The position numbers and the translations under genes are program-made. Shown here one piece after another: positions 1-64,000 of a stretch of DNA of 64,000 nucleotides; the stretch's first letter is position 1, and every line of letters begins with the position of its first letter. This stretch comes from an uncultured Clostridia bacterium (GTDB taxonomy: Bacteria > Bacillota > Clostridia > Peptostreptococcales > Anaerovoracaceae), in the NCBI GenBank assembly GCA_938009115.1, contig CALLHZ010000037.1:3230-67229 (forward strand), read 5' to 3'. The notes below the pieces were generated by a model. It was not told the DNA's origin. It saw only the letters and a list, made by a program, of their open reading frames with translations, and made no database searches.

Positions 1-1
1 C

Positions 2-415
2 ATGACAGCTCTGGAGAACGTCACCATCCCGCTGACCTTTCGGGGGGTGGAAAAGTCCAAACGGCTCAAGGCCGGCAAGGCGGCTCTGAAGTCCGTCGGC
101 CTGGAAGGCTACGACAACCGAAAGCCCTCCCAGATGTCCGGTGGCCAGCAGCAGCGGGTGGGCATCGCCCGTGCCCTGGTGGGAAATCCCAAGATCCTTT
201 TTGCCGACGAGCCTACCGGTAATCTGGATTCCAACACGACGAAGGAAGTGATGCAGATCATCGTGGAGCAGGCGCGCCGCCACGGCATGACGCTCATCCT
301 GGTCTCCCACGACCGGACCATCGCCGAATATGCAGACACGATCCTCACCATACAGGATGGAAATATCGTAAACAGGGAAGTCAGAAGGAGAAGAGATGAA
401 ACAAATGAGCAGTAG
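2..415 (+). CDS. ABC transporter ATP-binding protein, C-terminal part (5' end lies outside the window)
   Basis: ABC signature MSGGQQQRVGIARAL, Walker B ILFADEPTGNLD and H-loop LVSHD. MacB/LolD-like. Overlaps the next gene by 20 nt. Confidence 0.9.
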   Translation: MTALENVTIPLTFRGVEKSKRLKAGKAALKSVGLEGYDNRKPSQMSGGQQQRVGIARALVGNPKILFADEPTGNLDSNTTKEVMQIIVEQARRHGMTLILVSHDRTIAEYADTILTIQDGNIVNREVRRRRDETNEQ

Positions 416-2375
416 CAGGAGGAATCGGATCGGCCTGATGCTGGCGATCGTATTATTGGTCGCAGGGATTGCGCCGGTTGCAGCCTTTGGCGCGGACTCC
501 ATCAGCATCAGCCATACGGCAGGTTTTGACGCGGTGCAGGGCGACAGTCTGGTATTTATTACCGTGGACGCCACGGTGCTGTCCGGCACCGGCGACTACA
601 AACTGACGCTCACCGCGGGGGACAGCGATATCACGGTCACCTCGGGGGACAGCGGCGTGTTTGCCGGCGGCACGGACCAGTCGGCCACCTTTGCCGTGAA
701 GGTCGATAAAAAGGCTTCCGTGGGAGACCATACGCTGACCGTAAAAGTACTTGCATCTCCCGGTGGCGCACTCATCAATCAACGGGATATTACGCTGGAT
801 GTGGCGCGGAACCAGGATGGCTATTCCTCTCTGGGCGGCGCTGCTTTCGACGTGACCTATTCGGTTGCCGGCGGCAACACGATGGCAGCGGGCCAGACTC
901 AGACCCTTCGGCTTTCTTTGTTCAACCGGGGCAACACAGCCATTAAAAACGCCAGGATCAGCCTGACGCTGCCCGACGGCCTTTCCATCGCCAGCGGCGC
1001 CGCCACGATCAATGTGGGATATTTGTCCATCGGCAGCACGTACGTGGCGGAGTATCCCATCGCCGCGGACAGCGACCTGGAGAGCAAAAGCTATCCCGTG
1101 ACTGTGCAGATATCCGGCCTGAACACCTCCAACACCGAAATCAGCCTGGACGAGACCGTCTATGTGCCGGTGGTCGGCTCCGGCGGTTCGGGCGATCTGG
1201 ACCTGGAGATCACCGGCGTGCAGTCTCCGGAATCCGTGTCCGCCGGCAGCGACTTTTCGGTATCCTTCACCGTGACCAACAAGAGCGCTTATGACGCGGT
1301 CAATGTGAAGGCGGAGCTGAAGGTCCCCGAGGGCGTGATCAATAAAACCAAGAATGTGTTCCTGATTTCCAGACTGGCGCCGGGGGCCTCTCAAGTTTGC
1401 ACTGTCACCCTGAACGCGCGTCAGGGCGGCGAATATGCGCTGTTTGAGATTTCGGCGGGCAGCGCCGACGACACTCAGAAAGTATCCCAGTACGGCGGCA
1501 CCATGATCCAGGGCGGCGGAGGCGGAACAAACCCGCAGCTGATGGTCTCAGCCTACGGTTACGGCGGTCAGCCCGTCCGGGCCGGCGGTGAATTCAACCT
1601 GTCCCTGACTTTGAACAACACCAGCTCGGGCACGGCGCTGCAGAACATCAAAGTCACCGTTACCAGCGACGACAGCGCCTTCCTGCCCGTGGGCACCAGC
1701 AATGCTTTTTACGTGTCTTCGATCCCGGCCAGCAGCACCTTCACTCACCAGATGCGCCTGGCGGCCAAAAAAGATGCCGAGCAGCGCACCAGCACGGTAA
1801 CGGTCACCATGAGCTACGAAGACACCGCCGGCGGGACCTATACGGCCAGCGACATCATTTCCATCCCCGTGATCCAGGAAACAAGACTGGTGATCGACGA
1901 GATCCTGGATCCCGGCTATCTCACGGCGGACCAGATGGGTTACTTGAACGTGAACTATTATAATATGGGAAAAACCCAGCTCTCCAATCTTCGGGTGACG
2001 ACGGAAGGCGATTTTACAGTGGAAGGCTCCGCTACGATGTATGTGGGGAACATGGCCTCGGGCAAGAGCGATTATTACAGCGTCAACTTTTTCCCCAATG
2101 GCCCCGGTCCGCTGAACGGCAAAGTGACGTTTACGTTTGAGGATGCCGCAGGCGTGGAGCAGGTCATCGAGAAAACCTTTACTTTCCAGGTTGGCGAGGC
2201 CATGGTTTGGGAAGAAGATCCCAATATGCCCCAGCCGGAAATGCCTGCCGCCGGCATGAGCACATGGAAGGTGTTGGCCATCATGATCGCAGGCGCCGCC
2301 GCGGTCTTTGGCACCGTCAAATACAGGAAAAGAAAAAAGCTGATCAGGGACGAGGAGTTTGATCTGAATGAATAA
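396..2375 (+). CDS. membrane-anchored cell-surface protein with repeated Ig-like (CARDB/COG1361-type) domains
   Basis: RBS AGAAGGAG lies just upstream. Signal peptide RRNRIGLMLAIVLLVAGIAPVAAFGA. At least four beta-rich repeats share a core motif (LSLFNRGNTAIKN, FTVTNKSAYDAVN, LTLNNTSSGTALQN, VNYYNMGKTQLSN). C-terminal TM helix followed by KYRKRKK. Confidence 0.7.
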   Translation: MKQMSSSRRNRIGLMLAIVLLVAGIAPVAAFGADSISISHTAGFDAVQGDSLVFITVDATVLSGTGDYKLTLTAGDSDITVTSGDSGVFAGGTDQSATFAVKVDKKASVGDHTLTVKVLASPGGALINQRDITLDVARNQDGYSSLGGAAFDVTYSVAGGNTMAAGQTQTLRLSLFNRGNTAIKNARISLTLPDGLSIASGAATINVGYLSIGSTYVAEYPIAADSDLESKSYPVTVQISGLNTSNTEISLDETVYVPVVGSGGSGDLDLEITGVQSPESVSAGSDFSVSFTVTNKSAYDAVNVKAELKVPEGVINKTKNVFLISRLAPGASQVCTVTLNARQGGEYALFEISAGSADDTQKVSQYGGTMIQGGGGGTNPQLMVSAYGYGGQPVRAGGEFNLSLTLNNTSSGTALQNIKVTVTSDDSAFLPVGTSNAFYVSSIPASSTFTHQMRLAAKKDAEQRTSTVTVTMSYEDTAGGTYTASDIISIPVIQETRLVIDEILDPGYLTADQMGYLNVNYYNMGKTQLSNLRVTTEGDFTVEGSATMYVGNMASGKSDYYSVNFFPNGPGPLNGKVTFTFEDAAGVEQVIEKTFTFQVGEAMVWEEDPNMPQPEMPAAGMSTWKVLAIMIAGAAAVFGTVKYRKRKKLIRDEEFDLNE

Positions 2376-3687
2376 CAGGGACATCATCGAGCTGTGCGCA
2401 GGAAACCTTCTTCGCAGGAGGACCCGGACTATATTGGCCATCATCGGCGTGGTCGTGGGCACCTGTGCTATCGTTGTGATGCTCTCCATCGGGTTCGGCC
2501 TCAGCGCCAACTACCAGGAGCAGATCGAGTCCTACGGCAACCTTCATACGGTTCAGGTGTACAGCTACGGACGGGGCATGGATTCCTCGGGAAAAACCAC
2601 CGAACTGGACGATAAGACTATCGCTTCCATTGAGGCCATTCCCGGCGTCACATCGGTGACGCCGGTGATCGAGCAGTATCTGACTTTGGCGATCGGGCGC
2701 ATGGTCTGCAATACGTCGGTGTACGGGATCCGGCCGGAAACCATGGAGACCTTCGGTTTTGAGGTGGCCGAGGGGAGATTGCTGGAGGCTGGCGACAAGT
2801 ATGCCGTGGTATTCGGACGCAATGTGGCCAGCTGGTTCTATAATCCCCGGCAGCAGCAGGGCGCGGGCTGGGGCAGCGGCGAGCCTACAGTGGACGTGAT
2901 CACCACGGACCTGATCCTGACGGGTGACTGGAGCTATGGAACACCCCAGGAAGGAGAAGGCGAGATCCGTTATGAAACATACAAAGGGCAGGGAGTAGGC
3001 CTGCTGGCGGCGGAAAATGACGAGTCCTCCTACCGGGCCTATATGAGTTTGGATGCCCTGAAGGACATTCAGACAGAGATACGGAAGGCCAACGGCGAAG
3101 TGATCACCGGCGGAAAGATGACCTATCAGCAGGCGCTGGTGTATGTGGATGACATCAACGATGTGTCCGCTGTGTGTGACGTGATCCGGGATGAAATGGG
3201 GTTTGAAACTTACAGCCTCAACGACTGGCTGGAAAGCATGAAGGAAACGGCGGCCATGATCCAGGGAATCCTGGGAGGCATCGGCGCCATTTCTCTCCTG
3301 GTGGCAGCCCTGGGCATTGCCAATACCATGATCATGTCCATCTACGAGAGGACCCGGGAGATCGGTGTCATGAAGGTCATCGGCGCCAACCTGCGGGACA
3401 TTCGCAAGATGTTCCTGCTGGAAGCCGGCATGATCGGATTTTTAGGAGGCCTGGCCGGGCTGATCTTCAGCTATATCATTTCACTGATGCTCAACACCGT
3501 TCTGCTGCCCTTTATGCAGGGCTTCCTGGGATCCATGGGAAGCAGCGGATCTGTCGTGTCGGTGATCCCCTTTTGGGTGAGCGGCAGCGCGCTGTTGTTC
3601 GCCACCTTCATCGGCCTGGCTTCTGGGTACTATCCCGCCCAGCGGGCTATGAATCTGTCGGCGCTGGAAGGACTTAAAAATGAATAG
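2368..3687 (+). CDS. ABC transporter permease, FtsX/MacB family
   Basis: N-terminal TM helix, large extracytoplasmic domain and a C-terminal FtsX bundle (LLVAALGIANTMIMSIYERTREIGVMKVIGA). Start overlaps the upstream stop by 8 nt. Confidence 0.9.
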   Translation: MNNRDIIELCAGNLLRRRTRTILAIIGVVVGTCAIVVMLSIGFGLSANYQEQIESYGNLHTVQVYSYGRGMDSSGKTTELDDKTIASIEAIPGVTSVTPVIEQYLTLAIGRMVCNTSVYGIRPETMETFGFEVAEGRLLEAGDKYAVVFGRNVASWFYNPRQQQGAGWGSGEPTVDVITTDLILTGDWSYGTPQEGEGEIRYETYKGQGVGLLAAENDESSYRAYMSLDALKDIQTEIRKANGEVITGGKMTYQQALVYVDDINDVSAVCDVIRDEMGFETYSLNDWLESMKETAAMIQGILGGIGAISLLVAALGIANTMIMSIYERTREIGVMKVIGANLRDIRKMFLLEAGMIGFLGGLAGLIFSYIISLMLNTVLLPFMQGFLGSMGSSGSVVSVIPFWVSGSALLFATFIGLASGYYPAQRAMNLSALEGLKNE

Positions 3688-3693
3688 TTTTGC

Positions 3694-3722
3694 TTGACAT
3701 TTCAAGCACTCTGGATTATCAT
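3694..3722 (+). promoter_or_regulatory. sigma-70-type promoter for rplM-rpsI
   Basis: TTGACA (3694-3699), 17-nt spacer, TATCAT (3717-3722). Confidence 0.5.
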
Positions 3723-3729
3723 AACCTTT

Positions 3730-3883
3730 GCGCCGCAGCATCGGCGCAAGTTTTCAAAGGTACAGGCAGCTCTGCTGCCGCGGCCGAGCAGTTACCGTTG
3801 CAGTGCTGAAACCGATGAGCGACACTCATCAGAGTAGGCGCCGAACCGGATGGATATCCATCCCAGTAGGCAAGGAGGTCCAA
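3730..3883 (+). promoter_or_regulatory. structured 5' leader, candidate ribosomal-protein L13 leader
   Basis: About 150 nt of UTR with several clean hairpins: ttgcgccg/cggcgcaa, gatgag/ctcatc, ggatgg/ccatcc. It sits between the promoter and the rplM RBS. I could not check identity to the Firmicute L13 leader family by eye. Confidence 0.4.
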
Positions 3884-4312
3884 ATGTCATCTTACATTGC
3901 AAAGCCTTCCGAAATCGAAAGAAAGTGGTACGTGCTGGACGCAGAGGGAAAAACTCTGGGACGCCTGGCATCAGAAGCCGCTTCGATCCTTCGCGGAAAG
4001 AAAAAGCCCACCTACACTCCGTTTCTGGATACCGGCGATTACGTGATCGTGATCAACGCAGAACGGATCGAAGTGACAGGGAAGAAGAGAAAAGAAAAAG
4101 TTTACAAGCACCACACCGGCTATCCCGGCGGCCTTCGCGAAACCACCTTCGAAAAGCTGCAGGCCAAGAAACCCGATGAGATCATCCGTCACGCCATCAA
4201 AGGCATGATGCCCAAAGGGCCCCTTGGCAGACAGATGTATAAGAAGCTGAAGGTGTATGCAGGTCCGGAACACAAGCACGAAGCTCAAAAACCGGAAATC
4301 TGGAATTTCTAA
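3884..4312 (+). CDS. rplM: 50S ribosomal protein L13
   Basis: [30 protein letters not shown]... with RBS AAGGAGG 5 nt upstream. The ORF-track start at 3728 is an upstream in-frame extension. Confidence 0.95.
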
Positions 4313-4330
4313 GCGAAGGGAGAAACTGAA

Positions 4331-4723
4331 ATGGCCAAAATGCAATACTGCGGAACAGGCAGAAGAAAATCTTCCGTTGCCAGAGTACGACTGATTCCCG
4401 GCAAAGGAAGCATCACCATCAATAAAAAAGATTTGAACGACTACTTCGGCATGGAGATCCTCAAGAGCGAAGTCAGAAGGCCTCTGGGTCTTGTGAGCGC
4501 CGAAGGAAAATTCGATGTGGTCGCCACTGTCCACGGCGGCGGATTCACCGGTCAGGCCGGCGCCCTGCGCCACGGCATTTCCAGAGCTCTTTGCGAAGCG
4601 GATCCCGAGAACCGCGCTGCGCTCAAAGCTGCGGGTTTCCTTACCAGAGACCCCAGAATGACGGAGCGCAAAAAGTACGGCTTAAAGAAAGCCAGAAGAG
4701 CGTCCCAGTTCAGCAAGAGATAA
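4331..4723 (+). CDS. rpsI: 30S ribosomal protein S9
   Basis: [19 protein letters not shown] ... [25 protein letters not shown] at the C-terminus. Confidence 0.95.
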
Positions 4724-4751
4724 TCCTGCCGATCTATACAGACATGCAAAC

Positions 4752-4780
4752 ATCCCGCAGCTTGCTGCGGGATTTGTATT
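4752..4780 (+). terminator. intrinsic terminator after rpsI
   Basis: 9-bp stem atcccgcag/ctgcgggat, loop cttg, followed by ttgtatt. Confidence 0.6.
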
Positions 4781-4808
4781 GACAGAAGAGAAGATGTCGG
4801 GATATAAT
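4779..4808 (+). promoter_or_regulatory. sigma-70-type promoter of the pur operon
   Basis: TTGACA (4779-4784), 18-nt spacer, TATAAT (4803-4808). Confidence 0.5.
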
Positions 4809-4829
4809 CATCGCATAATTTGAATGTTT

Positions 4830-4902
4830 TTTGTGACTGACGGATCAGTGGTTACCACAAGGGAGCAAAAAACAGAACCGAAATGCCGACCGTCTGGGCA
4901 GT
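4830..4902 (+). promoter_or_regulatory. ZTP (pfl motif) riboswitch aptamer
   Basis: GUGACUGACGG...GUGGUUACCAC..GGGAGC, a linker, then CCGACCGUCUGGGCA. This matches the conserved pfl blocks GACUGGCG / GG..ACCAC.GGGAGC / CCGCCUGGGCA. The G-to-A change in the first block is mirrored by a C-to-U change in the last. It lies upstream of purine biosynthesis genes. Confidence 0.7.
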
Positions 4903-4950
4903 CCTATGTGGCAATCCTTGTGATGCCATAGGACTGTCCTTTTATTTATT
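4898..4950 (+). terminator. riboswitch expression-platform terminator
   Basis: Stem cagtcctatg(t)ggca / tgccataggactg followed by ccttttatttatt. The 5' arm overlaps the 3' end of the aptamer (ctgggcag). Confidence 0.7.
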
Positions 4951-4968
4951 GGAAAAGAGGGGGAGCAA

Positions 4969-5463
4969 ATGAAAAAAATCGCAGTGATCATGGGAAGCGT
5001 CAGCGATCTGCCGGTGGTGGAAAAAGCCCTGGCGGTGCTTCGAGCCTACGGTGTTCCTTTCAGCGTGCGGGTGCTTTCAGCTCACCGGACGCCCAAGGCG
5101 GCCCAGGCCTTCGCGGAGTCTGCCAGAAGCGAAGGCTACGGCGTGCTGATCGCCGCCGCCGGCAAAGCCGCCCACCTGGCCGGCGCCCTGGCCGCCAACA
5201 CCACCCTGCCCGTGATCGGGCTTCCCGTCAAGTCTTCCGAATTGGATGGACTTGACGCTTTGTTTTCCACGGTGCAAATGCCTTCGGGGATCCCGGTGGC
5301 GACGGTAGCCATCAACGGCGGCGCCAATGCGGCGCTGCTGGCTGTTCAGATCCTGGCCGTGGAAGACGCAGATCTCGCCGGGCGTCTTGGGGAAGCGCGG
5401 CGGGCGGCAGAAGAAGAGTTGGCGGAAAAAGATCGGGAGATCGCGCAGCAGTTAAGTGAATGA
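4969..5463 (+). CDS. purE: 5-(carboxyamino)imidazole ribonucleotide mutase
   Basis: [18 protein letters not shown] (class I type), [24 protein letters not shown]. Confidence 0.9.
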
Positions 5464-5487
5464 AGGGAACTTGTCAGGGAGGCTGTC

Positions 5488-6198
5488 ATGGAAAAAAGAG
5501 AACAGATTTACGAGGGAAAAGCAAAAAAAGTTTATGCTACCGATGACCCGGACTATTGCATCGTGAGCTACAAAGATGATGCCACGGCGTTCAACGGACT
5601 GAAAAAGGGCACCATCGCAGGCAAAGGCGCCATCAACAACCGTGTGACGAACCATCTGATGGGTTTGATCGAAAAAAGCGGTATCCCGACCCATTACGTT
5701 CAGGAGCTCAACGATCGGGAAACGGTCGTGAAAAGAGTGCGGATCATCCCGCTGGAAGTGATCGTGAGAAACCTCACCGCAGGCTCCATGGCCAAGCGCC
5801 TGGGCCTTGAGGAAGGGTTGGAGCTCAAGAAGCCGGTGCTGGAATTTTCATACAAGGATGACGCGCTGGGCGATCCCATGGTGAACGACGACCACATCCT
5901 GGCTTTGGGATTTGCTACGGAAGAGGAGCTTCTGCTCATCAAGGACTACGCGCTCCGGATCGACGGGATCCTGTCGGCATATCTGGCGGAAGCCGGCGTG
6001 CGGCTGATCGATTTTAAGCTGGAATTCGGCAAGACCTCCGAGGGAACCATCGTTCTTGCGGACGAGATCTCCCCGGACACCTGCCGGTTCTGGGATATCA
6101 ATACAAACGAAAAACTCGACAAGGATCGCTTCAGGCGGGATCTTGGACACGTGGAGGACGCTTATCAGGAGATCCTTCGACGTTTGCTGGGCGTATAG
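5488..6198 (+). CDS. purC: SAICAR synthetase
   Basis: [34 protein letters not shown]. Confidence 0.9.
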
Positions 6199-6223
6199 CG
6201 AAGAATCATTCGGGAGAAAAAAG

Positions 6224-7699
6224 ATGTTCAATGAAATTCATGAAGAATGCGGCGTATTCGGCGTATACAGCCCGGTGAGCAACGGTGTTGCGGATCTGGC
6301 TTATCTGGGCCTTTTCGCCCTGCAGCACAGAGGTCAGGAAAGCTGTGGCATCACCGTGAACGACGACGGAGTGTTTCGGACCCATAAGGATCTGGGACTG
6401 GTGGAAGACGTTTTTTCAAGAGGAGAACTCGAAAAGCTGGGCCAGGGCAACATGGCTGTGGGACATACCCGCTACGGCACCACCGGCGGAAACGACCGGG
6501 CCAACTGCCAGCCCATCGTAGTGAACCACACCAAAGGGCGCATGGCCATCGCCCACAACGGGAATCTGGTGAACACTTTCGAGCTCCGGACAGAGCTGGA
6601 AGACTCCGGTTCGATCTTTCACGGCTCCAGCGATACGGAGGTCATTTCCCATGTGATCACAAGAGAGCGCATGAAGTGCAATTCCATCGAGGAAGCCGTC
6701 AGCCGTTCCATGGATCGTCTCAAGGGCGCTTATTCTTTGGTAGTGATGTCTCCCGCAAAAATGGTGGCTGTCCGGGACGAACACGGATTTCGTCCGTTGT
6801 GTTACGGGAAGATGGAGGACGGGACTTACATCGTCGCCTCTGAAAGCTGCGCCCTGGACGCCGTGGGCGCTGTGATGATCCGGGACATCCTTCCCGGCGA
6901 GATCGTAGTCTTTCAGAAGGATGAGGTTCGCTCCATCAAAGATCATTGCGGCAAAAAGCCCAGCCGCTTCTGCGTATTTGAGCTGATCTACTTTGCCCGG
7001 CCCGACTCCGTGATCTCAGGCTGCTCGGTACACGAAGCCCGCCTTCGCGCCGGCGCCTGTCTTGCTTTATCTCATCCTGTTGACGCCGACGTAGTGATCG
7101 GCGTCCCGGATTCGGGACTGGACGCCGCCATGGGCTATGCCAGACAGTCCGGCATTCCTTACGGTGTAGGATTCATCAAAAATCGATATATCGCCAGAAC
7201 CTTCATTTCTCCGGGGCAGAAGTCCCGGGAGGCGAAAGTAAGGATCAAGCTCAATCCGCTGGCTAAGACCGTGCGCGGCAAACGGGTGGTGCTGATCGAC
7301 GATTCCATCGTCCGCGGCACCACCAGCGCCCGCATCGTAGGGCTGCTGCGGGATGCGGGCGCCACAGAGATCCATTTCCGTTCCTCTGCCCCGCCCTTCC
7401 TGAATCCTTGCTACTACGGCACTGATATCGATTCTCGAGAGCATCTGATCGCTTGCCAGCACAGTGTCGAGGAGATCCGGGCCATGATCGGCGCCGATTC
7501 CCTGGGCTATCTGGATCCGGCCGATCTTCCCAAGCTGTTGGGCGACAGCGCCGTGGGCGGCTTCTGCTCCGCCTGCTTTAACGGAGACTATCCCACGGAA
7601 ATCCCCAAGCACCACAGCAAAATGCGCTTCGAGGGAAAGATATCGGAAAAAGAGCAGGAAGAAAAGGACGGCCCTTGCGATGAACAAAAGCCAGAGTGA
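6224..7699 (+). CDS. purF: amidophosphoribosyltransferase
   Basis: N-terminal [15 protein letters not shown] (Ntn cysteine) and PRPP loop [14 protein letters not shown]. The ORF-track start at 6056 overlaps purC and is rejected. Confidence 0.9.
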
Positions 7700-8720
7700 C
7701 AGCTATAAAAAAGCCGGCGTGGATATCACGGAAGGATATCGCGCCGTGGAGCTTATGAAAAAACACGTGTCCCGCACGGCGATCCCCGGCGTTGTGGAAG
7801 GTCTGGGCGGATTCGGCGGTCTGTTTATGCCGGACCTAAAAGGGATTTCCGAGCCGGTGCTGGTGAGCGGCACCGACGGGGTCGGGACGAAGCTGAAGCT
7901 TGCCTTTCTGACGGATCGCCATGATACTGTGGGCATCGACTGCGTGGCCATGTGCGTCAACGACATCATCTGCTGCGGCGCAAAGCCACTGTTTTTTCTG
8001 GACTATATCGCGCTGGGGAAAAACGTGGCAGAAAAAGTGGCGGCCATCGTCGGCGGCGTAGCGGAGGGCTGTGTGAAGGCCGGCTGCGCCCTCATCGGCG
8101 GCGAGACCGCAGAAATGCCCGGATTCTATCAGGACGGGGAGTATGATCTGGCCGGCTTTGCTGTAGGCGTCGTGGACCGGGCCCGGATCCTTGACAAGGG
8201 GCAGGTCCGTCCCGGCGATGTGGTCGTGGGCCTTCCGTCCTCGGGGATCCATTCCAACGGCTATTCCCTGGTGCGCAAGATCCTTGACGTGGAGCACGCC
8301 GATCTCAAGACCCCGCTGGAATCCTTGGGCGGCATATCGTTAGGCGACGCGCTGCTGGAACCTACGCGGATCTACGTAAAGCCAGTGACGGAGCTCCTGG
8401 GCCGCGTCGGCGTCCGATCTCTGGCACACATCACCGGCGGCGGCTTTTATGAAAATATTCCCCGGAGCCTGCCGGAAGGCGTCGCCGTCAGGATCTCCCG
8501 CGCTTCCCTGGAAATCCCGCCGGTGTTCGAGCTGATCCGTCGGACGGGAAATGTTCCGGAACGTGATATGTTCAATACCTTCAACATGGGCATCGGCATG
8601 ACGGCTGTCATCGCCGGGGAGGATGCGGACGAAGCGCTGGATATCCTTGCCCGGGAAGGGCTGGATGCCCGGATCATCGGCGAGGTGGTTGCAGGCGAAA
8701 AGGAAGTGATCCTTTGCTGA
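7680..8720 (+). CDS. purM: AIR synthetase
   Basis: [36 protein letters not shown]. Confidence 0.9.
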
Positions 8721-9358
8721 ATGGCCAGGATCCCCTGCGGATCGCCGTGCTGATCTCCGGGGGCGGAACCAATCTTCAGGCTTTGCTGGATGCCCAGGCT
8801 TCCGGCGCGCTCCACAGCGGCCGGATCGTTCTGGTCGTGGCCGACAGAGAAGAGGCCTATGGCTTGGAGCGTGCCCGCCGGGCCGGCTGCAAAGCCGAAG
8901 TTGTGGTGCGCAAAGGAAAAAGCGCAGCCAAATTCGAGGAGCAGCTTCTGCAGAGTCTCGCCGCTGAGAAGATCGATCTGGTGGTCCTGGCGGGCTTCCT
9001 GTGTATTCTTAGTTCCGGCTTTGTACAAAAATACCCCGATCGGATCCTCAATGTGCATCCTTCTCTGATCCCTTCCTTTTGCGGAGAAGGTTATTACGGG
9101 TTGCGCGTCCACGAAGCAGTCCTGGCTGCCGGTGTCAAAGTGACCGGCGCCACGGTGCATCTGGTGAACGAGATCCCCGACGGAGGGAAGATCCTGTTGC
9201 AGAAAGCCGTGGGGGTCCGGGCGGACGACACGCCGCAAACGCTTCAGCGCCGGGTCATGGAAGAGGCGGAATGGATCCTGCTGCCCCAGGCGGCGGAAAT
9301 GGTGGCAGCGCAGCTGCTGGAACAGAGGAGGAGCGTGGCTCATGGTCAGACCATTTGA
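8714..9358 (+). CDS. purN: phosphoribosylglycinamide formyltransferase
   Basis: [42 protein letters not shown]. Apparent TTG start overlaps the purM stop. Confidence 0.85.
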
Positions 9359-10085
9359 AAAGCAAACCCTGACAGAGCTTCTGGCCGGGAACCCTTATCC
9401 CGGCAGAGGCATTGCCCTCGGCTGCACCCCCGATGGCAAGAGAGCGGTCATCGTGTACTTTATCATGGGGCGCAGCGCCAACAGCCGGAACCGCATTTTT
9501 GAAGAGCAGGGAACCGATCTTTTCACTCGCCCCTTCGACGCGTCGAAAGTCGAGGATCCCTCCCTGATCATCTATGCGCCTCTCAGGGTCCTGGCTGAAG
9601 AGGATCGTTATCGTCTCATCGTGACCAACGGAGATCAGACGGATACCATCGCCGGCGCGCTGAAGCGGGGCGGCTCCTTTCAGCAGGCTTTGGAAACACG
9701 GTGCTTCGAACCAGACGGACCCAATTTTACACCCAGGATCAGCGGAATGGCGGAGTGGACGTCAAAAGGTGATAAGGGTTACCGGCTCAGCATCCTGAAA
9801 AGCGCAGACCCTGAAGGGAAGGGCTGCCTGCGGCAGTATTTCGAATATCCAATGGAAGCCGGGACCGGCCACTTCATTTCGACTTATGTCACCGACGGCG
9901 CGCCGCTGCCCTCTTTTGAGGGAGAGCCGAAGTCCGTTCAGATCCCGGGGGATACAGAAACTTTTGCCCGGGAGCTGTGGGAAAGCCTGGACCCGGAAAA
10001 CAAGATCTCCCTGTATGTGCGCAGCGTAGAATTTTCGACGAATCTGACTCGAAATGTCCTGATTAACCGCCACGGTAACCGGTGA
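9342..10085 (+). CDS. purO: IMP cyclohydrolase, PurO (archaeal) type
   Basis: NPYPGRGIALGCTPDGKRAVIVYFIMGRSANSRNRIF and LIVTNGDQTD are typical of the PurO-type IMP cyclohydrolase family. Located immediately before the AICARFT gene. Confidence 0.75.
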   Translation: MVRPFEKQTLTELLAGNPYPGRGIALGCTPDGKRAVIVYFIMGRSANSRNRIFEEQGTDLFTRPFDASKVEDPSLIIYAPLRVLAEEDRYRLIVTNGDQTDTIAGALKRGGSFQQALETRCFEPDGPNFTPRISGMAEWTSKGDKGYRLSILKSADPEGKGCLRQYFEYPMEAGTGHFISTYVTDGAPLPSFEGEPKSVQIPGDTETFARELWESLDPENKISLYVRSVEFSTNLTRNVLINRHGNR

Positions 10086-10095
10086 GGAGAAGATA

Positions 10096-11280
10096 ATGAA
10101 AGAATTGGAACTGAAATACGGCTGTAATCCCAATCAGAAGCCGGCCTTTGTGTATATGGAGAAAGGCGGAGACCTTCCTTTCGAGATCCTGTCCGGGCGG
10201 CCCGGCTTCATCAATCTGTTGGACGCGTTCAACAGCTGGCAGTTAGTACGGGAATTGAGCGCGGCTTTGGACCTGCCTGCGGCCACATCCTTTAAGCATG
10301 TGAGTCCCACTTCGGCGGCCGTGGGCATCCCGCTGCCGGACAAACTGCTGCGGGCTGTCTTTGCTGACGACATTCCCGGGGTGAATCATTCTCCTCTTGC
10401 CTGCGCTTACGCCCGGGCCCGGGGCACGGACCGGATGTCCTCCTTTGGGGACTTTATCGCTCTGAGTCATCCCTGCGACGAAACGACGGCCCGGCTCATC
10501 CTGCCGGAGGTGTCCGACGGCATCATCGCCCCAGGCTACACCCCCGAAGCCCTTGCGCTCCTAAGAACAAAACGGAAGGGAAACTATACGGTCATTCAGA
10601 TGGACCCGGCCTATGAACCGGACTCCGAGGAAACGAAGCAGGTCTTCGGCGTTACGTTCCGTCAACGGCGAAACGACTGCCGCATCGATAAAGAAAGCCT
10701 GAAGGATATCGTGACGGAAAACAAGGATCTCTCCCGGGAAGCAGTTCGGGATCTGATCGTTGCGTTGATCACCCTCAAGTATACGCAGTCGAATTCCGTC
10801 TGTTTTGCCCGGGACGGCCAGGCTATCGGCGTGGGCGCAGGACAACAGTCCCGGATCCATTGTACCAGGCTGGCTGCCGGCAAAGCGGACCTTTGGCATC
10901 TGCGGCAGCATGAAAAGGTATTGGAGCTGCCTTTTCTGAAGGAGCTGGGGCGGCCGGCCAGGGACAATGCCGTGGATGTGTACCTGTCTGAGAACAGCGA
11001 AGAAGTTTTGGGTGACGGCATATGGCAGAATATTTTTTCCCGAAAGCCGGAACCCCTTACACCGCCGGAGAAGCGGGAGTATTTAAGCGCCATTCGCGGT
11101 GTCTCCCTGGGCAGCGATGCCTTCTTCCCCTTTGAGGACAACATCCGCCGGGCTTTTGCCAGCGGGGTCTCCTATATCGCCCAGCCCGGCGGGTCCATCC
11201 GGGATCAGAATGTGATCGAGGCCTGCAATGCCCTGGGCATGGTCATGTGCTTTACGGGTTTGCGGCTGTTCCACCATTGA
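10096..11280 (+). CDS. purH: AICAR formyltransferase (PurH AICARFT domain only, no MGS/IMPCH domain)
   Basis: LKYGCNPNQKPA, GVGAGQQSRIHCTRLA, YIAQPGGSIRDQNVIEACN, TGLRLFHH at the C-terminus. At 394 aa it is too short to carry the N-terminal cyclohydrolase domain. Confidence 0.85.
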   Translation: MKELELKYGCNPNQKPAFVYMEKGGDLPFEILSGRPGFINLLDAFNSWQLVRELSAALDLPAATSFKHVSPTSAAVGIPLPDKLLRAVFADDIPGVNHSPLACAYARARGTDRMSSFGDFIALSHPCDETTARLILPEVSDGIIAPGYTPEALALLRTKRKGNYTVIQMDPAYEPDSEETKQVFGVTFRQRRNDCRIDKESLKDIVTENKDLSREAVRDLIVALITLKYTQSNSVCFARDGQAIGVGAGQQSRIHCTRLAAGKADLWHLRQHEKVLELPFLKELGRPARDNAVDVYLSENSEEVLGDGIWQNIFSRKPEPLTPPEKREYLSAIRGVSLGSDAFFPFEDNIRRAFASGVSYIAQPGGSIRDQNVIEACNALGMVMCFTGLRLFHH

Positions 11281-11302
11281 GCAGGAGTCGAAAGGAATCA
11301 AA

Positions 11303-12571
11303 ATGAAGATCATGGTCGTTGGCGGAGGCGGGCGGGAACACGCGCTGATCCGCAAAATCAAGGAAAATCCTGACGTTCAGAAAATATATGCGTTGCCGGG
11401 CAACGGCGGGATCGCCGCGGATGCCGAATGTGTGCCCATCGCGGCGAAGGATATTGCCGGGATCACGGGATTTGCCCGAAGCCACGGCGTGGACTTCGCC
11501 GTGGTGGCGCCCGACGACCCCCTGGTCCTGGGCGCCGTGGATGCGCTGGAAGCCGTCGGCATCCACTGCTTCGGGCCCACAGCTCGGGCCGCGGAGATCG
11601 AAGGCAGCAAGGTCTTTTCCAAAACGTTGATGGAAAAGTACGGGATACCCACCGCCGCCAGCCGGATCTTCGAGGATCCGGAAGAAGCCAGGGAGTATTT
11701 GCGCGCATCGGAATATCCCATTGTCATCAAGGCCGATGGCCTGGCCTTGGGCAAGGGCGTCTATATTGCCCTCAGCCGTGGAGAAGCGATGGAAGCGGTC
11801 CATGCGATCATGGAGGAAAAGATTTTCGGAACCAGCGGAAACCGGGTAGTGATCGAAGAATGCCTAACCGGCCCGGAGGTTTCGGTGCTGGCTTTTACCG
11901 ACGGCCAGACCATGATCCCCATGGTCTCCTCCATGGATCACAAGCGGGCCCAGACCGGTGATCTGGGGCCCAACACCGGCGGCATGGGCGCCGTTGCTCC
12001 AAATCCGTTTTACACGAAGGAGATCGCAGACCGGTGCATGGAAGAGATCTATCTTCCCACCATGCGGGCGATGAATGCCGAAGGACGCACATTCCGGGGT
12101 TGTTTGTACTTCGGACTCATGCTCACGGAAAAAGGTCCCAAAGTGATCGAATACAACTGCCGTTTTGGGGATCCGGAGACTCAGGTCGTGCTGCCGCTGC
12201 TGGAAAGCGATCTGCTGAACATCCTGATGCATGTGTCCCGGGGCACGCTGCGCGATGCCGATGTGCGCTTCTCGCCGGGAAGTTCGTGCTGCGTCATCAT
12301 GGCGTCCGACGGATATCCGATCAAATATCAAACCGGATTTGAGATCAGCATTCCGGCGGCGCTTGATGCCCAGGTCTATGCCGCCGGCGTCCGGCTGGAA
12401 GATTCAAGGCTCTTCACTTCCGGAGGGCGGGTCCTGGGCGTGACGGCAGTGGGAACCGACCTTAAAGAAGCAGTCACCCGGGCATACGCAGCCGTGGAAC
12501 AGATCCATTTTGAAAACGCGTATTACAGGACCGATATCGGAAAGCGGGCGCTGGCAGGAGGAAAACAGTGA
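11303..12571 (+). CDS. purD: phosphoribosylamine-glycine ligase
   Basis: MKIMVVGGGGREHAL, ATP-grasp VIKADGLALGKGV, NCRFGDPETQ. The ORF-track start at 11228 overlaps purH and is rejected. Confidence 0.9.
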   Translation: MKIMVVGGGGREHALIRKIKENPDVQKIYALPGNGGIAADAECVPIAAKDIAGITGFARSHGVDFAVVAPDDPLVLGAVDALEAVGIHCFGPTARAAEIEGSKVFSKTLMEKYGIPTAASRIFEDPEEAREYLRASEYPIVIKADGLALGKGVYIALSRGEAMEAVHAIMEEKIFGTSGNRVVIEECLTGPEVSVLAFTDGQTMIPMVSSMDHKRAQTGDLGPNTGGMGAVAPNPFYTKEIADRCMEEIYLPTMRAMNAEGRTFRGCLYFGLMLTEKGPKVIEYNCRFGDPETQVVLPLLESDLLNILMHVSRGTLRDADVRFSPGSSCCVIMASDGYPIKYQTGFEISIPAALDAQVYAAGVRLEDSRLFTSGGRVLGVTAVGTDLKEAVTRAYAAVEQIHFENAYYRTDIGKRALAGGKQ

Positions 12572-15500
12572 TGGTTTATCGAATCTATGTGGAAAAAAAG
12601 AAAGAGTTCGCCCTGGAGGCTGCCGGGCTTTTGTCCGAGATCCGTGAATTCCTGGGCATCCAGGGTCTGCGCGCTCTTCGCATGCTCAACCGCTATGATG
12701 TGGAGCATATCGACGAAGCCCTGCTGGAGCGCTGTAAAACATCGGTATTTTCCGAGCCGCCTGTGGATGTGGTCACCGGAGAGCTCCCTCAGGATTACGA
12801 TGGAATTTTTGCCGTGGAATTTCTTCCGGGGCAATTCGATCAGCGGGCCGATTCAGCTGCCCAGTGTATTCAGATCCTTTCCTGCGGCGACCGGCCCACA
12901 GTGCGTCATGCCAGAGTATGGCTGCTGTACGGCGACATCACCGAGGCCGAGCTGCAGCGGATCAAGGACCATGTGATCAATCCGGTGGAATCCCGGGAAG
13001 CCTCTCTGGCATTGTGCGACACCCTTGAGCGCGTATATGAAGCACCGGCGCCGGTGCCGGTTTTAGAGGGTTTCCGTCTTTTGGACGAAGCCGGAATGCA
13101 ACAGTTTTTGGATGCGTACGGCCTGGCCATGGATCTGGATGATCTTCGCATGTGCCGGGACTACTTTCGCAGAGAAGAAAGAGATCCCAGCCTGACGGAG
13201 ATCCGGATGATCGACACGTATTGGTCCGATCACTGCCGCCACACGACATTTCACACTGCCGTCGAAAAGGCCGAATTCCTGGATCCCCAGGCGCAGGAGG
13301 CCTACGAAGAATATCTTTCACTGAGACAAGAACTGGGACGCACCGGCCCGGTGACCCTGATGGATCTGGCTACGGTCAATGCGAAATATCTGAAGAGCAA
13401 GGGAATGCTCAGCAGACTGGACGAATCGGAAGAAGTAAATGCCTGTACGGTAAAAATCGATGTGGACGTGGACGGAAAAACAGAGGACTGGCTGCTCTTT
13501 TTCAAAAACGAGACACACAACCACCCAACGGAGATCGAGCCGTTTGGCGGCGCTGCCACCTGCATCGGCGGCGCCATCCGGGATCCTCTGTCGGGAAGAG
13601 CCTATGTCTATGCCGCCATGCGGCTCAGCGGCGCCGCAGATCCTCTCATGCCTGTGGATGCAACGATCCGCGGCAAGCTTCCACAGCGAAAGCTTGTAAA
13701 AACCGCGGCAGCAGGCCACAGTTCCTACGGGAATCAAATCGGCGTTCCCGCCGGGAGAGTGGACGAATGGTACCACCCGGGCTTTGTGGCCAAACGGCTG
13801 GAAGCCGGCGCTGTGATCGGCGCCGCGCCGGCCTGCAATGTGGTGCGCAAGGAACCGCGCCCCGGCGACGTGGTCCTTCTTGTGGGCGGACGGACGGGAA
13901 GGGATGGCTGCGGCGGGGCTACAGGCTCCTCTAAATCCCACTCCGTCGAATCGCTGGAAACCTGCGGCGCAGAAGTCCAGCGCGGCAACGCGCCGGAGGA
14001 GCGCAAGATCCAGCGTCTGTTCCTCAACGGGGAAGCGGCCCGGCTGATCAAACGGTGCAACGACTTCGGCGCCGGCGGGGTCTCAGTGGCCGTGGGCGAG
14101 CTGGCCGACGGATTGTCCGTGGATCTAAATGCTGTCCCCAAAAAATACGAAGGGCTGGACGGCACGGAGCTGGCCATCAGCGAATCCCAGGAACGCATGG
14201 CTGTCGTGGTGGATCCGGCGGACCAGGATCGTTTCTGCAGGCTGGCGGCAGAGGAAAATCTTGAGGTGACGCCGATCGCCCGGGTCACGGAAGAGGCTCG
14301 CCTGGTGATGTACTGGAACGGAAGCAGGATCGTGGATATCGACCGGTCATTTTTGAACACAAACGGAGCGTCCAAACGTGCGGCGGCCCGGGTGGAGGCC
14401 CCTGCTTCCTACAAAAAGAAAGTAGAAGGAGGTTTTGCCGCAGGCATGCGGGCGCTGGTCCGGGATCTCAATGTGTGCGACAAAAAAGGGATGGTTGAGC
14501 TGTTTGATGCTTCCGTAGGCGCCGGAACGGTCCTTGCTCCTCTCGGTGGCATTTCCAAGCGCACGCCGACTCAGGCTATGGCGCATAAGATCTTCGATCC
14601 CATGCGGGACGTTCGGACCTGCTCCCTGATGGCCTGGGGCTACAATCCATATATTTCAGAAAAAAATCCGTATCACGGCGCTTATCTGGCCGTGGTGGAA
14701 TCGGTTTCCAAGCTGATCGGCGCCGGCGCGGATTTTCGTGAAATCTATCTGTCCTTCCAGGAATATTTTGAAAAGCTGGAGAAGGATCCTGTCCGCTGGG
14801 GAAAACCGCTGGCATCTTTGCTGGGGGCTTTTCGGGCACAGAAGGCTTTGGATATCGCCGCCATCGGCGGCAAGGATTCCATGAGCGGCACCTTCGAGAA
14901 TCTTCACGTTCCGCCTACGCTGATTTCCTTCGCCGTGACGACGGCGCAGCTGGACCGCGTCCTTTCCCCGGAATTCAAGGAAGCCGGAAAAGAGGTATAT
15001 TGGGTACGGCCCCTGGACGGCCCGGAGGGGCTTCCTGACGGGGAGTCTCAAAAAAAAGTCTTTGCTGCTGTCTCCGGCTGGGGCCGGGACGGACTTTTGA
15101 ATGCCGCGGCAACACCGGGCTACGGCGGCGCGGCGGAAGCTGTCTATAAAATGTCCCTGGGGAACCGTCTGGGTTTTGTTTTCGATCCGGCGTGCTCCGA
15201 GGATGACCTGTTCGGGTACAGCTATGGTTCCTTTGTGCTGGAGATGCGTCGTATGCCCGAGGTGATGCCGGAGGGGATGCTTTGCCTCAGACTGGGACAA
15301 ACGATCTCTGAACCGTCGTTGATAAAGGGAAGCGCAACGCTGCCTCTCGAAGAACTGGCAGTGTCCTCTCAGGCTGTTCTTGAGGGAATATTCCCTTGTG
15401 GCTATGGGGCCGCCCGGACGGATGAGCCTGTGCAAGCCTATGAATATAAAACGGCCGGCCGCGTGGCCCCTTCGGCGCGCATTGCCCGGCCCAAAGTCCT

Positions 15501-16284
15501 GATCCCGGCTTTTCCGGGGACCAACAGCGAATACGATTCCGCCAAAGCCATGGCGGCAGCCGGCGCTGACCCTGAGATCGTTGTGATCAGGAACCTGACC
15601 GCATCGGATGTGCAGGAATCCGCCCGACATTTTGCCCGACAGATGAAAGACGCAAATATTGTCTTTATTCCCGGGGGATTTTCAGGGGGAGACGAACCGG
15701 ACGGCTCCGGCAAGTTCATCACGGCCTTCTTCCGGCATCCTTCCGTTCAGGAAGAGACGAGCCGGCTCCTGGAACAGCGCGACGGCCTGATGATCGGTAT
15801 CTGCAATGGTTTCCAGGCGCTGATCAAACTGGGGTTGCTACCCTGGGGGAAAATTTTGCCCATCACGGAAGAGTCACCGACTGTTACCTTCAATGCCATC
15901 GGCCGCCACAAAGCAGACATCGTGCGAACCCGCATTGCGTCGGACAAGAGCCCCTGGCTGGCAGGGACCTGCGTGGGAGACATCTACAGCGTACCGATTT
16001 CCCACGGCGAGGGACGTTTCGTTTGCAGCCCCCAATTGATGGATCAGCTGGTGAAAAACGGACAGATCGCAGCACAGTATGTGGATGAGGCTGGAAATCC
16101 CACCATGGCTCTCCCGTTCAATCCCAACGGATCGGCCTATGCGGTAGAGGCGATCACGTCGCCTGACGGAAGAGTCCTTGGGAAAATGGGGCATTTTGAG
16201 CGGTGGGGAAGCGGTGTATTCAGAAATGTGCCCGGCCGGTATGACATGAAACTCTTTGAATCCGCAGTGGCCTATTTCCGCTGA
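12571..16284 (+). CDS. purL: phosphoribosylformylglycinamidine synthase, single-chain (fused PurS/PurL/PurQ type)
   Basis: About 1237 aa. ETHNHPTEIEPFGGAATCIGGAIRD, and a C-terminal amidotransferase domain with GICNGFQALIKLG and HGEGRF. The TGATG overlap with the purD stop suggests translational coupling. Confidence 0.9.
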   Translation: MVYRIYVEKKKEFALEAAGLLSEIREFLGIQGLRALRMLNRYDVEHIDEALLERCKTSVFSEPPVDVVTGELPQDYDGIFAVEFLPGQFDQRADSAAQCIQILSCGDRPTVRHARVWLLYGDITEAELQRIKDHVINPVESREASLALCDTLERVYEAPAPVPVLEGFRLLDEAGMQQFLDAYGLAMDLDDLRMCRDYFRREERDPSLTEIRMIDTYWSDHCRHTTFHTAVEKAEFLDPQAQEAYEEYLSLRQELGRTGPVTLMDLATVNAKYLKSKGMLSRLDESEEVNACTVKIDVDVDGKTEDWLLFFKNETHNHPTEIEPFGGAATCIGGAIRDPLSGRAYVYAAMRLSGAADPLMPVDATIRGKLPQRKLVKTAAAGHSSYGNQIGVPAGRVDEWYHPGFVAKRLEAGAVIGAAPACNVVRKEPRPGDVVLLVGGRTGRDGCGGATGSSKSHSVESLETCGAEVQRGNAPEERKIQRLFLNGEAARLIKRCNDFGAGGVSVAVGELADGLSVDLNAVPKKYEGLDGTELAISESQERMAVVVDPADQDRFCRLAAEENLEVTPIARVTEEARLVMYWNGSRIVDIDRSFLNTNGASKRAAARVEAPASYKKKVEGGFAAGMRALVRDLNVCDKKGMVELFDASVGAGTVLAPLGGISKRTPTQAMAHKIFDPMRDVRTCSLMAWGYNPYISEKNPYHGAYLAVVESVSKLIGAGADFREIYLSFQEYFEKLEKDPVRWGKPLASLLGAFRAQKALDIAAIGGKDSMSGTFENLHVPPTLISFAVTTAQLDRVLSPEFKEAGKEVYWVRPLDGPEGLPDGESQKKVFAAVSGWGRDGLLNAAATPGYGGAAEAVYKMSLGNRLGFVFDPACSEDDLFGYSYGSFVLEMRRMPEVMPEGMLCLRLGQTISEPSLIKGSATLPLEELAVSSQAVLEGIFPCGYGAARTDEPVQAYEYKTAGRVAPSARIARPKVLIPAFPGTNSEYDSAKAMAAAGADPEIVVIRNLTASDVQESARHFARQMKDANIVFIPGGFSGGDEPDGSGKFITAFFRHPSVQEETSRLLEQRDGLMIGICNGFQALIKLGLLPWGKILPITEESPTVTFNAIGRHKADIVRTRIASDKSPWLAGTCVGDIYSVPISHGEGRFVCSPQLMDQLVKNGQIAAQYVDEAGNPTMALPFNPNGSAYAVEAITSPDGRVLGKMGHFERWGSGVFRNVPGRYDMKLFESAVAYFR

Positions 16285-16302
16285 CAGCGTGCCGCTGAAA
16301 AT

Positions 16303-16337
16303 AAAAAAGGCTTTGGGTCGTGCCCAAAGCCTTTTTG
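16303..16337. terminator. bidirectional intrinsic terminator between convergent purL and the bactofilin gene
   Basis: aaaaaaggctttggg-tcgt-gcccaaagccttttt: a 9-10 bp GC-rich stem flanked by an A-run and a T-run. Confidence 0.7.
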
Positions 16338-16348
16338 CTTCGTAACGG

Positions 16349-16798
16349 TCAAGATTTCTTTGACTCTTTTTTCTCCGGAGCGTCGGCGCTTTCTCCGGCA
16401 GACTTCTGCCTGCCCTGTTTTTTGATCCGCAGACTGCCCTCGAATACGGAATCCTCGCTCATAATGAGTCTTGCGGCTTGAAGGACGCCCTCGACTTTGC
16501 CTTCTCCGGCGATCTCTACGGTGCGTTTGCACTGGATGTTGCCTTGGGCAACGCCTGCGACGACCAGGTTCTCCGAGGTGATATCTCCTGTATACTGCGC
16601 TTTTTCCGTGAAGGTGACATCGCTGGTGGATTTGATGTTTCCCTGTATGCTGCCGTGGACGAGCATGGGTTCATTCGACAGGAAATCGCCCTGAAACAAT
16701 ACGCCCTCTGCTAAAACGGTGTTGGCTTTGTCCGGTTCTTTTTCGGGTTCTGGCTGAGTGACCGGCTCCGCAGGCTCCGCTTTCTTTTTGAGTATCAT
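16349..16798 (-). CDS. bactofilin family protein
   Basis: Beta-helical repeat pattern VLFQGDFLSNEPMLVHGSIQGNIKSTSDVTFTEKAQYTGDITSENLVVAGVAQGNIQCKRTVEIAGEGKVEGVL, with a charged, low-complexity N-terminus and C-terminus. Confidence 0.8.
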   Translation of the reverse strand: MILKKKAEPAEPVTQPEPEKEPDKANTVLAEGVLFQGDFLSNEPMLVHGSIQGNIKSTSDVTFTEKAQYTGDITSENLVVAGVAQGNIQCKRTVEIAGEGKVEGVLQAARLIMSEDSVFEGSLRIKKQGRQKSAGESADAPEKKESKKS

Positions 16799-16828
16799 GT
16801 AGGTTGTTCCTTTCTGGTGAAATAACTT

Positions 16829-18337
16829 TTAGAGAGATAATTCCCCAAGCTTTTGCCCGATGCTGTCCTTGCGGTCTTCCAGAAGCAGGGCTTCACTGTA
16901 CTTATCATACAACAAACTGCCGAAATGTGAAATGAATTTTGCACTTTTGGGGTCAGCGGTCAGCTCTGTGACAGCCAGAAGCATCTCCCGGCCGGCCCCG
17001 AATACGGTTTCGATCGTTCCCAGGGCGGCCTCCAGTCCGGCGGAGGCATGCTGTCCCCGGGTCCAAAGGTCGTCGGACAAAGCATTGAATTCTCCCCGCA
17101 GGATCTCGAAGGTGCTCTTCTGTATATTGCTTTCTTCCAGGAGTACGCTTCTTTTTAATCGGGAAAGGACCCACTCTGCAGCTTTTGCCCGGTCTTTTTT
17201 CTCTTTAGATAAGCTGCGGGCCGAGGATGCCCGCTTCAGGGCCTCCTGCTGGTTCAGGATCTTTCTGTCCAGCGCGGAGGAAATATCAGAGCCGCTCTCG
17301 AATTCCTGGCGGACTTCTTTCAACATCGACAATACCAGGCCCAGCACTTCACGGTCATCGGTGATGCGCCGGATCTCTTCCAGGGCGGGATCCAGGAGCA
17401 TGTGGACCACAGCGATCCTCTCATCGAACCGGGCGTTTTTGAGCAGCCGGACCAGATCTTCGCTCAGAGCGCCTGCCGTCCGGTCCCGGGAGGCATACAG
17501 CCCCCGGTATTTACTGAACAGTTCATAATACAATGTAAAAGCTCGGGCAATGCCGCGGTTTCGGATATATTGGATCACAAGATTTTCGTCCACAGGCAGC
17601 TGCTCTTCTTCCATCAAGAACAGAACCTGAGAAAGATCTTCCCACCCTCTGGCCGTTACATAGGATTTTTCCCCGGCATCGATCTCCACGCTGTAGAAAT
17701 TATCACGATTTGCATCCAGGTAACCGGTTATGGCCCGATGAACACCCTGGGCCGAGGCGTATTGCCGCCAGGCGTCGTAGTCTGAATCTACTTCGATCAC
17801 TTTGAGCCGATCAAGAGTGACGATATCCAGGTTTCTGGCCGAGCGATTGTATTCAGGGGTGTTGCCGGCAGTAACGACGACCCAGCCCGGCGGCAGCTTG
17901 TGTTCACCGAAGCGCTTATATTGCAGAAATTGGAGCATGGAGGGCATCAACGTTTCTGAAATGCAGTTGATCTCGTCCAGAAACAAGATCCCTTCCCGTA
18001 TGCCGCTTTCTTCCATTGTCTGATGGATCGCGGCGATGATCTCGCTCATGGAATAGGTGCAAACTGTGTATTCCCGTCCGTCAAAAACCTTTTTTTCCAG
18101 GACAGGTAATCCCAGAGCGCTCTGGCGGGTGTGGTGCGTCATGGAATAGGAAACGATAGCGATGCCCAATTCCTGGGCGATCTGTTCCATGACAGCGCTT
18201 TTTCCGATTCCGGGAGGCCCGATCAGAAAGACTGGCCGCTGGCTTGCGGGCGGGATCCGGTATTCTCCGTAGGCGTCCTTTTTCAAATAGACTTGCACGG
18301 TGCGGCGGATCTGTTCTTTGACGTCGTTGATGAACAT
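16829..18337 (-). CDS. AAA+ ATPase (MoxR/AAA_5-like) with a roughly 220-aa helical C-terminal extension
   Basis: Walker A FLIGPPGIGKSAV, Walker B GILFLDEIN, sensor region VVVTAGNTPEYNRSARNLDIVTLDRL. Confidence 0.8.
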   Translation of the reverse strand: MFINDVKEQIRRTVQVYLKKDAYGEYRIPPASQRPVFLIGPPGIGKSAVMEQIAQELGIAIVSYSMTHHTRQSALGLPVLEKKVFDGREYTVCTYSMSEIIAAIHQTMEESGIREGILFLDEINCISETLMPSMLQFLQYKRFGEHKLPPGWVVVTAGNTPEYNRSARNLDIVTLDRLKVIEVDSDYDAWRQYASAQGVHRAITGYLDANRDNFYSVEIDAGEKSYVTARGWEDLSQVLFLMEEEQLPVDENLVIQYIRNRGIARAFTLYYELFSKYRGLYASRDRTAGALSEDLVRLLKNARFDERIAVVHMLLDPALEEIRRITDDREVLGLVLSMLKEVRQEFESGSDISSALDRKILNQQEALKRASSARSLSKEKKDRAKAAEWVLSRLKRSVLLEESNIQKSTFEILRGEFNALSDDLWTRGQHASAGLEAALGTIETVFGAGREMLLAVTELTADPKSAKFISHFGSLLYDKYSEALLLEDRKDSIGQKLGELSL

Positions 18338-18362
18338 AGCAATACTCCTGTGCTTCAGTTTG

Positions 18363-19673
18363 TTAGTCGAACTCCACCTTCGTCACCCAGGCCGGGGCTT
18401 CGGCAGCGTTGTTGTTCCCTTTGATGAAAGCGAAGACAGCTTCCCATGCCGGCGCCCAGTCCGGGTACGTGCCAAAGCCGTCGGTAAAGTATAGGAGGCC
18501 CCTGAGGTTTCCCAGCGTCCCCAGGCGGATCTGTTCGTCCACCCAGCGGAACACGGGCCGGAAATCCGTATCCCCGAAGCCCGACAGTTTTTCGTTCTTC
18601 AGATAATCGTCCATATCCTTGTCGCCGGACACAAGGCGGCAGGAGCGGATCCTGTCGTCGGCCTGAAGCACGTGGATCCGGGTCTTGCGGGAAAAACTCT
18701 CCGTGCTTTTAATTATATCATAGGTGCGCGTTAAAAATGCGCGGATCGGCTCGCCGCTGCAGGAACCCGAGGTGTCCAGTGCGATCACAAAGTCTCTGAC
18801 TTTTTCTGTTTCCTGATATTCCAGCGGCTCGACCAGAGGCATATTGCCGTATAGCGATAGCCCGTAACAATATAGTCCCGGTTCAAAGGCGTCGGGATCC
18901 TCCTGCAGTTCTTCTCCGGTCACGGCGAACCGCTTCAGAAATGCCTCATAGCGGTTTCTGCCGCGGGGAATATCCGCAGGTATTCGCCGGGTCAGGACTT
19001 CTGGGAGTTCCTTTCGGCGCGTTCTGGCACCTTCCTGCTCTTGTTTTCGGATCCTGCTCCATTCTCCCTCCAGGTCCGGAATTTCTCCGGTCCCGCCTAC
19101 GAGCCCTTCCGTGTTCTGCTCCCGCCCGGCAGGCCCGTCCCAAAGGCTGTGGTCGTCTGTATAGAACCAGGAAGCCGGTCCGGCAAGATCCGACGGGGAA
19201 ATGCCGTCGGCAAGGTATTTGGCATAGAGAAGCTCTGCTGTGAGCAGCGGCATTTCCTGCTCAAGCCCGGACAGCATGGAAGCCTTGCGGGCTGCCTCGG
19301 CGCCGGTCTCGCGGAAAACGGGCAGTTCTGAAAGAACACTTTCTGCTTCCAGGTCTGCGCAGAAGTTCCAAAGAGCACGGTTCCTTCCCCGGCCGCGAAA
19401 GGGATGCCCCAGAAAGCAGTGAAGCACCGTATGGAGATAAGCGTGGCAAAGGCCGGCGGGATCTTTTTTGTATGCTGCGATCACCCATTCCGAATCAAAA
19501 TAGAGGCGATCGCAATCCGTAGCAAGGGCTTTTAATCCTTGACGGCAGGCCGGCGCAAGACGGTGGAGGGCTGTCGCCAGATAATTCAGAGACACTACCA
19601 ATTCGTCCCGTGTCAGCCCCAGGATCTCCAGGGACAAGCTGCAGCGCATATCGTCGTTCGTTTCGGCGGACAT
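18363..19673 (-). CDS. vWA-like domain protein (DUF2201 type) with an N-terminal metallopeptidase-like domain
   Basis: MIDAS motif VIALDTSGSCSG in the C-terminal half. The N-terminal domain carries AYLHTVLHCFLGHPF, where this family normally has HExxH...H. Confidence 0.75.
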   Translation of the reverse strand: MSAETNDDMRCSLSLEILGLTRDELVVSLNYLATALHRLAPACRQGLKALATDCDRLYFDSEWVIAAYKKDPAGLCHAYLHTVLHCFLGHPFRGRGRNRALWNFCADLEAESVLSELPVFRETGAEAARKASMLSGLEQEMPLLTAELLYAKYLADGISPSDLAGPASWFYTDDHSLWDGPAGREQNTEGLVGGTGEIPDLEGEWSRIRKQEQEGARTRRKELPEVLTRRIPADIPRGRNRYEAFLKRFAVTGEELQEDPDAFEPGLYCYGLSLYGNMPLVEPLEYQETEKVRDFVIALDTSGSCSGEPIRAFLTRTYDIIKSTESFSRKTRIHVLQADDRIRSCRLVSGDKDMDDYLKNEKLSGFGDTDFRPVFRWVDEQIRLGTLGNLRGLLYFTDGFGTYPDWAPAWEAVFAFIKGNNNAAEAPAWVTKVEFD

Positions 19674-19687
19674 GGACTCTCCCTTCG

Positions 19688-20701
19688 TTACAGCCTGAGG
19701 TCGTCGCCGTTACCGGGCAATACAACCGTGCGGCGGCGGATAAGCCAGGCCAGGCAAGCGGTATCCTCCAGGCAGGTGACTGCGTCGAATACGGCCTCTT
19801 CCTGTTCCGGCGACAAAAGATCACGGTCTGCAAAAAACTTTAGCAGCATGGGGCGAAGGCCGGCCTCCACAGCTGCAATGCTTTCTGCCGCATGTCTTGC
19901 GATCCAGCTGCAATAGCGGTCTGCCGCATCCTCCGGCAATTCCCGGGGGTACAACAATCGATAGATGGCCGCTCTCGTTTTGTCTTCCTTTGAGACCATG
20001 GATGAAAACAATTTATCATAGACTGGAAAATCCATATTTCCAAGAGGCGCCCACAGGTCCGTCAAAGCGTTCAGGCAGCTGGGCTGCTCAGACCTGGAGA
20101 ACATCCAAATTTTATAAAGCGCCGCTCCGGCGCGATCCCGAACGGTCAGGACGTGGCCTTTAAAACGGATGCTCTCGGCCCAATGACCCGATTTTTTATC
20201 AGGGTCATACAACACACGACCCAGCATAGGATTTTTGAGCGACTCCGACACAGAGATGCCCTTGCATCCCCAAAAAGCTCCTTCTCCTAGGCTTGTCAAA
20301 CCATCGGGCATTACAGGGACACTGTCCCGCAGTGACGCGCCGCTGCCGCTCCCCAGACTCCAGGAAAAAGCATACGCGCCGATTTCCCGGAGAGAATCTG
20401 GGAAAGAAGGCATGCGCATCGCCGGGCAATCTGCAAAGGCAAAAGAGCCGATGGTCCTGAGCCTGTTGCCTGGCAGGATATCTCTCAAAGCTTCGCAGCC
20501 TTGAAATGCCTTTTCGCCGATTTCTTCCAGACTGTCGGGGAATACGACGGACCGGAGCGCCGGGTCGCGCAGAAAGGCCTCGCCTGCAATGCGCCGTACT
20601 CCGGCCGGAACCACAACATGCGTCCCGGCGCCGGTATATGCGACGAAGCAGTCCCCCTCGATCTGAAAGCCGCCGGCAGAAACGGTTCCTGTCATAAACA
20701 C
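19688..20701 (-). CDS. cytoplasmic BspA-type leucine-rich-repeat (LRR_5) protein with an uncharacterised C-terminal half
   Basis: Repeats of the form VPAGVRRIAGEAF / FPDSLEEIGEKAFQGC / LRTIGSFAFADC / FPDSLREIGAYAF / LTSLGEGAFWGC. No signal peptide. Confidence 0.7.
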   Translation of the reverse strand: MFMTGTVSAGGFQIEGDCFVAYTGAGTHVVVPAGVRRIAGEAFLRDPALRSVVFPDSLEEIGEKAFQGCEALRDILPGNRLRTIGSFAFADCPAMRMPSFPDSLREIGAYAFSWSLGSGSGASLRDSVPVMPDGLTSLGEGAFWGCKGISVSESLKNPMLGRVLYDPDKKSGHWAESIRFKGHVLTVRDRAGAALYKIWMFSRSEQPSCLNALTDLWAPLGNMDFPVYDKLFSSMVSKEDKTRAAIYRLLYPRELPEDAADRYCSWIARHAAESIAAVEAGLRPMLLKFFADRDLLSPEQEEAVFDAVTCLEDTACLAWLIRRRTVVLPGNGDDLRL

Positions 20702-20729
20702 CTCACTGAAAAACTGTCGTGATTGCAGA

Positions 20730-20759
20730 AACAGAGCACCCGAAGCCGGGTGCTCTGTT
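20730..20759 (-). terminator. perfect 12-bp hairpin between the upstream bactofilin gene and the LRR gene (weak terminator or processing site)
   Basis: aacagagcaccc-gaagcc-gggtgctctgtt. No adjacent U-tract on the minus-strand transcript. Confidence 0.35.
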
Positions 20760-20818
20760 GTTCGCAGGATTAGGAAAGGTTCAATAAAAGCTTTCGGGCG
20801 TCAGGCTGAGATGAGCCG

Positions 20819-21298
20819 TTACATGCCTTCGAATACGCTTTCGTCAATAGTCCTTTCCGATGTGCTCTGGATCTCACCGCGCACAGCAGCTCCGGTCTCC
20901 ATGCCAACGGTGAAAGAGCGGATGTTGCCGGCAACTAGGGATTCGCTGCGGAGCGTCACCACGTCTTCGATGATCAGATTGCCTTTGCATTTTCCGTTAA
21001 AGTCGATGTTCTGGCCGGACACGTCGCCGATGATCACCGATTCGGTGTTGGCTTTGATGTCGCCCTTAGCGAATATGTCTCCCTTGACTCTTCCGCCTGC
21101 CAGGACTATATCCTGTCCGGATACGTTGCCCACGACGATGCCGGTGATTCGAATATCGCTGTCAGAAGAAAGATTTCCGTTGATCCTGCCGTCCAGCACG
21201 ATATTGTTTTCCGCGCTGATCGAGCCGGTGATCTGCGTCGAGGGACTGATATAGGTTTCACTTTTCTGTGAAGCCGGGATGGATCTGTCGTCTTTCAC
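20819..21298 (-). CDS. bactofilin family protein
   Basis: ITGSISAENNIVLDGRINGNLSSDSDIRITGIVVGNVSGQDIVLAGGRVKGDIFAKGDIKANTESVIIGDVSGQNIDFNGKCKGNL, a beta-helix repeat pattern. Confidence 0.8.
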   Translation of the reverse strand: MKDDRSIPASQKSETYISPSTQITGSISAENNIVLDGRINGNLSSDSDIRITGIVVGNVSGQDIVLAGGRVKGDIFAKGDIKANTESVIIGDVSGQNIDFNGKCKGNLIIEDVVTLRSESLVAGNIRSFTVGMETGAAVRGEIQSTSERTIDESVFEGM

Positions 21299-21450
21299 TG
21301 GGGGAGTCCTCCTTCATTTGTTCAGCCTGAATGCGTGAAATGATTCAACACACAAATAATCTATCATTTCAAGGAATCCATTGCAAGTAGTTTACAATAA
21401 TTGCGCTGCTGCGGAGTAAAAACTTCGGTGAGGCGGCCTGAGATTTTTAG

Positions 21451-21479
21451 TTGTCATCTTTCATAATAAATGGGATAAT
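21451..21479 (+). promoter_or_regulatory. sigma-70-type promoter for the GGDEF/EAL gene
   Basis: TTGTCA (21451-21456), 17-nt spacer, GATAAT (21474-21479), in an AT-rich divergent intergenic region. Confidence 0.45.
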
Positions 21480-21511
21480 CAGATATATATCTGGAAGAAC
21501 AGGGGGGACTC

Positions 21512-23419
21512 ATGGAGTACGAGTATGGATATGCGATCTGTTCGCTGGTTTTCCTCATCGTCGTCGCGGTCCATTATTTTCAGAAGAAAAGCTACCCCAG
21601 CCTTCAGAATCGTATTTACAGCAAGGTGATGATCCTGGCGCTGGCGGATCTGGTTCTGGACATCACAGGCTCCTGGACCATCGTGCACGCCCAAAGCCTG
21701 CCGCCCTGGGTCAACCATGCCGTCAATACGCCTTTTTACATTATCCAAAACATACTGCCGGCCGCTCTGTGCCTCTATGTGATGGCCGTAGCCGAAGAGA
21801 TCCGCCCCCAACGCCGCCTGCTGATCGGCGCGGCGATGATCCCTGCGGCTGTCAGCTCCCTGGCTGTTCTCGTGAATCCGGTGACACGCTGGATTTTTTA
21901 TGCGGATCCGGGACAGCCCTATATCCGGGGTCCGTATTTTTATTCGATGTACGCCGGCACGGCCTTCTATCTGGCCCTCACACTGATGATACTTGTCTTC
22001 TACCGGAAGAAGTACCTGCGCGTCCAGTTCGTCACCATCCTGCTCTTTTTGGTGTTCATCTCTCTGGGTGTGTACATACAGTATCTTTTCCCGCAATATT
22101 TGCTCAGCAGCATGGTGATCGCTTTGGCCATCACGATGATGTTCTTCGCCATGCAGATCCCCGAGGATATGCTGGACGCAGTGACCGGCGCTTTCAATCA
22201 TGCTGCCCTGATGCGCTACATCGACAGCGGCGCCCGGCACCGCCGGAAAATGCTTGGGATCGCCGTGAGCATCGAAGGATTGCTCAATCACAGTCAGCAC
22301 CTTACGCTGAACGCCATGAACGAAGCGGTGAAGCAAATGGCGGATTATCTGGAGCGCCTCTGTCCAAAAGGCTGGGTCTTTCGCATGAGCACTTCGGTTT
22401 ATGTCGTTCTGACGGAAGACAGGGAGTGCTACGAAAAGGCCGCGGCGGAAATGAAGGAGCTGGACGGATTTTACTTTGAAGCCGCCGGAACAACGCTGAA
22501 GCTGCCCCTTGCGGTCTGCGTATTTCCCCAGGGAGAGCTGGTCACTTCTTCCACCAACTTTACGCGGCTGGTGGAAACAGCCTTCCAGGAGGCCAAAGCC
22601 CGTGGCCAAAGAGGCTTGATCCGGATCGATCCGGAGATCATCGCTGACCTGAACCGGTACGCCGCTGTGGAATCAGCCATGGCAAGGGCTCTGCGGGGAG
22701 ACGGTTTTGATCTCCATTTCCAGCCGATCTATTCGTTGAACAAGGAACGTTTTGTTTCCGCGGAAGCTTTGATACGCCTCAGCGATCCGGTCCTGGGCGA
22801 TATCCCTGCCCAGGAAATCGTATCCATCGCCGAGGCCAACGGCACCATCGTATCCATCGATCGGTACGTCCTGCGGAGCGCCTGCCGGTTTATCCGCGCC
22901 AACGGCCCCATCGGCCGGTACGGGCTGGACATGATCACCGTGAACGTCTCCACAGTGGATCTTCTTCAGGAGGATCTGTACGAGAGCATCATCAGCGTCA
23001 TCCTTGATGAGGGAATTCCCTTTGATGCTGTCGGACTTGAAATCACCGAATCCGCTTCGGCAGCCTTCAGCGACGAGTTGATCGGGCGGCTTCAATCCTT
23101 TGCGCAAAAGGGCATACGGCTTCTCCTGGACGATTTTGGAGCCGGCTACTCCAATCTGTATCGGATTGCGAATCTTCCGCTGTATGCGGTCAAAATGGAT
23201 CACAGCATGTTTTCCACCTATGAGTCCGGCACTCAAAGCGCAGTCCTTTTTGAGGAAATGATCCATATGTGCAAAAAGCTTGGATTCCTGGTGATCGTCG
23301 AAGGGATCCACGAGCCTCGGCAGATCGAGGAACTCCGCCGTCTGGGGGTGGACAGGATACAGGGCTTTCATTACTCCAGGCCCCTTCCATCCGATGAATT
23401 TCTGAAACTGTTTCAATAG
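21512..23419 (+). CDS. integral-membrane sensor with a degenerate GGDEF domain and an EAL domain (likely c-di-GMP phosphodiesterase)
   Basis: The N-terminal ~200 aa contain multiple TM helices. GGDEF-fold start DAVTGAFNHAALM, but FRMSTSVYVVL sits where RxGGDEF is expected. EAL motifs are intact: SAEALIRL, GLEITES, LLDDFGAGYSNL, AVKMD, VIVEGIHE, IQGFHYSRP. Confidence 0.85.
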   Translation: MEYEYGYAICSLVFLIVVAVHYFQKKSYPSLQNRIYSKVMILALADLVLDITGSWTIVHAQSLPPWVNHAVNTPFYIIQNILPAALCLYVMAVAEEIRPQRRLLIGAAMIPAAVSSLAVLVNPVTRWIFYADPGQPYIRGPYFYSMYAGTAFYLALTLMILVFYRKKYLRVQFVTILLFLVFISLGVYIQYLFPQYLLSSMVIALAITMMFFAMQIPEDMLDAVTGAFNHAALMRYIDSGARHRRKMLGIAVSIEGLLNHSQHLTLNAMNEAVKQMADYLERLCPKGWVFRMSTSVYVVLTEDRECYEKAAAEMKELDGFYFEAAGTTLKLPLAVCVFPQGELVTSSTNFTRLVETAFQEAKARGQRGLIRIDPEIIADLNRYAAVESAMARALRGDGFDLHFQPIYSLNKERFVSAEALIRLSDPVLGDIPAQEIVSIAEANGTIVSIDRYVLRSACRFIRANGPIGRYGLDMITVNVSTVDLLQEDLYESIISVILDEGIPFDAVGLEITESASAAFSDELIGRLQSFAQKGIRLLLDDFGAGYSNLYRIANLPLYAVKMDHSMFSTYESGTQSAVLFEEMIHMCKKLGFLVIVEGIHEPRQIEELRRLGVDRIQGFHYSRPLPSDEFLKLFQ

Positions 23420-23431
23420 AAAGGCACAGAA

Positions 23432-23902
23432 TTGTTCCCGGTACTCTTCGCTTTATGGCTGATATTCAATGGACGGGTGACACCGGAGATTTTGATCTTC
23501 GGGCTGTTTTTTGCGGGACTGTTTCTCGGCTTCGCCTGCCGTTACATGGGTTACAGCATGGAAAAAGAACGCAGAGTACTGATGCTGGCTCTGCAGGTGG
23601 TTTTATATGTGGGTGAACTGGTGGTTGAGATCTGGAAAGCAAACCTGGCCGCAATTCCTTATATCTTCGACCGGATCCGAAAGCCGTCCCCCCGGATCAT
23701 CCGCTTCCGCACGGGACTTCGCACGGAGACGGCCCGGGTCGTCCTGGCCAACTCCATTACGCTGACGCCGGGCACCATTACGGTATCCCTGGACCGGGAC
23801 GTTTTTACCGTCCATTGCCTGGATGCTTCTCTGGCCGAGGGAATTGAAAGTTCCCGGCTCGTCAGCCGCCTTCGCAGAATGGAGGAGGTGAGCGACCGAT
23901 GA
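23432..23902 (+). CDS. mrpE: Mrp/Mnh cation:proton antiporter subunit E
   Basis: LWLIFNG..., ANSITLTPGTITV (family-typical TLTPGT). Apparent TTG start. Confidence 0.8.
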   Translation: MFPVLFALWLIFNGRVTPEILIFGLFFAGLFLGFACRYMGYSMEKERRVLMLALQVVLYVGELVVEIWKANLAAIPYIFDRIRKPSPRIIRFRTGLRTETARVVLANSITLTPGTITVSLDRDVFTVHCLDASLAEGIESSRLVSRLRRMEEVSDR

Positions 23903-24267
23903 TTTTTTTTCACGGCGGACTGCAGACAGCTTATGAAATGATCCTCACTGCAGCTCTTTTTCTGCTGGCTGTCCTTTTGTTTTTCTGCATCCTTCGAACG
24001 ATAAGCGGCCCCCGGATCGCCGACCGCATTCTGTCGGTAAATATGGGCGGCACCATGACGATCACGGCCATCACTATTTTGGCGGTGCGTCTGGACGAAG
24101 AATATCTGGTGGATATCAGCCTGCTTTACGCCATGATCAGTTTTCTGGCCGTGGTGGTTTTGTCCCGGATCTATCGAGGCGTTTATCTGGCGCACAAGGA
24201 TGCCGAGCTTCATCGCAGCAGCACAGATGATTCGAGCAAAAAAGGGGGTGGGACCGATGCTTCTTGA
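23899..24267 (+). CDS. mrpF: Mrp/Mnh antiporter subunit F
   Basis: Small 3-TM protein with RTISGPRIADRILSVNMGGTMTI. ATGA overlap with mrpE. Confidence 0.75.
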   Translation: MIFFHGGLQTAYEMILTAALFLLAVLLFFCILRTISGPRIADRILSVNMGGTMTITAITILAVRLDEEYLVDISLLYAMISFLAVVVLSRIYRGVYLAHKDAELHRSSTDDSSKKGGGTDAS

Positions 24268-24592
24268 AATCCTTCGGTTTGCGGCCGGTTCCCTGTTCTT
24301 CGTCTCCGGCCTGGCGATTTTTGTTATTGAAATTTACGGAAATTTCCGGTTCACCTATGTGCTGAACCGGATGCATGCGGCATCCATCGGCGACAGTCTG
24401 GGGATCGTGCTCTGCCTTGTAGGACTGATGATTTTCAGCGGCTTTACTTTTGTGACCCTGAAACTGGCCGCCGTAACGGTGTTCCTCTGGTTTTCCACGC
24501 CGGTCTGCAGCCACCTGGTGGCCAAGCTGGAAACGGAAACCAACGAAGAATTGGAAAGGGAATGCAAGGTGGACAACGAATGCAGGGGCTGA
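24257..24592 (+). CDS. mrpG: Mrp/Mnh antiporter subunit G
   Basis: MLLEILRFAAGSLFFVSGLAIFVIE..NRMHAASIGDSLGIVL, with RBS AAAGGGGG upstream. The ORF-track start at 24200 is rejected. Confidence 0.75.
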   Translation: MLLEILRFAAGSLFFVSGLAIFVIEIYGNFRFTYVLNRMHAASIGDSLGIVLCLVGLMIFSGFTFVTLKLAAVTVFLWFSTPVCSHLVAKLETETNEELERECKVDNECRG

Positions 24593-24891
24593 TCGCGGTA
24601 CTTTTGGCCTTGCTGGTCGTGGCGGCGCTGGCAGTTTCGGCCTCCCGGAAATTGCTCCCGGCAGTCATCATTTTCATGTCCTACAGTCTGGTGATGTCCA
24701 TGGTGTGGATGCTGCTGAAGGCGCCGGACCTGGCGATCACAGAAGCTGCTGTAGGCGCCGGTATCACATCTGTGCTGCTGTTTATCGCGCTGAAGCGAAT
24801 CCGTGAGCTTGAGAGAAATCTTCTGGAGTCCGAGGAAGAGGTCCGCCAATATTTTGCGGCAAAGGAAAAGGAGGAACAGGATCGTGCTTAA
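24580..24891 (+). CDS. DUF4040-type small membrane protein (MrpA C-terminal / MnhB N-terminal-like, MbhD/E-like)
   Basis: MQGLIAVLLALLVVAALAVSASRKLLPAVIIFMSYSLVMSMVWMLLKAPDLAITEAAVGAGIT. Confidence 0.65.
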   Translation: MQGLIAVLLALLVVAALAVSASRKLLPAVIIFMSYSLVMSMVWMLLKAPDLAITEAAVGAGITSVLLFIALKRIRELERNLLESEEEVRQYFAAKEKEEQDRA

Positions 24892-25651
24892 GGGGACCCG
24901 GATCCAAACGCTTTACAATTTCCTGAGCATCGCTTTTACCATGCTTCTGATCGGCATACTTTTATACACTGTGTCCGAGCTCCCCGCTGTGGGCGATCCG
25001 CTGCATCCGGCCAACAACGAGGTGGCGGTCCATTATCTGGTCAACGGCGCCAGAGAAACGGGAGCGCTTAATGCGGTGACGGCCATGATCCTGGATTACC
25101 GCGCCTTTGATACACTGGGAGAGCTTTGTGTGCTTTTCGTGTCTGCCTGCTCCGTTTTCATCCTGCTGCGGGTGGATGCCGGCAGAAAGGAAGAAGAAGT
25201 AGAAGCCATCGACCGGCGCTACGAGCCGAAAGACGACCCGATCCTGAACAAGGCTTTCCTTTTTCTGATTCCTGCGGTGTTCCTCTTTGGCGTCTATATC
25301 ACGCTTACGGGACATCTCTCCCCGGGCGGCGGATTCTCCGGCGGCGCCATCATCGCCGCGGGGCTGCTTTTGTATCTGAATGCCTTTGGGCTTGAGAGCA
25401 CAGAGCGTTTTATGCATCGCATCCGCTACCGCAGACTGAGCTGCGGCGCGCTTGGATTCTATTTTATCGCAAAGGGATATTCATTTTTTGTGGGCGCCAA
25501 TGGTATCGACAGCGTCATCCCCGTTTCAGACAAAGGAAACATCCTGTCCGCCGGTTTGATCATGCCTCTGAACATCTGTGTCGCCATTGTCGTTTCCACT
25601 ACGATTTATGCCATATACCTGATGTTCCGGAAGGGATGGTTCAATATATGA
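24884..25651 (+). CDS. mrpB: Mrp/Mnh antiporter subunit B
   Basis: MnhB-type motif ETGALNAVTAMILDYRAFDTLGELCVLF followed by several more TM helices. The GTG start at 24884, behind AAGGAGG, is my choice; the ORF track offers 24803. Confidence 0.7.
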   Translation: MLKGTRIQTLYNFLSIAFTMLLIGILLYTVSELPAVGDPLHPANNEVAVHYLVNGARETGALNAVTAMILDYRAFDTLGELCVLFVSACSVFILLRVDAGRKEEEVEAIDRRYEPKDDPILNKAFLFLIPAVFLFGVYITLTGHLSPGGGFSGGAIIAAGLLLYLNAFGLESTERFMHRIRYRRLSCGALGFYFIAKGYSFFVGANGIDSVIPVSDKGNILSAGLIMPLNICVAIVVSTTIYAIYLMFRKGWFNI

Positions 25652-26034
25652 ATAATTACATCGTAACGAACCTCCCCGAAGTGGCGGCCATCGTGCTGTT
25701 TGGAATCGGGTGTTCCAATTTACTGCTGGCCCGGAATCTTGTGAAGAAAATCATCGGACTGAATATCATGGACACGGCGATCTATCTTTTTCTGGCGGCA
25801 AAAGGCTACGTGGAAAATGCTGCGGCCCCTATCGTCTCCTCTGGCGCCGTGGATCCGGATCTTTATGTGAACCCGGTCCCCAGCGGTCTTGTGCTCACCG
25901 GCATCGTGGTTTCCGTGTCTGTCACTGCTGTTTTACTCGCATTGACGGTGCGGCTTCACGAAGAATTCCACACGCTGGATATCGATGAGATCGTCCATCA
26001 GCTTCGTGTCAAGGACCGGGAGGCTGCCCCATGA
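25648..26034 (+). CDS. mrpC: Mrp/Mnh antiporter subunit C (NuoK-like)
   Basis: 3-TM protein: VAAIVLFGIGCSNLLLARNLVKKIIGLNIMDTAIYLFL. Confidence 0.75.
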   Translation: MNNYIVTNLPEVAAIVLFGIGCSNLLLARNLVKKIIGLNIMDTAIYLFLAAKGYVENAAAPIVSSGAVDPDLYVNPVPSGLVLTGIVVSVSVTAVLLALTVRLHEEFHTLDIDEIVHQLRVKDREAAP

Positions 26035-27566
26035 GTCTGCTTTACAATATCCCGGCCTTTTCGATCCTGCTTCCGATGCTGGCCGGCGTGATCTGTCTGG
26101 TGCTTCCGGCCCGGGCTTCCCGTCGGGTGACCAATACGGTGATCGTGGCGCTTGCAGTGCTTTCTTTTGTCTTGCTGAACGGATTTTTAGAGGGCGCGAC
26201 TCCTTTTACCTATCGAATGGGGCATTACGGCGCGCCCATCGGCAACGAGATACGGGCCGGGGAACTGGAAGCGGCCATGGCGGCGCTGTTTCTGGTGGTG
26301 ATGATGCTGTCGCTCATGGGCGGGCGGAATCATCTGCGCAGCGATATCGGCCGAAGCAAAGTAAATCTGTATTATATTTCGGTGCTGTTTCTTCTCAGTT
26401 CCATGCTGGCACTTTCCTATACCAATGATCTGTTTACAGCCTATGTGTTTGTAGAGATCAATACGGTCACTGCCTGCGGCATCATCATCAGCAAGGAAGA
26501 CGGTTACACCCTGGCTGCCTCCATGCGGTATTTGATCATGAGCCTTCTGGGCTCAGGTCTTTTCCTGATCGGGATCTGTCTTGTCTATGGTCTGACGGGT
26601 CATCTGCTCATGCCTAATATTCAGGATGCCGTGATCCTGCTGGTCCAGGACGGACATTATCAAGCGCCCCTGCAGGTGACCATCGCTCTGTTTGCCGTGG
26701 GATTGGCGCTCAAGAGCGCCTTGTGGCCTTTCCACTCCTGGCTGGCCGACGCCCACAGCAGCGCGTCGGCTGCTTCCAGTGCCATCCTGTCGGGCCTTGT
26801 GCTCAAGTCGTTCATTTTCCTGATGATCAAAATCTTTTTCCGGACAGTAGGGCCTGGCCTGATGACCGGCCATGCCATCCTGAATCTGCTGCTGGTCTTT
26901 GGCATCCTGGGGATGCTGCTGGGTTCCGTCAACGCTTTGTTTGAAAAGGATATCAAGCGTATGCTGGCCTTTTCCAGCGTCAGTCAGATCGGCTATATTT
27001 TCTGCGGCGTCGGCCTTGGGACCATCGCCGGCGTGTCGGCAGCATTGGTCCAGGTCGTGGTCCACGCCGTCACGAAGGCGATGCTGTTCATTGCCGCGGG
27101 CGGTCTGATGGACGCCTCCGGGGGGCGGAAGGACTTCAAGGCGCTTCAGGGAGCCGGCAAAAGAGATGTGGTGGCCGGAGCCGCATTTGCCGTGGGCACG
27201 ATGTCCATGATCGGTCTGCCGTTCTTTGCCGGATTCATTACGAAGCTGACCCTTGTGACCGCCGCGGCAGGCACTCATGACTGGCGGGCATACATTTCCC
27301 TCGGCGCCATCGTTTTGTCCACCATCCTGACGGCGATCTACTATATCCGGGTCCTGTCTCTGATTTTCGGACGGGAAGAAGGGGAGGAAGCAGATCCCGA
27401 GGTGCGGAGCCGCAGCGCTTTGCTTGCCCATCTTCACAAACAGCTGAGCATGGACACGGAATACATCCTGGCCTCTCTGGCTTTTATCGTCATCAACCTG
27501 TGGATCGGTCTCCGATCCGACGATCTGATGACCATCATCAACACAGGCCTGGCCACGTTCCAATAA
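26031..27566 (+). CDS. mrpD: antiporter-like subunit 1 (MrpD/NuoN-M family)
   Basis: Proton_antipo_M core ALWPFHSWLADAHSSASAASSAILSGLVLKS. About 14 TM helices. Confidence 0.8.
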   Translation: MSLLYNIPAFSILLPMLAGVICLVLPARASRRVTNTVIVALAVLSFVLLNGFLEGATPFTYRMGHYGAPIGNEIRAGELEAAMAALFLVVMMLSLMGGRNHLRSDIGRSKVNLYYISVLFLLSSMLALSYTNDLFTAYVFVEINTVTACGIIISKEDGYTLAASMRYLIMSLLGSGLFLIGICLVYGLTGHLLMPNIQDAVILLVQDGHYQAPLQVTIALFAVGLALKSALWPFHSWLADAHSSASAASSAILSGLVLKSFIFLMIKIFFRTVGPGLMTGHAILNLLLVFGILGMLLGSVNALFEKDIKRMLAFSSVSQIGYIFCGVGLGTIAGVSAALVQVVVHAVTKAMLFIAAGGLMDASGGRKDFKALQGAGKRDVVAGAAFAVGTMSMIGLPFFAGFITKLTLVTAAAGTHDWRAYISLGAIVLSTILTAIYYIRVLSLIFGREEGEEADPEVRSRSALLAHLHKQLSMDTEYILASLAFIVINLWIGLRSDDLMTIINTGLATFQ

Positions 27567-27594
27567 CCACGGGAGGATTTGAAAGGATCACAGC

Positions 27595-28917
27595 ATGCAG
27601 GGAGCTTCCTTCGTACTTCTGACGCTTACAGACACCTTAACGATCGCCTTTCGGGCCGATGCCCTGGGCCTTTCGTTTTTTGTCCTCGCCTTGTCGATGT
27701 GGACCGTCGCGGGCCTTTATGCTCTGCGGTACAAGGACCATCAGGAAAACAACGTACGCTTCTTTGTATTCTTTTTTTTGACGCTGATGATGCTGACAGG
27801 CATGTCTCTGGCCGCGAATTACGTTACCATGTATCTGTTCTTTGAAATGATGACCTTCTGTTCTGTGCCAATGGTGGTACACAGCGGAACGGCGGAGGCC
27901 GTGTCAGCTGCAAAGAAATATCTGTTTTATTCCATCTTTGGCGCCACCTTGGGCTTGCTCGGGCTTTTCTTTGTGAATGCCTACAGCGTTTCGATGGATT
28001 TTCTTCCCGGCGGCGTATTGGATCCTGTCAAGGTCGCAGGCAGCGAAGCCCTGCTGCAAAAGGTTCTGTTTTTCGCAGTCATGGGCTTCGGCGCAAAAGC
28101 TGGACTGCTCCCTCTTCACGCCTGGCTTCCGGCGGCTCATCCGGTGGCGCCTTCGCCGGCCAGCGCTGTCCTGTCCGGTGTCATCACGAAAGCCGGGGTG
28201 TTTTGCATCATCCGGATCATTTATTACCAGTTCGGCCCGGAGCTTGTCCGGGGCAGTTGGGTGCAACGGTCCTGGATCGCTGTTGCTCTGCTCACGATCA
28301 TGATGGGGTCGTTGATGGCTCTGCGGGAAAAGCGTTTGAAAACACGGCTGGCCTATTCCACGGTCAGCCAGGTTTCCTATATCTTGTTGGGTGTTTTTTA
28401 CTTGAATGAGGCCGCTTTGGCCGGCGCGCTCCTTCATGTGCTTTGCCACAGCGTGTTGAAGGACGGATTGTTTTTGTCCGCCGGAAACATCCTGTACCGG
28501 ACAAAGCTGGAAAATGTGGATGACTTGAAAGGGATCGGCCGTCAGATGCCCTGCACGCTGGGCTGTTTTACGTTGTTTGCTCTGGGGTTGACAGGCATAC
28601 CGCCCTTAGCCGGATTCCTGAGCAAATGGGAACTGGCCCGGGGAGCCTTAGAGGCGGACCTGATCCCGTATTCCCTGCTTGGCCCGGCGGTTCTGCTGGC
28701 CAGCGCCATGCTGACGGCCGGCTATCTTTTCCCGATCGTCCTTCGGGGATTTTTCCCCGGCCGCGGGGACGCTGCCGGCATTTCCGGTCAGGGAGAGGCG
28801 CCCGGCGTGATGGTCGGAGCCCTGGGGGCGCTGGCAGCCGCTGCAGTTTTTCTTGGGCTTTTCGGCGGTTCCGCGCTGGAATTCTTCCAGGCCCTTGCCG
28901 GCGAAGCTTTTGTATGA
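27595..28917 (+). CDS. antiporter-like subunit 2 (MrpD/NuoM family)
   Basis: GLLPLHAWLPAAHPVAPSPASAVLSGVITKAG, AYSTVSQVSYILLG. Confidence 0.8.
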   Translation: MQGASFVLLTLTDTLTIAFRADALGLSFFVLALSMWTVAGLYALRYKDHQENNVRFFVFFFLTLMMLTGMSLAANYVTMYLFFEMMTFCSVPMVVHSGTAEAVSAAKKYLFYSIFGATLGLLGLFFVNAYSVSMDFLPGGVLDPVKVAGSEALLQKVLFFAVMGFGAKAGLLPLHAWLPAAHPVAPSPASAVLSGVITKAGVFCIIRIIYYQFGPELVRGSWVQRSWIAVALLTIMMGSLMALREKRLKTRLAYSTVSQVSYILLGVFYLNEAALAGALLHVLCHSVLKDGLFLSAGNILYRTKLENVDDLKGIGRQMPCTLGCFTLFALGLTGIPPLAGFLSKWELARGALEADLIPYSLLGPAVLLASAMLTAGYLFPIVLRGFFPGRGDAAGISGQGEAPGVMVGALGALAAAAVFLGLFGGSALEFFQALAGEAFV

Positions 28918-28930
28918 GGAACGGTGAGCG

Positions 28931-30409
28931 ATGATGTCAGGAGCCTGGATCCCCATTGCGATATTTCTCCCGATACTTGGCGGGATCATGATCCCGCTGA
29001 TCGGTTTTCGTCGGCCGAAATGCCGTGAAATTTACGTGTTTTCCGTGGTTTTTGCCACCAGTCTGCTGACTGCGGGCCTGATGGCGGCGCCTCCGGAAGG
29101 CGCTGTTTCCGTGGTGAACATCACAAAGACCATCGATATCGCTTTCTATGTGGACGGTCTTGGTACCGTATTTGGCGTCCTTGTGGCTTTTTTATGGCCG
29201 CTGGCAACCCTGTATGCGTTCGAATACATGGCCCATGAGCCTCGGCAAAATGTATTTTTCGCTTATTATACGATGACGTACGGCTTGACGCTGGGCATTG
29301 CCTTTTCTGCCAATCTGATCACGATGTATCTGTTTTGCGAGCTTTTGACCCTGGTCACGTTGCCGTTGATCACCCATGACCGGACAAAAGCCGCTTATGT
29401 GGCGGGCGTAAAATATTTGGTTTACTTTGTGGCAGGGGCTACGGCAGCTTTCGTTGGGATCATCCTGTTTTTTGTGAACGGGGGCGGGCTGGAATTCGTA
29501 CCCGGCGGATTGTCTGCCGGAAATATCGACATCGCGCCCGGCATCCTCGGCGCCTCATTCCTTCTGATGTTTTTCGGCTTCGGCGCCAAGGCAGCCGTAT
29601 TTCCCGTACAAGACTGGCTGCCTTCCGCCGGTGTTGCCCCTACGCCCGTAACAGCGCTCCTGCATGCGGTGGCCGTTGTAAAGTCCGGTGTCTTTGCCAT
29701 AGCCCGTTTTACCTACTACAGCTTCGGCGCCGCATCGCTTGTGGATACCTCTGCCCAGAAAATTGCCATTTCCTTTGCTATATTCACGATTTTGTATGGT
29801 GCGGTGATGGCCTGGAAGGAAGTTCACTTTAAGCGCCGGCTGGCTTACTCGACCATTTCCAATCTTTCTTATATGATTTTTGGGATCCTGTTGCTGACGC
29901 CGGCAGGGCTGGTGGCAGGCCTGCTCCATATGCTCTTTCATGGGATCATGAAAATCGCTTTGTTTTTCGTAGCTGGCGCCGTAACCTGCCAGAGCGGCCT
30001 TCATTATGTGACCGATCTGCGGGGCTTTGGCCGCAGGATGCCCCATACTTTTGCAGTGTTTACGATCGCCTCCCTGTCCCTGATGGGTGTGGCCCCCTTG
30101 TGCGGATTTATGAGCAAATGGTATCTGTCTCAGGCAGCCATCGCCGGCGGCGGTATCTTTGCCTATCTGGGACTGATTGCCATATTGATTGCCGCGGTCT
30201 TTGCCGCCATCTATCTGCTCACCATTGTCCTGAGGGCCTACTTCCCCCGCAAGGGATACGTGGCTGCCGGAAATCCCCAGGCCGGGGATCCGGGATTGTA
30301 TATGCAGATCCCGCTGACGCTGTTTGCTGCAGCTGTGATCGCGCTTGGGTTGTTTGCCTGGCCGGTGGCTGAATGGATAGGCCGCGCCGTAGCCGGGGCA
30401 TTTATATAG
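28931..30409 (+). CDS. antiporter-like subunit 3 (MrpD/NuoM family)
   Basis: AAVFPVQDWLPSAGVAPTPVTALLHAVAVVKSG, AYSTISNLSYMIFG. Confidence 0.8.
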   Translation: MMSGAWIPIAIFLPILGGIMIPLIGFRRPKCREIYVFSVVFATSLLTAGLMAAPPEGAVSVVNITKTIDIAFYVDGLGTVFGVLVAFLWPLATLYAFEYMAHEPRQNVFFAYYTMTYGLTLGIAFSANLITMYLFCELLTLVTLPLITHDRTKAAYVAGVKYLVYFVAGATAAFVGIILFFVNGGGLEFVPGGLSAGNIDIAPGILGASFLLMFFGFGAKAAVFPVQDWLPSAGVAPTPVTALLHAVAVVKSGVFAIARFTYYSFGAASLVDTSAQKIAISFAIFTILYGAVMAWKEVHFKRRLAYSTISNLSYMIFGILLLTPAGLVAGLLHMLFHGIMKIALFFVAGAVTCQSGLHYVTDLRGFGRRMPHTFAVFTIASLSLMGVAPLCGFMSKWYLSQAAIAGGGIFAYLGLIAILIAAVFAAIYLLTIVLRAYFPRKGYVAAGNPQAGDPGLYMQIPLTLFAAAVIALGLFAWPVAEWIGRAVAGAFI

Positions 30410-30437
30410 ATCATAATCAGGAAAGGAGGAACCGCTG

Positions 30438-32249
30438 ATGGAATACAGCTTCTGGGGACCGTCTCCGTCGTTTTCGGCAGAGCCGTTTCAACTGCTCTAC
30501 GGAACGATCGCCACGATCATGTGGATCTGCGCGTTGCTGTCTTCGAAAGAATACATGCGCCGCAGGCTTCACGCAGGACGCTATTATACGTTCATGGCCA
30601 TCACTTATTTGGCTACAGCAGGGGTGTTCCTGTCCGGAGATCTTCTGACGCTGTTCGTCTTTTTTGAAATCATGTCCTTTGCATCTTATGTGCTGGTGGT
30701 GCAGGAAGAGACGCCTCAGGCGCTGGCTGCCGGAGGACTCTATCTGGCCGTTTCCGTGGGCGGCGGCATGGCTTTGCTCATGGGTCTTTTCCTGCTTCAG
30801 GATGCATTGGGGACCTTGGATTGGACCCAATGGGCCGGGGCGTTGGAGACCATGACCGACCGTAGTCGTCTCTATCCGGCCGCCGGCCTTGCGGCGGCCG
30901 GCTTCGGCGCCAAGGCCGGGCTGTTCCCCCTGCATATCTGGCTCCCCAAAGCCCATCCCGTGGCGCCGGCCCCGGCCTCTGCGCTGCTGTCCGGGATCCT
31001 GACGAAGACGGGCATTTTCGGCCTGGTGATCCTGTCGGCATACCTTTTTGAGGGAGACCGCAGCTGGGGCGCCCTTCTTCTGATCCTCAGCCTGGTCACC
31101 ATGCTCCTGGGCGCCGTGCTGGCGCTGTTTTCCGTGGATCTGAAACGCGCCCTGGCCTGTTCTTCCGTATCCCAGATCGGGTTCATCACCTTGGGTATTG
31201 CGCTGGTCTGCCTCCTGGGTCCCCACAACGCCATCGCAGCCCGGGGCGTCATCCTTTACATGGTCAACCATTCCGCCGTCAAACTGCTCTTGTTTCTCTT
31301 GGCCGGAGCCGTTTATCTGGATACCCATCAGCTGGATCTGAACATGCTTTGCGGTTGGGGAAGGAAAAAACCGCTTCCGACGCTCTTTTTCCTGACGGGG
31401 GCCGCTTCGATCGCGGGGCTGCCCTTCACTGCGGGATACGCCGGCAAGACGCTGCTCCATGAAGGGATCCTTGAATGCCTGACGGCCAATGCTCAGGCCG
31501 GCAACTTCCGGGATCTCCTGGTTGCCTCGGAGTGGATATTCCTGTTCACCGGCGGGTTGACTGTCGCATATATGGCAAAGCTTTTCATCTGCATTTTCCT
31601 GAAAAAAAACCAGGACGCTGTTCTGCAGAAAGTGTACGATCAAAAGGCGGGACCGTTTGCCGGGCCGCTCACCACCACGGCGCTGGCCGTCCCGGCGATC
31701 TTTCTTGCTGTAGCGGGGCTGATGCCGCAAACAACATTGGATGTTATGGCCGGCAGGACTCAATCTTTCCTGACGCATCACGCGCTGGAGCATTCGGTGC
31801 ATTATTACACGCCGGCCAATCTGTCGGGCGCGCTGATCGTGCTGGGCATCGGCACAGCCGTGTACTTCGGGGTCGTGCGGCGGCTGCTGATGAAGTCAGC
31901 GTCCGGAAACGGGAAATATTACGCAGATCGCTGGCCTGCGGTACTGGATCTGGAGCGCCTTGTTTTCAGGCCTCTTGTGCGGGGGATGGTCTGGACCGGT
32001 ACCATTTTTATCGGTCTGATCTTCGACCGGTCCGTGGATCTGCTCATCGCCAGCATGGAAAACGATCTGTTCCGCCAGATCCATTCCGACGAAGAAAGAT
32101 TCTCTCCCTTGGAATGGCTGCGAAACCATCCGCTGGCAAGTTTCTGGAGGCGAGTACAGGAAGCTTACACGGCTTTTTCCCAAAGTCTGTCCTTCGGCCT
32201 TTTGGCCACCGTGATCGGCCTTTGCGCCGTGTTGATCTATCTGCTATAA
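30438..32249 (+). CDS. antiporter-like subunit 4 with a C-terminal extension (MrpA/NuoL-like)
   Basis: GLFPLHIWLPKAHPVAPAPASALLSGILTKTG. Has about 150 extra C-terminal residues ending in an isolated TM helix (SLSFGLLATVIGLCAVLIYLL). Confidence 0.75.
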   Translation: MEYSFWGPSPSFSAEPFQLLYGTIATIMWICALLSSKEYMRRRLHAGRYYTFMAITYLATAGVFLSGDLLTLFVFFEIMSFASYVLVVQEETPQALAAGGLYLAVSVGGGMALLMGLFLLQDALGTLDWTQWAGALETMTDRSRLYPAAGLAAAGFGAKAGLFPLHIWLPKAHPVAPAPASALLSGILTKTGIFGLVILSAYLFEGDRSWGALLLILSLVTMLLGAVLALFSVDLKRALACSSVSQIGFITLGIALVCLLGPHNAIAARGVILYMVNHSAVKLLLFLLAGAVYLDTHQLDLNMLCGWGRKKPLPTLFFLTGAASIAGLPFTAGYAGKTLLHEGILECLTANAQAGNFRDLLVASEWIFLFTGGLTVAYMAKLFICIFLKKNQDAVLQKVYDQKAGPFAGPLTTTALAVPAIFLAVAGLMPQTTLDVMAGRTQSFLTHHALEHSVHYYTPANLSGALIVLGIGTAVYFGVVRRLLMKSASGNGKYYADRWPAVLDLERLVFRPLVRGMVWTGTIFIGLIFDRSVDLLIASMENDLFRQIHSDEERFSPLEWLRNHPLASFWRRVQEAYTAFSQSLSFGLLATVIGLCAVLIYLL

Positions 32250-32259
32250 TAGGTGCGCT

Positions 32260-32961
32260 ATGTTTGGAATTTTTTCAGGTACTATCGTCAATACCTTGCT
32301 CGTGGTCGTCGGAACCGCCGTGGGACTCATTTTTAAGACAGCCCGTCTGCAATCCATCGGCGAGCGCATTTTTCAGGTTTTTGCGTTATTCGTACTCGCC
32401 ATGGGCGTCAACGGCGCATCAGACTTGTCGCGCCCGGTGTTTATACTGATATCCATCGCCTGTGGCGTGGCGCTGGGTGAGGTCATCGATTTGGATGACA
32501 AGTTCAACCGGCTCGGCCAGACCATGCAGAAGCGTTTTGCCCGGGGCGACGACAGCCACTTCGCGGCAGGCTTTGTCCAGGCGTCGCTGCTGTTTTGCGT
32601 GGGCTCCATGACCGTGGTGGGCGCCCTGCAGTCCGGCATGGACAACAACCACAGTGTTCTATATGCAAAAAGTCTGATCGATGGCGTCACTGCGGCTACG
32701 CTGGCCATGGGGCTTGGCGTCGGCGTCGGCTTTTCAGCAGTGACAGTTCTGATTTATGAAGGGCTCCTGACACTCCTTTCCGGCCTCATCGCGCCGGTCA
32801 TGAGCGCTGAGATCATCGCCCTGAGTTCTACCATCGGCAGCCTGTTCCTCGTGGGCATGGCGCTGAACATGCTGCGGATCACGGAACTGAAGGTCGCGAA
32901 TTTTCTGCCGGCCATGTTCATTCCGATCCTGTATGAGGCAGCCAGACTCCTTTTTTCCTGA
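32260..32961 (+). CDS. DUF554 family membrane protein
   Basis: MFGIFSGTIVNTLLVVVGTAVGLIFK..., polytopic, with the two-half architecture typical of DUF554. Confidence 0.65.
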   Translation: MFGIFSGTIVNTLLVVVGTAVGLIFKTARLQSIGERIFQVFALFVLAMGVNGASDLSRPVFILISIACGVALGEVIDLDDKFNRLGQTMQKRFARGDDSHFAAGFVQASLLFCVGSMTVVGALQSGMDNNHSVLYAKSLIDGVTAATLAMGLGVGVGFSAVTVLIYEGLLTLLSGLIAPVMSAEIIALSSTIGSLFLVGMALNMLRITELKVANFLPAMFIPILYEAARLLFS

Positions 32962-33081
32962 ATAAGGCGCTTGCGGAGCCGGGCCGGGAGCGGCTCCTCC
33001 GCTTTCCAACACCCGCAGGATCGGGTATAATAGTTAAGGTGGTTTCAATCTTCATCCTGAAACATGAGGCCGGGAGGAATT

Positions 33082-33426
33082 ATGAAAGTTGAGAGAGTAA
33101 AAGAAGTGCTCGAGGCATCGGTGCTCTGCGGCGAAGAACTGCTGGACCGGGAGATCCTCTCCGCCTGCGCGGCGGATCTTATGAGCGATGTGCTGGCCTA
33201 CGTCAAGACGGAAGCCTTGCTGCTGACCGGGCTGACGAACACCCAGGTCATTCACACCGCCGACATGATGGATATCAACTGCATCGTTTTTGTGAGAGGC
33301 AAAATGCCTTCTGCGGAATTGATCGAATACGGCCGCAAGCACGGTATGATCCTGCTCAGCACGCCGCACAAAATGTACTATGCCAGCGGATTGCTTTACA
33401 GCGCCGGCCTGGGCGCCTGCGGGTGA
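33082..33426 (+). CDS. DRTGG domain protein
   Basis: ACAADLMSDVLAYVKTEALLLTGLTNTQVIHTADMMDINCIVFVRGK, with RBS GGGAGGA upstream of MKVERV. Confidence 0.7.
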   Translation: MKVERVKEVLEASVLCGEELLDREILSACAADLMSDVLAYVKTEALLLTGLTNTQVIHTADMMDINCIVFVRGKMPSAELIEYGRKHGMILLSTPHKMYYASGLLYSAGLGACG

Positions 33427-33429
33427 TCC

Positions 33430-33855
33430 ATGGACAAGCTGCATTTACATTATGAAGTAGAAGGCAACGACTTTATCGCCGCCGGCGAAGCCTCCGGGCA
33501 AGTGAAGCGGACCCTTCGCCAGCTGGGCATCGATTTTGAGGCCATCCGCCGTTGCGCCATCTGCATGTACGAAGGCGAGATCAACATGGTGGTCCACGCC
33601 GACGGCGGCACTGCCGACGTGGTAGTGGAAAAGGACAAGATCACCATCATTCTGGAGGATCAGGGCCCGGGCATTTCAGACATGGAGCTGGCCATGCAGG
33701 AGGGATATTCCACGGCATCCCAGGATGTGCGGGAACTGGGCTTCGGCGCAGGCATGGGCCTGCCGAATATGAAAAAGTATTCCGATTCCCTTGAGATCGA
33801 AAGCGAAGTAGGCAAGGGGACGAAGGTCACCATGGTGATCTGCATTCCCGGCTGA
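33430..33855 (+). CDS. RsbW/SpoIIAB-like serine protein kinase (stand-alone HATPase_c)
   Basis: EGEINMVVHA, G1 box LEDQGPGI, G2 box GFGAGMGLPNM. 141 aa. Confidence 0.7.
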   Translation: MDKLHLHYEVEGNDFIAAGEASGQVKRTLRQLGIDFEAIRRCAICMYEGEINMVVHADGGTADVVVEKDKITIILEDQGPGISDMELAMQEGYSTASQDVRELGFGAGMGLPNMKKYSDSLEIESEVGKGTKVTMVICIPG

Positions 33856-33902
33856 CGGGTCGCCGGGGAGAGGATAGATCAGCACAGATCGGAGGGTGCG
33901 CA

Positions 33903-35243
33903 TTGAAACACTCAGTGACACTGGACAAAGACAAATGCAAAGGATGCACCACCTGTATCAAACATTGCCCTACAGAGGCGATACGGGTGCGGCGGGGGAT
34001 CGCTCACATCACCGAGGATCACTGCATCGACTGCGGCAATTGTATCCGTGTATGCCCGCACAAAGCCAAGAAGGCTGTTTGCGACGACTTTAGCCGGCTC
34101 AAGGAGTTTGAATATAATATTGCGCTGCCGGCACCGTCTTTGTACGGGCAGTTTCGAAATCTTACCGACGTAAATCAGGTCCTGACCGCATTCCTTCATA
34201 TCGGCTTTGACCATGTGGAAGAGGTTTCCCAGGGCGCCGAGCTGGTCTCCAGCCTGACGAAGCACATGCTGGAAAGCGACTCCGATATCCCAAAGCCGCT
34301 GATCTCTTCGGCCTGCCCCGCTGCCGTGCGCCTGATCTGCCAGCGCTTTCCCAAGCTGATCCCAAACATTTCGAAAGTCAGCGCGCCTTTCGAGATCGTG
34401 GCGATCCTGGCCCGAAAGGAAGCCGTGGAGCGCACTGGTCTGCCCCCGGAGAAAATCGGTATTTTCTTCATTACTCCGTGCCCGGCCAAAGTGAGCGCCG
34501 GCCGGAATCCGGCAGGACTGGACGCGCCGGTCGTGGATGGATTTTTCGCGATCTCCGATATCTATAAGCGCCTGATCACGGCCATGAAGAACGCGGAGGA
34601 GACCCAAAAGCTGGCCCATTCCGGCTTGATCGGCGTAGGCTGGGCCCACTGCGGCGGCGAGTCCAACGCAGTGTTCGAAGGACAGCATCTGGCGGTGGAC
34701 GGTATCGACAACATCATCGAAGTGCTGGAGGATCTGGAAGACGGCTTGCTGCCCCAGATCGATTTTCTGGAACTCAACGCCTGCAACCAGGGGTGCGTGG
34801 GCGGTTGTCTCACAGTAGAAAATCCCTACGTGGCCCAGACGCGGATCAAGCAGCTGATCCAGCATATGCCCATCAGCATGAACAAAGTCGCTCTGGACCC
34901 CGGCCCGCCGGCATACATGTTCGACGACAAGCCCCTGGAGGCATCTCCGGTGAACGTGCTGGACGAAGACATCGAGATCGCGATGCATAAATACACCCAG
35001 ATCGAAAAACTGGTCGAAACGTTGCCCGGGCTGGATTGCGGCAGCTGTGGCGCGCCGACATGCAAGACCCTGGCCGAAGACATCGTTCAGGGACTGGCTT
35101 CGGAGGACGACTGTATCTTCCGCATGCGGGAACGCATGCAGTACCTGATGGGTATGGGCGATGCGGACGAATACCTTCCGCTGCCGTTCCGGCGGCGGGA
35201 TGACGAAGCTGAAAAGTCAGAACAGGAGAGAAACGAACCATGA
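33903..35243 (+). CDS. HydS-like putative sensory [FeFe] hydrogenase (2x[4Fe-4S] ferredoxin domain, H-domain, C-terminal 4-Cys Fe-S motif; no PAS domain)
   Basis: CKGCTTCIKHCP and CIDCGNCIRVCP. H-cluster-like motifs SSACP, ITPCPAKV, ELNACNQGCVGGC. C-terminal LDCGSCGAPTCKTLAEDI. Apparent TTG start. Confidence 0.8.
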   Translation: MKHSVTLDKDKCKGCTTCIKHCPTEAIRVRRGIAHITEDHCIDCGNCIRVCPHKAKKAVCDDFSRLKEFEYNIALPAPSLYGQFRNLTDVNQVLTAFLHIGFDHVEEVSQGAELVSSLTKHMLESDSDIPKPLISSACPAAVRLICQRFPKLIPNISKVSAPFEIVAILARKEAVERTGLPPEKIGIFFITPCPAKVSAGRNPAGLDAPVVDGFFAISDIYKRLITAMKNAEETQKLAHSGLIGVGWAHCGGESNAVFEGQHLAVDGIDNIIEVLEDLEDGLLPQIDFLELNACNQGCVGGCLTVENPYVAQTRIKQLIQHMPISMNKVALDPGPPAYMFDDKPLEASPVNVLDEDIEIAMHKYTQIEKLVETLPGLDCGSCGAPTCKTLAEDIVQGLASEDDCIFRMRERMQYLMGMGDADEYLPLPFRRRDDEAEKSEQERNEP

Positions 35244-35569
35244 CAGTAGCCGAAGTAGCGAAAAAACTGAACCTGACCTGCCATGTGGCCGACAACGGAA
35301 AGAGGCAGGTGGAAGGCGGATATGTGGGCGATCTGCTCAGCTGGGTCATCGGCCGTGCCGGGCAGGGAAGCGCCTGGGTCACCATTATGTCCAATCCCAA
35401 TGTGGCAGCAGTGGCCATGCTGGCCGATACGGCCATGATCATTTTAGCCGAAGGCGTTCAGCCCGATGAGACCCTTCTGGCTAAGGCCAGGCAGCATAAG
35501 CTTGCGCTGTACACAGCCTCCGAAGGGGCCTATGAGCTGGCCTGGCGGCTCCACGAACTGATCGGCTGA
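35240..35569 (+). CDS. DRTGG domain protein
   Basis: GYVGDLLSWVIGRAGQGSAWVTIMSNPNVAAVAMLADTAMIILAEGV. ATGA overlap with the upstream gene. Confidence 0.7.
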   Translation: MTVAEVAKKLNLTCHVADNGKRQVEGGYVGDLLSWVIGRAGQGSAWVTIMSNPNVAAVAMLADTAMIILAEGVQPDETLLAKARQHKLALYTASEGAYELAWRLHELIG

Positions 35570-35599
35570 TGCCGGCGCCCGCCGGAGCGGGAGGCGCAG

Positions 35600-36331
35600 A
35601 TGAAACTATATTACGATCTCCACATCCATTCCTGTCTGTCACCCTGCGGGGACAGGGAAATGACGCCGGCCAACATCGCCGGCATGGCGCATCTGGCAGG
35701 ATTGAATATCCTGGCGATATCCGACCACAACTCGGCTCGCCACTGCCGCGCTCTTGCAGCATGGGCGGCCCGCTATCAGTTGCTGTCTGTGCCTGCCATG
35801 GAATTGAATACCAAGGAAGAAGTTCACGTCCTCTGTCTTTTCCCGGATCTGGAAACGGCAGAGGATTTTGATGCTTATGTCCGGTCCAGGCTTGCCGGCA
35901 TCCGGAACCGTCCGGAGTTTTTCGGCGAGCAGCTTCTTTTGGATGAAGAAGATCAGGTGGTCGGCTGCGAAGAACTTCTCCTGACAGCGGGAGCGGACAT
36001 AAGCATCTATGAGGTGTCACGGCTCCTGACTTCCCTCGGAGGCCTTGCGATCCCGGCCCACATCGACAGAGACTCCAATTCGGTCCTGTCCAATCTGGGT
36101 TTTGTGACGCCGGAAATGGGTTTCGAGGTTTCGGAGATCACCCGAAAGGCTCATTCTGAGACGTTGGGCGCCGCTGTGGCGCCTCTTCGCGGAAAACCCT
36201 GCATCACGAATTCCGATGCTCATTACCTTGAGGACCTCCCCGACGCAGAATTTTCGATCGAAGTGGAGGAGCGCTCCCCCCGGGGGGTCATTGAAGCCCT
36301 TCGAAAAGGAAATGGTTTAGGAAGATTGTGA
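35600..36331 (+). CDS. PHP-domain phosphoesterase
   Basis: YYDLHIHSCLSPCGD, ISDHNS, IPAHIDR, NSDAHYLEDL. Confidence 0.8.
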   Translation: MKLYYDLHIHSCLSPCGDREMTPANIAGMAHLAGLNILAISDHNSARHCRALAAWAARYQLLSVPAMELNTKEEVHVLCLFPDLETAEDFDAYVRSRLAGIRNRPEFFGEQLLLDEEDQVVGCEELLLTAGADISIYEVSRLLTSLGGLAIPAHIDRDSNSVLSNLGFVTPEMGFEVSEITRKAHSETLGAAVAPLRGKPCITNSDAHYLEDLPDAEFSIEVEERSPRGVIEALRKGNGLGRL

Positions 36332-36391
36332 ATATTTCGTCAAAAAACCGTAATTATTCATCCCATATCCCAATATACCCTACAGGTTCGG

Positions 36392-36420
36392 TTTACATTG
36401 CATAGGTGTTATGTTAAAAT
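36392..36420 (+). promoter_or_regulatory. sigma-70-type promoter (extended -10) of the hydrogenase structural operon
   Basis: TTTACA (36392-36397), 17-nt spacer ending in TGT, TAAAAT (36415-36420), in an AT-rich 163-nt gap. Confidence 0.5.
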
Positions 36421-36494
36421 TGTGACGAACTATAGGGTTTCGTTTTTTTGGTTGTTATTTTTTTCGTTATCGATGTACAAGGAGGTTCTGACAC

Positions 36495-36989
36495 ATGCCC
36501 AATCTGAAAACGCTCATCCCGTTTGCAGGGACCAAAGAGCAGGAAGATCGGCTGAGAGAAGTGATTGCCAAGCATAAGGGAGAACTGGGCGCCACCATGC
36601 CGATCATGCAGGAAGCTCAGGAGATCTACGGGTATCTTCCCGAAGAAGTGCAGGTCATCATTGCCGAGGAATTAGGCGTTCCGCTCACTGAGATCTACGG
36701 GATTTCTTCATTTTATGCTCAGTTTACCCACAACCCCAAGGGGCAGTATCAGATCAACGTTTGTCTGGGAACGGCCTGCTACGTCAAAGGCGCGGGAAAC
36801 ATACTTGATAAGGTTTGCGAAGTGGTTGGATGCAACGCCGGCGAGATCACTCAGGACGGCAGATTTTCCATCGACGCCACCCGTTGTGTCGGCGCCTGCG
36901 GCCTGGCTCCGGTCATGATGATCAACGAAGACGTTTACGGACGGCTCACGCCTGACAAGATCCCGGCGATCATCGCCAAGTACAAATAG
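36495..36989 (+). CDS. hydC: NuoE-like [2Fe-2S] subunit of the bifurcating-type hydrogenase
   Basis: MPIMQEAQEIYGYLP, VCLGTACYVKG, CVGACGLAPVMMIN. Confidence 0.9.
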   Translation: MPNLKTLIPFAGTKEQEDRLREVIAKHKGELGATMPIMQEAQEIYGYLPEEVQVIIAEELGVPLTEIYGISSFYAQFTHNPKGQYQINVCLGTACYVKGAGNILDKVCEVVGCNAGEITQDGRFSIDATRCVGACGLAPVMMINEDVYGRLTPDKIPAIIAKYK

Positions 36990-36998
36990 TCCGGGAGA

Positions 36999-37550
36999 AT
37001 GAAAGAGCTTTCGCTGAATGTGCTGGACCTGGCGCAGAACTCATTGTCGGCGGGTGCCCGCCATATTACGATAGAGATCTGCGAGTCTCTGAAAGAAGAC
37101 GTCCTTCGCATCCGCATCGCCGACGACGGTATCGGAATGGACCCGGATTTCCTGGAGCGGGTCACCGACCCCTTTGTGACGACCCGGAAGACCCGGCCTG
37201 TGGGCATGGGGATCCCCTTCATCAAAATGGCCGCGGAAATGGCAGAAGGGACGTTCGATATCCGGAGCCGGAAGGGCGAAGGCACCGAGCTGAGAGCATC
37301 GTTCCGCCTGTCACACGTGGACCGGATGCCTTTGGGCGATATCGCCGGCACGATCGCGACATTGATACAGGGAGCCCCGGAGGTGGACTACACCTATGTG
37401 CGCAGCACCGACAGCGGCAGCTTCGAATTCGACACCGGACGGATCCGGGAGATGCTGGAGGGCATATCCCTTCGGGAACCCGAGATCCTGGACTGGATCA
37501 AAGACTATATCATGCAGGGCGAGACCGGCGTGATGGCGCAGAATAAATAA
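36999..37550 (+). CDS. stand-alone GHKL (HATPase_c) ATP-binding protein
   Basis: N box NVLDLAQNS, G1 ADDGIGM, G2 PVGMGIPF. No HisKA, DHp or receiver domain. Confidence 0.75.
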   Translation: MKELSLNVLDLAQNSLSAGARHITIEICESLKEDVLRIRIADDGIGMDPDFLERVTDPFVTTRKTRPVGMGIPFIKMAAEMAEGTFDIRSRKGEGTELRASFRLSHVDRMPLGDIAGTIATLIQGAPEVDYTYVRSTDSGSFEFDTGRIREMLEGISLREPEILDWIKDYIMQGETGVMAQNK

Positions 37551-37572
37551 TAATCGAGAGGATGGATAAAAA

Positions 37573-37941
37573 ATGAAGACGATAGAAGATCTCCAGAAGA
37601 TCAGAGAAGAAATGCAGTCAAAAATCAGCCTCCGCAAAGACGAGGGGGACAGCATCCGAGTCGTGGTCGGTATGGCTACCTGCGGGATCGCCGCAGGCGC
37701 GCGGCCGGTTTTGGAGGCCCTGGTCAACGAAGTGGGCCGCAGACAGCTCAAAAACGTAGTCGTCACCCAGACCGGGTGTATCGGCGTATGCCGCCTTGAG
37801 CCCATCGTCGAAGTATATGAAAAAGACAAAGAGAAGGTCACTTACGTTAAAATGGATGCGGAAATGGCCCGGACCGTGGTGAGTGAGCATCTGGTCAACG
37901 GCAGGGTGGTACAGGCTTGGACCATCGGCGCTTCGGAATAA
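37573..37941 (+). CDS. hydD: thioredoxin-like [2Fe-2S] ferredoxin
   Basis: VVGMATCGIAAGA, TGCIGVCRLEPIV. Confidence 0.75.
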   Translation: MKTIEDLQKIREEMQSKISLRKDEGDSIRVVVGMATCGIAAGARPVLEALVNEVGRRQLKNVVVTQTGCIGVCRLEPIVEVYEKDKEKVTYVKMDAEMARTVVSEHLVNGRVVQAWTIGASE

Positions 37942-37953
37942 GGAGGTTACAGG

Positions 37954-39747
37954 ATGAATTTTGTTAGATCGCATGTTCTGGTCTGCGGAGGAACCGGCTG
38001 TACTGCCTCCAAGAGCCCGGAAATCATTGCTGAATTCAATGCGCAGCTGAAAAACAACGGACTGGACAGCGAGGTCCGCGTGGTGCAGACCGGCTGCTTC
38101 GGACTTTGTGCCCTGGGCCCCATCGTGGTGGTTTATCCCGAAGGCACTTATTATTCCCAGATCAAAGTGGAAGATGTCAAGACCATCGTGGAAGAGCATC
38201 TGCTCAAGGGCCGGATCGTTGATAAGCTCCTATTCAAGGAAGTCGATGCCCACGGCGTGGAACAGTCGCTGAACAACACGGAGTTTTATCAAAAGCAGCA
38301 CCGCATCGCTCTGCGCAACTGCGGCGTCATCAATCCCGAAGAGATCGACGAAGCTATCGCGTTTGACGCATACAAAGCACTGGGCACCTGCCTTACAGAG
38401 AAGACGCCCCAGGAAGTCATTGAGATCATTACCGCTTCCGGGCTTCGCGGCAGAGGCGGCGCAGGCTTCCCCACCGGGATCAAGTGGAAATTTGCCGCAG
38501 CGTCCCCGGGTCCTGTCAAATATGTCTGCTGCAACGCTGACGAAGGAGACCCCGGCGCGTTCATGGACCGTTCCGTTCTGGAAGGCGATCCCCACGCCGT
38601 GCTGGAGGCCATGGCCATCGCAGGATATGCCATCGGCGCCAGCCAGGGCTACATCTATATCCGTGCGGAATATCCTCTGGCCGTCAGAAGGCTGAAGATC
38701 GCCATCCAGCAGGCCAAGGAATACGGCGTGATCGGTAAAAATATTTTGGGTACCGGGTTTGACTTCGATCTGGAGATCCGTCTGGGGGCCGGCGCCTTCG
38801 TATGCGGCGAGGAAACCGCTTTGATGACCTCCATCGAAGGGCACAGAGGCGAACCTCGTCCCCGGCCGCCTTTCCCCGCAGTCAAAGGTCTCTTCCAGAA
38901 GCCTACGATCCTGAACAATGTGGAAACTTATGCCAATATAGCCTGGATCATCAATCACGGTCCGGAAGCTTTCAATTGTATGGGCACGGAAAAATCCAAG
39001 GGTACAAAAGTATTTGCTCTGGGCGGCAAGATCAAAAATACCGGTCTGGTGGAGATCCCCATGGGCACCACGCTCCGCGAAGTCGTGGAAGACATCGGCG
39101 GCGGCTGTCCCGACGGCAAAAAATTCAAAGCGGCACAGACCGGCGGTCCTTCCGGCGGCTGTATCCCCGCATCTCTCATCGACACGCCTCTGGATTACGA
39201 GAGCATGGCGGCCATCGGTTCCATCATCGGCTCCGGCGGACTGATCGTCATGGACGAAGACAACTGCATGGTGGACATCGCGAAATTCTTCCTGCAGTTC
39301 ACCATGGACGAATCCTGCGGCAAGTGCTCGCCCTGCCGGATCGGCACAAAGAGAATGTATGAGATCCTGGACAAAATCAGCCAGGGAAGAGCCACACTGG
39401 AAGACCTGGATATCCTGGAAGAACTGGCTCTGCACGTCAAAGAAAACTCGCTCTGCGGTCTGGGCCAGACGGCGCCGAATCCGGTCCTGTCCACCCTTCG
39501 TTACTTCCGCGACGAATACGAAGCTCACGTGGTGGAAAAAAGATGCCCCGCCGGCGTGTGCAAAGGTCTGATCCAGTATAAGATCCTGGCCGACAAGTGC
39601 ATCGGATGCACAGCCTGCGCCAGAGTCTGTCCGGTAGATGCCATCAGCGGCAAGGTCAAGGAAGTCCATTCCATCGACCCGTCTTTGTGCATCAAATGTG
39701 GTTCGTGTATCGCAGCCTGCAAGTTCGGTGCAATCATCGTAGAATAG
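37954..39747 (+). CDS. hydB: NuoF-like NAD(P)H/FMN-binding subunit of the bifurcating-type hydrogenase
   Basis: SGLRGRGGAGFPTGIKW, CNADEGDPGAF, ESCGKCSPCRIG, C-terminal 2x[4Fe-4S] (CIGCTACARVCP, CIKCGSCIAACK). Confidence 0.9.
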   Translation: MNFVRSHVLVCGGTGCTASKSPEIIAEFNAQLKNNGLDSEVRVVQTGCFGLCALGPIVVVYPEGTYYSQIKVEDVKTIVEEHLLKGRIVDKLLFKEVDAHGVEQSLNNTEFYQKQHRIALRNCGVINPEEIDEAIAFDAYKALGTCLTEKTPQEVIEIITASGLRGRGGAGFPTGIKWKFAAASPGPVKYVCCNADEGDPGAFMDRSVLEGDPHAVLEAMAIAGYAIGASQGYIYIRAEYPLAVRRLKIAIQQAKEYGVIGKNILGTGFDFDLEIRLGAGAFVCGEETALMTSIEGHRGEPRPRPPFPAVKGLFQKPTILNNVETYANIAWIINHGPEAFNCMGTEKSKGTKVFALGGKIKNTGLVEIPMGTTLREVVEDIGGGCPDGKKFKAAQTGGPSGGCIPASLIDTPLDYESMAAIGSIIGSGGLIVMDEDNCMVDIAKFFLQFTMDESCGKCSPCRIGTKRMYEILDKISQGRATLEDLDILEELALHVKENSLCGLGQTAPNPVLSTLRYFRDEYEAHVVEKRCPAGVCKGLIQYKILADKCIGCTACARVCPVDAISGKVKEVHSIDPSLCIKCGSCIAACKFGAIIVE

Positions 39748-39765
39748 GCGGAAGGAGAAATATCA

Positions 39766-41541
39766 ATGAGTACTGTTAAAGTAAAAGTTAACGGCATGCA
39801 GATCGAATGTCCGTCTGACGCCACCGTATTGGAAGCTGCGCGTCTGGCCGGATTTCGGATCCCCACGCTGTGCTATCTGAAAGAGATCAACGCCATCGGC
39901 GCCTGCAGGATGTGCCTTACCGAAGTCAAGGGCGCCAAAGGGCTCGTGGCTGCCTGTGTCTATCCTGTAGCCGAAGGCATGGAAATCAACACGAATTCCC
40001 AGAAGGCCTATGACGCCCGCAAGCGCACTCTGGAGCTGATCCTGTCAAACCACAGGATGGAATGCCTTACCTGCGTGCGTAATCAGAGCTGTGAGCTTCA
40101 GGCCCTGGCCGAAGAATACGGCATCGAGGAAGTCCGTTTCGGCACGCCCAAGGAAATGCAGCCCGACATCGAGCAGTCCACGCCCCATTTGATCCGCGAC
40201 AACTCCAAGTGCATCCTCTGCCGCCGCTGTGTGGCTGTCTGCAAACAGCAGCAGCACGCCGCTGTCATCGGTCCCAACGACCGGGGCTTCAGCACCCACA
40301 TCGGATCGGCCTTCGACAGAGGTCTTGGCGAGGTGGCCTGTATCAACTGCGGGCAGTGCATCAACGTCTGTCCCACCGGCGCGCTGACAGAAGTGGATTC
40401 CACCGCCAAGGTATGGGCGGCCCTGAACGATCCCAAAAAGCACGTCGTCGTCGGCACGGCGCCGGCTGTCCGGGCCACGCTGGGCGAAGAATTCGGCGAT
40501 CCCATCGGAACCAATGTCCAGGGCAAGATGGTCGCAGCGCTGCACCGCCTGGGCTTTGACGGCGTCTTCGACGTGGATGTAACCGCCGATCTCACCATTC
40601 TGGAAGAAGGAACAGAATTTATCCACCGCCTGCAGAACGGCGGCACGCTGCCCCTGATCACCTCCTGCTCCCCCGGCTGGATCCGGTTCTGCGAGCAGTA
40701 TTATCCCGAATTCATTCCCAACCTCTCTTCCTGCAAGAGCCCGCAGCAGATGTTCGGCGCCATGATGAAGAGTTATTATGCCGAAAAGCTGGGTCTGAAC
40801 CCCGAAGATGTTTTCGTGGTTACGGTCATGCCCTGCACAGCTAAGAAATTCGAGATCAGAAGAGAAGACCAGTCTTCCGTGAACGGATTGTGGGACATGG
40901 ACGAGACCATCACCACTCGTGAGCTGGCCAGAATGATCCGGAAGGCCGGCATGGATTGGGCTCAGCTGCCCGAAGAGGATTTCGATCCCGATTTCGGCGA
41001 ATTCTCCGGCGCGGCAGTCATTTTCGGCGCGTCCGGCGGCGTCATGGAAGCTGCCCTGCGTACCGTGGTGGAGATCCTTACGGAAAAAGAGCTGCCGAAG
41101 CTTGATTTCGTGGATGTCCGCGGTATCGAAGGCATCAAGGAGGCCAGCTACGATGTAGCCGGCACCCTCGTCAAGGTCGCTGTGGCCAGCGGCATGGAAA
41201 ATGCATCCAGATTGCTGGACAAGATCAAAGCCGGCGAAGCCGAATATCATTTCGTGGAGATCATGGGATGCCCCGGCGGCTGCATCAACGGCGGCGGCCA
41301 GCCGATCCAGCCCGGCAGTGTCCGCAACTTTGTGGACATCCAGACCCTGCGGGCCGGCGCGCTGTATTCTGAGGACGCGCTCATGAAAATGCGCAAGAGC
41401 CATGAAGTGCCTCTCATTAAGAAAATCTACAGCGAGTATCTGGGTGAGCCGGGAAGTCACCGGTCTCACGAACTGCTCCACACCAGTTACAAGGCGACAC
41501 CCAAGTATCCCGGCCTGGAAGCAGACAAGAAAAAGAATTGA
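39766..41541 (+). CDS. hydA: [FeFe] hydrogenase catalytic subunit (multi-cluster, group A3-like architecture)
   Basis: N-terminal 2Fe-2S (CYLKEINAIGACRMC), His-ligated cluster (HRMECLTCVRNQSC), 2x[4Fe-4S]. H-cluster motifs TSCSPGW, MPCTAKKFE, EIMGCPGGCINGGGQP. C-terminal small-subunit-like tail. Confidence 0.9.
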   Translation: MSTVKVKVNGMQIECPSDATVLEAARLAGFRIPTLCYLKEINAIGACRMCLTEVKGAKGLVAACVYPVAEGMEINTNSQKAYDARKRTLELILSNHRMECLTCVRNQSCELQALAEEYGIEEVRFGTPKEMQPDIEQSTPHLIRDNSKCILCRRCVAVCKQQQHAAVIGPNDRGFSTHIGSAFDRGLGEVACINCGQCINVCPTGALTEVDSTAKVWAALNDPKKHVVVGTAPAVRATLGEEFGDPIGTNVQGKMVAALHRLGFDGVFDVDVTADLTILEEGTEFIHRLQNGGTLPLITSCSPGWIRFCEQYYPEFIPNLSSCKSPQQMFGAMMKSYYAEKLGLNPEDVFVVTVMPCTAKKFEIRREDQSSVNGLWDMDETITTRELARMIRKAGMDWAQLPEEDFDPDFGEFSGAAVIFGASGGVMEAALRTVVEILTEKELPKLDFVDVRGIEGIKEASYDVAGTLVKVAVASGMENASRLLDKIKAGEAEYHFVEIMGCPGGCINGGGQPIQPGSVRNFVDIQTLRAGALYSEDALMKMRKSHEVPLIKKIYSEYLGEPGSHRSHELLHTSYKATPKYPGLEADKKKN

Positions 41542-41563
41542 TCCGAAAACGGATCGAAAGCAA

Positions 41564-41592
41564 GGGACGCTCCCAGGAGCGTCCCTTTGTTC
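41564..41592 (+). terminator. intrinsic terminator after hydA
   Basis: gggacgct-cccagg-agcgtccc followed by tttgttcatt. Confidence 0.6.
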
Positions 41593-41648
41593 ATTGACAG
41601 CCGGATCGGGGGCCGTTAGGATGAAACTAAAAACAGGAGGGATATAGA

Positions 41649-42329
41649 ATGAAACTTGCCGTGATCGCGGGAACCAGGACCGACACCCAACTGGGCGTGA
41701 CATATGTGAAAAGTCAGGGACACGAGGCTCTGGGGCGCCCGTGCAGCGAGGATGCCACCCAGCAGCTGGATATGCAGCTGCATCATCCAAAAGAGCTGGC
41801 CGACAGGGTGGTGGATCTGGCTGTTGAAATGCTTGAGGACGGGGCGGAGGCTGTCTACATATACTGCAATTCCCTTTCCACAGCCATCGACTTGGAAAGT
41901 GTCCGTCGCCGGATCCCGGCGCCGGTGATGACGCCGCTGGATGTCTACGCGGAATGCGCCCGCCTGTATAAGCACATTTTTGTGATCGCCGCCAACTGTC
42001 AGGCGCTGGCGGGGATCGAACGGGTCATCAAAAAACATAATCCGGACAGCTGGCTGTCCGGCGCGGCGCTTCAGGCACTGGTCTATCAGATCGAAGAACT
42101 GCTGCCGCCCGAAGAGATCACGGAAGATTTGGGGATGCGGGAATTTCTCCGCTGCTTCACTGCGATGAAAGCGGAGGTCCTGATCCTGGGCTGCACGCAT
42201 TTCCCTTATATCTATGAGCAAATCAAAAACGCAGTCTCAGTCCCGATCATCGATCCGGGCCGGAGGATGCTGGAGCTCCTGGCAGACATATTGCGTCAAG
42301 AGCGCCCGGCGGGACCTCCGAGGGATTGA
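41649..42329 (+). CDS. Asp/Glu/hydantoin racemase family protein
   Basis: Two half-sites with catalytic-type cysteines: YIYCNSLST and LILGCTHFPYI. Confidence 0.6.
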   Translation: MKLAVIAGTRTDTQLGVTYVKSQGHEALGRPCSEDATQQLDMQLHHPKELADRVVDLAVEMLEDGAEAVYIYCNSLSTAIDLESVRRRIPAPVMTPLDVYAECARLYKHIFVIAANCQALAGIERVIKKHNPDSWLSGAALQALVYQIEELLPPEEITEDLGMREFLRCFTAMKAEVLILGCTHFPYIYEQIKNAVSVPIIDPGRRMLELLADILRQERPAGPPRD

Positions 42330-42918
42330 TCAGGCGGGCCCGATAAAGGGCGAACTCCTCAGCGCTTTCCTCTGTGGCGCCCATTTCCTGAAGCTTTTCC
42401 AGCAGTGCGGCGGTGAGACTTTTTTTCAGCTGCGTCACCGCTTGCACCGGCATGGCGTTTTGTTCCGTTGGAGAAAGCAAAGCGCCGGCCCGGTCCCGGA
42501 TGTCTTCCGGGTACCCCCCCGGCGGCTCAGTCAGGTTGATGCCTACGCCTACGATCACGGCGCCGGGCCGTCCGGCGTCATCCACAACAGCCTCAGCCAG
42601 GATCCCGGCGATTTTTCGGCCGTGCAGCAGCAGGTCGTTGACCCATTTGACCTTTACAGCTACACCGGCCACGTCCTCGATGACCTTCATCACCAAAGCG
42701 GCTGTCCGGATGGTCAGGCGGTCGATGTCCCGATAGGGCAGCAGGATGCTCAGGTAGATGCCCCTGCCTTTTGGAGAATGGAAATGGTGGCCATAGCGTC
42801 CCCGGCCGTGGGTCTGGGCCTCTGCCGTCACCGCATCACCGAATACGGCGGTTTTATCCCGGTAATAATCTTTCAGCACATCCTGGGTCGAGGGGATCTC
42901 GTCGAACTGAAACAGCAT
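42247..42918 (-). CDS. birA: biotin-protein ligase, catalytic domain only (no N-terminal HTH; C-terminal domain not recognisable)
   Basis: IPSTQDVL, AEAQTHGRGRYGHHFHSPKGRGIYLSILL, KWVNDLLLHGRKIAGILAE, GVGINL. Confidence 0.75.
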   Translation of the reverse strand: MLFQFDEIPSTQDVLKDYYRDKTAVFGDAVTAEAQTHGRGRYGHHFHSPKGRGIYLSILLPYRDIDRLTIRTAALVMKVIEDVAGVAVKVKWVNDLLLHGRKIAGILAEAVVDDAGRPGAVIVGVGINLTEPPGGYPEDIRDRAGALLSPTEQNAMPVQAVTQLKKSLTAALLEKLQEMGATEESAEEFALYRARLINPSEVPPGALDAICLPGAPASSGPDR

Positions 42919-43001
42919 GAGCGCCTCCTTTGGTCAAAATCGGACTGGTCATTTATCTTCTGTCAGTATATAATATTACAATTACAAACAGGAGATTTTT
43001 T

Positions 43002-43922
43002 ATGGAAAAAAAGAGAATATTGGGCAATTTGATGCTGCTGCTCACGGCGCTGATCTGGGGACTGTCTTTCGTTTTTCAGCGGGTGGGCATGGACCACATC
43101 GAACCTTTGACCTTCGGCTCGGCCCGTTCCGTACTGGCCGCCATGGCGCTGGGCCTCCTTGTGTGGTTCACTGACAGGAGAAAAAAGCGGCTGGGGCTCG
43201 AAGAAAAGCGGAGTCCGCAGGAAATAGCCGACCACCGCAGGAATACGCTTCGGGGAGGGGTGTTTTGCGGAGTGTTTCTGACGCTGGCCGCATCCTTCCA
43301 GCAGATGGGCATCGTTTATACCACAGCGGGCAAGACAGGCTTCATCACGGCGCTGTATATCGTTTTTGTTCCGGTGATCGGTTGGCTTTTTCTGAAGAAG
43401 CGCATCACCTGGCTCATCGGCGTGGGTGTGGTCCTGGCGACTGTCGGGATGTATTTTCTTTCCATCGGAGAGGAATTTGTTTTGACTAAGGGCGATACGC
43501 TGGTTTTTATCTGCGCGATCTTTTTTGCCCTCCATATCCTGAGCTGCGACCATTTCGTCCAGATCGCCGATCCATTGAAGATGTCCATGATCCAGTTTAT
43601 CGTGTGCGCGATACTTACGGGCTTGGCGGCTTTCGCCTTTGAGGCGCCCACGACGGCCAAGCTGGCCGCCGCGGCGATCCCCATTCTATACTCCGGCATA
43701 TTTTCCGGGGGTGTGGGATATACGCTGCAGATGGTGGCACAGAAGTTCACCGATCCGACCGTGGCCTCCCTGTTGCTGAGCCTCGAGGCAGTCTTCGGCG
43801 TTCTGGGCGGCTGGCTCCTGTTGAATGAAGTGATGACGCCCAGGGAAGTGCTGGGCTGTGCCGTGGTCTTTGCGGCCATCATCCTGGTGCAGATCCCCCT
43901 GCCCGAAAAGAAACGAGGATAG
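43002..43922 (+). CDS. DMT-superfamily (EamA) transporter
   Basis: 10-TM pattern with two EamA halves: LLLTALIWGLSFVFQRVG and FFALHILSCDHF. RBS CAGGAG. The ORF-track start at 42930 is rejected. Confidence 0.8.
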   Translation: MEKKRILGNLMLLLTALIWGLSFVFQRVGMDHIEPLTFGSARSVLAAMALGLLVWFTDRRKKRLGLEEKRSPQEIADHRRNTLRGGVFCGVFLTLAASFQQMGIVYTTAGKTGFITALYIVFVPVIGWLFLKKRITWLIGVGVVLATVGMYFLSIGEEFVLTKGDTLVFICAIFFALHILSCDHFVQIADPLKMSMIQFIVCAILTGLAAFAFEAPTTAKLAAAAIPILYSGIFSGGVGYTLQMVAQKFTDPTVASLLLSLEAVFGVLGGWLLLNEVMTPREVLGCAVVFAAIILVQIPLPEKKRG

Positions 43923-43925
43923 TCA

Positions 43926-44558
43926 TTGAAGTTTATATTCGTGCGTCATCCTGAGACGGAGGCGCTGGTTCACAGGATCATATACGGCCAAACGCACTCT
44001 CCTTACACGGAAAAAGGCAAAAAGAGCGTGGATTGGGTAAAAGCGGAGCTGGCTTCGGAAAAAATTTCCGCGATTTATTCCAGCCCGATGGAAAGGACCC
44101 GCACTTTGGCTGACGCCATCGCTTCAGCTCACCGGGGCATTTCCGTGCAGCCTGACGAGAGGATCAAGGAAATGGCTGTGGGCATATTCGAACAGATGTC
44201 GGTCACGGATGCCGAAGCGGCTCATCCGGAGCATCTGCGTCCGTTCCTGGACGATTTCGGCAACTACCGGGCGCCGGGAAGTGAACTCTTTTCAGAGGTC
44301 AAAAGCCGTGTGTCCGATTTTCTAAAGGAAGTCATCCACAAGGAAGACAGCGCAGGAAAGGAGGAGTATCCTGAGAGACCCATTGTTGTGGTCTCTCACT
44401 CCATGGCCATCCGCGGCGCGCTGGCGTTTTTGTTCGACGTCAGTCTTTCTGACCTGTGGCATATCCGGATCAATCCGGCGGCCATCATCAAAGTTCAGTA
44501 CCGGGACGGATTTGCCATTCTGGATGGAATGAAAGATCCTCACGATATCATCGCATAG
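43926..44558 (+). CDS. histidine phosphatase (phosphoglycerate mutase) family protein
   Basis: FVRHPETE (RHG-type motif), SSPMERTRTLA, VVVSHSMAIRG. Apparent TTG start. Confidence 0.75.
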   Translation: MKFIFVRHPETEALVHRIIYGQTHSPYTEKGKKSVDWVKAELASEKISAIYSSPMERTRTLADAIASAHRGISVQPDERIKEMAVGIFEQMSVTDAEAAHPEHLRPFLDDFGNYRAPGSELFSEVKSRVSDFLKEVIHKEDSAGKEEYPERPIVVVSHSMAIRGALAFLFDVSLSDLWHIRINPAAIIKVQYRDGFAILDGMKDPHDIIA

Positions 44559-44595
44559 GACCGGTTCCCATTCGAGCCGGCAGAAGGAGCAGATC

Positions 44596-46530
44596 ATGGA
44601 AAAGAAAAAGACATTCTACATCTCCACACCGATTTATTATCCCAGCGACAATCTTCATATCGGGCATACGTACTGCACGGTCATGGCCGACGCCATGGCC
44701 CGGTTCAAACGTCTGGCCGGCTACGATGTGATGTTTCTGACCGGCACTGACGAGCACGGCCAGAAGATCCAGAAAAAGGCGGAGGCCAAAGGCGTGACGC
44801 CCATCGCTTACGTGGACGCCATCGTGGAAAACATCCTTGCGCTGTGGAAGACCATGGAGATCTCCTACGACGATTTTATCCGTACCACGGAGCCCCGCCA
44901 CGAAAAGCGGGTCCAGGAGATCTTCCTCAAGATGTACGAAAAAGGCGACATCTACAAGTCGGAATACGAGGGCTGGTACTGTACGCCCTGCGAAGCGTTC
45001 TGGACGGAAAACCAATTGAACGACGGACTTTGTCCGGATTGCGGCCGGCCTGTGGAGAAAGCCAAGGAAGAAGCCTATTTCTTCCGCCTTTCCAAGTATG
45101 CCGACCGGTTGGTGGAACTGTTCAAAACGACAGATTTCCTGCAGCCGGAAACCAGAGTCAACGAAATGCTGGCCTTTATCGATCAGGGGCTGGAGGATCT
45201 GTGCATTTCCAGAAGCAGCTTCGACTGGGGCATTCCGGTGCCCATCGACGACAAGCATGTGATTTATGTATGGCTGGATGCGCTTTCCAATTATGTGACG
45301 GCCCTGGGATTTCCCGAATTGCCCGGCGAGAGCATGGAAAAGTACGAAAAGTACTGGCCCTGCGATGTGCATTTGGTAGGCAAGGAGATCGTCCGTTTCC
45401 ACGCGATCATCTGGCCGGCCATGCTCATGTCCATCGACGCGCCGTTGCCCAAGCATGTGCTCGGACATGGCTGGATCCTTCTGGAGGGTGGCAAGATGTC
45501 CAAATCCAGAGGCAATATCGTGGATCCCGTCAAGCTCATTGAGCGCTACGGCGTGGATGCCCTCAAGTATTTCCTTCTCAGGGAGTACACGTTCGGCCAG
45601 GACGGCTTGTTCACCAACGAAGTGATGCTCAACCGGTTGAATTACGACCTTGCCAATGACCTGGGCAATCTTTTGTCCCGGACCGTTTCCATGATCGAAA
45701 AATATAACCGCAGCCAGGTCCCGCCCGCAGGGCCCTGCGAAGGACCGGACCAGGCACTTAAAGATCTGGCTTCAGGCTGCCATGCCCGCGTAGCCGAGCA
45801 TATGGATCAATTCCGCTTCAATTTAGCTTTGGAAGAGATCTGGGTGCTGATCCGCCGGACGAACAAGTATATCGACGAGACGGCGCCCTGGATCCTTGCC
45901 AGGGAAGAGGCCTCCAAAGCCAGACTGGACACGGTGCTCCACAATCTGGCGGAAGCGCTGCGCATCGTATCGATCCTGATTTATCCCTTTATGCACACCA
46001 CGGCAACGGAGATCCGCAGCCAGCTGGGCCTCTGGTACGCAGAGCCGGAGTGGAAGGATGCCGCAGTCTTCGATACTATGGCAGGAGAGATCGTCAAGAA
46101 AGGAAAAGCCATCTTCCCCCGCCTGGATATCGAGGAAGAGATCGCGGCGCTGGAAGCCATGAAAGAAGGAGGAGCGGAGCCGGAGGACTTGCCGCCGGAG
46201 ATCCCCTACAAAGATGCCATCGATTTTGCGGATTTCGAAAAGATCGATCTTCGGACCGGCGTCGTCCTTTCGGCGGAAAAGCATCCCGACGCGGACAAGC
46301 TTCTGATCTTCCAGATCCGCATGGGCCGCGAGGTCCGGCAGATCATCTCCGGCGTAGCCGAGAGCTACAAGCCCGAGGACTGCGTCGGACAGCCGGTGAT
46401 CGTGGTGGCCAATCTGAAGCCCCGGAAGTTCAGAGGGCAGGAGTCCAACGGCATGCTGCTGTTTGCCAACGACCGTGATAAATTTACGTTTGCTTTTACA
46501 AACGCCAGGGACGGAGAGGTCGTCAGTTGA
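44596..46530 (+). CDS. metG: methionyl-tRNA synthetase with a C-terminal tRNA-binding (EMAP/Trbp111-like) domain
   Basis: PIYYPSDNLHIGH (HIGH), zinc knuckle CTPCEAF...CPDCG, KMSKSRGN (KMSKS). Confidence 0.95.
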   Translation: MEKKKTFYISTPIYYPSDNLHIGHTYCTVMADAMARFKRLAGYDVMFLTGTDEHGQKIQKKAEAKGVTPIAYVDAIVENILALWKTMEISYDDFIRTTEPRHEKRVQEIFLKMYEKGDIYKSEYEGWYCTPCEAFWTENQLNDGLCPDCGRPVEKAKEEAYFFRLSKYADRLVELFKTTDFLQPETRVNEMLAFIDQGLEDLCISRSSFDWGIPVPIDDKHVIYVWLDALSNYVTALGFPELPGESMEKYEKYWPCDVHLVGKEIVRFHAIIWPAMLMSIDAPLPKHVLGHGWILLEGGKMSKSRGNIVDPVKLIERYGVDALKYFLLREYTFGQDGLFTNEVMLNRLNYDLANDLGNLLSRTVSMIEKYNRSQVPPAGPCEGPDQALKDLASGCHARVAEHMDQFRFNLALEEIWVLIRRTNKYIDETAPWILAREEASKARLDTVLHNLAEALRIVSILIYPFMHTTATEIRSQLGLWYAEPEWKDAAVFDTMAGEIVKKGKAIFPRLDIEEEIAALEAMKEGGAEPEDLPPEIPYKDAIDFADFEKIDLRTGVVLSAEKHPDADKLLIFQIRMGREVRQIISGVAESYKPEDCVGQPVIVVANLKPRKFRGQESNGMLLFANDRDKFTFAFTNARDGEVVS

Positions 46531-47348
46531 TGCTCTTCGATTCTCATGCCCATATCAGCGACCGGCGGTTCGACAAGGACCGCCGCGCGCTGTATCAGCA
46601 GATCCGCGATGCGGGGCTGGCCGTGGTGATGGACGTGGGTTCCGATCTGGCCACGTCTCTGGATGCGGCCCGCGCGGCGGAGGAAAATGATTTCTGCTAT
46701 GCGGTGGTGGGGTGCCATCCCCACGAAGCCAAGGATTTTGACGAGGAGCAGCTGCTGCTCGTCAGAGGCTTGACAAAGAAGCCGAAGGTCAAAGCTGTCG
46801 GCGAGATCGGGCTGGATTACCACTACGATTTTTCCGACCGGGAGAGCCAGCGGTTCTGGTTCGCCCGGCAGGTGCGCATGGCAGTGGAACTCGGCATGCC
46901 CATCGTGATCCACGACCGGGAGGCTCACGAAGACGTGCTGGGCATCCTGCGGGAAAACGGCGCGTTTTCCCCGGAGCGAAAAAAGAGTTTTCCGCTCCGT
47001 CCCGACGGGACTCAGGATGCCCGGGTCCTTTTGCACTGCTATTCCGGCAGCGCGCAGATGGCGGAGCAGTATGTCAAACTGGGCGCAACGATCAGCATCG
47101 CCGGTCCGGTCACGTACTCCAATGCCCGGCGGGCCCGGGAGGTCGTGGAAGCCGTGGATCTGCTGCATCTGCTGGTGGAGACCGACGCGCCTTATCTTGC
47201 GCCGGAGCCCTTTCGCGGGCGCACCAATATTCCGCCTTACGTGGAGCATACCGCGCGAAAAATCGCAGAAATCAAAGGAGCGGCCTACGAGGAAGTCGCG
47301 CTGCAGACCTGCAGGAACGGATGCCGGTTTTTCAATATCGAACTGTAA
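46527..47348 (+). CDS. tatD: TatD family metal-dependent hydrolase
   Basis: LFDSHAHI, AVGEIGLDYHY, PIVIHDREAHED, LHCYSGS, LLVETDAPYL. Confidence 0.9.
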   Translation: MMLFDSHAHISDRRFDKDRRALYQQIRDAGLAVVMDVGSDLATSLDAARAAEENDFCYAVVGCHPHEAKDFDEEQLLLVRGLTKKPKVKAVGEIGLDYHYDFSDRESQRFWFARQVRMAVELGMPIVIHDREAHEDVLGILRENGAFSPERKKSFPLRPDGTQDARVLLHCYSGSAQMAEQYVKLGATISIAGPVTYSNARRAREVVEAVDLLHLLVETDAPYLAPEPFRGRTNIPPYVEHTARKIAEIKGAAYEEVALQTCRNGCRFFNIEL

Positions 47349-47360
47349 AGGAGATCAAGA

Positions 47361-48566
47361 ATGTACTGTGTAAAGAAAATGACGGATGACATGTATTGGG
47401 TCGGCGCCAACGACCGGAGACTGGCTTTGTTCGAAAACCTTTATCCGATACCTGCCGGCGTTTCCTACAACGCATATCTGATCCTGGATGAAAAGACGGT
47501 CCTGATCGACACTGTGGACAAGGGGGCTGCAGCCCTTTTCTTTGAGAACATCGAAAAGGTCCTTGCGGGGCGTTCCCTGGACTATTTGATCATCAATCAC
47601 ATGGAGCCGGATCATGCCGCCGCTATCGGCGATCTCATCCGGCGCTATCCGGACCTGAAGATCGTGAGCAACGCCAAGGCGATCACCATGATCCGCCAGT
47701 ATTTTGATTTTGACGTGGAGGCCTGCGCAATTGCGGTCAAGGAAGGAGAGATCCTGAGCATCGGCCGCCATGTTTTCAGATTCCTCATGGCGCCCATGGT
47801 GCACTGGCCCGAAACCATGGTCACTTACGACGAGGCCGACCGTATCCTGTATTCCGGAGATGCTTTCGGCACCTTCTGCGCTGTCAACGGCAATCTCTAT
47901 GCGGACGAGATGAATTTCGAGAGAGATTGGCTGCCCGACGCCCGGCGGTACTATGCCAATATTGTAGGGAAGTACGGCGCTCAGGTCCAGGCGCTGCTTA
48001 AGAAGGCTGCCGGCCTTGAAATCGCCGCAATATGCCCTCTCCACGGCCCCGTCTGGCGCAAGGATCTGGACTGGTTTATCGGGAAATATGATCTGTGGAG
48101 TTCCTGGCAGCCGGAGGAACAGGCTGTTATGATTGCTTGCGGTTCGATCTACGGGCATACGGAAAACGCTGCGGAGATTTTGGCTTTTGAGCTGGCGGAA
48201 GCGGGCGTCAGAAATATCGTCATGTATGACGTATCCTCCACGGACGTATCCCATCTGGTGGCCGAAGCCTTCCGCTGCAGTCATTTGGTGCTGGCCTGCT
48301 CGACGCATAATGCGGAGATCTTCCCGCCGATGCATCACTTTTTGTTGGATCTGAAGGCCCACAACATGCAGAATCGAACCGTAGCCCTGATCGAAAACGG
48401 CACCTGGGCCTCTTCCTCCGGAAAGCTCATGGCGGAGCTCCTTTCCGGCATGAAGACCATGGATCTGCTGGAAGGCACAGTGAGCCTCCGGTCGGCCGCA
48501 ACCGAAGACCAGCGCGTTGCGCTCCGGGACATGGCCCAAAGGATCGCCGCTTCGCTGAACGGATGA
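47361..48566 (+). CDS. fprA: flavodiiron protein (FprA-type: metallo-beta-lactamase domain plus flavodoxin domain)
   Basis: SYNAYLI, IINHMEPDHAAA, HWPETMVTYD, then a flavodoxin-like C-terminal half (MIACGSIYGHTE). Confidence 0.85.
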   Translation: MYCVKKMTDDMYWVGANDRRLALFENLYPIPAGVSYNAYLILDEKTVLIDTVDKGAAALFFENIEKVLAGRSLDYLIINHMEPDHAAAIGDLIRRYPDLKIVSNAKAITMIRQYFDFDVEACAIAVKEGEILSIGRHVFRFLMAPMVHWPETMVTYDEADRILYSGDAFGTFCAVNGNLYADEMNFERDWLPDARRYYANIVGKYGAQVQALLKKAAGLEIAAICPLHGPVWRKDLDWFIGKYDLWSSWQPEEQAVMIACGSIYGHTENAAEILAFELAEAGVRNIVMYDVSSTDVSHLVAEAFRCSHLVLACSTHNAEIFPPMHHFLLDLKAHNMQNRTVALIENGTWASSSGKLMAELLSGMKTMDLLEGTVSLRSAATEDQRVALRDMAQRIAASLNG

Positions 48567-48570
48567 CATC

Positions 48571-49959
48571 ATGAACGCAGAAGCCTCAGTCCGAAGGACT
48601 ATTTCCGAACACAGCCTGATCGCTTCCGGAGACCACGTCGTATTGGGTCTTTCCGGCGGCCCGGATTCTCTGTGCCTATTGCATATACTGACCGAGCTCC
48701 GCAAGGAGCTTGGTTTTTCATTATCCTGTGTTCATTTGAACCATTTGATGCGGGGAGAACAGGCTTCCGCGGACGTCCGATGGCTCACGGACCATTGCGG
48801 CAGCCTTGGCGTGCCCCTGACTGTGGCGGTCTGCGATGTGGAAGCCCGAGCCCGCAATGAAAAAATATCTGTGGAAGAGGCCGGACGGCAGGCCAGGCAG
48901 GAAGCCTTGTTTGCGGAGGCGGGTAAAGAAGCAAAGCGTTGCGCCGGCGTCGTTCGGGTGGCTTTGGCCCACAACCGGGACGATCAGGCGGAAACCGTCC
49001 TGCTCCGGATCCTGCGGGGCACCGGCGTCCACGGACTGACAGCCATGGAATATCTCCGGGAAGATGGACTGATCCGGCCGCTGCTGGATACCTCCAGAAA
49101 AGAAGTGGAAGCTTACTGCGATAAAAATACCCCGATGCCGCTGTGGGACAGCACGAATGCCAGCACCGCATTTACCCGCAACCGGTTGCGTCTGGAACTG
49201 ATTCCGCTGCTGGAGCGGCAGTTCAATCCTGCTGTGCGGGAAGCGCTGGTCCGTCTTGCGGACAATGCCCGGGAGGACGACCGCTGCCTTTTGCGCCTGA
49301 CGCTGCAAAAGGCAGCCTCGGCCCGTGTTCTCGATGACACCCGGGCCGATCTCGCTTTCCCTCTGGCGGAGCTTGCTGCCATGGATGCCGCCCTGGGAAA
49401 GCGGGTCGTCCGCCTGCTGTTTGCCCGCATCGGACTGCAGGAGGATATCGCTTCGGTACATCTGACGGCGCTGTGGAAGGCTTTGGAGAAAGGGAATACC
49501 GGCGCTGTGACCGAATTCCCCGGGGGGTACAGAGCGGAAATGGGACGCGAGGACCTTTTGCTCCGGTGCCCGGGCTTGGACGCCCCGGCCAAGGAGGATC
49601 CGGTGTGGGAGCTGATACAGCGACGCCTTCCCGGCGACCAGATCCCCGATCCGGCATCGCTTCCTGTTCACCAGGCCGTGCTGGATGCCGACGCGGTGGA
49701 TGCTTTAGGCGCACCGCTGGTCCTCCGGACCCGGCAGGCCGGCGACCGCATATGGCCTTTGGGCGGTCCCGGGACCCAGAAGCTCCAGGATCATTTTGTG
49801 AACGCGAAGGTGCCAAGAGAGAGCAGAGACCGGATCCCGCTGGTCTGCAGCGGCAGCGAGGTCCTTTGGATCCGGGGCGGCACGGTCAGCGAAAAATGCA
49901 AAGTGACGTCCGAGACGCGACAGGGGATATTGCTTGAAATATACAGAAGAATATGCTAA
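48571..49959 (+). CDS. tilS: tRNA(Ile)-lysidine synthetase
   Basis: PP-loop VLGLSGGPDSLCL, HLNHLMRG, AHNRDDQAETVLLRILRG. Confidence 0.9.
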   Translation: MNAEASVRRTISEHSLIASGDHVVLGLSGGPDSLCLLHILTELRKELGFSLSCVHLNHLMRGEQASADVRWLTDHCGSLGVPLTVAVCDVEARARNEKISVEEAGRQARQEALFAEAGKEAKRCAGVVRVALAHNRDDQAETVLLRILRGTGVHGLTAMEYLREDGLIRPLLDTSRKEVEAYCDKNTPMPLWDSTNASTAFTRNRLRLELIPLLERQFNPAVREALVRLADNAREDDRCLLRLTLQKAASARVLDDTRADLAFPLAELAAMDAALGKRVVRLLFARIGLQEDIASVHLTALWKALEKGNTGAVTEFPGGYRAEMGREDLLLRCPGLDAPAKEDPVWELIQRRLPGDQIPDPASLPVHQAVLDADAVDALGAPLVLRTRQAGDRIWPLGGPGTQKLQDHFVNAKVPRESRDRIPLVCSGSEVLWIRGGTVSEKCKVTSETRQGILLEIYRRIC

Positions 49960-50030
49960 AATGTTGTGTCTTCGTACAAATAGAAAATCGGCACGAAGAA
50001 GATCAATGAGGACACGGAGGGTTTTAACCA

Positions 50031-52139
50031 TTGAATAATAAAAGAAATAACGCTATGCGAGGCGCCGGGATCTACCTCCTGATTTTTGCCGTCGTACTGG
50101 CGATCGCCTGGTTTTATCAGGATGCTGCCATCAGCCGGCAGGAGCCGGTCAAGAGCATCGAGTTTTCGGAACTGGTTTCCCACCTTGCAAAGGAGCAGGT
50201 GGAAAGCATCAAAATAACAGAGAGTTCACGCCGTTACGAAGGGGAGCTTCGGGACGGCACGCTGTTCATCGCCTATGCGCCCACCGTCTATGACATGGAA
50301 ACGGTGAGCCAGACCTATATCGTGCCCCAGTCCGGCAACGGCCTTGTGGTCCAGAGCGTCAAACCGTCCTCGGCGGCGGCCTGGCTTAGCTGGCTGCCCA
50401 CGCTGCTGCTTATCGGAGTCATGATCTTTTTCTGGACCAGCTTTATGGGCGCCAACGGCGCCGGCGGCGGAAACAAGAGCGTCATGAACTTCGGTAAGAA
50501 CCGTGCTCACATGCTTAAGGACGGGGATCTGAAAAAGATCACCTTTGCCGACGTTGCGGGGCTGGACGAAGAAAAGGCCGAGCTGGAAGAGATCGTGGAT
50601 TTCCTGCGAAATCCCAAAAAATATGTGCAGCTGGGCGCGCGGATCCCCAAAGGCGTTTTACTGGTAGGGCCTCCGGGCACCGGTAAAACTTACATATCCA
50701 AAGCCGTGGCGGGAGAGGCCGGCGTGCCGTTTTTCTCCATCAGCGGATCGGATTTTGTTGAGATGTTCGTGGGCGTGGGCGCTTCCCGTGTCCGGGATCT
50801 GTTTGCCGAGGCAAAGAAAAACGCCCCCTGTATCGTTTTCATCGATGAGATCGATGCGGTCGGCCGGCGCAGAGGCGCCGGGATCGGCGGCGGCAACGAC
50901 GAAAGAGAGCAGACACTGAACCAGCTCCTGGTGGAGATGGACGGCTTTGGCGTCAACGAGGGCATCATCATCCTGGCTGCCACCAACCGCCCCGACGTCC
51001 TGGATCCTGCGATCCTGCGTCCCGGCCGGTTCGACAGAGAAGTGGCCATCGGCATTCCCGATATCAAAGGCCGGGAGGCGATTTTTAAAGTACACTCGAA
51101 AAACAAACCCCTGGACAGCGGCATCGACATGAAGGTGCTGGCCAGGCGCACCCCGGGCTTTACGCCGGCAGACATCGAGAACATGATGAACGAGGCGGCC
51201 CTTCTGACGGCCCGCCGAAGCGGGAGCCAGATCCATATGGACGATCTGGAGGAAGCCATTACCCGGGTGATCGCCGGCCCCCAGAAAAAAAGCCGGGTGA
51301 TCAGCGATTCAGAGAAGAAACTGACGGCCTACCACGAAGCAGGTCATGCAGTGGTCGCAAGAGTCCTGCCCAACGCAGATCCGGTGCACCAGGTCACTAT
51401 CATGCCCCGGGGCAGAGCCGGCGGCTTTACCATGACGCTGCCCAAAGAAGATAAATATTACATGACCAAGACCGACATGGAGGAGCAGATCATGCATCTC
51501 CTGGGGGGCCGCGTCGCTGAAAAACTGGTGCTCAAAGATATCAGCACCGGAGCCAGCAACGATTTGGAACGGGCAACGACCATCGCCCGCAACATGATCA
51601 CCAAATACGGAATGAGCGAGAAGATCGGGCCGATCAACTACAGCGAGTCCGACGAAGTGTTCCTGGGCCGTGATTTCACGTCCCGGAAAAACTTCTCCGA
51701 AAGCCTGGCCTCCGAGATCGACAAAGAAATCAAGCTCATCATGGAAACTGCCTTCGACCGGACCGAGGAGATCCTGAAGGAACACATGGATCAGCTGAAC
51801 CGCATCGCCGACGCGCTTCTGGAAATGGAGACCATCGACGCCGTTCAGTTTGAACAGCTCTTCAACGACGAAAAGACTCTGGAGGAAATCAAGCAGGACA
51901 GCCAGGATCAGGCTCAAGCTAAGGAAGAAGCCAATCGCCTGGAAGCCGAAAAGCGGGCCGCTGCCGAGGAGGCCGAGCGAAAAGCCATGGAAGAGCAGCT
52001 TCGCAGGCACATGGAAAAGGGCAAGCGTGTTGCAGTCATGGGCACGGATGGAAGCATGGTGTTCCAGGACCTCACCAGGCTCCGGGAAAAGCAGGAAGCT
52101 GAAAAGGCCCAGGAGCAGGAGAACAAGGACGAGTCATGA
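50031..52139 (+). CDS. ftsH: ATP-dependent zinc metalloprotease FtsH
   Basis: [47 protein letters not shown]. Long charged C-terminal tail. Apparent TTG start. Confidence 0.95.
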
Positions 52140-53305
52140 CCGAGACTTTTTCCAACAGCCTCATCAACAACAGTATTTATCATCTACTGAACTTTGAGAA
52201 GTACAGCAGTTTTCCCGTTGCGATCCGGGAAGCGGCCATCAACAACAACTTTCAGGTCGTCTTGTTTTCCGGCGACTTCAACACGGTTTTTTCCGTGGAG
52301 ACCCGGCACACCGTGTCCATCGAAGACGTGGTGCGCATGGGCATCGAGCAGGACATCGATAAAAATACAAAAAATACCCGCTTGGATTTCAAGGGGCTTT
52401 CCACCTACTGGGGACCGGTGACGATCAGCGGCGTCAAATACTATTTGATGCTGGTGGACAACGATGTGAACTACACCCAGGATGAGATCGTGAAACTGGC
52501 TGAGATCATCGAGCTGGCCATGGGTATGTGGAATTATACGCCGGAACGGGACATCACCGCCGAGTTCATCCGGGCTCTGCGCCGGGGAAACCGCAGCCTG
52601 GCCTATGCGCTCATGCAGGAGCTTGATTTGACGGGTGATATGTTCAAAGGCGTTTTTTTCGTCCCCGGCGTCCATAAGGAAGAGGGATTGAAAAAGCTGG
52701 CTGCTTTTGAGACGGAATTCGATATCCGGACCATCAAGGTCACCGAAGGCGATGAAATTTCCGGCATACTGCTGGATTCTCCGAAATCCAAAGAGTACGG
52801 CGAGCCCGAATGGAAAGGGCTGGCCCGGCAGATGTTCGAGGCCGGCGCCGACAAGACGTTTCATGTGTCCGGACTTGAGGGTGTGGAAGGCATGTGCAAT
52901 GCCTTTCAGATCATCAACGAAACAGAGGCCTTTATACAGTTGATCTTCCCCCATAAGCACTCGTTTTCGAAGTATGAGCTGGCGCTGGCCAGCAACTGCG
53001 TCAATATCTGTATCAAGGGCGGGTCGGTCAAAAAGAACTATCTGGACTTGATCAAACCGTTTAAAAATGCCAAGGATACCAAAGGGAAGCAGCTGATGGA
53101 AACTCTGGAGACTTTTGTTCTGGACGCGGGCCTTTCCACGGCAAAAACCGCAAAGCTCATGGACATCCATGCCAATACGGTGCAGTACCGGCTAAAAAGG
53201 ATCAAAGAGATCCTGGGCGTGGATATCACCGGAAATACCATCGTTCCGGGCCTGATGATGGCCCTTGCCGTCGCGCGGATCGAAAAGGAAGTCCGTTCAT
53301 TTTAA
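52136..53305 (+). CDS. PucR-family-like transcriptional regulator (C-terminal HTH)
   Basis: C-terminal [33 protein letters not shown] did not recognise the N-terminal ~320 aa. ATGA overlap with the ftsH stop. Confidence 0.6.
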
Positions 53306-53322
53306 GGACAGGAGAAGAAAGT

Positions 53323-54156
53323 ATGCTGCTGGCATTTGACGTAGGAAACACCAATATTGTACTGGGCGTATACCGGGAGCGGGAGCTTCTCCAGAACTGG
53401 CGCCTGGAGACGGACAAAAATAAAAGCGCCGATGAATACGGAATGATCATCCATCAGCTTTTCGAATACGAAGGGCTGTCGGTCAAGGATATCGACGAAG
53501 TCATCATTTCCACGGTCGTTCCCTCGATCATTTATACGCTGCAGCATCTGACACAAAAATATTTCAACAGGAAAGCCATCGTCGTGGGGCCCGGGATCAA
53601 AACGGGACTGGTCGTCAAGTATGACAACCCCAAGCTCCTGGGCGCAGACCGGATCGTGAACGCCGTGGCGGCGCTGCACTTGTATCCGGCGCCGCTGATC
53701 GTTGTGGATTTCGGCACGGCGACCACCTTTTGCGCCATCACGGAAAAGGCCGAATATCTGGGCGGCGTCATTGCGCCGGGCATCAAGATCTCGGCAGACG
53801 CTCTGTTCGAAAAAACGGCCAAGCTGCCCCGGGTGGATCTGGAGGCGCCGGGCCACGTGCTCTGCCGCAACACCAGCGAAGGCATTCAGGCCGGCGTGGT
53901 GTACGGAAATATGGGTATGGTGGAATACATCATCAAAAAGATGAAAGAGGAGATCCGCGCGTACACAGGCAGCGACAAACCGGTGACCGTAGTCGCTACC
54001 GGCGGTCTTTCCACCCTCATTGATTCCGGGGTGGACTGCATCGACCATGTGGACAAGCTTTTGACGCTGACGGGCCTGGAGCTCATTTACGAAAAGAATC
54101 GTCCCCGCAGGGCTGCCGGCAGGAAGAACGCAACAGATGCAGACCCGGGCCTGTAA
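53323..54156 (+). CDS. coaX: type III pantothenate kinase
   Basis: [44 protein letters not shown]. Confidence 0.9.
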
Positions 54157-55126
54157 TATCGGCGGGTTTTCGCTGGACTTCCCCTTTGTGCTGGCCCCTC
54201 TTGCGGGGATCACCGACGGTCCTTTCCGCCGCTTGTGCCGGGAACAGGGCGCCGGGCTGACCTGCACGGAAATGGTCAGCGCCAAAGGGCTGTATTATAA
54301 AAGCAAAAATACAGAGACGCTGCTGACGATTTGTCCCGAGGAAGGCCCTGTGGGCATCCAGCTTTTCGGCGCCGAGCCGGCGATGCTGGGCAGGGCTGCC
54401 CGACAGCTGAAGGAACGGCCCAATGTCCTTTTGGATATCAACATGGGCTGTCCCGTCCCCAAAGTGGTCCGAAACGCCGAGGGTTCGGCGCTTCTCAATG
54501 ATCCGGCTCTGGCCGCTGCCTGTGTTCGCGCCGTGGTGGAGCACGCAGGAAAGCCGGTAACGGTCAAGATGCGGGTGGGCTTTTCCGAGGATCCTTACGA
54601 CTTCTGCGGCTTTGCGGCTCAAATGGAAGCAGCCGGCTGCGCAGCCGTCGCTGTCCACGGCAGGACCCGGGAGCAATATTATTCAGGGAAGGCGGACTGG
54701 TCCAAGATCGCCCGGATCAAGAAAGTTCTTCAGGTGCCCGTGATCGGCAACGGCGACGTGTTTTCCGCCGAAGACGCGCTCCGCATGATGGAAGTCACCG
54801 GCTGCGACGCCGTGATGATCGCCCGGGGAGCCCTGGGAAATCCCTGGATATTCAGAGAGATCAGAGCTTTGTGCGAGGGGCGGCCGCTGCCGCCGAAGCC
54901 ATCCCCGGAGGAAATACAGCAAATGCTGCTGCGGCACCTGGCGCTGACCATCGAGGCCAAGGGCGAATACGCTGCCGTGCGGGAAATGCGGAAGCATGTT
55001 GGCTGGTACGTAAAAGGACTTCCCGGTGCGACACAGCTCCGGCGGAGCGCCAATACTGCCACCACAGCGGTTCAGCTGGAGGAGATTTTTTCCCGGTTGG
55101 GCGATCCGCCTTTCCGTTTGGAATAA
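54137..55126 (+). CDS. dusB: tRNA-dihydrouridine synthase
   Basis: [47 protein letters not shown]. Confidence 0.9.
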
Positions 55127-55153
55127 ATATTATATCAAAGAGAGGTTTGCGCA

Positions 55154-55633
55154 ATGAACAGTGACCAAATTTTAATGACCCAGGAAGGCTACGACAAGAT
55201 CGTCAAAGAGCACGAATATCTGGTATCCGTCAGAAGAGGGGAAGTGGCCGAGCGCATCAAGGAAGCCATTTCCTATGGCGATATATCGGAAAACGCGGAA
55301 TATGATTCCGCAAAGAACGAGCAGGCAGAGTTGGAAGACCGCATCCTGAAGCTGGAGAATATGCTGCGGAAGGGCAAGATCATCACCGAGGACGAGCTGA
55401 CCGGGGAGCATGTGAACCTGGGTCTCCACGTCCTGCTGAAGGATCGCCAGACAGCGGACCAGTTTGAATATGTGATCGTAGGCGCCACGGAAGCGGATCC
55501 CTTTGCGGGAAAGATCTCCAATGAATCTCCCGTGGGCAAGGCGCTTCTGGGGAAGGCTGCCGGCGAAGTGGTGGACATCCAGACGGAGATGGGCGTACTG
55601 TCTCTGGAAGTGTTGAAGATCCGGAAAGCATAA
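55154..55633 (+). CDS. greA: transcription elongation factor GreA
   Basis: MTQEGYDKI, AISYGDISENAEYDSAKNEQ, SNESPVGKALLGK. Confidence 0.95.
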   Translation: MNSDQILMTQEGYDKIVKEHEYLVSVRRGEVAERIKEAISYGDISENAEYDSAKNEQAELEDRILKLENMLRKGKIITEDELTGEHVNLGLHVLLKDRQTADQFEYVIVGATEADPFAGKISNESPVGKALLGKAAGEVVDIQTEMGVLSLEVLKIRKA

Positions 55634-55661
55634 AGAAAGCGGACCCGAAAGGAAGACGGCA

Positions 55662-57200
55662 ATGAGCGAAGAAGAAAGAAGATCCCAGCAGGAGACCCTG
55701 CCGGAAGAAAACATTCCCGAAGAAGACCTGGGCGAGCAGCAGCAGATCCGAAGAGAAAAGCTAGCCCGGCTGCAGGCCATGGGCCGAAACCCGTTTCTTG
55801 CGGAAAAATGGGATGTGAATGCCTGGAGCGGCGATATCAAAGAGCAATTCGAAGCCTTGGAGGGCAAACAGGTATCCATGGCCGGACGCATCATGGCCAA
55901 GCGGCAAATGGGAAAAGCTTCTTTTATCGACATTCAGGACAAACAGGACCGGATCCAGTGCTATGTCCGCCAGGACGCCCTGGGCCCCGAAGAATATGAA
56001 ATTTTTCTGACCTATGATCTGGGCGATATCGTGGGGATCACCGGAGAGGTGTTCCGGACCCGGCATGGGGAAATATCGATCCGGGTGGAAACTCTTTGCC
56101 TTCTCACAAAATCCCTGACGCCGCTTCCCGACAAGTGGAAAGGGCTGAAGGATCAGGACCAGCGGTACCGTCAGCGCTATGTGGATCTCATTGTGAATCC
56201 CGAGGTGCGCCAGATGTTCCGCAAGCGCACGATGATCATCCATGAGATCAAGCGTGTTCTGGAAGAGGACTACGGCTATCTGGAAGTGGATACGCCGATC
56301 CTGACCGTCATCGCCGGCGGCGCCAACGCCCGTCCTTTTTCGACCCATCACAACACTCTGGATCTGGACATGAAGCTTCGGATCTCCAACGAGCTGTATC
56401 TCAAGAGGCTGATCGTCGGCGGCTTGGACCGGGTCTATGAAATGGGGAAAATGTTCCGCAACGAAGGCATGGACCGGAACCATAATCCCGAATTTACCAG
56501 CATGGAATGCTACATGGCCTATGCGGACATGGAAGCCGTGATGGACGTAACGGAGCAGGTGGTTTCCAAAGCTGCTATGGCCGCAAACGGAACCATGAAG
56601 ATCACTTATCAAGGAAAGGAATTCGATCTGACGCCGCCCTGGAAAGTCATCGACATGGGCGACGCCGTCCGGGAGATCACCGGTGTGGATTTTTCCGAGA
56701 TCGAAACCGATGAACAGGCCCGGGCTGCCGCCGTGAGGGCCGGCATGGAAGCCGATGACGTCAAGGGGCTTTCCCGCGGAAAGATCCTGGCAGAAATGTT
56801 TGAGACATTTTGCGAGGATGCGCCCGGTTTTCTGGACGGTCCGGTGTTCATCACAGGGCACCCCACCGAAATATCGCCTCTCTCCAAGAGAGATCCCCGG
56901 GACCCCCGGATCACCAGGCGTTTTGAGGCCTATATCAACGGCTGGGAGATCGCCAATGCCTTCTCCGAACTCAACGATCCCATCGACCAGCTGGAGCGCT
57001 TCCGCGTGCAGCAGGCTCAATTGGATACCGGAGAGGACGAAGAAGCTCATCCCATGGACGAAGATTTCGTCTATGCTCTGGAAGTAGGCCTGCCGCCTAC
57101 CGGCGGTCTTGGCATCGGCATCGACCGGGTGATCATGCTGATCACCGACGCGCCCAGCATCCGGGACATCATTCTCTTCCCCACCATGAAGCCGCTGTAG
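55662..57200 (+). CDS. lysS: lysyl-tRNA synthetase (class II)
   Basis: OB-fold [49 protein letters not shown]. Confidence 0.95.
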
Positions 57201-57222
57201 ATCCCTGTCGGGAGGTAAGGAT

Positions 57223-58620
57223 ATGAAATACACAGACATCAGAGCATTATACAGATCAACAGAAGATTATGCGGCAAAGGAGGTCACGGTGGCCGGCTGG
57301 GTCCGAACGAACCGGAATTCCAACAAGTTCGGCTTTATCGAGCTGAACGACGGCACGTTCTTCAAATCGGTCCAGATCGTTTATGAAGACGACAAGCTGC
57401 CGAACTTTTCCGAAATCACCCGATATCCCATCGCTACGGCCCTGGTAGTGACCGGCCAGCTTGTCCTTACGCCGGAAGCCCTGCAGCCTTTCGAAATCAA
57501 GGCAGCCTCCGTTGCAGTGGAAGCACCTTCCGATCCGGATTACCCCCTGCAGAAAAAACGGCACAGCCTGGAATTCCTTCGGGAGCAGGGGCATCTGCGC
57601 CCTCGCACCAATCTTTTCAGCGCAGTCTTTCGCGTGCGTTCCATCGCCGCCTATGCTGTGCACCGGTTTTTCCAGGAAAGAGACTTTGTCTATGCCCATC
57701 CGCCCATCATCACCGGCAGTGACGCCGAGGGCGCCGGCGAGATGTTCCAGGTCACGACGCTGGATCTGAAGGACGTGCCCAAAAAACCGGACGGGACCGT
57801 GGACTTTGAGCAGGATTTTTTCGGAAAATCTGCAAACCTCACGGTAAGCGGGCAGCTGGAGGCAGAAATTTTTGCCCTGGCCTTCAAGAACACATATACC
57901 TTCGGTCCCACCTTCCGGGCCGAAAATTCCAATACCGCCCGTCATGCTTCCGAGTTCTGGATGATCGAGCCGGAGATCGCTTTTGCAGATCTTGGCGACA
58001 ACATGCGTCTCATCGAGGATATGGTCAAGTACATCATTTCCTATACTCTGGAGCACGCACCTGAGGAAATGGCATTCTTTGACGAGTTTGTCCAGAAAGG
58101 TCTGCTGGACCGGCTTCACCACATCGTCAGCTCGGACTTCGGTCGTGTTACCTACACGGAAGCCGTGGAGCTTCTGCAGCGCTCCGGAAAAGAGTTCCAG
58201 TTTTCTGTGGACCGGTGGGGCATCGACCTGCAGTCGGAGCATGAACGCTATCTGACGGAGGAAGTATTCAAAAAGCCTGTTTTTGTCACCGATTATCCCA
58301 AGGAGATCAAAGCCTTCTACATGCGTCTCAACGAGGACGGTAAGACTGTGGCGGCCTGCGATCTGCTGGTGCCCGGCATCGGCGAGATCGTGGGAGGAAG
58401 CCAGCGGGAAGAGCGTCACGACGTGCTGCTGGAAAAGATTTTGGCCAACGGCCTGAACCGGGAGGATTACTGGTGGTACCTGGAGCTGCGGAAATACGGC
58501 GGCGTCAAGCACTCGGGCTACGGACTCGGCTTTGAGCGGCTCATCATGTATCTGACGGGCGTGTCCAACATCCGGGATGTGATCCCCTTCCCAAGGACGC
58601 CCAGGACTGCGGAATTTTAA
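57223..58620 (+). CDS. asnS: asparaginyl-tRNA synthetase
   Basis: [58 protein letters not shown]. Confidence 0.95.
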
Positions 58621-58622
58621 CC

Positions 58623-58652
58623 TTTACCCGGTCCGGACCCATATGATATACT
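58623..58652 (+). promoter_or_regulatory. candidate promoter for the EF-G paralog
   Basis: TTTACC (58623-58628), 18-nt spacer, TG-n-TATACT (58647-58652). Confidence 0.35.
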
Positions 58653-58696
58653 TTACCCGTTGTCAACAAATACAATAGTAGGAGGACGCGTAGAAC

Positions 58697-60634
58697 ATGA
58701 AAGGCTATACAAGTGAAAGTATCAGAAACATTGCGCTTGTAGGACACGGCGGATGCGGGAAGACCACTTTTCTCGAAGCTGCACTTCTTGCAACCGGGGT
58801 CATCAACCGACTCGGAAGAGTAGAGGATGGAAATACCGTAGCCGACTTCGACAAGATGGAGATCGAAAAAGGGTATTCCATCAGTGCATCGATCGTGCCG
58901 GTGGAGTACAATAAGGTGAAGCTCAACTTTATCGACACGCCGGGCTTTTTCGACTTTGTCGGCGAAGTGAACTCAGCCATGAGAGCTGTGGAAGCAGCGG
59001 CGATATTTGTGGACGCTTCCTCCGGTTTGCAGGTCGGCACCGAAAAGGCATGGAATTCCTGCGAGCAGTTCAATATGCCTAGGTTTTTCATCGTCAGCAA
59101 GACCGATAAAGAAAACGTGGATGTGGCCGGGACCATCGCGGCGATCCGTGAAAAATTCGGCGTATCCGCCGTACCCCTCGAAGACAGGGATTCCCTGAAC
59201 GAAGCCATCGCCGAGACCGACGAGGCCCTCATGGAAAAGTTCTTCGACGGTCAGGCTTACACCGACGAGGAATTCAGAAAAGGCCTGCTTGCGGGCATCG
59301 CAGCGGGCAGCATCGCGCCCATCATGGTGTGCAGCGCCCTTAAAGGCGAAGGCATCAAAGAGATCCTGGATTCCTTCCTCAAATATGCCCCCAAGCCTAC
59401 AGATCATCCCGCCTATGCCGCAAAGAACGACAAAGGCGAAGAGCTGGAGATCCTCTGCGGAGACGGTCATTCTTCCGCCTTTATTTTCAAGACCATCGCA
59501 GATCCTTTCCTGGGCAAGATTTCTCTTGCGAAAGTCATCACCGGAAAGCTTGTTCCGGGACAGGAAATCTATAACGGCAAAGCGGAAAAGCCCGAAAAAC
59601 TGGGCGCGATGTTCTTCCTCCGCGGGAAAAACCAGGGAGATTGTCCCGAGGTTTCCTTCGGTGATATCGTCGCTGTTGCCAAGCTTCAATATACGCAGAC
59701 CGGAGACACGTTGAGCGAAAAAGCCCACGTGGTGGAATACCCGGCTGTCGAATTCCCCCAGCCGACTCATTTCATCGCCGTGGAGCCAAAAGCCAAAGGC
59801 GACGACGAAAAAGTGGGCACCGGCCTCAAGAAACTGATGGAAGAAGATCCTTCTTTCGTCATCGAGCGGAATTCCGAAACTCATCAGATGCTCATCGGCG
59901 GCCAGGGCGACATCCAGATGAACATCATCACTGCCAAGCTGAAGGAAAAGTTCGGTGTGGATGTGCTGATCGTTCCCCAGAAGGTTGCTTACAGAGAAAC
60001 TATCAAAGGTACCTCCGATGTACAGGGCAAGCACAAAAAACAGTCCGGCGGCGCCGGTCAGTACGGCGACGTGTGGATCCGTTTCGGTCCCTCTCCGGAA
60101 GAATTTGAATTTGCCGAAGAGCTTTTCGGCGGTTCCGTGCCCAAGAACTATGTGCCGGCTGTCGAAAAGGGTCTCCGGGAATGCCTGGACAAGGGCCCCC
60201 TGGCCGGCTGCAAGGTCGTCAATATCAAAGCTGTTCTTCATGACGGTTCCTACCACGACGTGGATTCCAACGAAATGTCCTTCAAGATCGCCGCTTCCCT
60301 GGCGTTTAAGAAGGGGATCGTGGAAGCCAGACCGTGTCTGCTGGAGCCGGTCATGCACATGGAGATCCTGGTGCCCGACGAGTACACCGGCGACGTCATG
60401 GGCGATATGAACAAGCGGCGGGGCAAGATCCTTGGAATGGAACCCCAGCGGGGCGGCCTGCAAAAGCTGATCGCCGAAGCGCCGCAGGTCGAAGTTTTCG
60501 ACTACTCTATTTCCCTGCGCTCCATGACCCAGGCCAGAGGGAGTTTCACGATGCAGTTTGAGCGTTATGATGAAGTGCCCGGCAATCTGGCGGAAAAGAT
60601 CATTGCCGCCCATAAAGCCGAATCCGAAGAATAA
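58697..60634 (+). CDS. elongation factor G-like translational GTPase paralog with divergent G motifs
   Basis: G1 VGHGGCGKTT, G3 IDTPGFFDF, G4 position VSKTD. Domain IV tip is conserved (HDGSYHDVDSNEMSFKIA). 645 aa. Confidence 0.8.
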   Translation: MKGYTSESIRNIALVGHGGCGKTTFLEAALLATGVINRLGRVEDGNTVADFDKMEIEKGYSISASIVPVEYNKVKLNFIDTPGFFDFVGEVNSAMRAVEAAAIFVDASSGLQVGTEKAWNSCEQFNMPRFFIVSKTDKENVDVAGTIAAIREKFGVSAVPLEDRDSLNEAIAETDEALMEKFFDGQAYTDEEFRKGLLAGIAAGSIAPIMVCSALKGEGIKEILDSFLKYAPKPTDHPAYAAKNDKGEELEILCGDGHSSAFIFKTIADPFLGKISLAKVITGKLVPGQEIYNGKAEKPEKLGAMFFLRGKNQGDCPEVSFGDIVAVAKLQYTQTGDTLSEKAHVVEYPAVEFPQPTHFIAVEPKAKGDDEKVGTGLKKLMEEDPSFVIERNSETHQMLIGGQGDIQMNIITAKLKEKFGVDVLIVPQKVAYRETIKGTSDVQGKHKKQSGGAGQYGDVWIRFGPSPEEFEFAEELFGGSVPKNYVPAVEKGLRECLDKGPLAGCKVVNIKAVLHDGSYHDVDSNEMSFKIAASLAFKKGIVEARPCLLEPVMHMEILVPDEYTGDVMGDMNKRRGKILGMEPQRGGLQKLIAEAPQVEVFDYSISLRSMTQARGSFTMQFERYDEVPGNLAEKIIAAHKAESEE

Positions 60635-60646
60635 AACAAGTCCGCG

Positions 60647-60676
60647 GGAGCGCCTCAAAAGAGGCGCTCCTTTTTT
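60647..60676 (+). terminator. intrinsic terminator after the EF-G paralog
   Basis: ggagcgcctc-aaaa-gaggcgctcc followed by tttttt. Confidence 0.8.
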
Positions 60677-60775
60677 CTCCGGTGCAGCCAGTGGCCCAAA
60701 TGAGGGTAGATACTGTTCATTCACTCCGGAATGGACTATAATCTTATTTAGGGCGCGATCAGGAGGGACGCATTT

Positions 60776-61765
60776 ATGTATACAGAAACAGGAGCTCCTT
60801 TCAAAGGCAAAAAGCTGGAGCAACTAAAAGCATTTCTGAGCAAAGCGGGGCTGGATTACGAGGAAGGCGTCCATTTTTCGGTATGCCTTTATGAGGAAGG
60901 CGAGATCCTGGCTGCCGGCTCTCTGGATGACAATGTGTTCAAGTGTATCGCTGTCCGGGAAGACCGTCAGGGAGAAGACCTGGCGGCCAAGATCCTGACT
61001 GAATTGAAAAAAGAGGCTGTCCGCAGGGGAAAGACGCACCTTTTTTTGTTCACAAAGCCGGGCAATATCCGCATGTTTTCGGATTTCGGCTTTTACGCCA
61101 TCGCTTCCACGCCGGAGGCTCTTCTGATGGAAAACCGGAAGAACGGCGCACGGGACTACGCCCGTTCTTTGGCCGAGCCCTGCGCGGGCGTCATCGGCGC
61201 CGCAGTGGTCAACTGCAATCCTTTCACACTGGGACACCGCTATCTGGTGGAGACAGCCGCCGCCCGCTGCGACCTGCTTCATCTGTTCGTCCTCACCGAG
61301 GACCGAAGCCGTTTTCCCGCCCGGGACCGGCTGCAGCTGGTGCGGGCCGGCACTGCGGACATTTCCAATGTGCGGGTCCACGAAACCGGTCCTTACATGA
61401 TTTCCAGCGTCACGTTTCCAACGTATTTTATCAAAGATAAAACCCAATCCCAGGATATTGCCTGCCGCCTGGACCTGGAGATCTTCGTCCGGATCTTTGC
61501 CCGGGAAATGGGCATCTCGGTCCGCTTTGTCGGCACGGAGCCCAACTGCAGGGTCACTTCAGCCTATAACAGACAGATGCTGGCTTATCTGCCGCCTCTG
61601 GGGGTAAGGGTGGATGAGATCCCAAGAAAAGAGATCGACGGCGTCCCCATCAGCGCCAGCCGGGTAAGAGCCCTGATCGATCAGGGGGAGATCGAAAGGA
61701 CAGCAGAACTGGTCCCCCCGACGACATACGAATATATCCGCACTCATTATTCAAAGGAGAAGTAA
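60776..61765 (+). CDS. citC: [citrate (pro-3S)-lyase] ligase-like protein (GNAT-like N-domain plus nucleotidyltransferase domain)
   Basis: VVNCNPFTLGHRYLVE, HLFVLTEDRSRFP, SASRVRALI. No citDEF genes nearby. Confidence 0.75.
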   Translation: MYTETGAPFKGKKLEQLKAFLSKAGLDYEEGVHFSVCLYEEGEILAAGSLDDNVFKCIAVREDRQGEDLAAKILTELKKEAVRRGKTHLFLFTKPGNIRMFSDFGFYAIASTPEALLMENRKNGARDYARSLAEPCAGVIGAAVVNCNPFTLGHRYLVETAAARCDLLHLFVLTEDRSRFPARDRLQLVRAGTADISNVRVHETGPYMISSVTFPTYFIKDKTQSQDIACRLDLEIFVRIFAREMGISVRFVGTEPNCRVTSAYNRQMLAYLPPLGVRVDEIPRKEIDGVPISASRVRALIDQGEIERTAELVPPTTYEYIRTHYSKEK

Positions 61766-61766
61766 C

Positions 61767-62564
61767 ATGAAGTATTACATCATCGACGCATTTTCGGACA
61801 AACTGTTCGGCGGAAACCAGGCCGGCGTCTGTGTGCTGGATCATCCCATCGCGGCAGAGCTGATGCAAAACATCGCCATCGAAAACAAGTTTTCGGAAAC
61901 GGCATTTCTGGTGAAGCGCGAAGGATACTACGACCTGCGGTGGTTTACACCCGGCGGGGAGATCGATTTCTGCGGTCATGCGACCATGGGCTCGGCCTAC
62001 GTGATCAAGCAGTATCTGGAACCGGAGATCCGGGAGATCCATTTCCGCGCCCTTTGCGGCGAGCTGACGGTTACTTGCGAGAACGACCTTCTCACGATGA
62101 ACGCGCCCCGTTGGGTCCCCGAAGAGATCTCCGCGCCGGAAGGCCTCGAGGAAGCCCTGGGCGCAAAAATATTATATTGCGGCAAAACTCGTGACACGCT
62201 GGTCCTGCTGGACAGCGCGAAAACCGTACGGGAACTCGCGCCGGATATCGCCGCCCTGGCGAAGCTCACAGATGTGAAATGCGCCATCGTTACGGCGCCG
62301 GGAGACGAAAGTGATTTCGTCTGCAGAGTGTTTGCGCCTGCTTTCGGCGTGGACGAAGATCCGGTCACGGGTTCAGCTCACAGCACGCTGATCCCCTATT
62401 GGGCCGGGAAGCTGGGCAAAAACGAAATGTTGTCTCATCAGGTTTCCGCTCGGGGCGGTGTCCTGACTTGCAGGGATCTGCCCGGAGCCGGCCGGGTCGA
62501 AATGGCCGGAAAGGCAGTTTGTTATCTGATCGGGGACCTGCAGATCGACGCAAAGGAGGAATAG
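61767..62564 (+). CDS. PhzF-family isomerase/epimerase-like protein
   Basis: YIIDAFSDKLFGGNQAGVCVL, FSETAFL, FCGHATMG, EDPVTGSAH. Confidence 0.85.
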   Translation: MKYYIIDAFSDKLFGGNQAGVCVLDHPIAAELMQNIAIENKFSETAFLVKREGYYDLRWFTPGGEIDFCGHATMGSAYVIKQYLEPEIREIHFRALCGELTVTCENDLLTMNAPRWVPEEISAPEGLEEALGAKILYCGKTRDTLVLLDSAKTVRELAPDIAALAKLTDVKCAIVTAPGDESDFVCRVFAPAFGVDEDPVTGSAHSTLIPYWAGKLGKNEMLSHQVSARGGVLTCRDLPGAGRVEMAGKAVCYLIGDLQIDAKEE

Positions 62565-62568
62565 ATCG

Positions 62569-62649
62569 ATGAACTGGGGATTTTTACTGCCTATTCTGCT
62601 TGGGATCGCTGTCGGCGCTACCATCATGCAGATGAAGAACAGAGACTGA
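62569..62649 (+). CDS. candidate 26-aa single-TM micropeptide
   Basis: MNWGFLLPILLGIAVGATIMQMKNRD. AGGAGG lies 9 nt upstream, and the stop is 1 nt before the yhfC-like start. Confidence 0.35.
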   Translation: MNWGFLLPILLGIAVGATIMQMKNRD

Positions 62650-62650
62650 T

Positions 62651-63490
62651 ATGGACGGAAATCTGATCGGCGCGCCGCTGATGATCCCTTCGGAAAATCT
62701 GGCGGCCATGTGGGTGACGTTTTTCGTGACGGCGATCCTGCCGCTGGCGGGGGGCCTGTTTCTGATCCGTCGATGGAAGGGCGCCGGAACGGCGATCCTG
62801 GCCGGAGCCCTGGGCTTTTATCTTACCCAGATGGTGATCCGCATCCCGCTCCTTTCGGTGCCTTCTGTCGTTGCGTTTTTGAACGGGCTGTACGGGCAAA
62901 GTCCGATTGCTTATTTTCTGTTGATAGCTTTTACTGCGGGGCTTTTTGAGACTGCCGGCCGGCTTTTCGTCTTCCGGTCGCTTCTGCACAAGAGGCTCAG
63001 CTACCATACCGGCCTTGCGGCCGGCTACGGCCACGGCGCCGTGGAAGCCGTTGTTTTGATCGGCCTGACCTATGGAGCCAACCTGTACCTTTCCTACAGC
63101 GTCAATGGAGGCGCGCCCCTTCCCGAAGATCCGGCCACCGCTGCCGGAGTGGCAGAGCTGGCGTCGCTGCCTTATGCTGTTTTCCTGGCAGCAGGGCTGG
63201 AGCGTATCCTGACGGTTTGTTTTCATATCGCCGCCTCCCTGTATCTTTGCTTTATGGTCAGCGAAGGCAAATCAAGCAAAGGATTTCTGGTCTGCCTCGC
63301 CGCCCATACCGCGCTGGATTTTATCGTGCCTCAGATACAGGTTCGAACGGGATCCTACATGTTGAGTGAAGGCGCTATGGTTGCAGTGGCCGCGGCGTCT
63401 GTCCGGCTGATCCTGGAGCTGCGCAAGAAGTTCGCCCTGCGGGACATCCCTCCGGACCTGGCCGGAGAGGCTGCGGAAGAGGGATATTGA
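62651..63490 (+). CDS. YhfC-family intramembrane metalloprotease-like protein
   Basis: Polytopic. GLFETAGR and AAGYGHGAVEAVVL motifs, HTALDF near the C-terminus. Confidence 0.6.
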   Translation: MDGNLIGAPLMIPSENLAAMWVTFFVTAILPLAGGLFLIRRWKGAGTAILAGALGFYLTQMVIRIPLLSVPSVVAFLNGLYGQSPIAYFLLIAFTAGLFETAGRLFVFRSLLHKRLSYHTGLAAGYGHGAVEAVVLIGLTYGANLYLSYSVNGGAPLPEDPATAAGVAELASLPYAVFLAAGLERILTVCFHIAASLYLCFMVSEGKSSKGFLVCLAAHTALDFIVPQIQVRTGSYMLSEGAMVAVAAASVRLILELRKKFALRDIPPDLAGEAAEEGY

Positions 63491-63533
63491 CTCAACGAAG
63501 GGACCGCAAACGGCCCCGTGGAAAGGAGTATCT

Positions 63534-63845
63534 ATGTTAATGATCACGACGGAACAGATCCCCGGCAGGACTTACCGTGCGCTGGGCCTGGTCAAAGGAC
63601 AAACGGTTCATTCCAAAAATATCGGCAGGGACATCGCTGCCGGACTCAAGACGCTGGTAGGCGGCGAACTGACTGGTTATACGGAGATGATGACCGAAGC
63701 CAGAGCCCTGGCCACCAAGCGAATGATCGAGGAGGCCGAGGCCTTGGGCGCCGACGCTGTTGTCGGCCTGCGGTACGCGTCGGCGGCCATCATGCAGGGC
63801 GCTGCCGAGATCGTGGCCTACGGGACCGCAGTCAAGCTGGATTGA
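63534..63845 (+). CDS. YbjQ/UPF0145 family protein
   Basis: ITTEQIPGRTYRALGLVKG, GGELTGYTEMMTEAR, GADAVVGLRY. Confidence 0.85.
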   Translation: MLMITTEQIPGRTYRALGLVKGQTVHSKNIGRDIAAGLKTLVGGELTGYTEMMTEARALATKRMIEEAEALGADAVVGLRYASAAIMQGAAEIVAYGTAVKLD

Positions 63846-63897
63846 TCCGGCAAACCGTACAATATAACTGATAGAGCAAAAGGAGATACGCAATCAA

Positions 63898-64000
63898 ATG
63901 GAAAAAATGACTTCGAAGGAAATCAAAGCGCTGGCATACGAGCTTGGGGCAGATCTGTGCGGCATTGCCAGCGCCGATCGTTTCGGCGGCGCGCCGGCAG
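63898..64000 (+). CDS. 5' end of an ORF running out of the window (possibly an epoxyqueuosine-reductase/Fe-S reductase-like protein)
   Basis: RBS AAAGGAG, then MEKMTSKEIKALAYELGADLCGIASADRFGGAP. Only 34 codons are visible, so the product call is weak. Confidence 0.3.
   Translation, partial: MEKMTSKEIKALAYELGADLCGIASADRFGGAPA

Follow-up and report, generated by a model that had tools for sequence, protein, structure and literature searches.

What does this block of five genes do, and which of them belong together? The window analysed here, 64,000 nucleotides from an uncultured Clostridia bacterium, contains a single multi-gene block on its minus strand, as a strand survey confirmed, and an ORF check placed the five reading frames exactly where the original prediction had them, with gaps of 117, 14, 25 and 30 nt (Table 1). 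The predicted domains (bactofilin, LRR_5, DUF2201 and AAA+) were likewise correct, all Pfam matches reported here exceeding their own gathering cut-offs. Purifying selection acts on all five genes relative to the closest relative (dN/dS 0.014–0.19). The bidirectional terminator expected at one edge of the block is present and separates the convergent bac2 and purL; the AT-rich divergent promoter region expected at the other stood up in part. GC content is indeed low (0.513 across 21–22 kb, among the lowest), and bac1 has a ribosome-binding site (RBS; AGGAGG) 8 nt before its start, but a promoter scan of the intergenic region returned sites on the plus strand alone (21451–21479 and 21438–21467) and no sigma-70-like minus-strand promoter above the scan threshold, the minus-strand candidate TTGCAA-17-TAGATT (~21356–21384) being sub-threshold. 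Another promoter-like site, at 16904–16931, falls within the 3′ end of the ATPase gene, where its conservation is inseparable from coding constraint.

Table 1. Features of the minus-strand block and its borders (window coordinates; bac1 and bac2 denote the 159-aa and 149-aa bactofilins).
Feature	Position	Strand	Basis
Intrinsic terminator, bidirectional	16304–16336		14-bp stem, 6 GC pairs, A and T runs at flanks
bac2, bactofilin, 149 aa	16349–16798	-	Pfam Bactofilin, 78.3 bits (cut-off 27.9)
MoxR-like AAA+ ATPase, 502 aa	16829–18337	-	Pfam, motifs, AlphaFold2
vWA adaptor, 436 aa	18363–19673	-	Pfam, invariant columns
Third component, LRR_5 plus helical module, probably 335 aa	19688–20695	-	Pfam, AlphaFold2, jackhmmer
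Terminator-like stem-loop, ACAGAGCACCCGG/CUUC/... then UUUCU	20728–20760	-	RNA fold and conservation
bac1, bactofilin, 159 aa, GTG start	20819–21298	-	Pfam Bactofilin, 76.6 bits (cut-off 27.9)
Divergent intergenic region, bac1 / EAL-domain gene	21299–21511		Sequence and promoter scan

The conserved unit is a set of three genes, not five: a MoxR-type ATPase, a vWA adaptor and a cytoplasmic LRR protein. The original prediction had asked whether all five genes or only the AAA+/vWA pair are syntenic; it is the trio that is conserved, whereas linkage to bactofilins does not extend beyond the window's sublineage. With each species represented by one genome, a scan recovered at least 584 relatives of the vWA protein, and the counts given here come from the best 80 loci (compared loci are labelled L001–L087). 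These belong to Lachnospiraceae, Oscillospiraceae, Peptococcaceae and other Bacillota, and the trio is distributed across gut Clostridia. The vWA (DUF2201) and AAA+ genes adjoin in nearly all of the 80, with phmmer recovering the vWA gene in 80, the AAA+ gene in ~71 and the LRR gene in ~70. The largest gene clusters are the three trio families (72, 71 and 68 loci), no further family is shared by more than 14 loci, and the flanks are housekeeping genes. The predicted linkage of the LRR gene to the pair is thereby confirmed: between one and five cytoplasmic LRR_5 genes sit next to it in ~70 of the 80 loci, in at least four gene orders (with V for vWA, A for AAA+ and L for LRR: V-A-L 43, L-V-A 8, V-L-A 8 and, more rarely, L-V-A-L 2 and A-L-V 1). 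Spacing is tight, with a median gap of 9 nt and an overlap at 59 of 151 junctions between core genes. Further examples lie beyond the 80-locus set (L086, L087). Four complete loci (L002, L016, L034, L040) carry the pair without a recognisable LRR neighbour, so the third subunit is either not strictly obligate or encoded elsewhere. That no function has been described for this combination still holds, full-text literature searches having returned nothing relevant.

Both core proteins retain their signature residues. The ATPase matches AAA_5 (37.7 bits), AAA (37 bits) and bpMoxR (31.3 bits, cut-off 27), and its AAA+ module (residues ~1–290) comprises Walker A GPPGIGKS, Walker B D121-E122, N159, R177 and R230; none of the Walker A/B, sensor or arginine residues varies among 27 homologues. 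The helical tail that follows (residues ~291–502, ~210 aa, ending ...GELSL-COOH) had been taken for an extra of about 220 aa in this copy, but is common to the whole family, every time at the C-terminus of proteins of ~500 aa. The AlphaFold2 model (pLDDT 71) places long helices at 304–501, and Foldseek relates it to generic AAA+ proteins, including NorQ (9qh8_F). In the vWA protein, whose gene has an RBS (AGGGAG) 6 nt upstream, a variable linker joins DUF2201_N (38.8 bits) to DUF2201 (43.3 bits). The N-terminal domain is zincin-like (H81-x3-H85, H90, D107, E111) and lacks the catalytic Glu, position 82 never being Glu in 23 diverse homologues; the C-terminal vWA domain has a full MIDAS motif (D300-T-S302-G-S304, T369, D398), invariant in 23 homologues. 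A sequence search found no related solved structure.

For the third protein, the predicted LRR_5 identity was right (65.4 bits, cut-off 27.7) and the length of 337 aa probably was not. Translation most likely starts at ATG 20695 rather than at GTG 20701, because the resulting 335 aa equal the database protein P0241 and homologues begin MTG or MKG; the gap to bac1 would then be 123 nt. LRR_5 repeats (~16–150) are followed by a small beta subdomain and a helical-repeat module (~206–330), and the chain ends ...DDLRL-COOH. AlphaFold2 (pLDDT 81, pTM 0.76) models eight helices across 207–327, and the model's Foldseek matches are LRRs of the BspA type, TpLRR (6mlx) among them. The helical module, conserved over ~110–130 aa and common to the LRR proteins, is undescribed: a converged jackhmmer search retrieved 94 proteins in 69 of the 80 loci, the match in a giant L070 protein being partial. 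We found no hydrophobic segment in the window's LRR protein, and among 103 LRR or module proteins only 5 have one, compared with 27% of neighbouring genes.

How, then, might the trio work? We give an even chance to its being a MoxR-vWA ternary machine, by analogy with characterised pairs, in which the LRR protein would serve as substrate receptor or client. The rates at which the components evolve bear on this reading and on its rivals. Across the same three genome pairs (window versus L081, L082 and L085, respectively), amino acid identity is 79, 56 and 37% for LRR, 84, 64 and 44% for vWA, 91, 77 and 58% for AAA, 94, 85 and 69% for PurL and 99, 92 and 83% for bac1. LRR is thus the fastest-evolving component (dN/dS 0.19 versus 0.076; 37% identity versus 69% for PurL), although dN/dS stays below 0.2 for LRR, vWA, AAA and PurL alike.

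This pace, together with LRR proteins that range from 270 to ~1800 aa and occur as one to five tandem paralogues, keeps alive the conflict or defence hypothesis, which we nevertheless consider unlikely. Here, the variable cytoplasmic LRR would sense an invader protein and the MoxR/vWA pair would transduce or execute the response, possibly by taking a phage assembly apart or by switching on an effector encoded elsewhere. Consistent with this, the ATPase scores above the bpMoxR cut-off, and many phages encode homologues of the core pair (phrog_1297 for the ATPase, 6e-41, residues 32–274 only; phrog_1314 for the vWA protein, 3.7e-22). Moreover, a role in conflict has been put forward for MoxR-vWA ternary systems, among them a beta-propeller type that likewise has no conventional effector (PMC7159879). 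However, the positive context expected of a sensor-effector system with the LRR protein as recognition element was not found. PADLOC gave weak P-loop-level matches only, none meaningful; neighbours are housekeeping genes (MatE, UDPGP, epimerase, ABC transporters, two-component systems, purL, Mrp), and those neighbour families that were run against Pfam included neither defence nor mobile genes; and the locus is syntenic across the clade to 44% vWA identity. Carriage on genuine phages or plasmids was not found either: the full-length 'phage' matches are unverified virome scaffolds, of which the one inspected (H1, MT835935.1) bears bacterial housekeeping genes, and no full-length plasmid match was found. 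Nuclease, protease, TIR or pore-type effectors are absent, the zincin-like domain being without its catalytic Glu, and gene-wide positive selection was not found.

Rather improbable, in our view, is that the pair is a maturation chaperone that would fold, oligomerise or metal-load the LRR protein as its client, much as NorQ/NorD serves nitric oxide reductase. Passages in PMC13036017 and PMC9976466 indicate that characterised MoxR/vWA pairs usually have their client encoded next door, and the LRR gene is the sole conserved neighbour. In addition, the three His, the Asp and the Glu retained in the zincin-like domain may still permit metal binding. Yet a locus may carry as many as five divergent LRR paralogues, and some proteins reach 1000–1800 aa; both better fit interchangeable receptors than one enzyme-like client, and it is the helical module, not the LRR, that is the conserved part. 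Nor do we know of a cofactor for LRR_5 or helical repeats.

A bactofilin gene stands on each side of the trio in the window and likewise in L081, L082 and L085, the arrangement persisting down to 44% vWA identity (L085), but the bactofilin-flanked five-gene operon did not hold as a unit. A bactofilin HMM run over the neighbourhoods of the best 80 loci matched in L001, the closest relative, and in none of the other 79; adjacent bactofilins were seen in L001 and L081–L085 only, among the loci examined. Where flanks are visible (in L001 the contig stops at the LRR gene), these loci (vWA identity at least 43%) are syntenic with the window, lying between purL and the Mrp operon in its Oscillospiraceae sublineage, so common descent can explain the linkage. 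L083 and L084 lack bac1, as do 79 of the 80 loci. The hairpin predicted in the 117-nt gap is real and resembles an intrinsic terminator: the gap folds at -39.5 kcal/mol (z = -3.99; 0 of 200 shuffles as good), and the stem 3′ of bac1 is kept in L081 and in L082, where C-G is replaced by T-A in compensation. A simple terminator scan missed it on account of its short T-tract. The bac1 transcript probably stops or is attenuated here. Extremely conserved, with low dS, bac1 is probably highly expressed; it evolves ~10x more slowly than the trio (dN/dS 0.014), which does not suggest co-evolution, and has no N-terminal membrane-targeting motif. By contrast, bac2 follows the ATPase gene by 26–37 nt in every clade member examined (30 nt in the window, where AGGAA is its RBS and no hairpin or terminator precedes it), and judging from this junction is probably co-transcribed with it in this lineage. 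Its N-terminus, MILKKK, looks like a canonical membrane-targeting motif, for which a passage of PMC12448750 gives the consensus MFSKKKK. The same source describes bactofilins as polymerising without nucleotides, which makes an external remodeller conceivable. Still, with bactofilin linkage confined to one sublineage, bac1 missing from part of it and followed by its own hairpin, just two bactofilins in the window and no bactofilin-MoxR link found in the literature, the ATP-driven module once predicted, in which the ATPase/vWA pair and an LRR scaffold would assemble, disassemble or position the flanking polymers, is weak as a general function and improbable. The bactofilins are lineage-specific neighbours and at most local accessories, with bac2 acting, for instance, as a membrane anchor or as a client peculiar to this lineage, and there may be a functional tie in the window's own lineage.

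We return to the ternary machine, for which we infer a physical complex, docking elements and direction of action. The ATPase would form a hexameric ring, which the vWA protein would bridge to the target. As a dedicated third subunit, the LRR protein would dock on this core through its helical module and a hydrophobic-x-hydrophobic C-terminus, a terminus that, in counts uncorrected for kinship, occurs in 34 of 63 ATPases and, among LRR proteins whose module is C-terminal, in 38 of 62, versus 69 of 728 other genes. Its fast-evolving, copy-number-variable LRR surface would choose the protein for remodelling; no client protein was identifiable in any trio neighbourhood, and the LRR protein could alternatively be the client itself. 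ATP hydrolysis would then alter the bound partner's conformation or its state of assembly. Tail docking has a precedent in the NorD C-terminus, which docks on NorQ according to a passage of PMC13036017, and the mechanism as a whole is modelled on NorQ/NorD, CbbQ/CbbO and RavA/ViaA, alongside which the trio may come to stand.

Which genes of the minus-strand block belong together? The original prediction described a five-gene, bactofilin-flanked operon, and as to gene content it was accurate: the six-frame ORF list and Pfam return five minus-strand ORFs with the predicted domains and spacing (gaps of 117, 14, 25 and 30 nt in transcription order), and by a greedy gene call across the 64 kb this is the sole multi-gene minus-strand block of the window. 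All named families score above Pfam gathering cut-offs (Bactofilin twice, LRR_5, DUF2201_N with DUF2201, and AAA_5/AAA/bpMoxR), and an NCBIfam scan of the block proteins gave no specific family. The additional ATPase tail, which had been taken as special to this copy, turned out to be a family trait instead. According to a bactofilin HMM, bac1 and bac2 are the only bactofilin genes in the 64-kb window. The leucine-rich repeat (LRR) gene probably starts, judging from sequence, at the ATG at 20695; the resulting 335-aa product corresponds to database protein P0241, and the N-termini of homologues read MTG or MKG. Because dN/dS against the closest relative is 0.014-0.19 for all five genes, we regard each of them as functional.

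Genes of the minus-strand block in reverse order of window coordinates, and the stem beyond its downstream end
Feature	Position	Strand	Source or location
bac1, bactofilin, 159 aa	20819-21298	minus	six-frame ORF list
LRR gene, 337-aa ORF	19688-20701	minus	six-frame ORF list
vWA gene, 436 aa	18363-19673	minus	six-frame ORF list
AAA+ ATPase gene, 502 aa	16829-18337	minus	six-frame ORF list
bac2, bactofilin, 149 aa	16349-16798	minus	six-frame ORF list
Stem, 14 bp, with flanking A and T runs	16304-16336		between convergent purL and bac2

With an alignment of 23 diverse vWA homologues as the query, a scan of one genome per species of bacteria and archaea found vWA relatives in at least 584 stretches. 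The best 80 of these at least 584 loci were kept; they belong to Lachnospiraceae, Oscillospiraceae, Ruminococcus, Peptococcaceae, Anaerovoracaceae, Alkalibacter, Solobacterium and other Bacillota, and their ORFs were searched with the five window proteins. In nearly all of the best 80 the ATPase gene lies before or after the vWA gene (an adjacency seen in the window, with its 25-nt gap, and in about 71 of these genome loci), and in most of them an LRR gene adjoins the pair. All-against-all clustering of the 1013 called genes of the best 80 loci recovered the same families, vWA at 72 loci, ATPase at 71 and LRR at 68 (97 genes), with the next family present at 14. Lesser recurring neighbours (MatE, UDP-glucose pyrophosphorylase, an epimerase, ABC transporters, two-component systems, a deacetylase and QueH) are local housekeeping synteny. 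Written as V (vWA), A (ATPase) and L (LRR), the gene order among the best 80 is V-A-L at 43 loci, L-V-A and V-L-A at 8 each, L-V-A-L at 2 and A-L-V at 1; one to five LRR genes are present per locus, and core genes are spaced by a median of 9 nt, with overlaps at 59/151 junctions. That this linkage outlasts repeated rearrangement across families strongly indicates that the three genes act jointly. The HMM detected no LRR gene at 11 of the best 80 loci: five of these are truncated contigs, L055 has an LRR gene by BLAST clustering, L036 has one 5 kb off, and the remaining four (L002, L016, L034 and L040) are complete loci without one. Synteny thus upholds the predicted linkage of the LRR gene to the AAA+/vWA pair, and as a general one, while that of the bactofilins proved only local. 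One trio locus, L074, also carries a second, distant vWA/AAA pair (428-2969, minus strand), with an ATPase ORF of ~380 aa that lacks the helical tail and a vWA ORF of ~470 aa; this may be a plain two-gene form of the DUF2201 system.

What, then, of the bactofilins? When all ORFs of at least 50 aa in the best 80 of at least 584 loci were searched (E <= 10) with a bactofilin HMM derived from 8 sequences of the window's clade, it matched in L001 only, the closest relative among them. Nearer relatives (L081-L085) were found by exact-protein look-ups. Three of these (L081, L082 and L085, with vWA identities of 84%, 64% and 44%) have all five genes, and each is flanked by purL at one end and by an EAL gene and the Mrp antiporter operon at the other; in L083 and L084 (45% vWA identity) LRR-vWA-AAA-bac2 stand at the same site, with both bac1 and the EAL gene missing. 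Linkage to bactofilins is limited to a single syntenic sublineage and therefore explainable by common descent, and bactofilins should not be part of the system's definition. Like canonical bactofilins such as BacA of Caulobacter crescentus, bac1 and bac2 are full bactofilin domains (PF04519; 76.6 and 78.3 bits, respectively, cut-off 27.9), but within the best 80 loci neither is linked to the trio outside the window's lineage. When compared by eye with MFSKKKK, the published global membrane-targeting consensus of bactofilins (PMC12448750), the bac2 N-terminus MILKKK (MMLKKK and MISKKK in orthologues) comes close, whereas bac1 begins with VKDDRS, lacks the targeting motif and has a 55-residue N-terminal extension. 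Identity of bac1 to its relatives is 99/92/83%, compared to 94/85/69% for PurL, and its dN/dS is 0.014, with a dS of 0.19 as against 0.43-0.69 for neighbouring genes; the low dS together with the high conservation would fit very high expression, a strong constraint on codons or a recent exchange.

The predicted transcript structure likewise sets bac1 apart. This gene looks separately terminated, perhaps with leaky read-through, because a conserved terminator-like stem-loop follows it: a 13-bp GC-rich stem-loop plus TTTCT lies 3' of bac1, the bac1-LRR gap folds with z = -3.99, and the stem is kept in both L081 and L082, in the latter with a compensatory C-G to T-A change. This conserved hairpin would remove bac1 from the single transcript that had been proposed; the four downstream genes are spaced by 14-30 nt without hairpins. 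For bac2, which starts 30 nt past the ATPase gene with its own Shine-Dalgarno sequence and no preceding hairpin, co-transcription with the ATPase gene is accordingly likely. There is a candidate internal bac2 promoter at the 3' end of the ATPase gene (16904-16931), whose conservation is inseparable from that of the conserved YDKY coding sequence.

Turning to the components themselves, the ATPase has the sequence hallmarks expected of a P-loop AAA+ enzyme (Walker A/B, sensor 1, arginine finger and sensor 2). Invariant in 27 homologues are the Walker A motif GPPGIGKS (G40, P42, G43, G45, K46), the Walker B residues D121-E122, and N159, R177 and R230; Pfam AAA_5 scores 37.7 bits (cut-off 22), and full-length identity to distant family members is 47-50%. 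The defining feature of the MoxR class is an insert in helix 2 of the AAA+ core (PMC7159879), and the AlphaFold2 model of the ATPase (pLDDT 71) places a beta-hairpin at 82-91, where pLDDT is below 50, after the highly conserved segment YSMTHHTRQSALGLP. In the same model the AAA+ module is followed by long helices (304-501). Foldseek matched the model to generic AAA+ proteins (dynein, Vps4, p97 and NorQ among them) at low TM-scores and found no match for the helical tail, and a PDB sequence search with the ATPase gave no informative relatives. When 1.84 billion representative proteins were searched with the tail only, all 397 matches were C-terminal in proteins of ~500 aa or in fragments, so that the tail is not reused in other architectures. 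It evolves under a dN/dS of 0.14, compared to 0.054 for the core.

The vWA protein contains both PF13203 and PF09967, with scores of 38.8 bits for DUF2201_N (cut-off 23.2) and 43.3 bits for DUF2201 (cut-off 26.4); a PDB sequence search with its profile found no solved relative. Its MIDAS motif DxSxS...T...D is complete, with D300, S302, S304, T369 and D398 invariant in 23 homologues. Equally invariant in these homologues are H81, H85, H90, D107 and E111 of the zincin-like N-domain. The pattern H81-[S/M/T/V/L/A]-x-x-H85 occurs in 23/23 sequences, and the catalytic Glu of HExxH is absent from all of them. Because the residue after H81 is never Glu, this domain is very probably no peptidase; it may still keep a metal site or a peptide-binding groove.

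The third component, the LRR protein, is built in its AlphaFold2 model (pLDDT 81, pTM 0.76) from an LRR_5 solenoid at ~6-150 (65.4 bits in Pfam), a small beta unit and eight helices at 207-327. The best Foldseek match was TpLRR of Treponema pallidum (6mlx; E = 6e-9), and next came 'cell surface' LRR proteins of gut bacteria; only the LRR half was matched, and the helical half gave insignificant TPR/PPR-like matches. Started from residues 206-337, jackhmmer converged on 94 proteins at 69 of the best 80 of at least 584 loci, always LRR neighbours, and a Pfam scan of 55 copies of this helical module found no consistent family (Ank_2 weakly in 4/55). In 62 proteins the module stands at the C-terminus, and in 32 it is internal and followed by the LRR; at least part of the module is present in a 1039-aa LRR protein of L086, a further relative. 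Tandem arrays of four or five LRR paralogues, placed between the vWA and ATPase genes, occur at L004, L010, L011, L068 and L076. Such arrays, found in some Oscillospiraceae and Ruminococcus, comprise 430-680-aa paralogues in which the module precedes the LRR and the tail reads ...Y-K/R-E-x; they represent a second architecture of the third component. At L070 (2487-7925), the vWA neighbour is an 1812-aa protein with LRR_5 repeats, DUF4132 (E = 2e-25) and the last part of the helical module at its end. DUF4132 is elsewhere a domain of unknown function, and as a common module, a notion prompted by this protein, it was rejected: the shared stretch is only the last ~35 residues of the module.

Are these LRR proteins exported? 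In the window protein, no signal peptide or surface anchor was found, the maximum 19-residue Kyte-Doolittle value being 1.39 at residue 303 in what is a crude test. By the same crude hydropathy measure, a hydrophobic 19-mer above 1.6 occurs in only 5/103 LRR/module proteins, as compared to 27% of neighbouring genes, which argues for a cytoplasmic location. The LRR protein is also the fastest-evolving component (identity 79/56/37%, dN/dS 0.19); pairwise dN/dS stays below 0.3 for every gene and sub-region, giving no sign of positive selection.

A further trait is shared between two of the components. Within the best 80 of at least 584 loci, 38/62 LRR proteins with a C-terminal module (61%) and 34/63 ATPases (54%) end in hydrophobic-x-hydrophobic-COOH, compared to 69/728 other genes of the same loci (9.5%); Fisher tests against these other genes give p of 1e-20 and 2e-16, respectively, values that ignore phylogenetic relatedness. 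This tail is mostly LxL, often after acidic residues or FF. Typical LRR endings are ...DFFAGLEL, ...EFDFSL and ...RFVL, with ...DDLRL in the window (codons 19688-19705), and a typical ATPase ending is ...EIEKLDL, with ...GELSL in the window (codons 16829-16846); LRR proteins with an internal module end in ...Y-K/R-E-x instead. Many vWA proteins, for their part, end in ...LVLxxDEI. Tail types seem to co-vary within subclades, ATPase ...SALSSML going with LRR ...RKRFVL. As docking elements such tails have precedent, because the NorD C-terminus docks on NorQ (PMC13036017). The dead zincin groove and the MIDAS site would be candidates for tail binding.

How might the three proteins act? By analogy with characterised MoxR/vWA pairs, the ATPase would form a ring and the vWA protein would couple this ring, via its MIDAS site, to a target, with the LRR/helical protein as a dedicated third subunit of the putative complex. 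We favor the LRR protein as substrate receptor, since the helical module and tail are conserved while LRR sequence, length and copy number vary. Alternatively, the LRR protein could be the client itself rather than a receptor. Taking the receptor reading further, we tentatively suggest, while considering it rather unlikely as a whole, that the trio is a hitherto undescribed, Clostridia-specific class of receptor-guided AAA+ remodeller, wherein interchangeable cytoplasmic LRR receptors plug into a MoxR/vWA engine via the helical module and LxL-type tail—the latter perhaps sitting in the dead zincin groove or at the MIDAS—and deliver cellular or invader proteins for ATP-driven disassembly. If true, bacteria would have in the trio an equivalent of adaptor-guided segregases or of innate immune sensors based on LRRs.

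A variable LRR on a conserved engine recalls conflict systems, and MoxR-vWA ternary systems have been proposed to be just that (PMC7159879). The genomic context, however, does not support a role of the trio in conflict or defence: no defence or mobile genes recur nearby, the neighbours being housekeeping genes; synteny of the locus extends over deep divergence; the trio includes no effector domain; searches of PADLOC-DB v2 gave only P-loop-level matches for the ATPase (mad8 6.6e-6, IetA 1.3e-5), none at E <= 0.01 for vWA, LRR and bac1, and a borderline DrmD match for bac2 (E 0.01); and plasmids yielded only distant MoxR core-domain matches, none covering more than 56% of the ATPase. Carriage by phages was considered and rejected. 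The full-length matches in the phage collection are 'UNVERIFIED' virome scaffolds, and the one examined (H1) contains an ABC exporter, a Mur ligase, DegV and an aminopeptidase. This record, MT835935.1 (also L087; 'UNVERIFIED: Bacteriophage sp.', from human faecal viromes), encodes radical SAM and NUDIX proteins as well, its aminopeptidase is of the M18 type, and with the LRR-vWA-AAA trio among these genes it resembles a piece of bacterial chromosome rather than a phage. Related MT83xxxx records of the collection also have full-length ATPase matches.

Genes for c-di-GMP turnover adjoin the module in various unrelated settings, an EAL gene here and GGDEF genes in four loci, which are too few cases to establish an association. 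The former (21512-23419, plus strand) encodes a membrane EAL protein and lies divergently beside bac1 in the window's lineage. The latter stand directly upstream of the vWA gene in the same orientation (L012 6416-7954, L016 5991-7895, L034 4580-6493 and L071 5567-7897); those of L016, L034 and L071 also have a periplasmic-binding-protein domain, and in L034 the stop of the GGDEF gene and the start of the vWA gene overlap.

The trio therefore emerges as a three-component machine of gut Clostridia that is widespread, well-defined and so far unstudied. It is both common and conserved in Lachnospiraceae and Oscillospiraceae, which are dominant families of the gut, and the bactofilins that headlined the original prediction lie outside the conserved system; that interpretation is thus partly supported, its LRR link being real and general and its bactofilin link local. 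The species-level genome scan has at least 584 matches, the protein matches listed include thousands of 90%-identity clusters, and individual trio variants are found on up to 171 contigs. Database names are generic ('AAA family ATPase', 'VWA-like domain-containing protein', 'leucine-rich repeat protein'), and full-text literature searches returned nothing relevant on DUF2201, COG3864, PF13203, bactofilin with MoxR, or LRR_5 with AAA_5. Once defined, the trio unites three large families of hypothetical proteins in one context, assigns BspA-type LRRs, usually regarded as surface adhesins, a role in the cytoplasm, and extends the MoxR-vWA ternary systems by a Firmicute branch. The MIDAS residues, a Walker B trap, the helical module and the C-terminal tails offer experimental handles, and Alkalibaculum bacchi, Alkalibacter mobilis and Dysosmobacter sp. 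are candidate hosts in culture.

How does the trio compare with known systems? With NorQ/NorD and CbbQ/CbbO it shares an AAA_5/MoxR-type ATPase beside a MIDAS vWA protein, encoded by tightly coupled genes; the ATPase model has NorQ (9qh8_F) among its Foldseek matches, and in NorQD docking takes place at C-terminal elements of the partner (PMC13036017). Unlike these pairs, however, the window vWA protein adds a DUF2201_N zincin-like domain without the catalytic Glu, the ATPase adds a helical tail of ~210 aa, and the conserved third gene encodes an LRR/helical-repeat protein instead of an enzyme client, no metalloenzyme being encoded nearby. RavA/ViaA of Escherichia coli likewise pairs a ~500-aa MoxR ATPase with a vWA protein, and the C-terminal extension of RavA past its AAA+ module serves to bind the partner (PMC6987120, PMC3893208). 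In contrast, Pfam finds no RavA-specific domain here, the tail is predicted to be an all-helical bundle, and the vWA protein is of the DUF2201 family.

Phages encode a further pair of this kind: the ATPase core (32-274) is homologous to phrog_1297 (E = 6e-41) and the vWA domain to phrog_1314 (E = 3.7e-22), and several hundred phage records match the ATPase core, at below 30% identity. Unlike the window ATPase, the phrog_1297 profile (356 positions) leaves the helical tail uncovered, and we know of no LRR partner of the phage pair. The label 'HNH endonuclease' of phrog_1314 misfits a vWA domain and is probably a mis-annotation. With BspA/TpLRR-type LRR_5 proteins, the window LRR protein shares the LRR fold, but those are surface or secreted proteins, whereas the LRR proteins of the trio are without signal peptide or membrane segment and add the conserved cytoplasmic helical module and the C-terminal tail.

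A parallel three-component logic is found in the MoxR-vWA ternary systems described by Kaur, Burroughs, Iyer and Aravind (2020), which comprise VMAP, iSTAND, FtsH and beta-propeller types (PMC7159879) and also combine MoxR, vWA and a variable repeat-scaffold third protein. The window ATPase passes the cut-off of their bpMoxR family (PF20030; 31.3 vs 27 bits), although this score lies below those of AAA_5 and AAA over the same stretch, and the beta-propeller type is likewise without a conventional effector (PMC7159879). That paper names LRR once and does not describe the trio's architecture. A VMAP, inactive STAND or FtsH third protein, or a propeller-vWA fusion, was not found in the trio, where Pfam reports only LRR_5, DUF2201_N and DUF2201 for the corresponding proteins. 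The published systems have been described mainly in Actinobacteria, Cyanobacteria, Planctomycetes, Bacteroidetes and Proteobacteria and have effector domains fused to vWA (PMC7159879), whereas the trio belongs to Clostridia, its vWA protein has a pseudo-zincin N-domain and neither effector nor propeller, and its third protein joins LRR_5 to a new helical module. What separates the trio from the four published ternary types is its third component, its lack of effector fusions and its host range; the trio is a MoxR-type AAA+/vWA system that its pseudo-zincin N-domain, ATPase tail and LRR component set apart from NorQD, CbbQO and RavA-ViaA.
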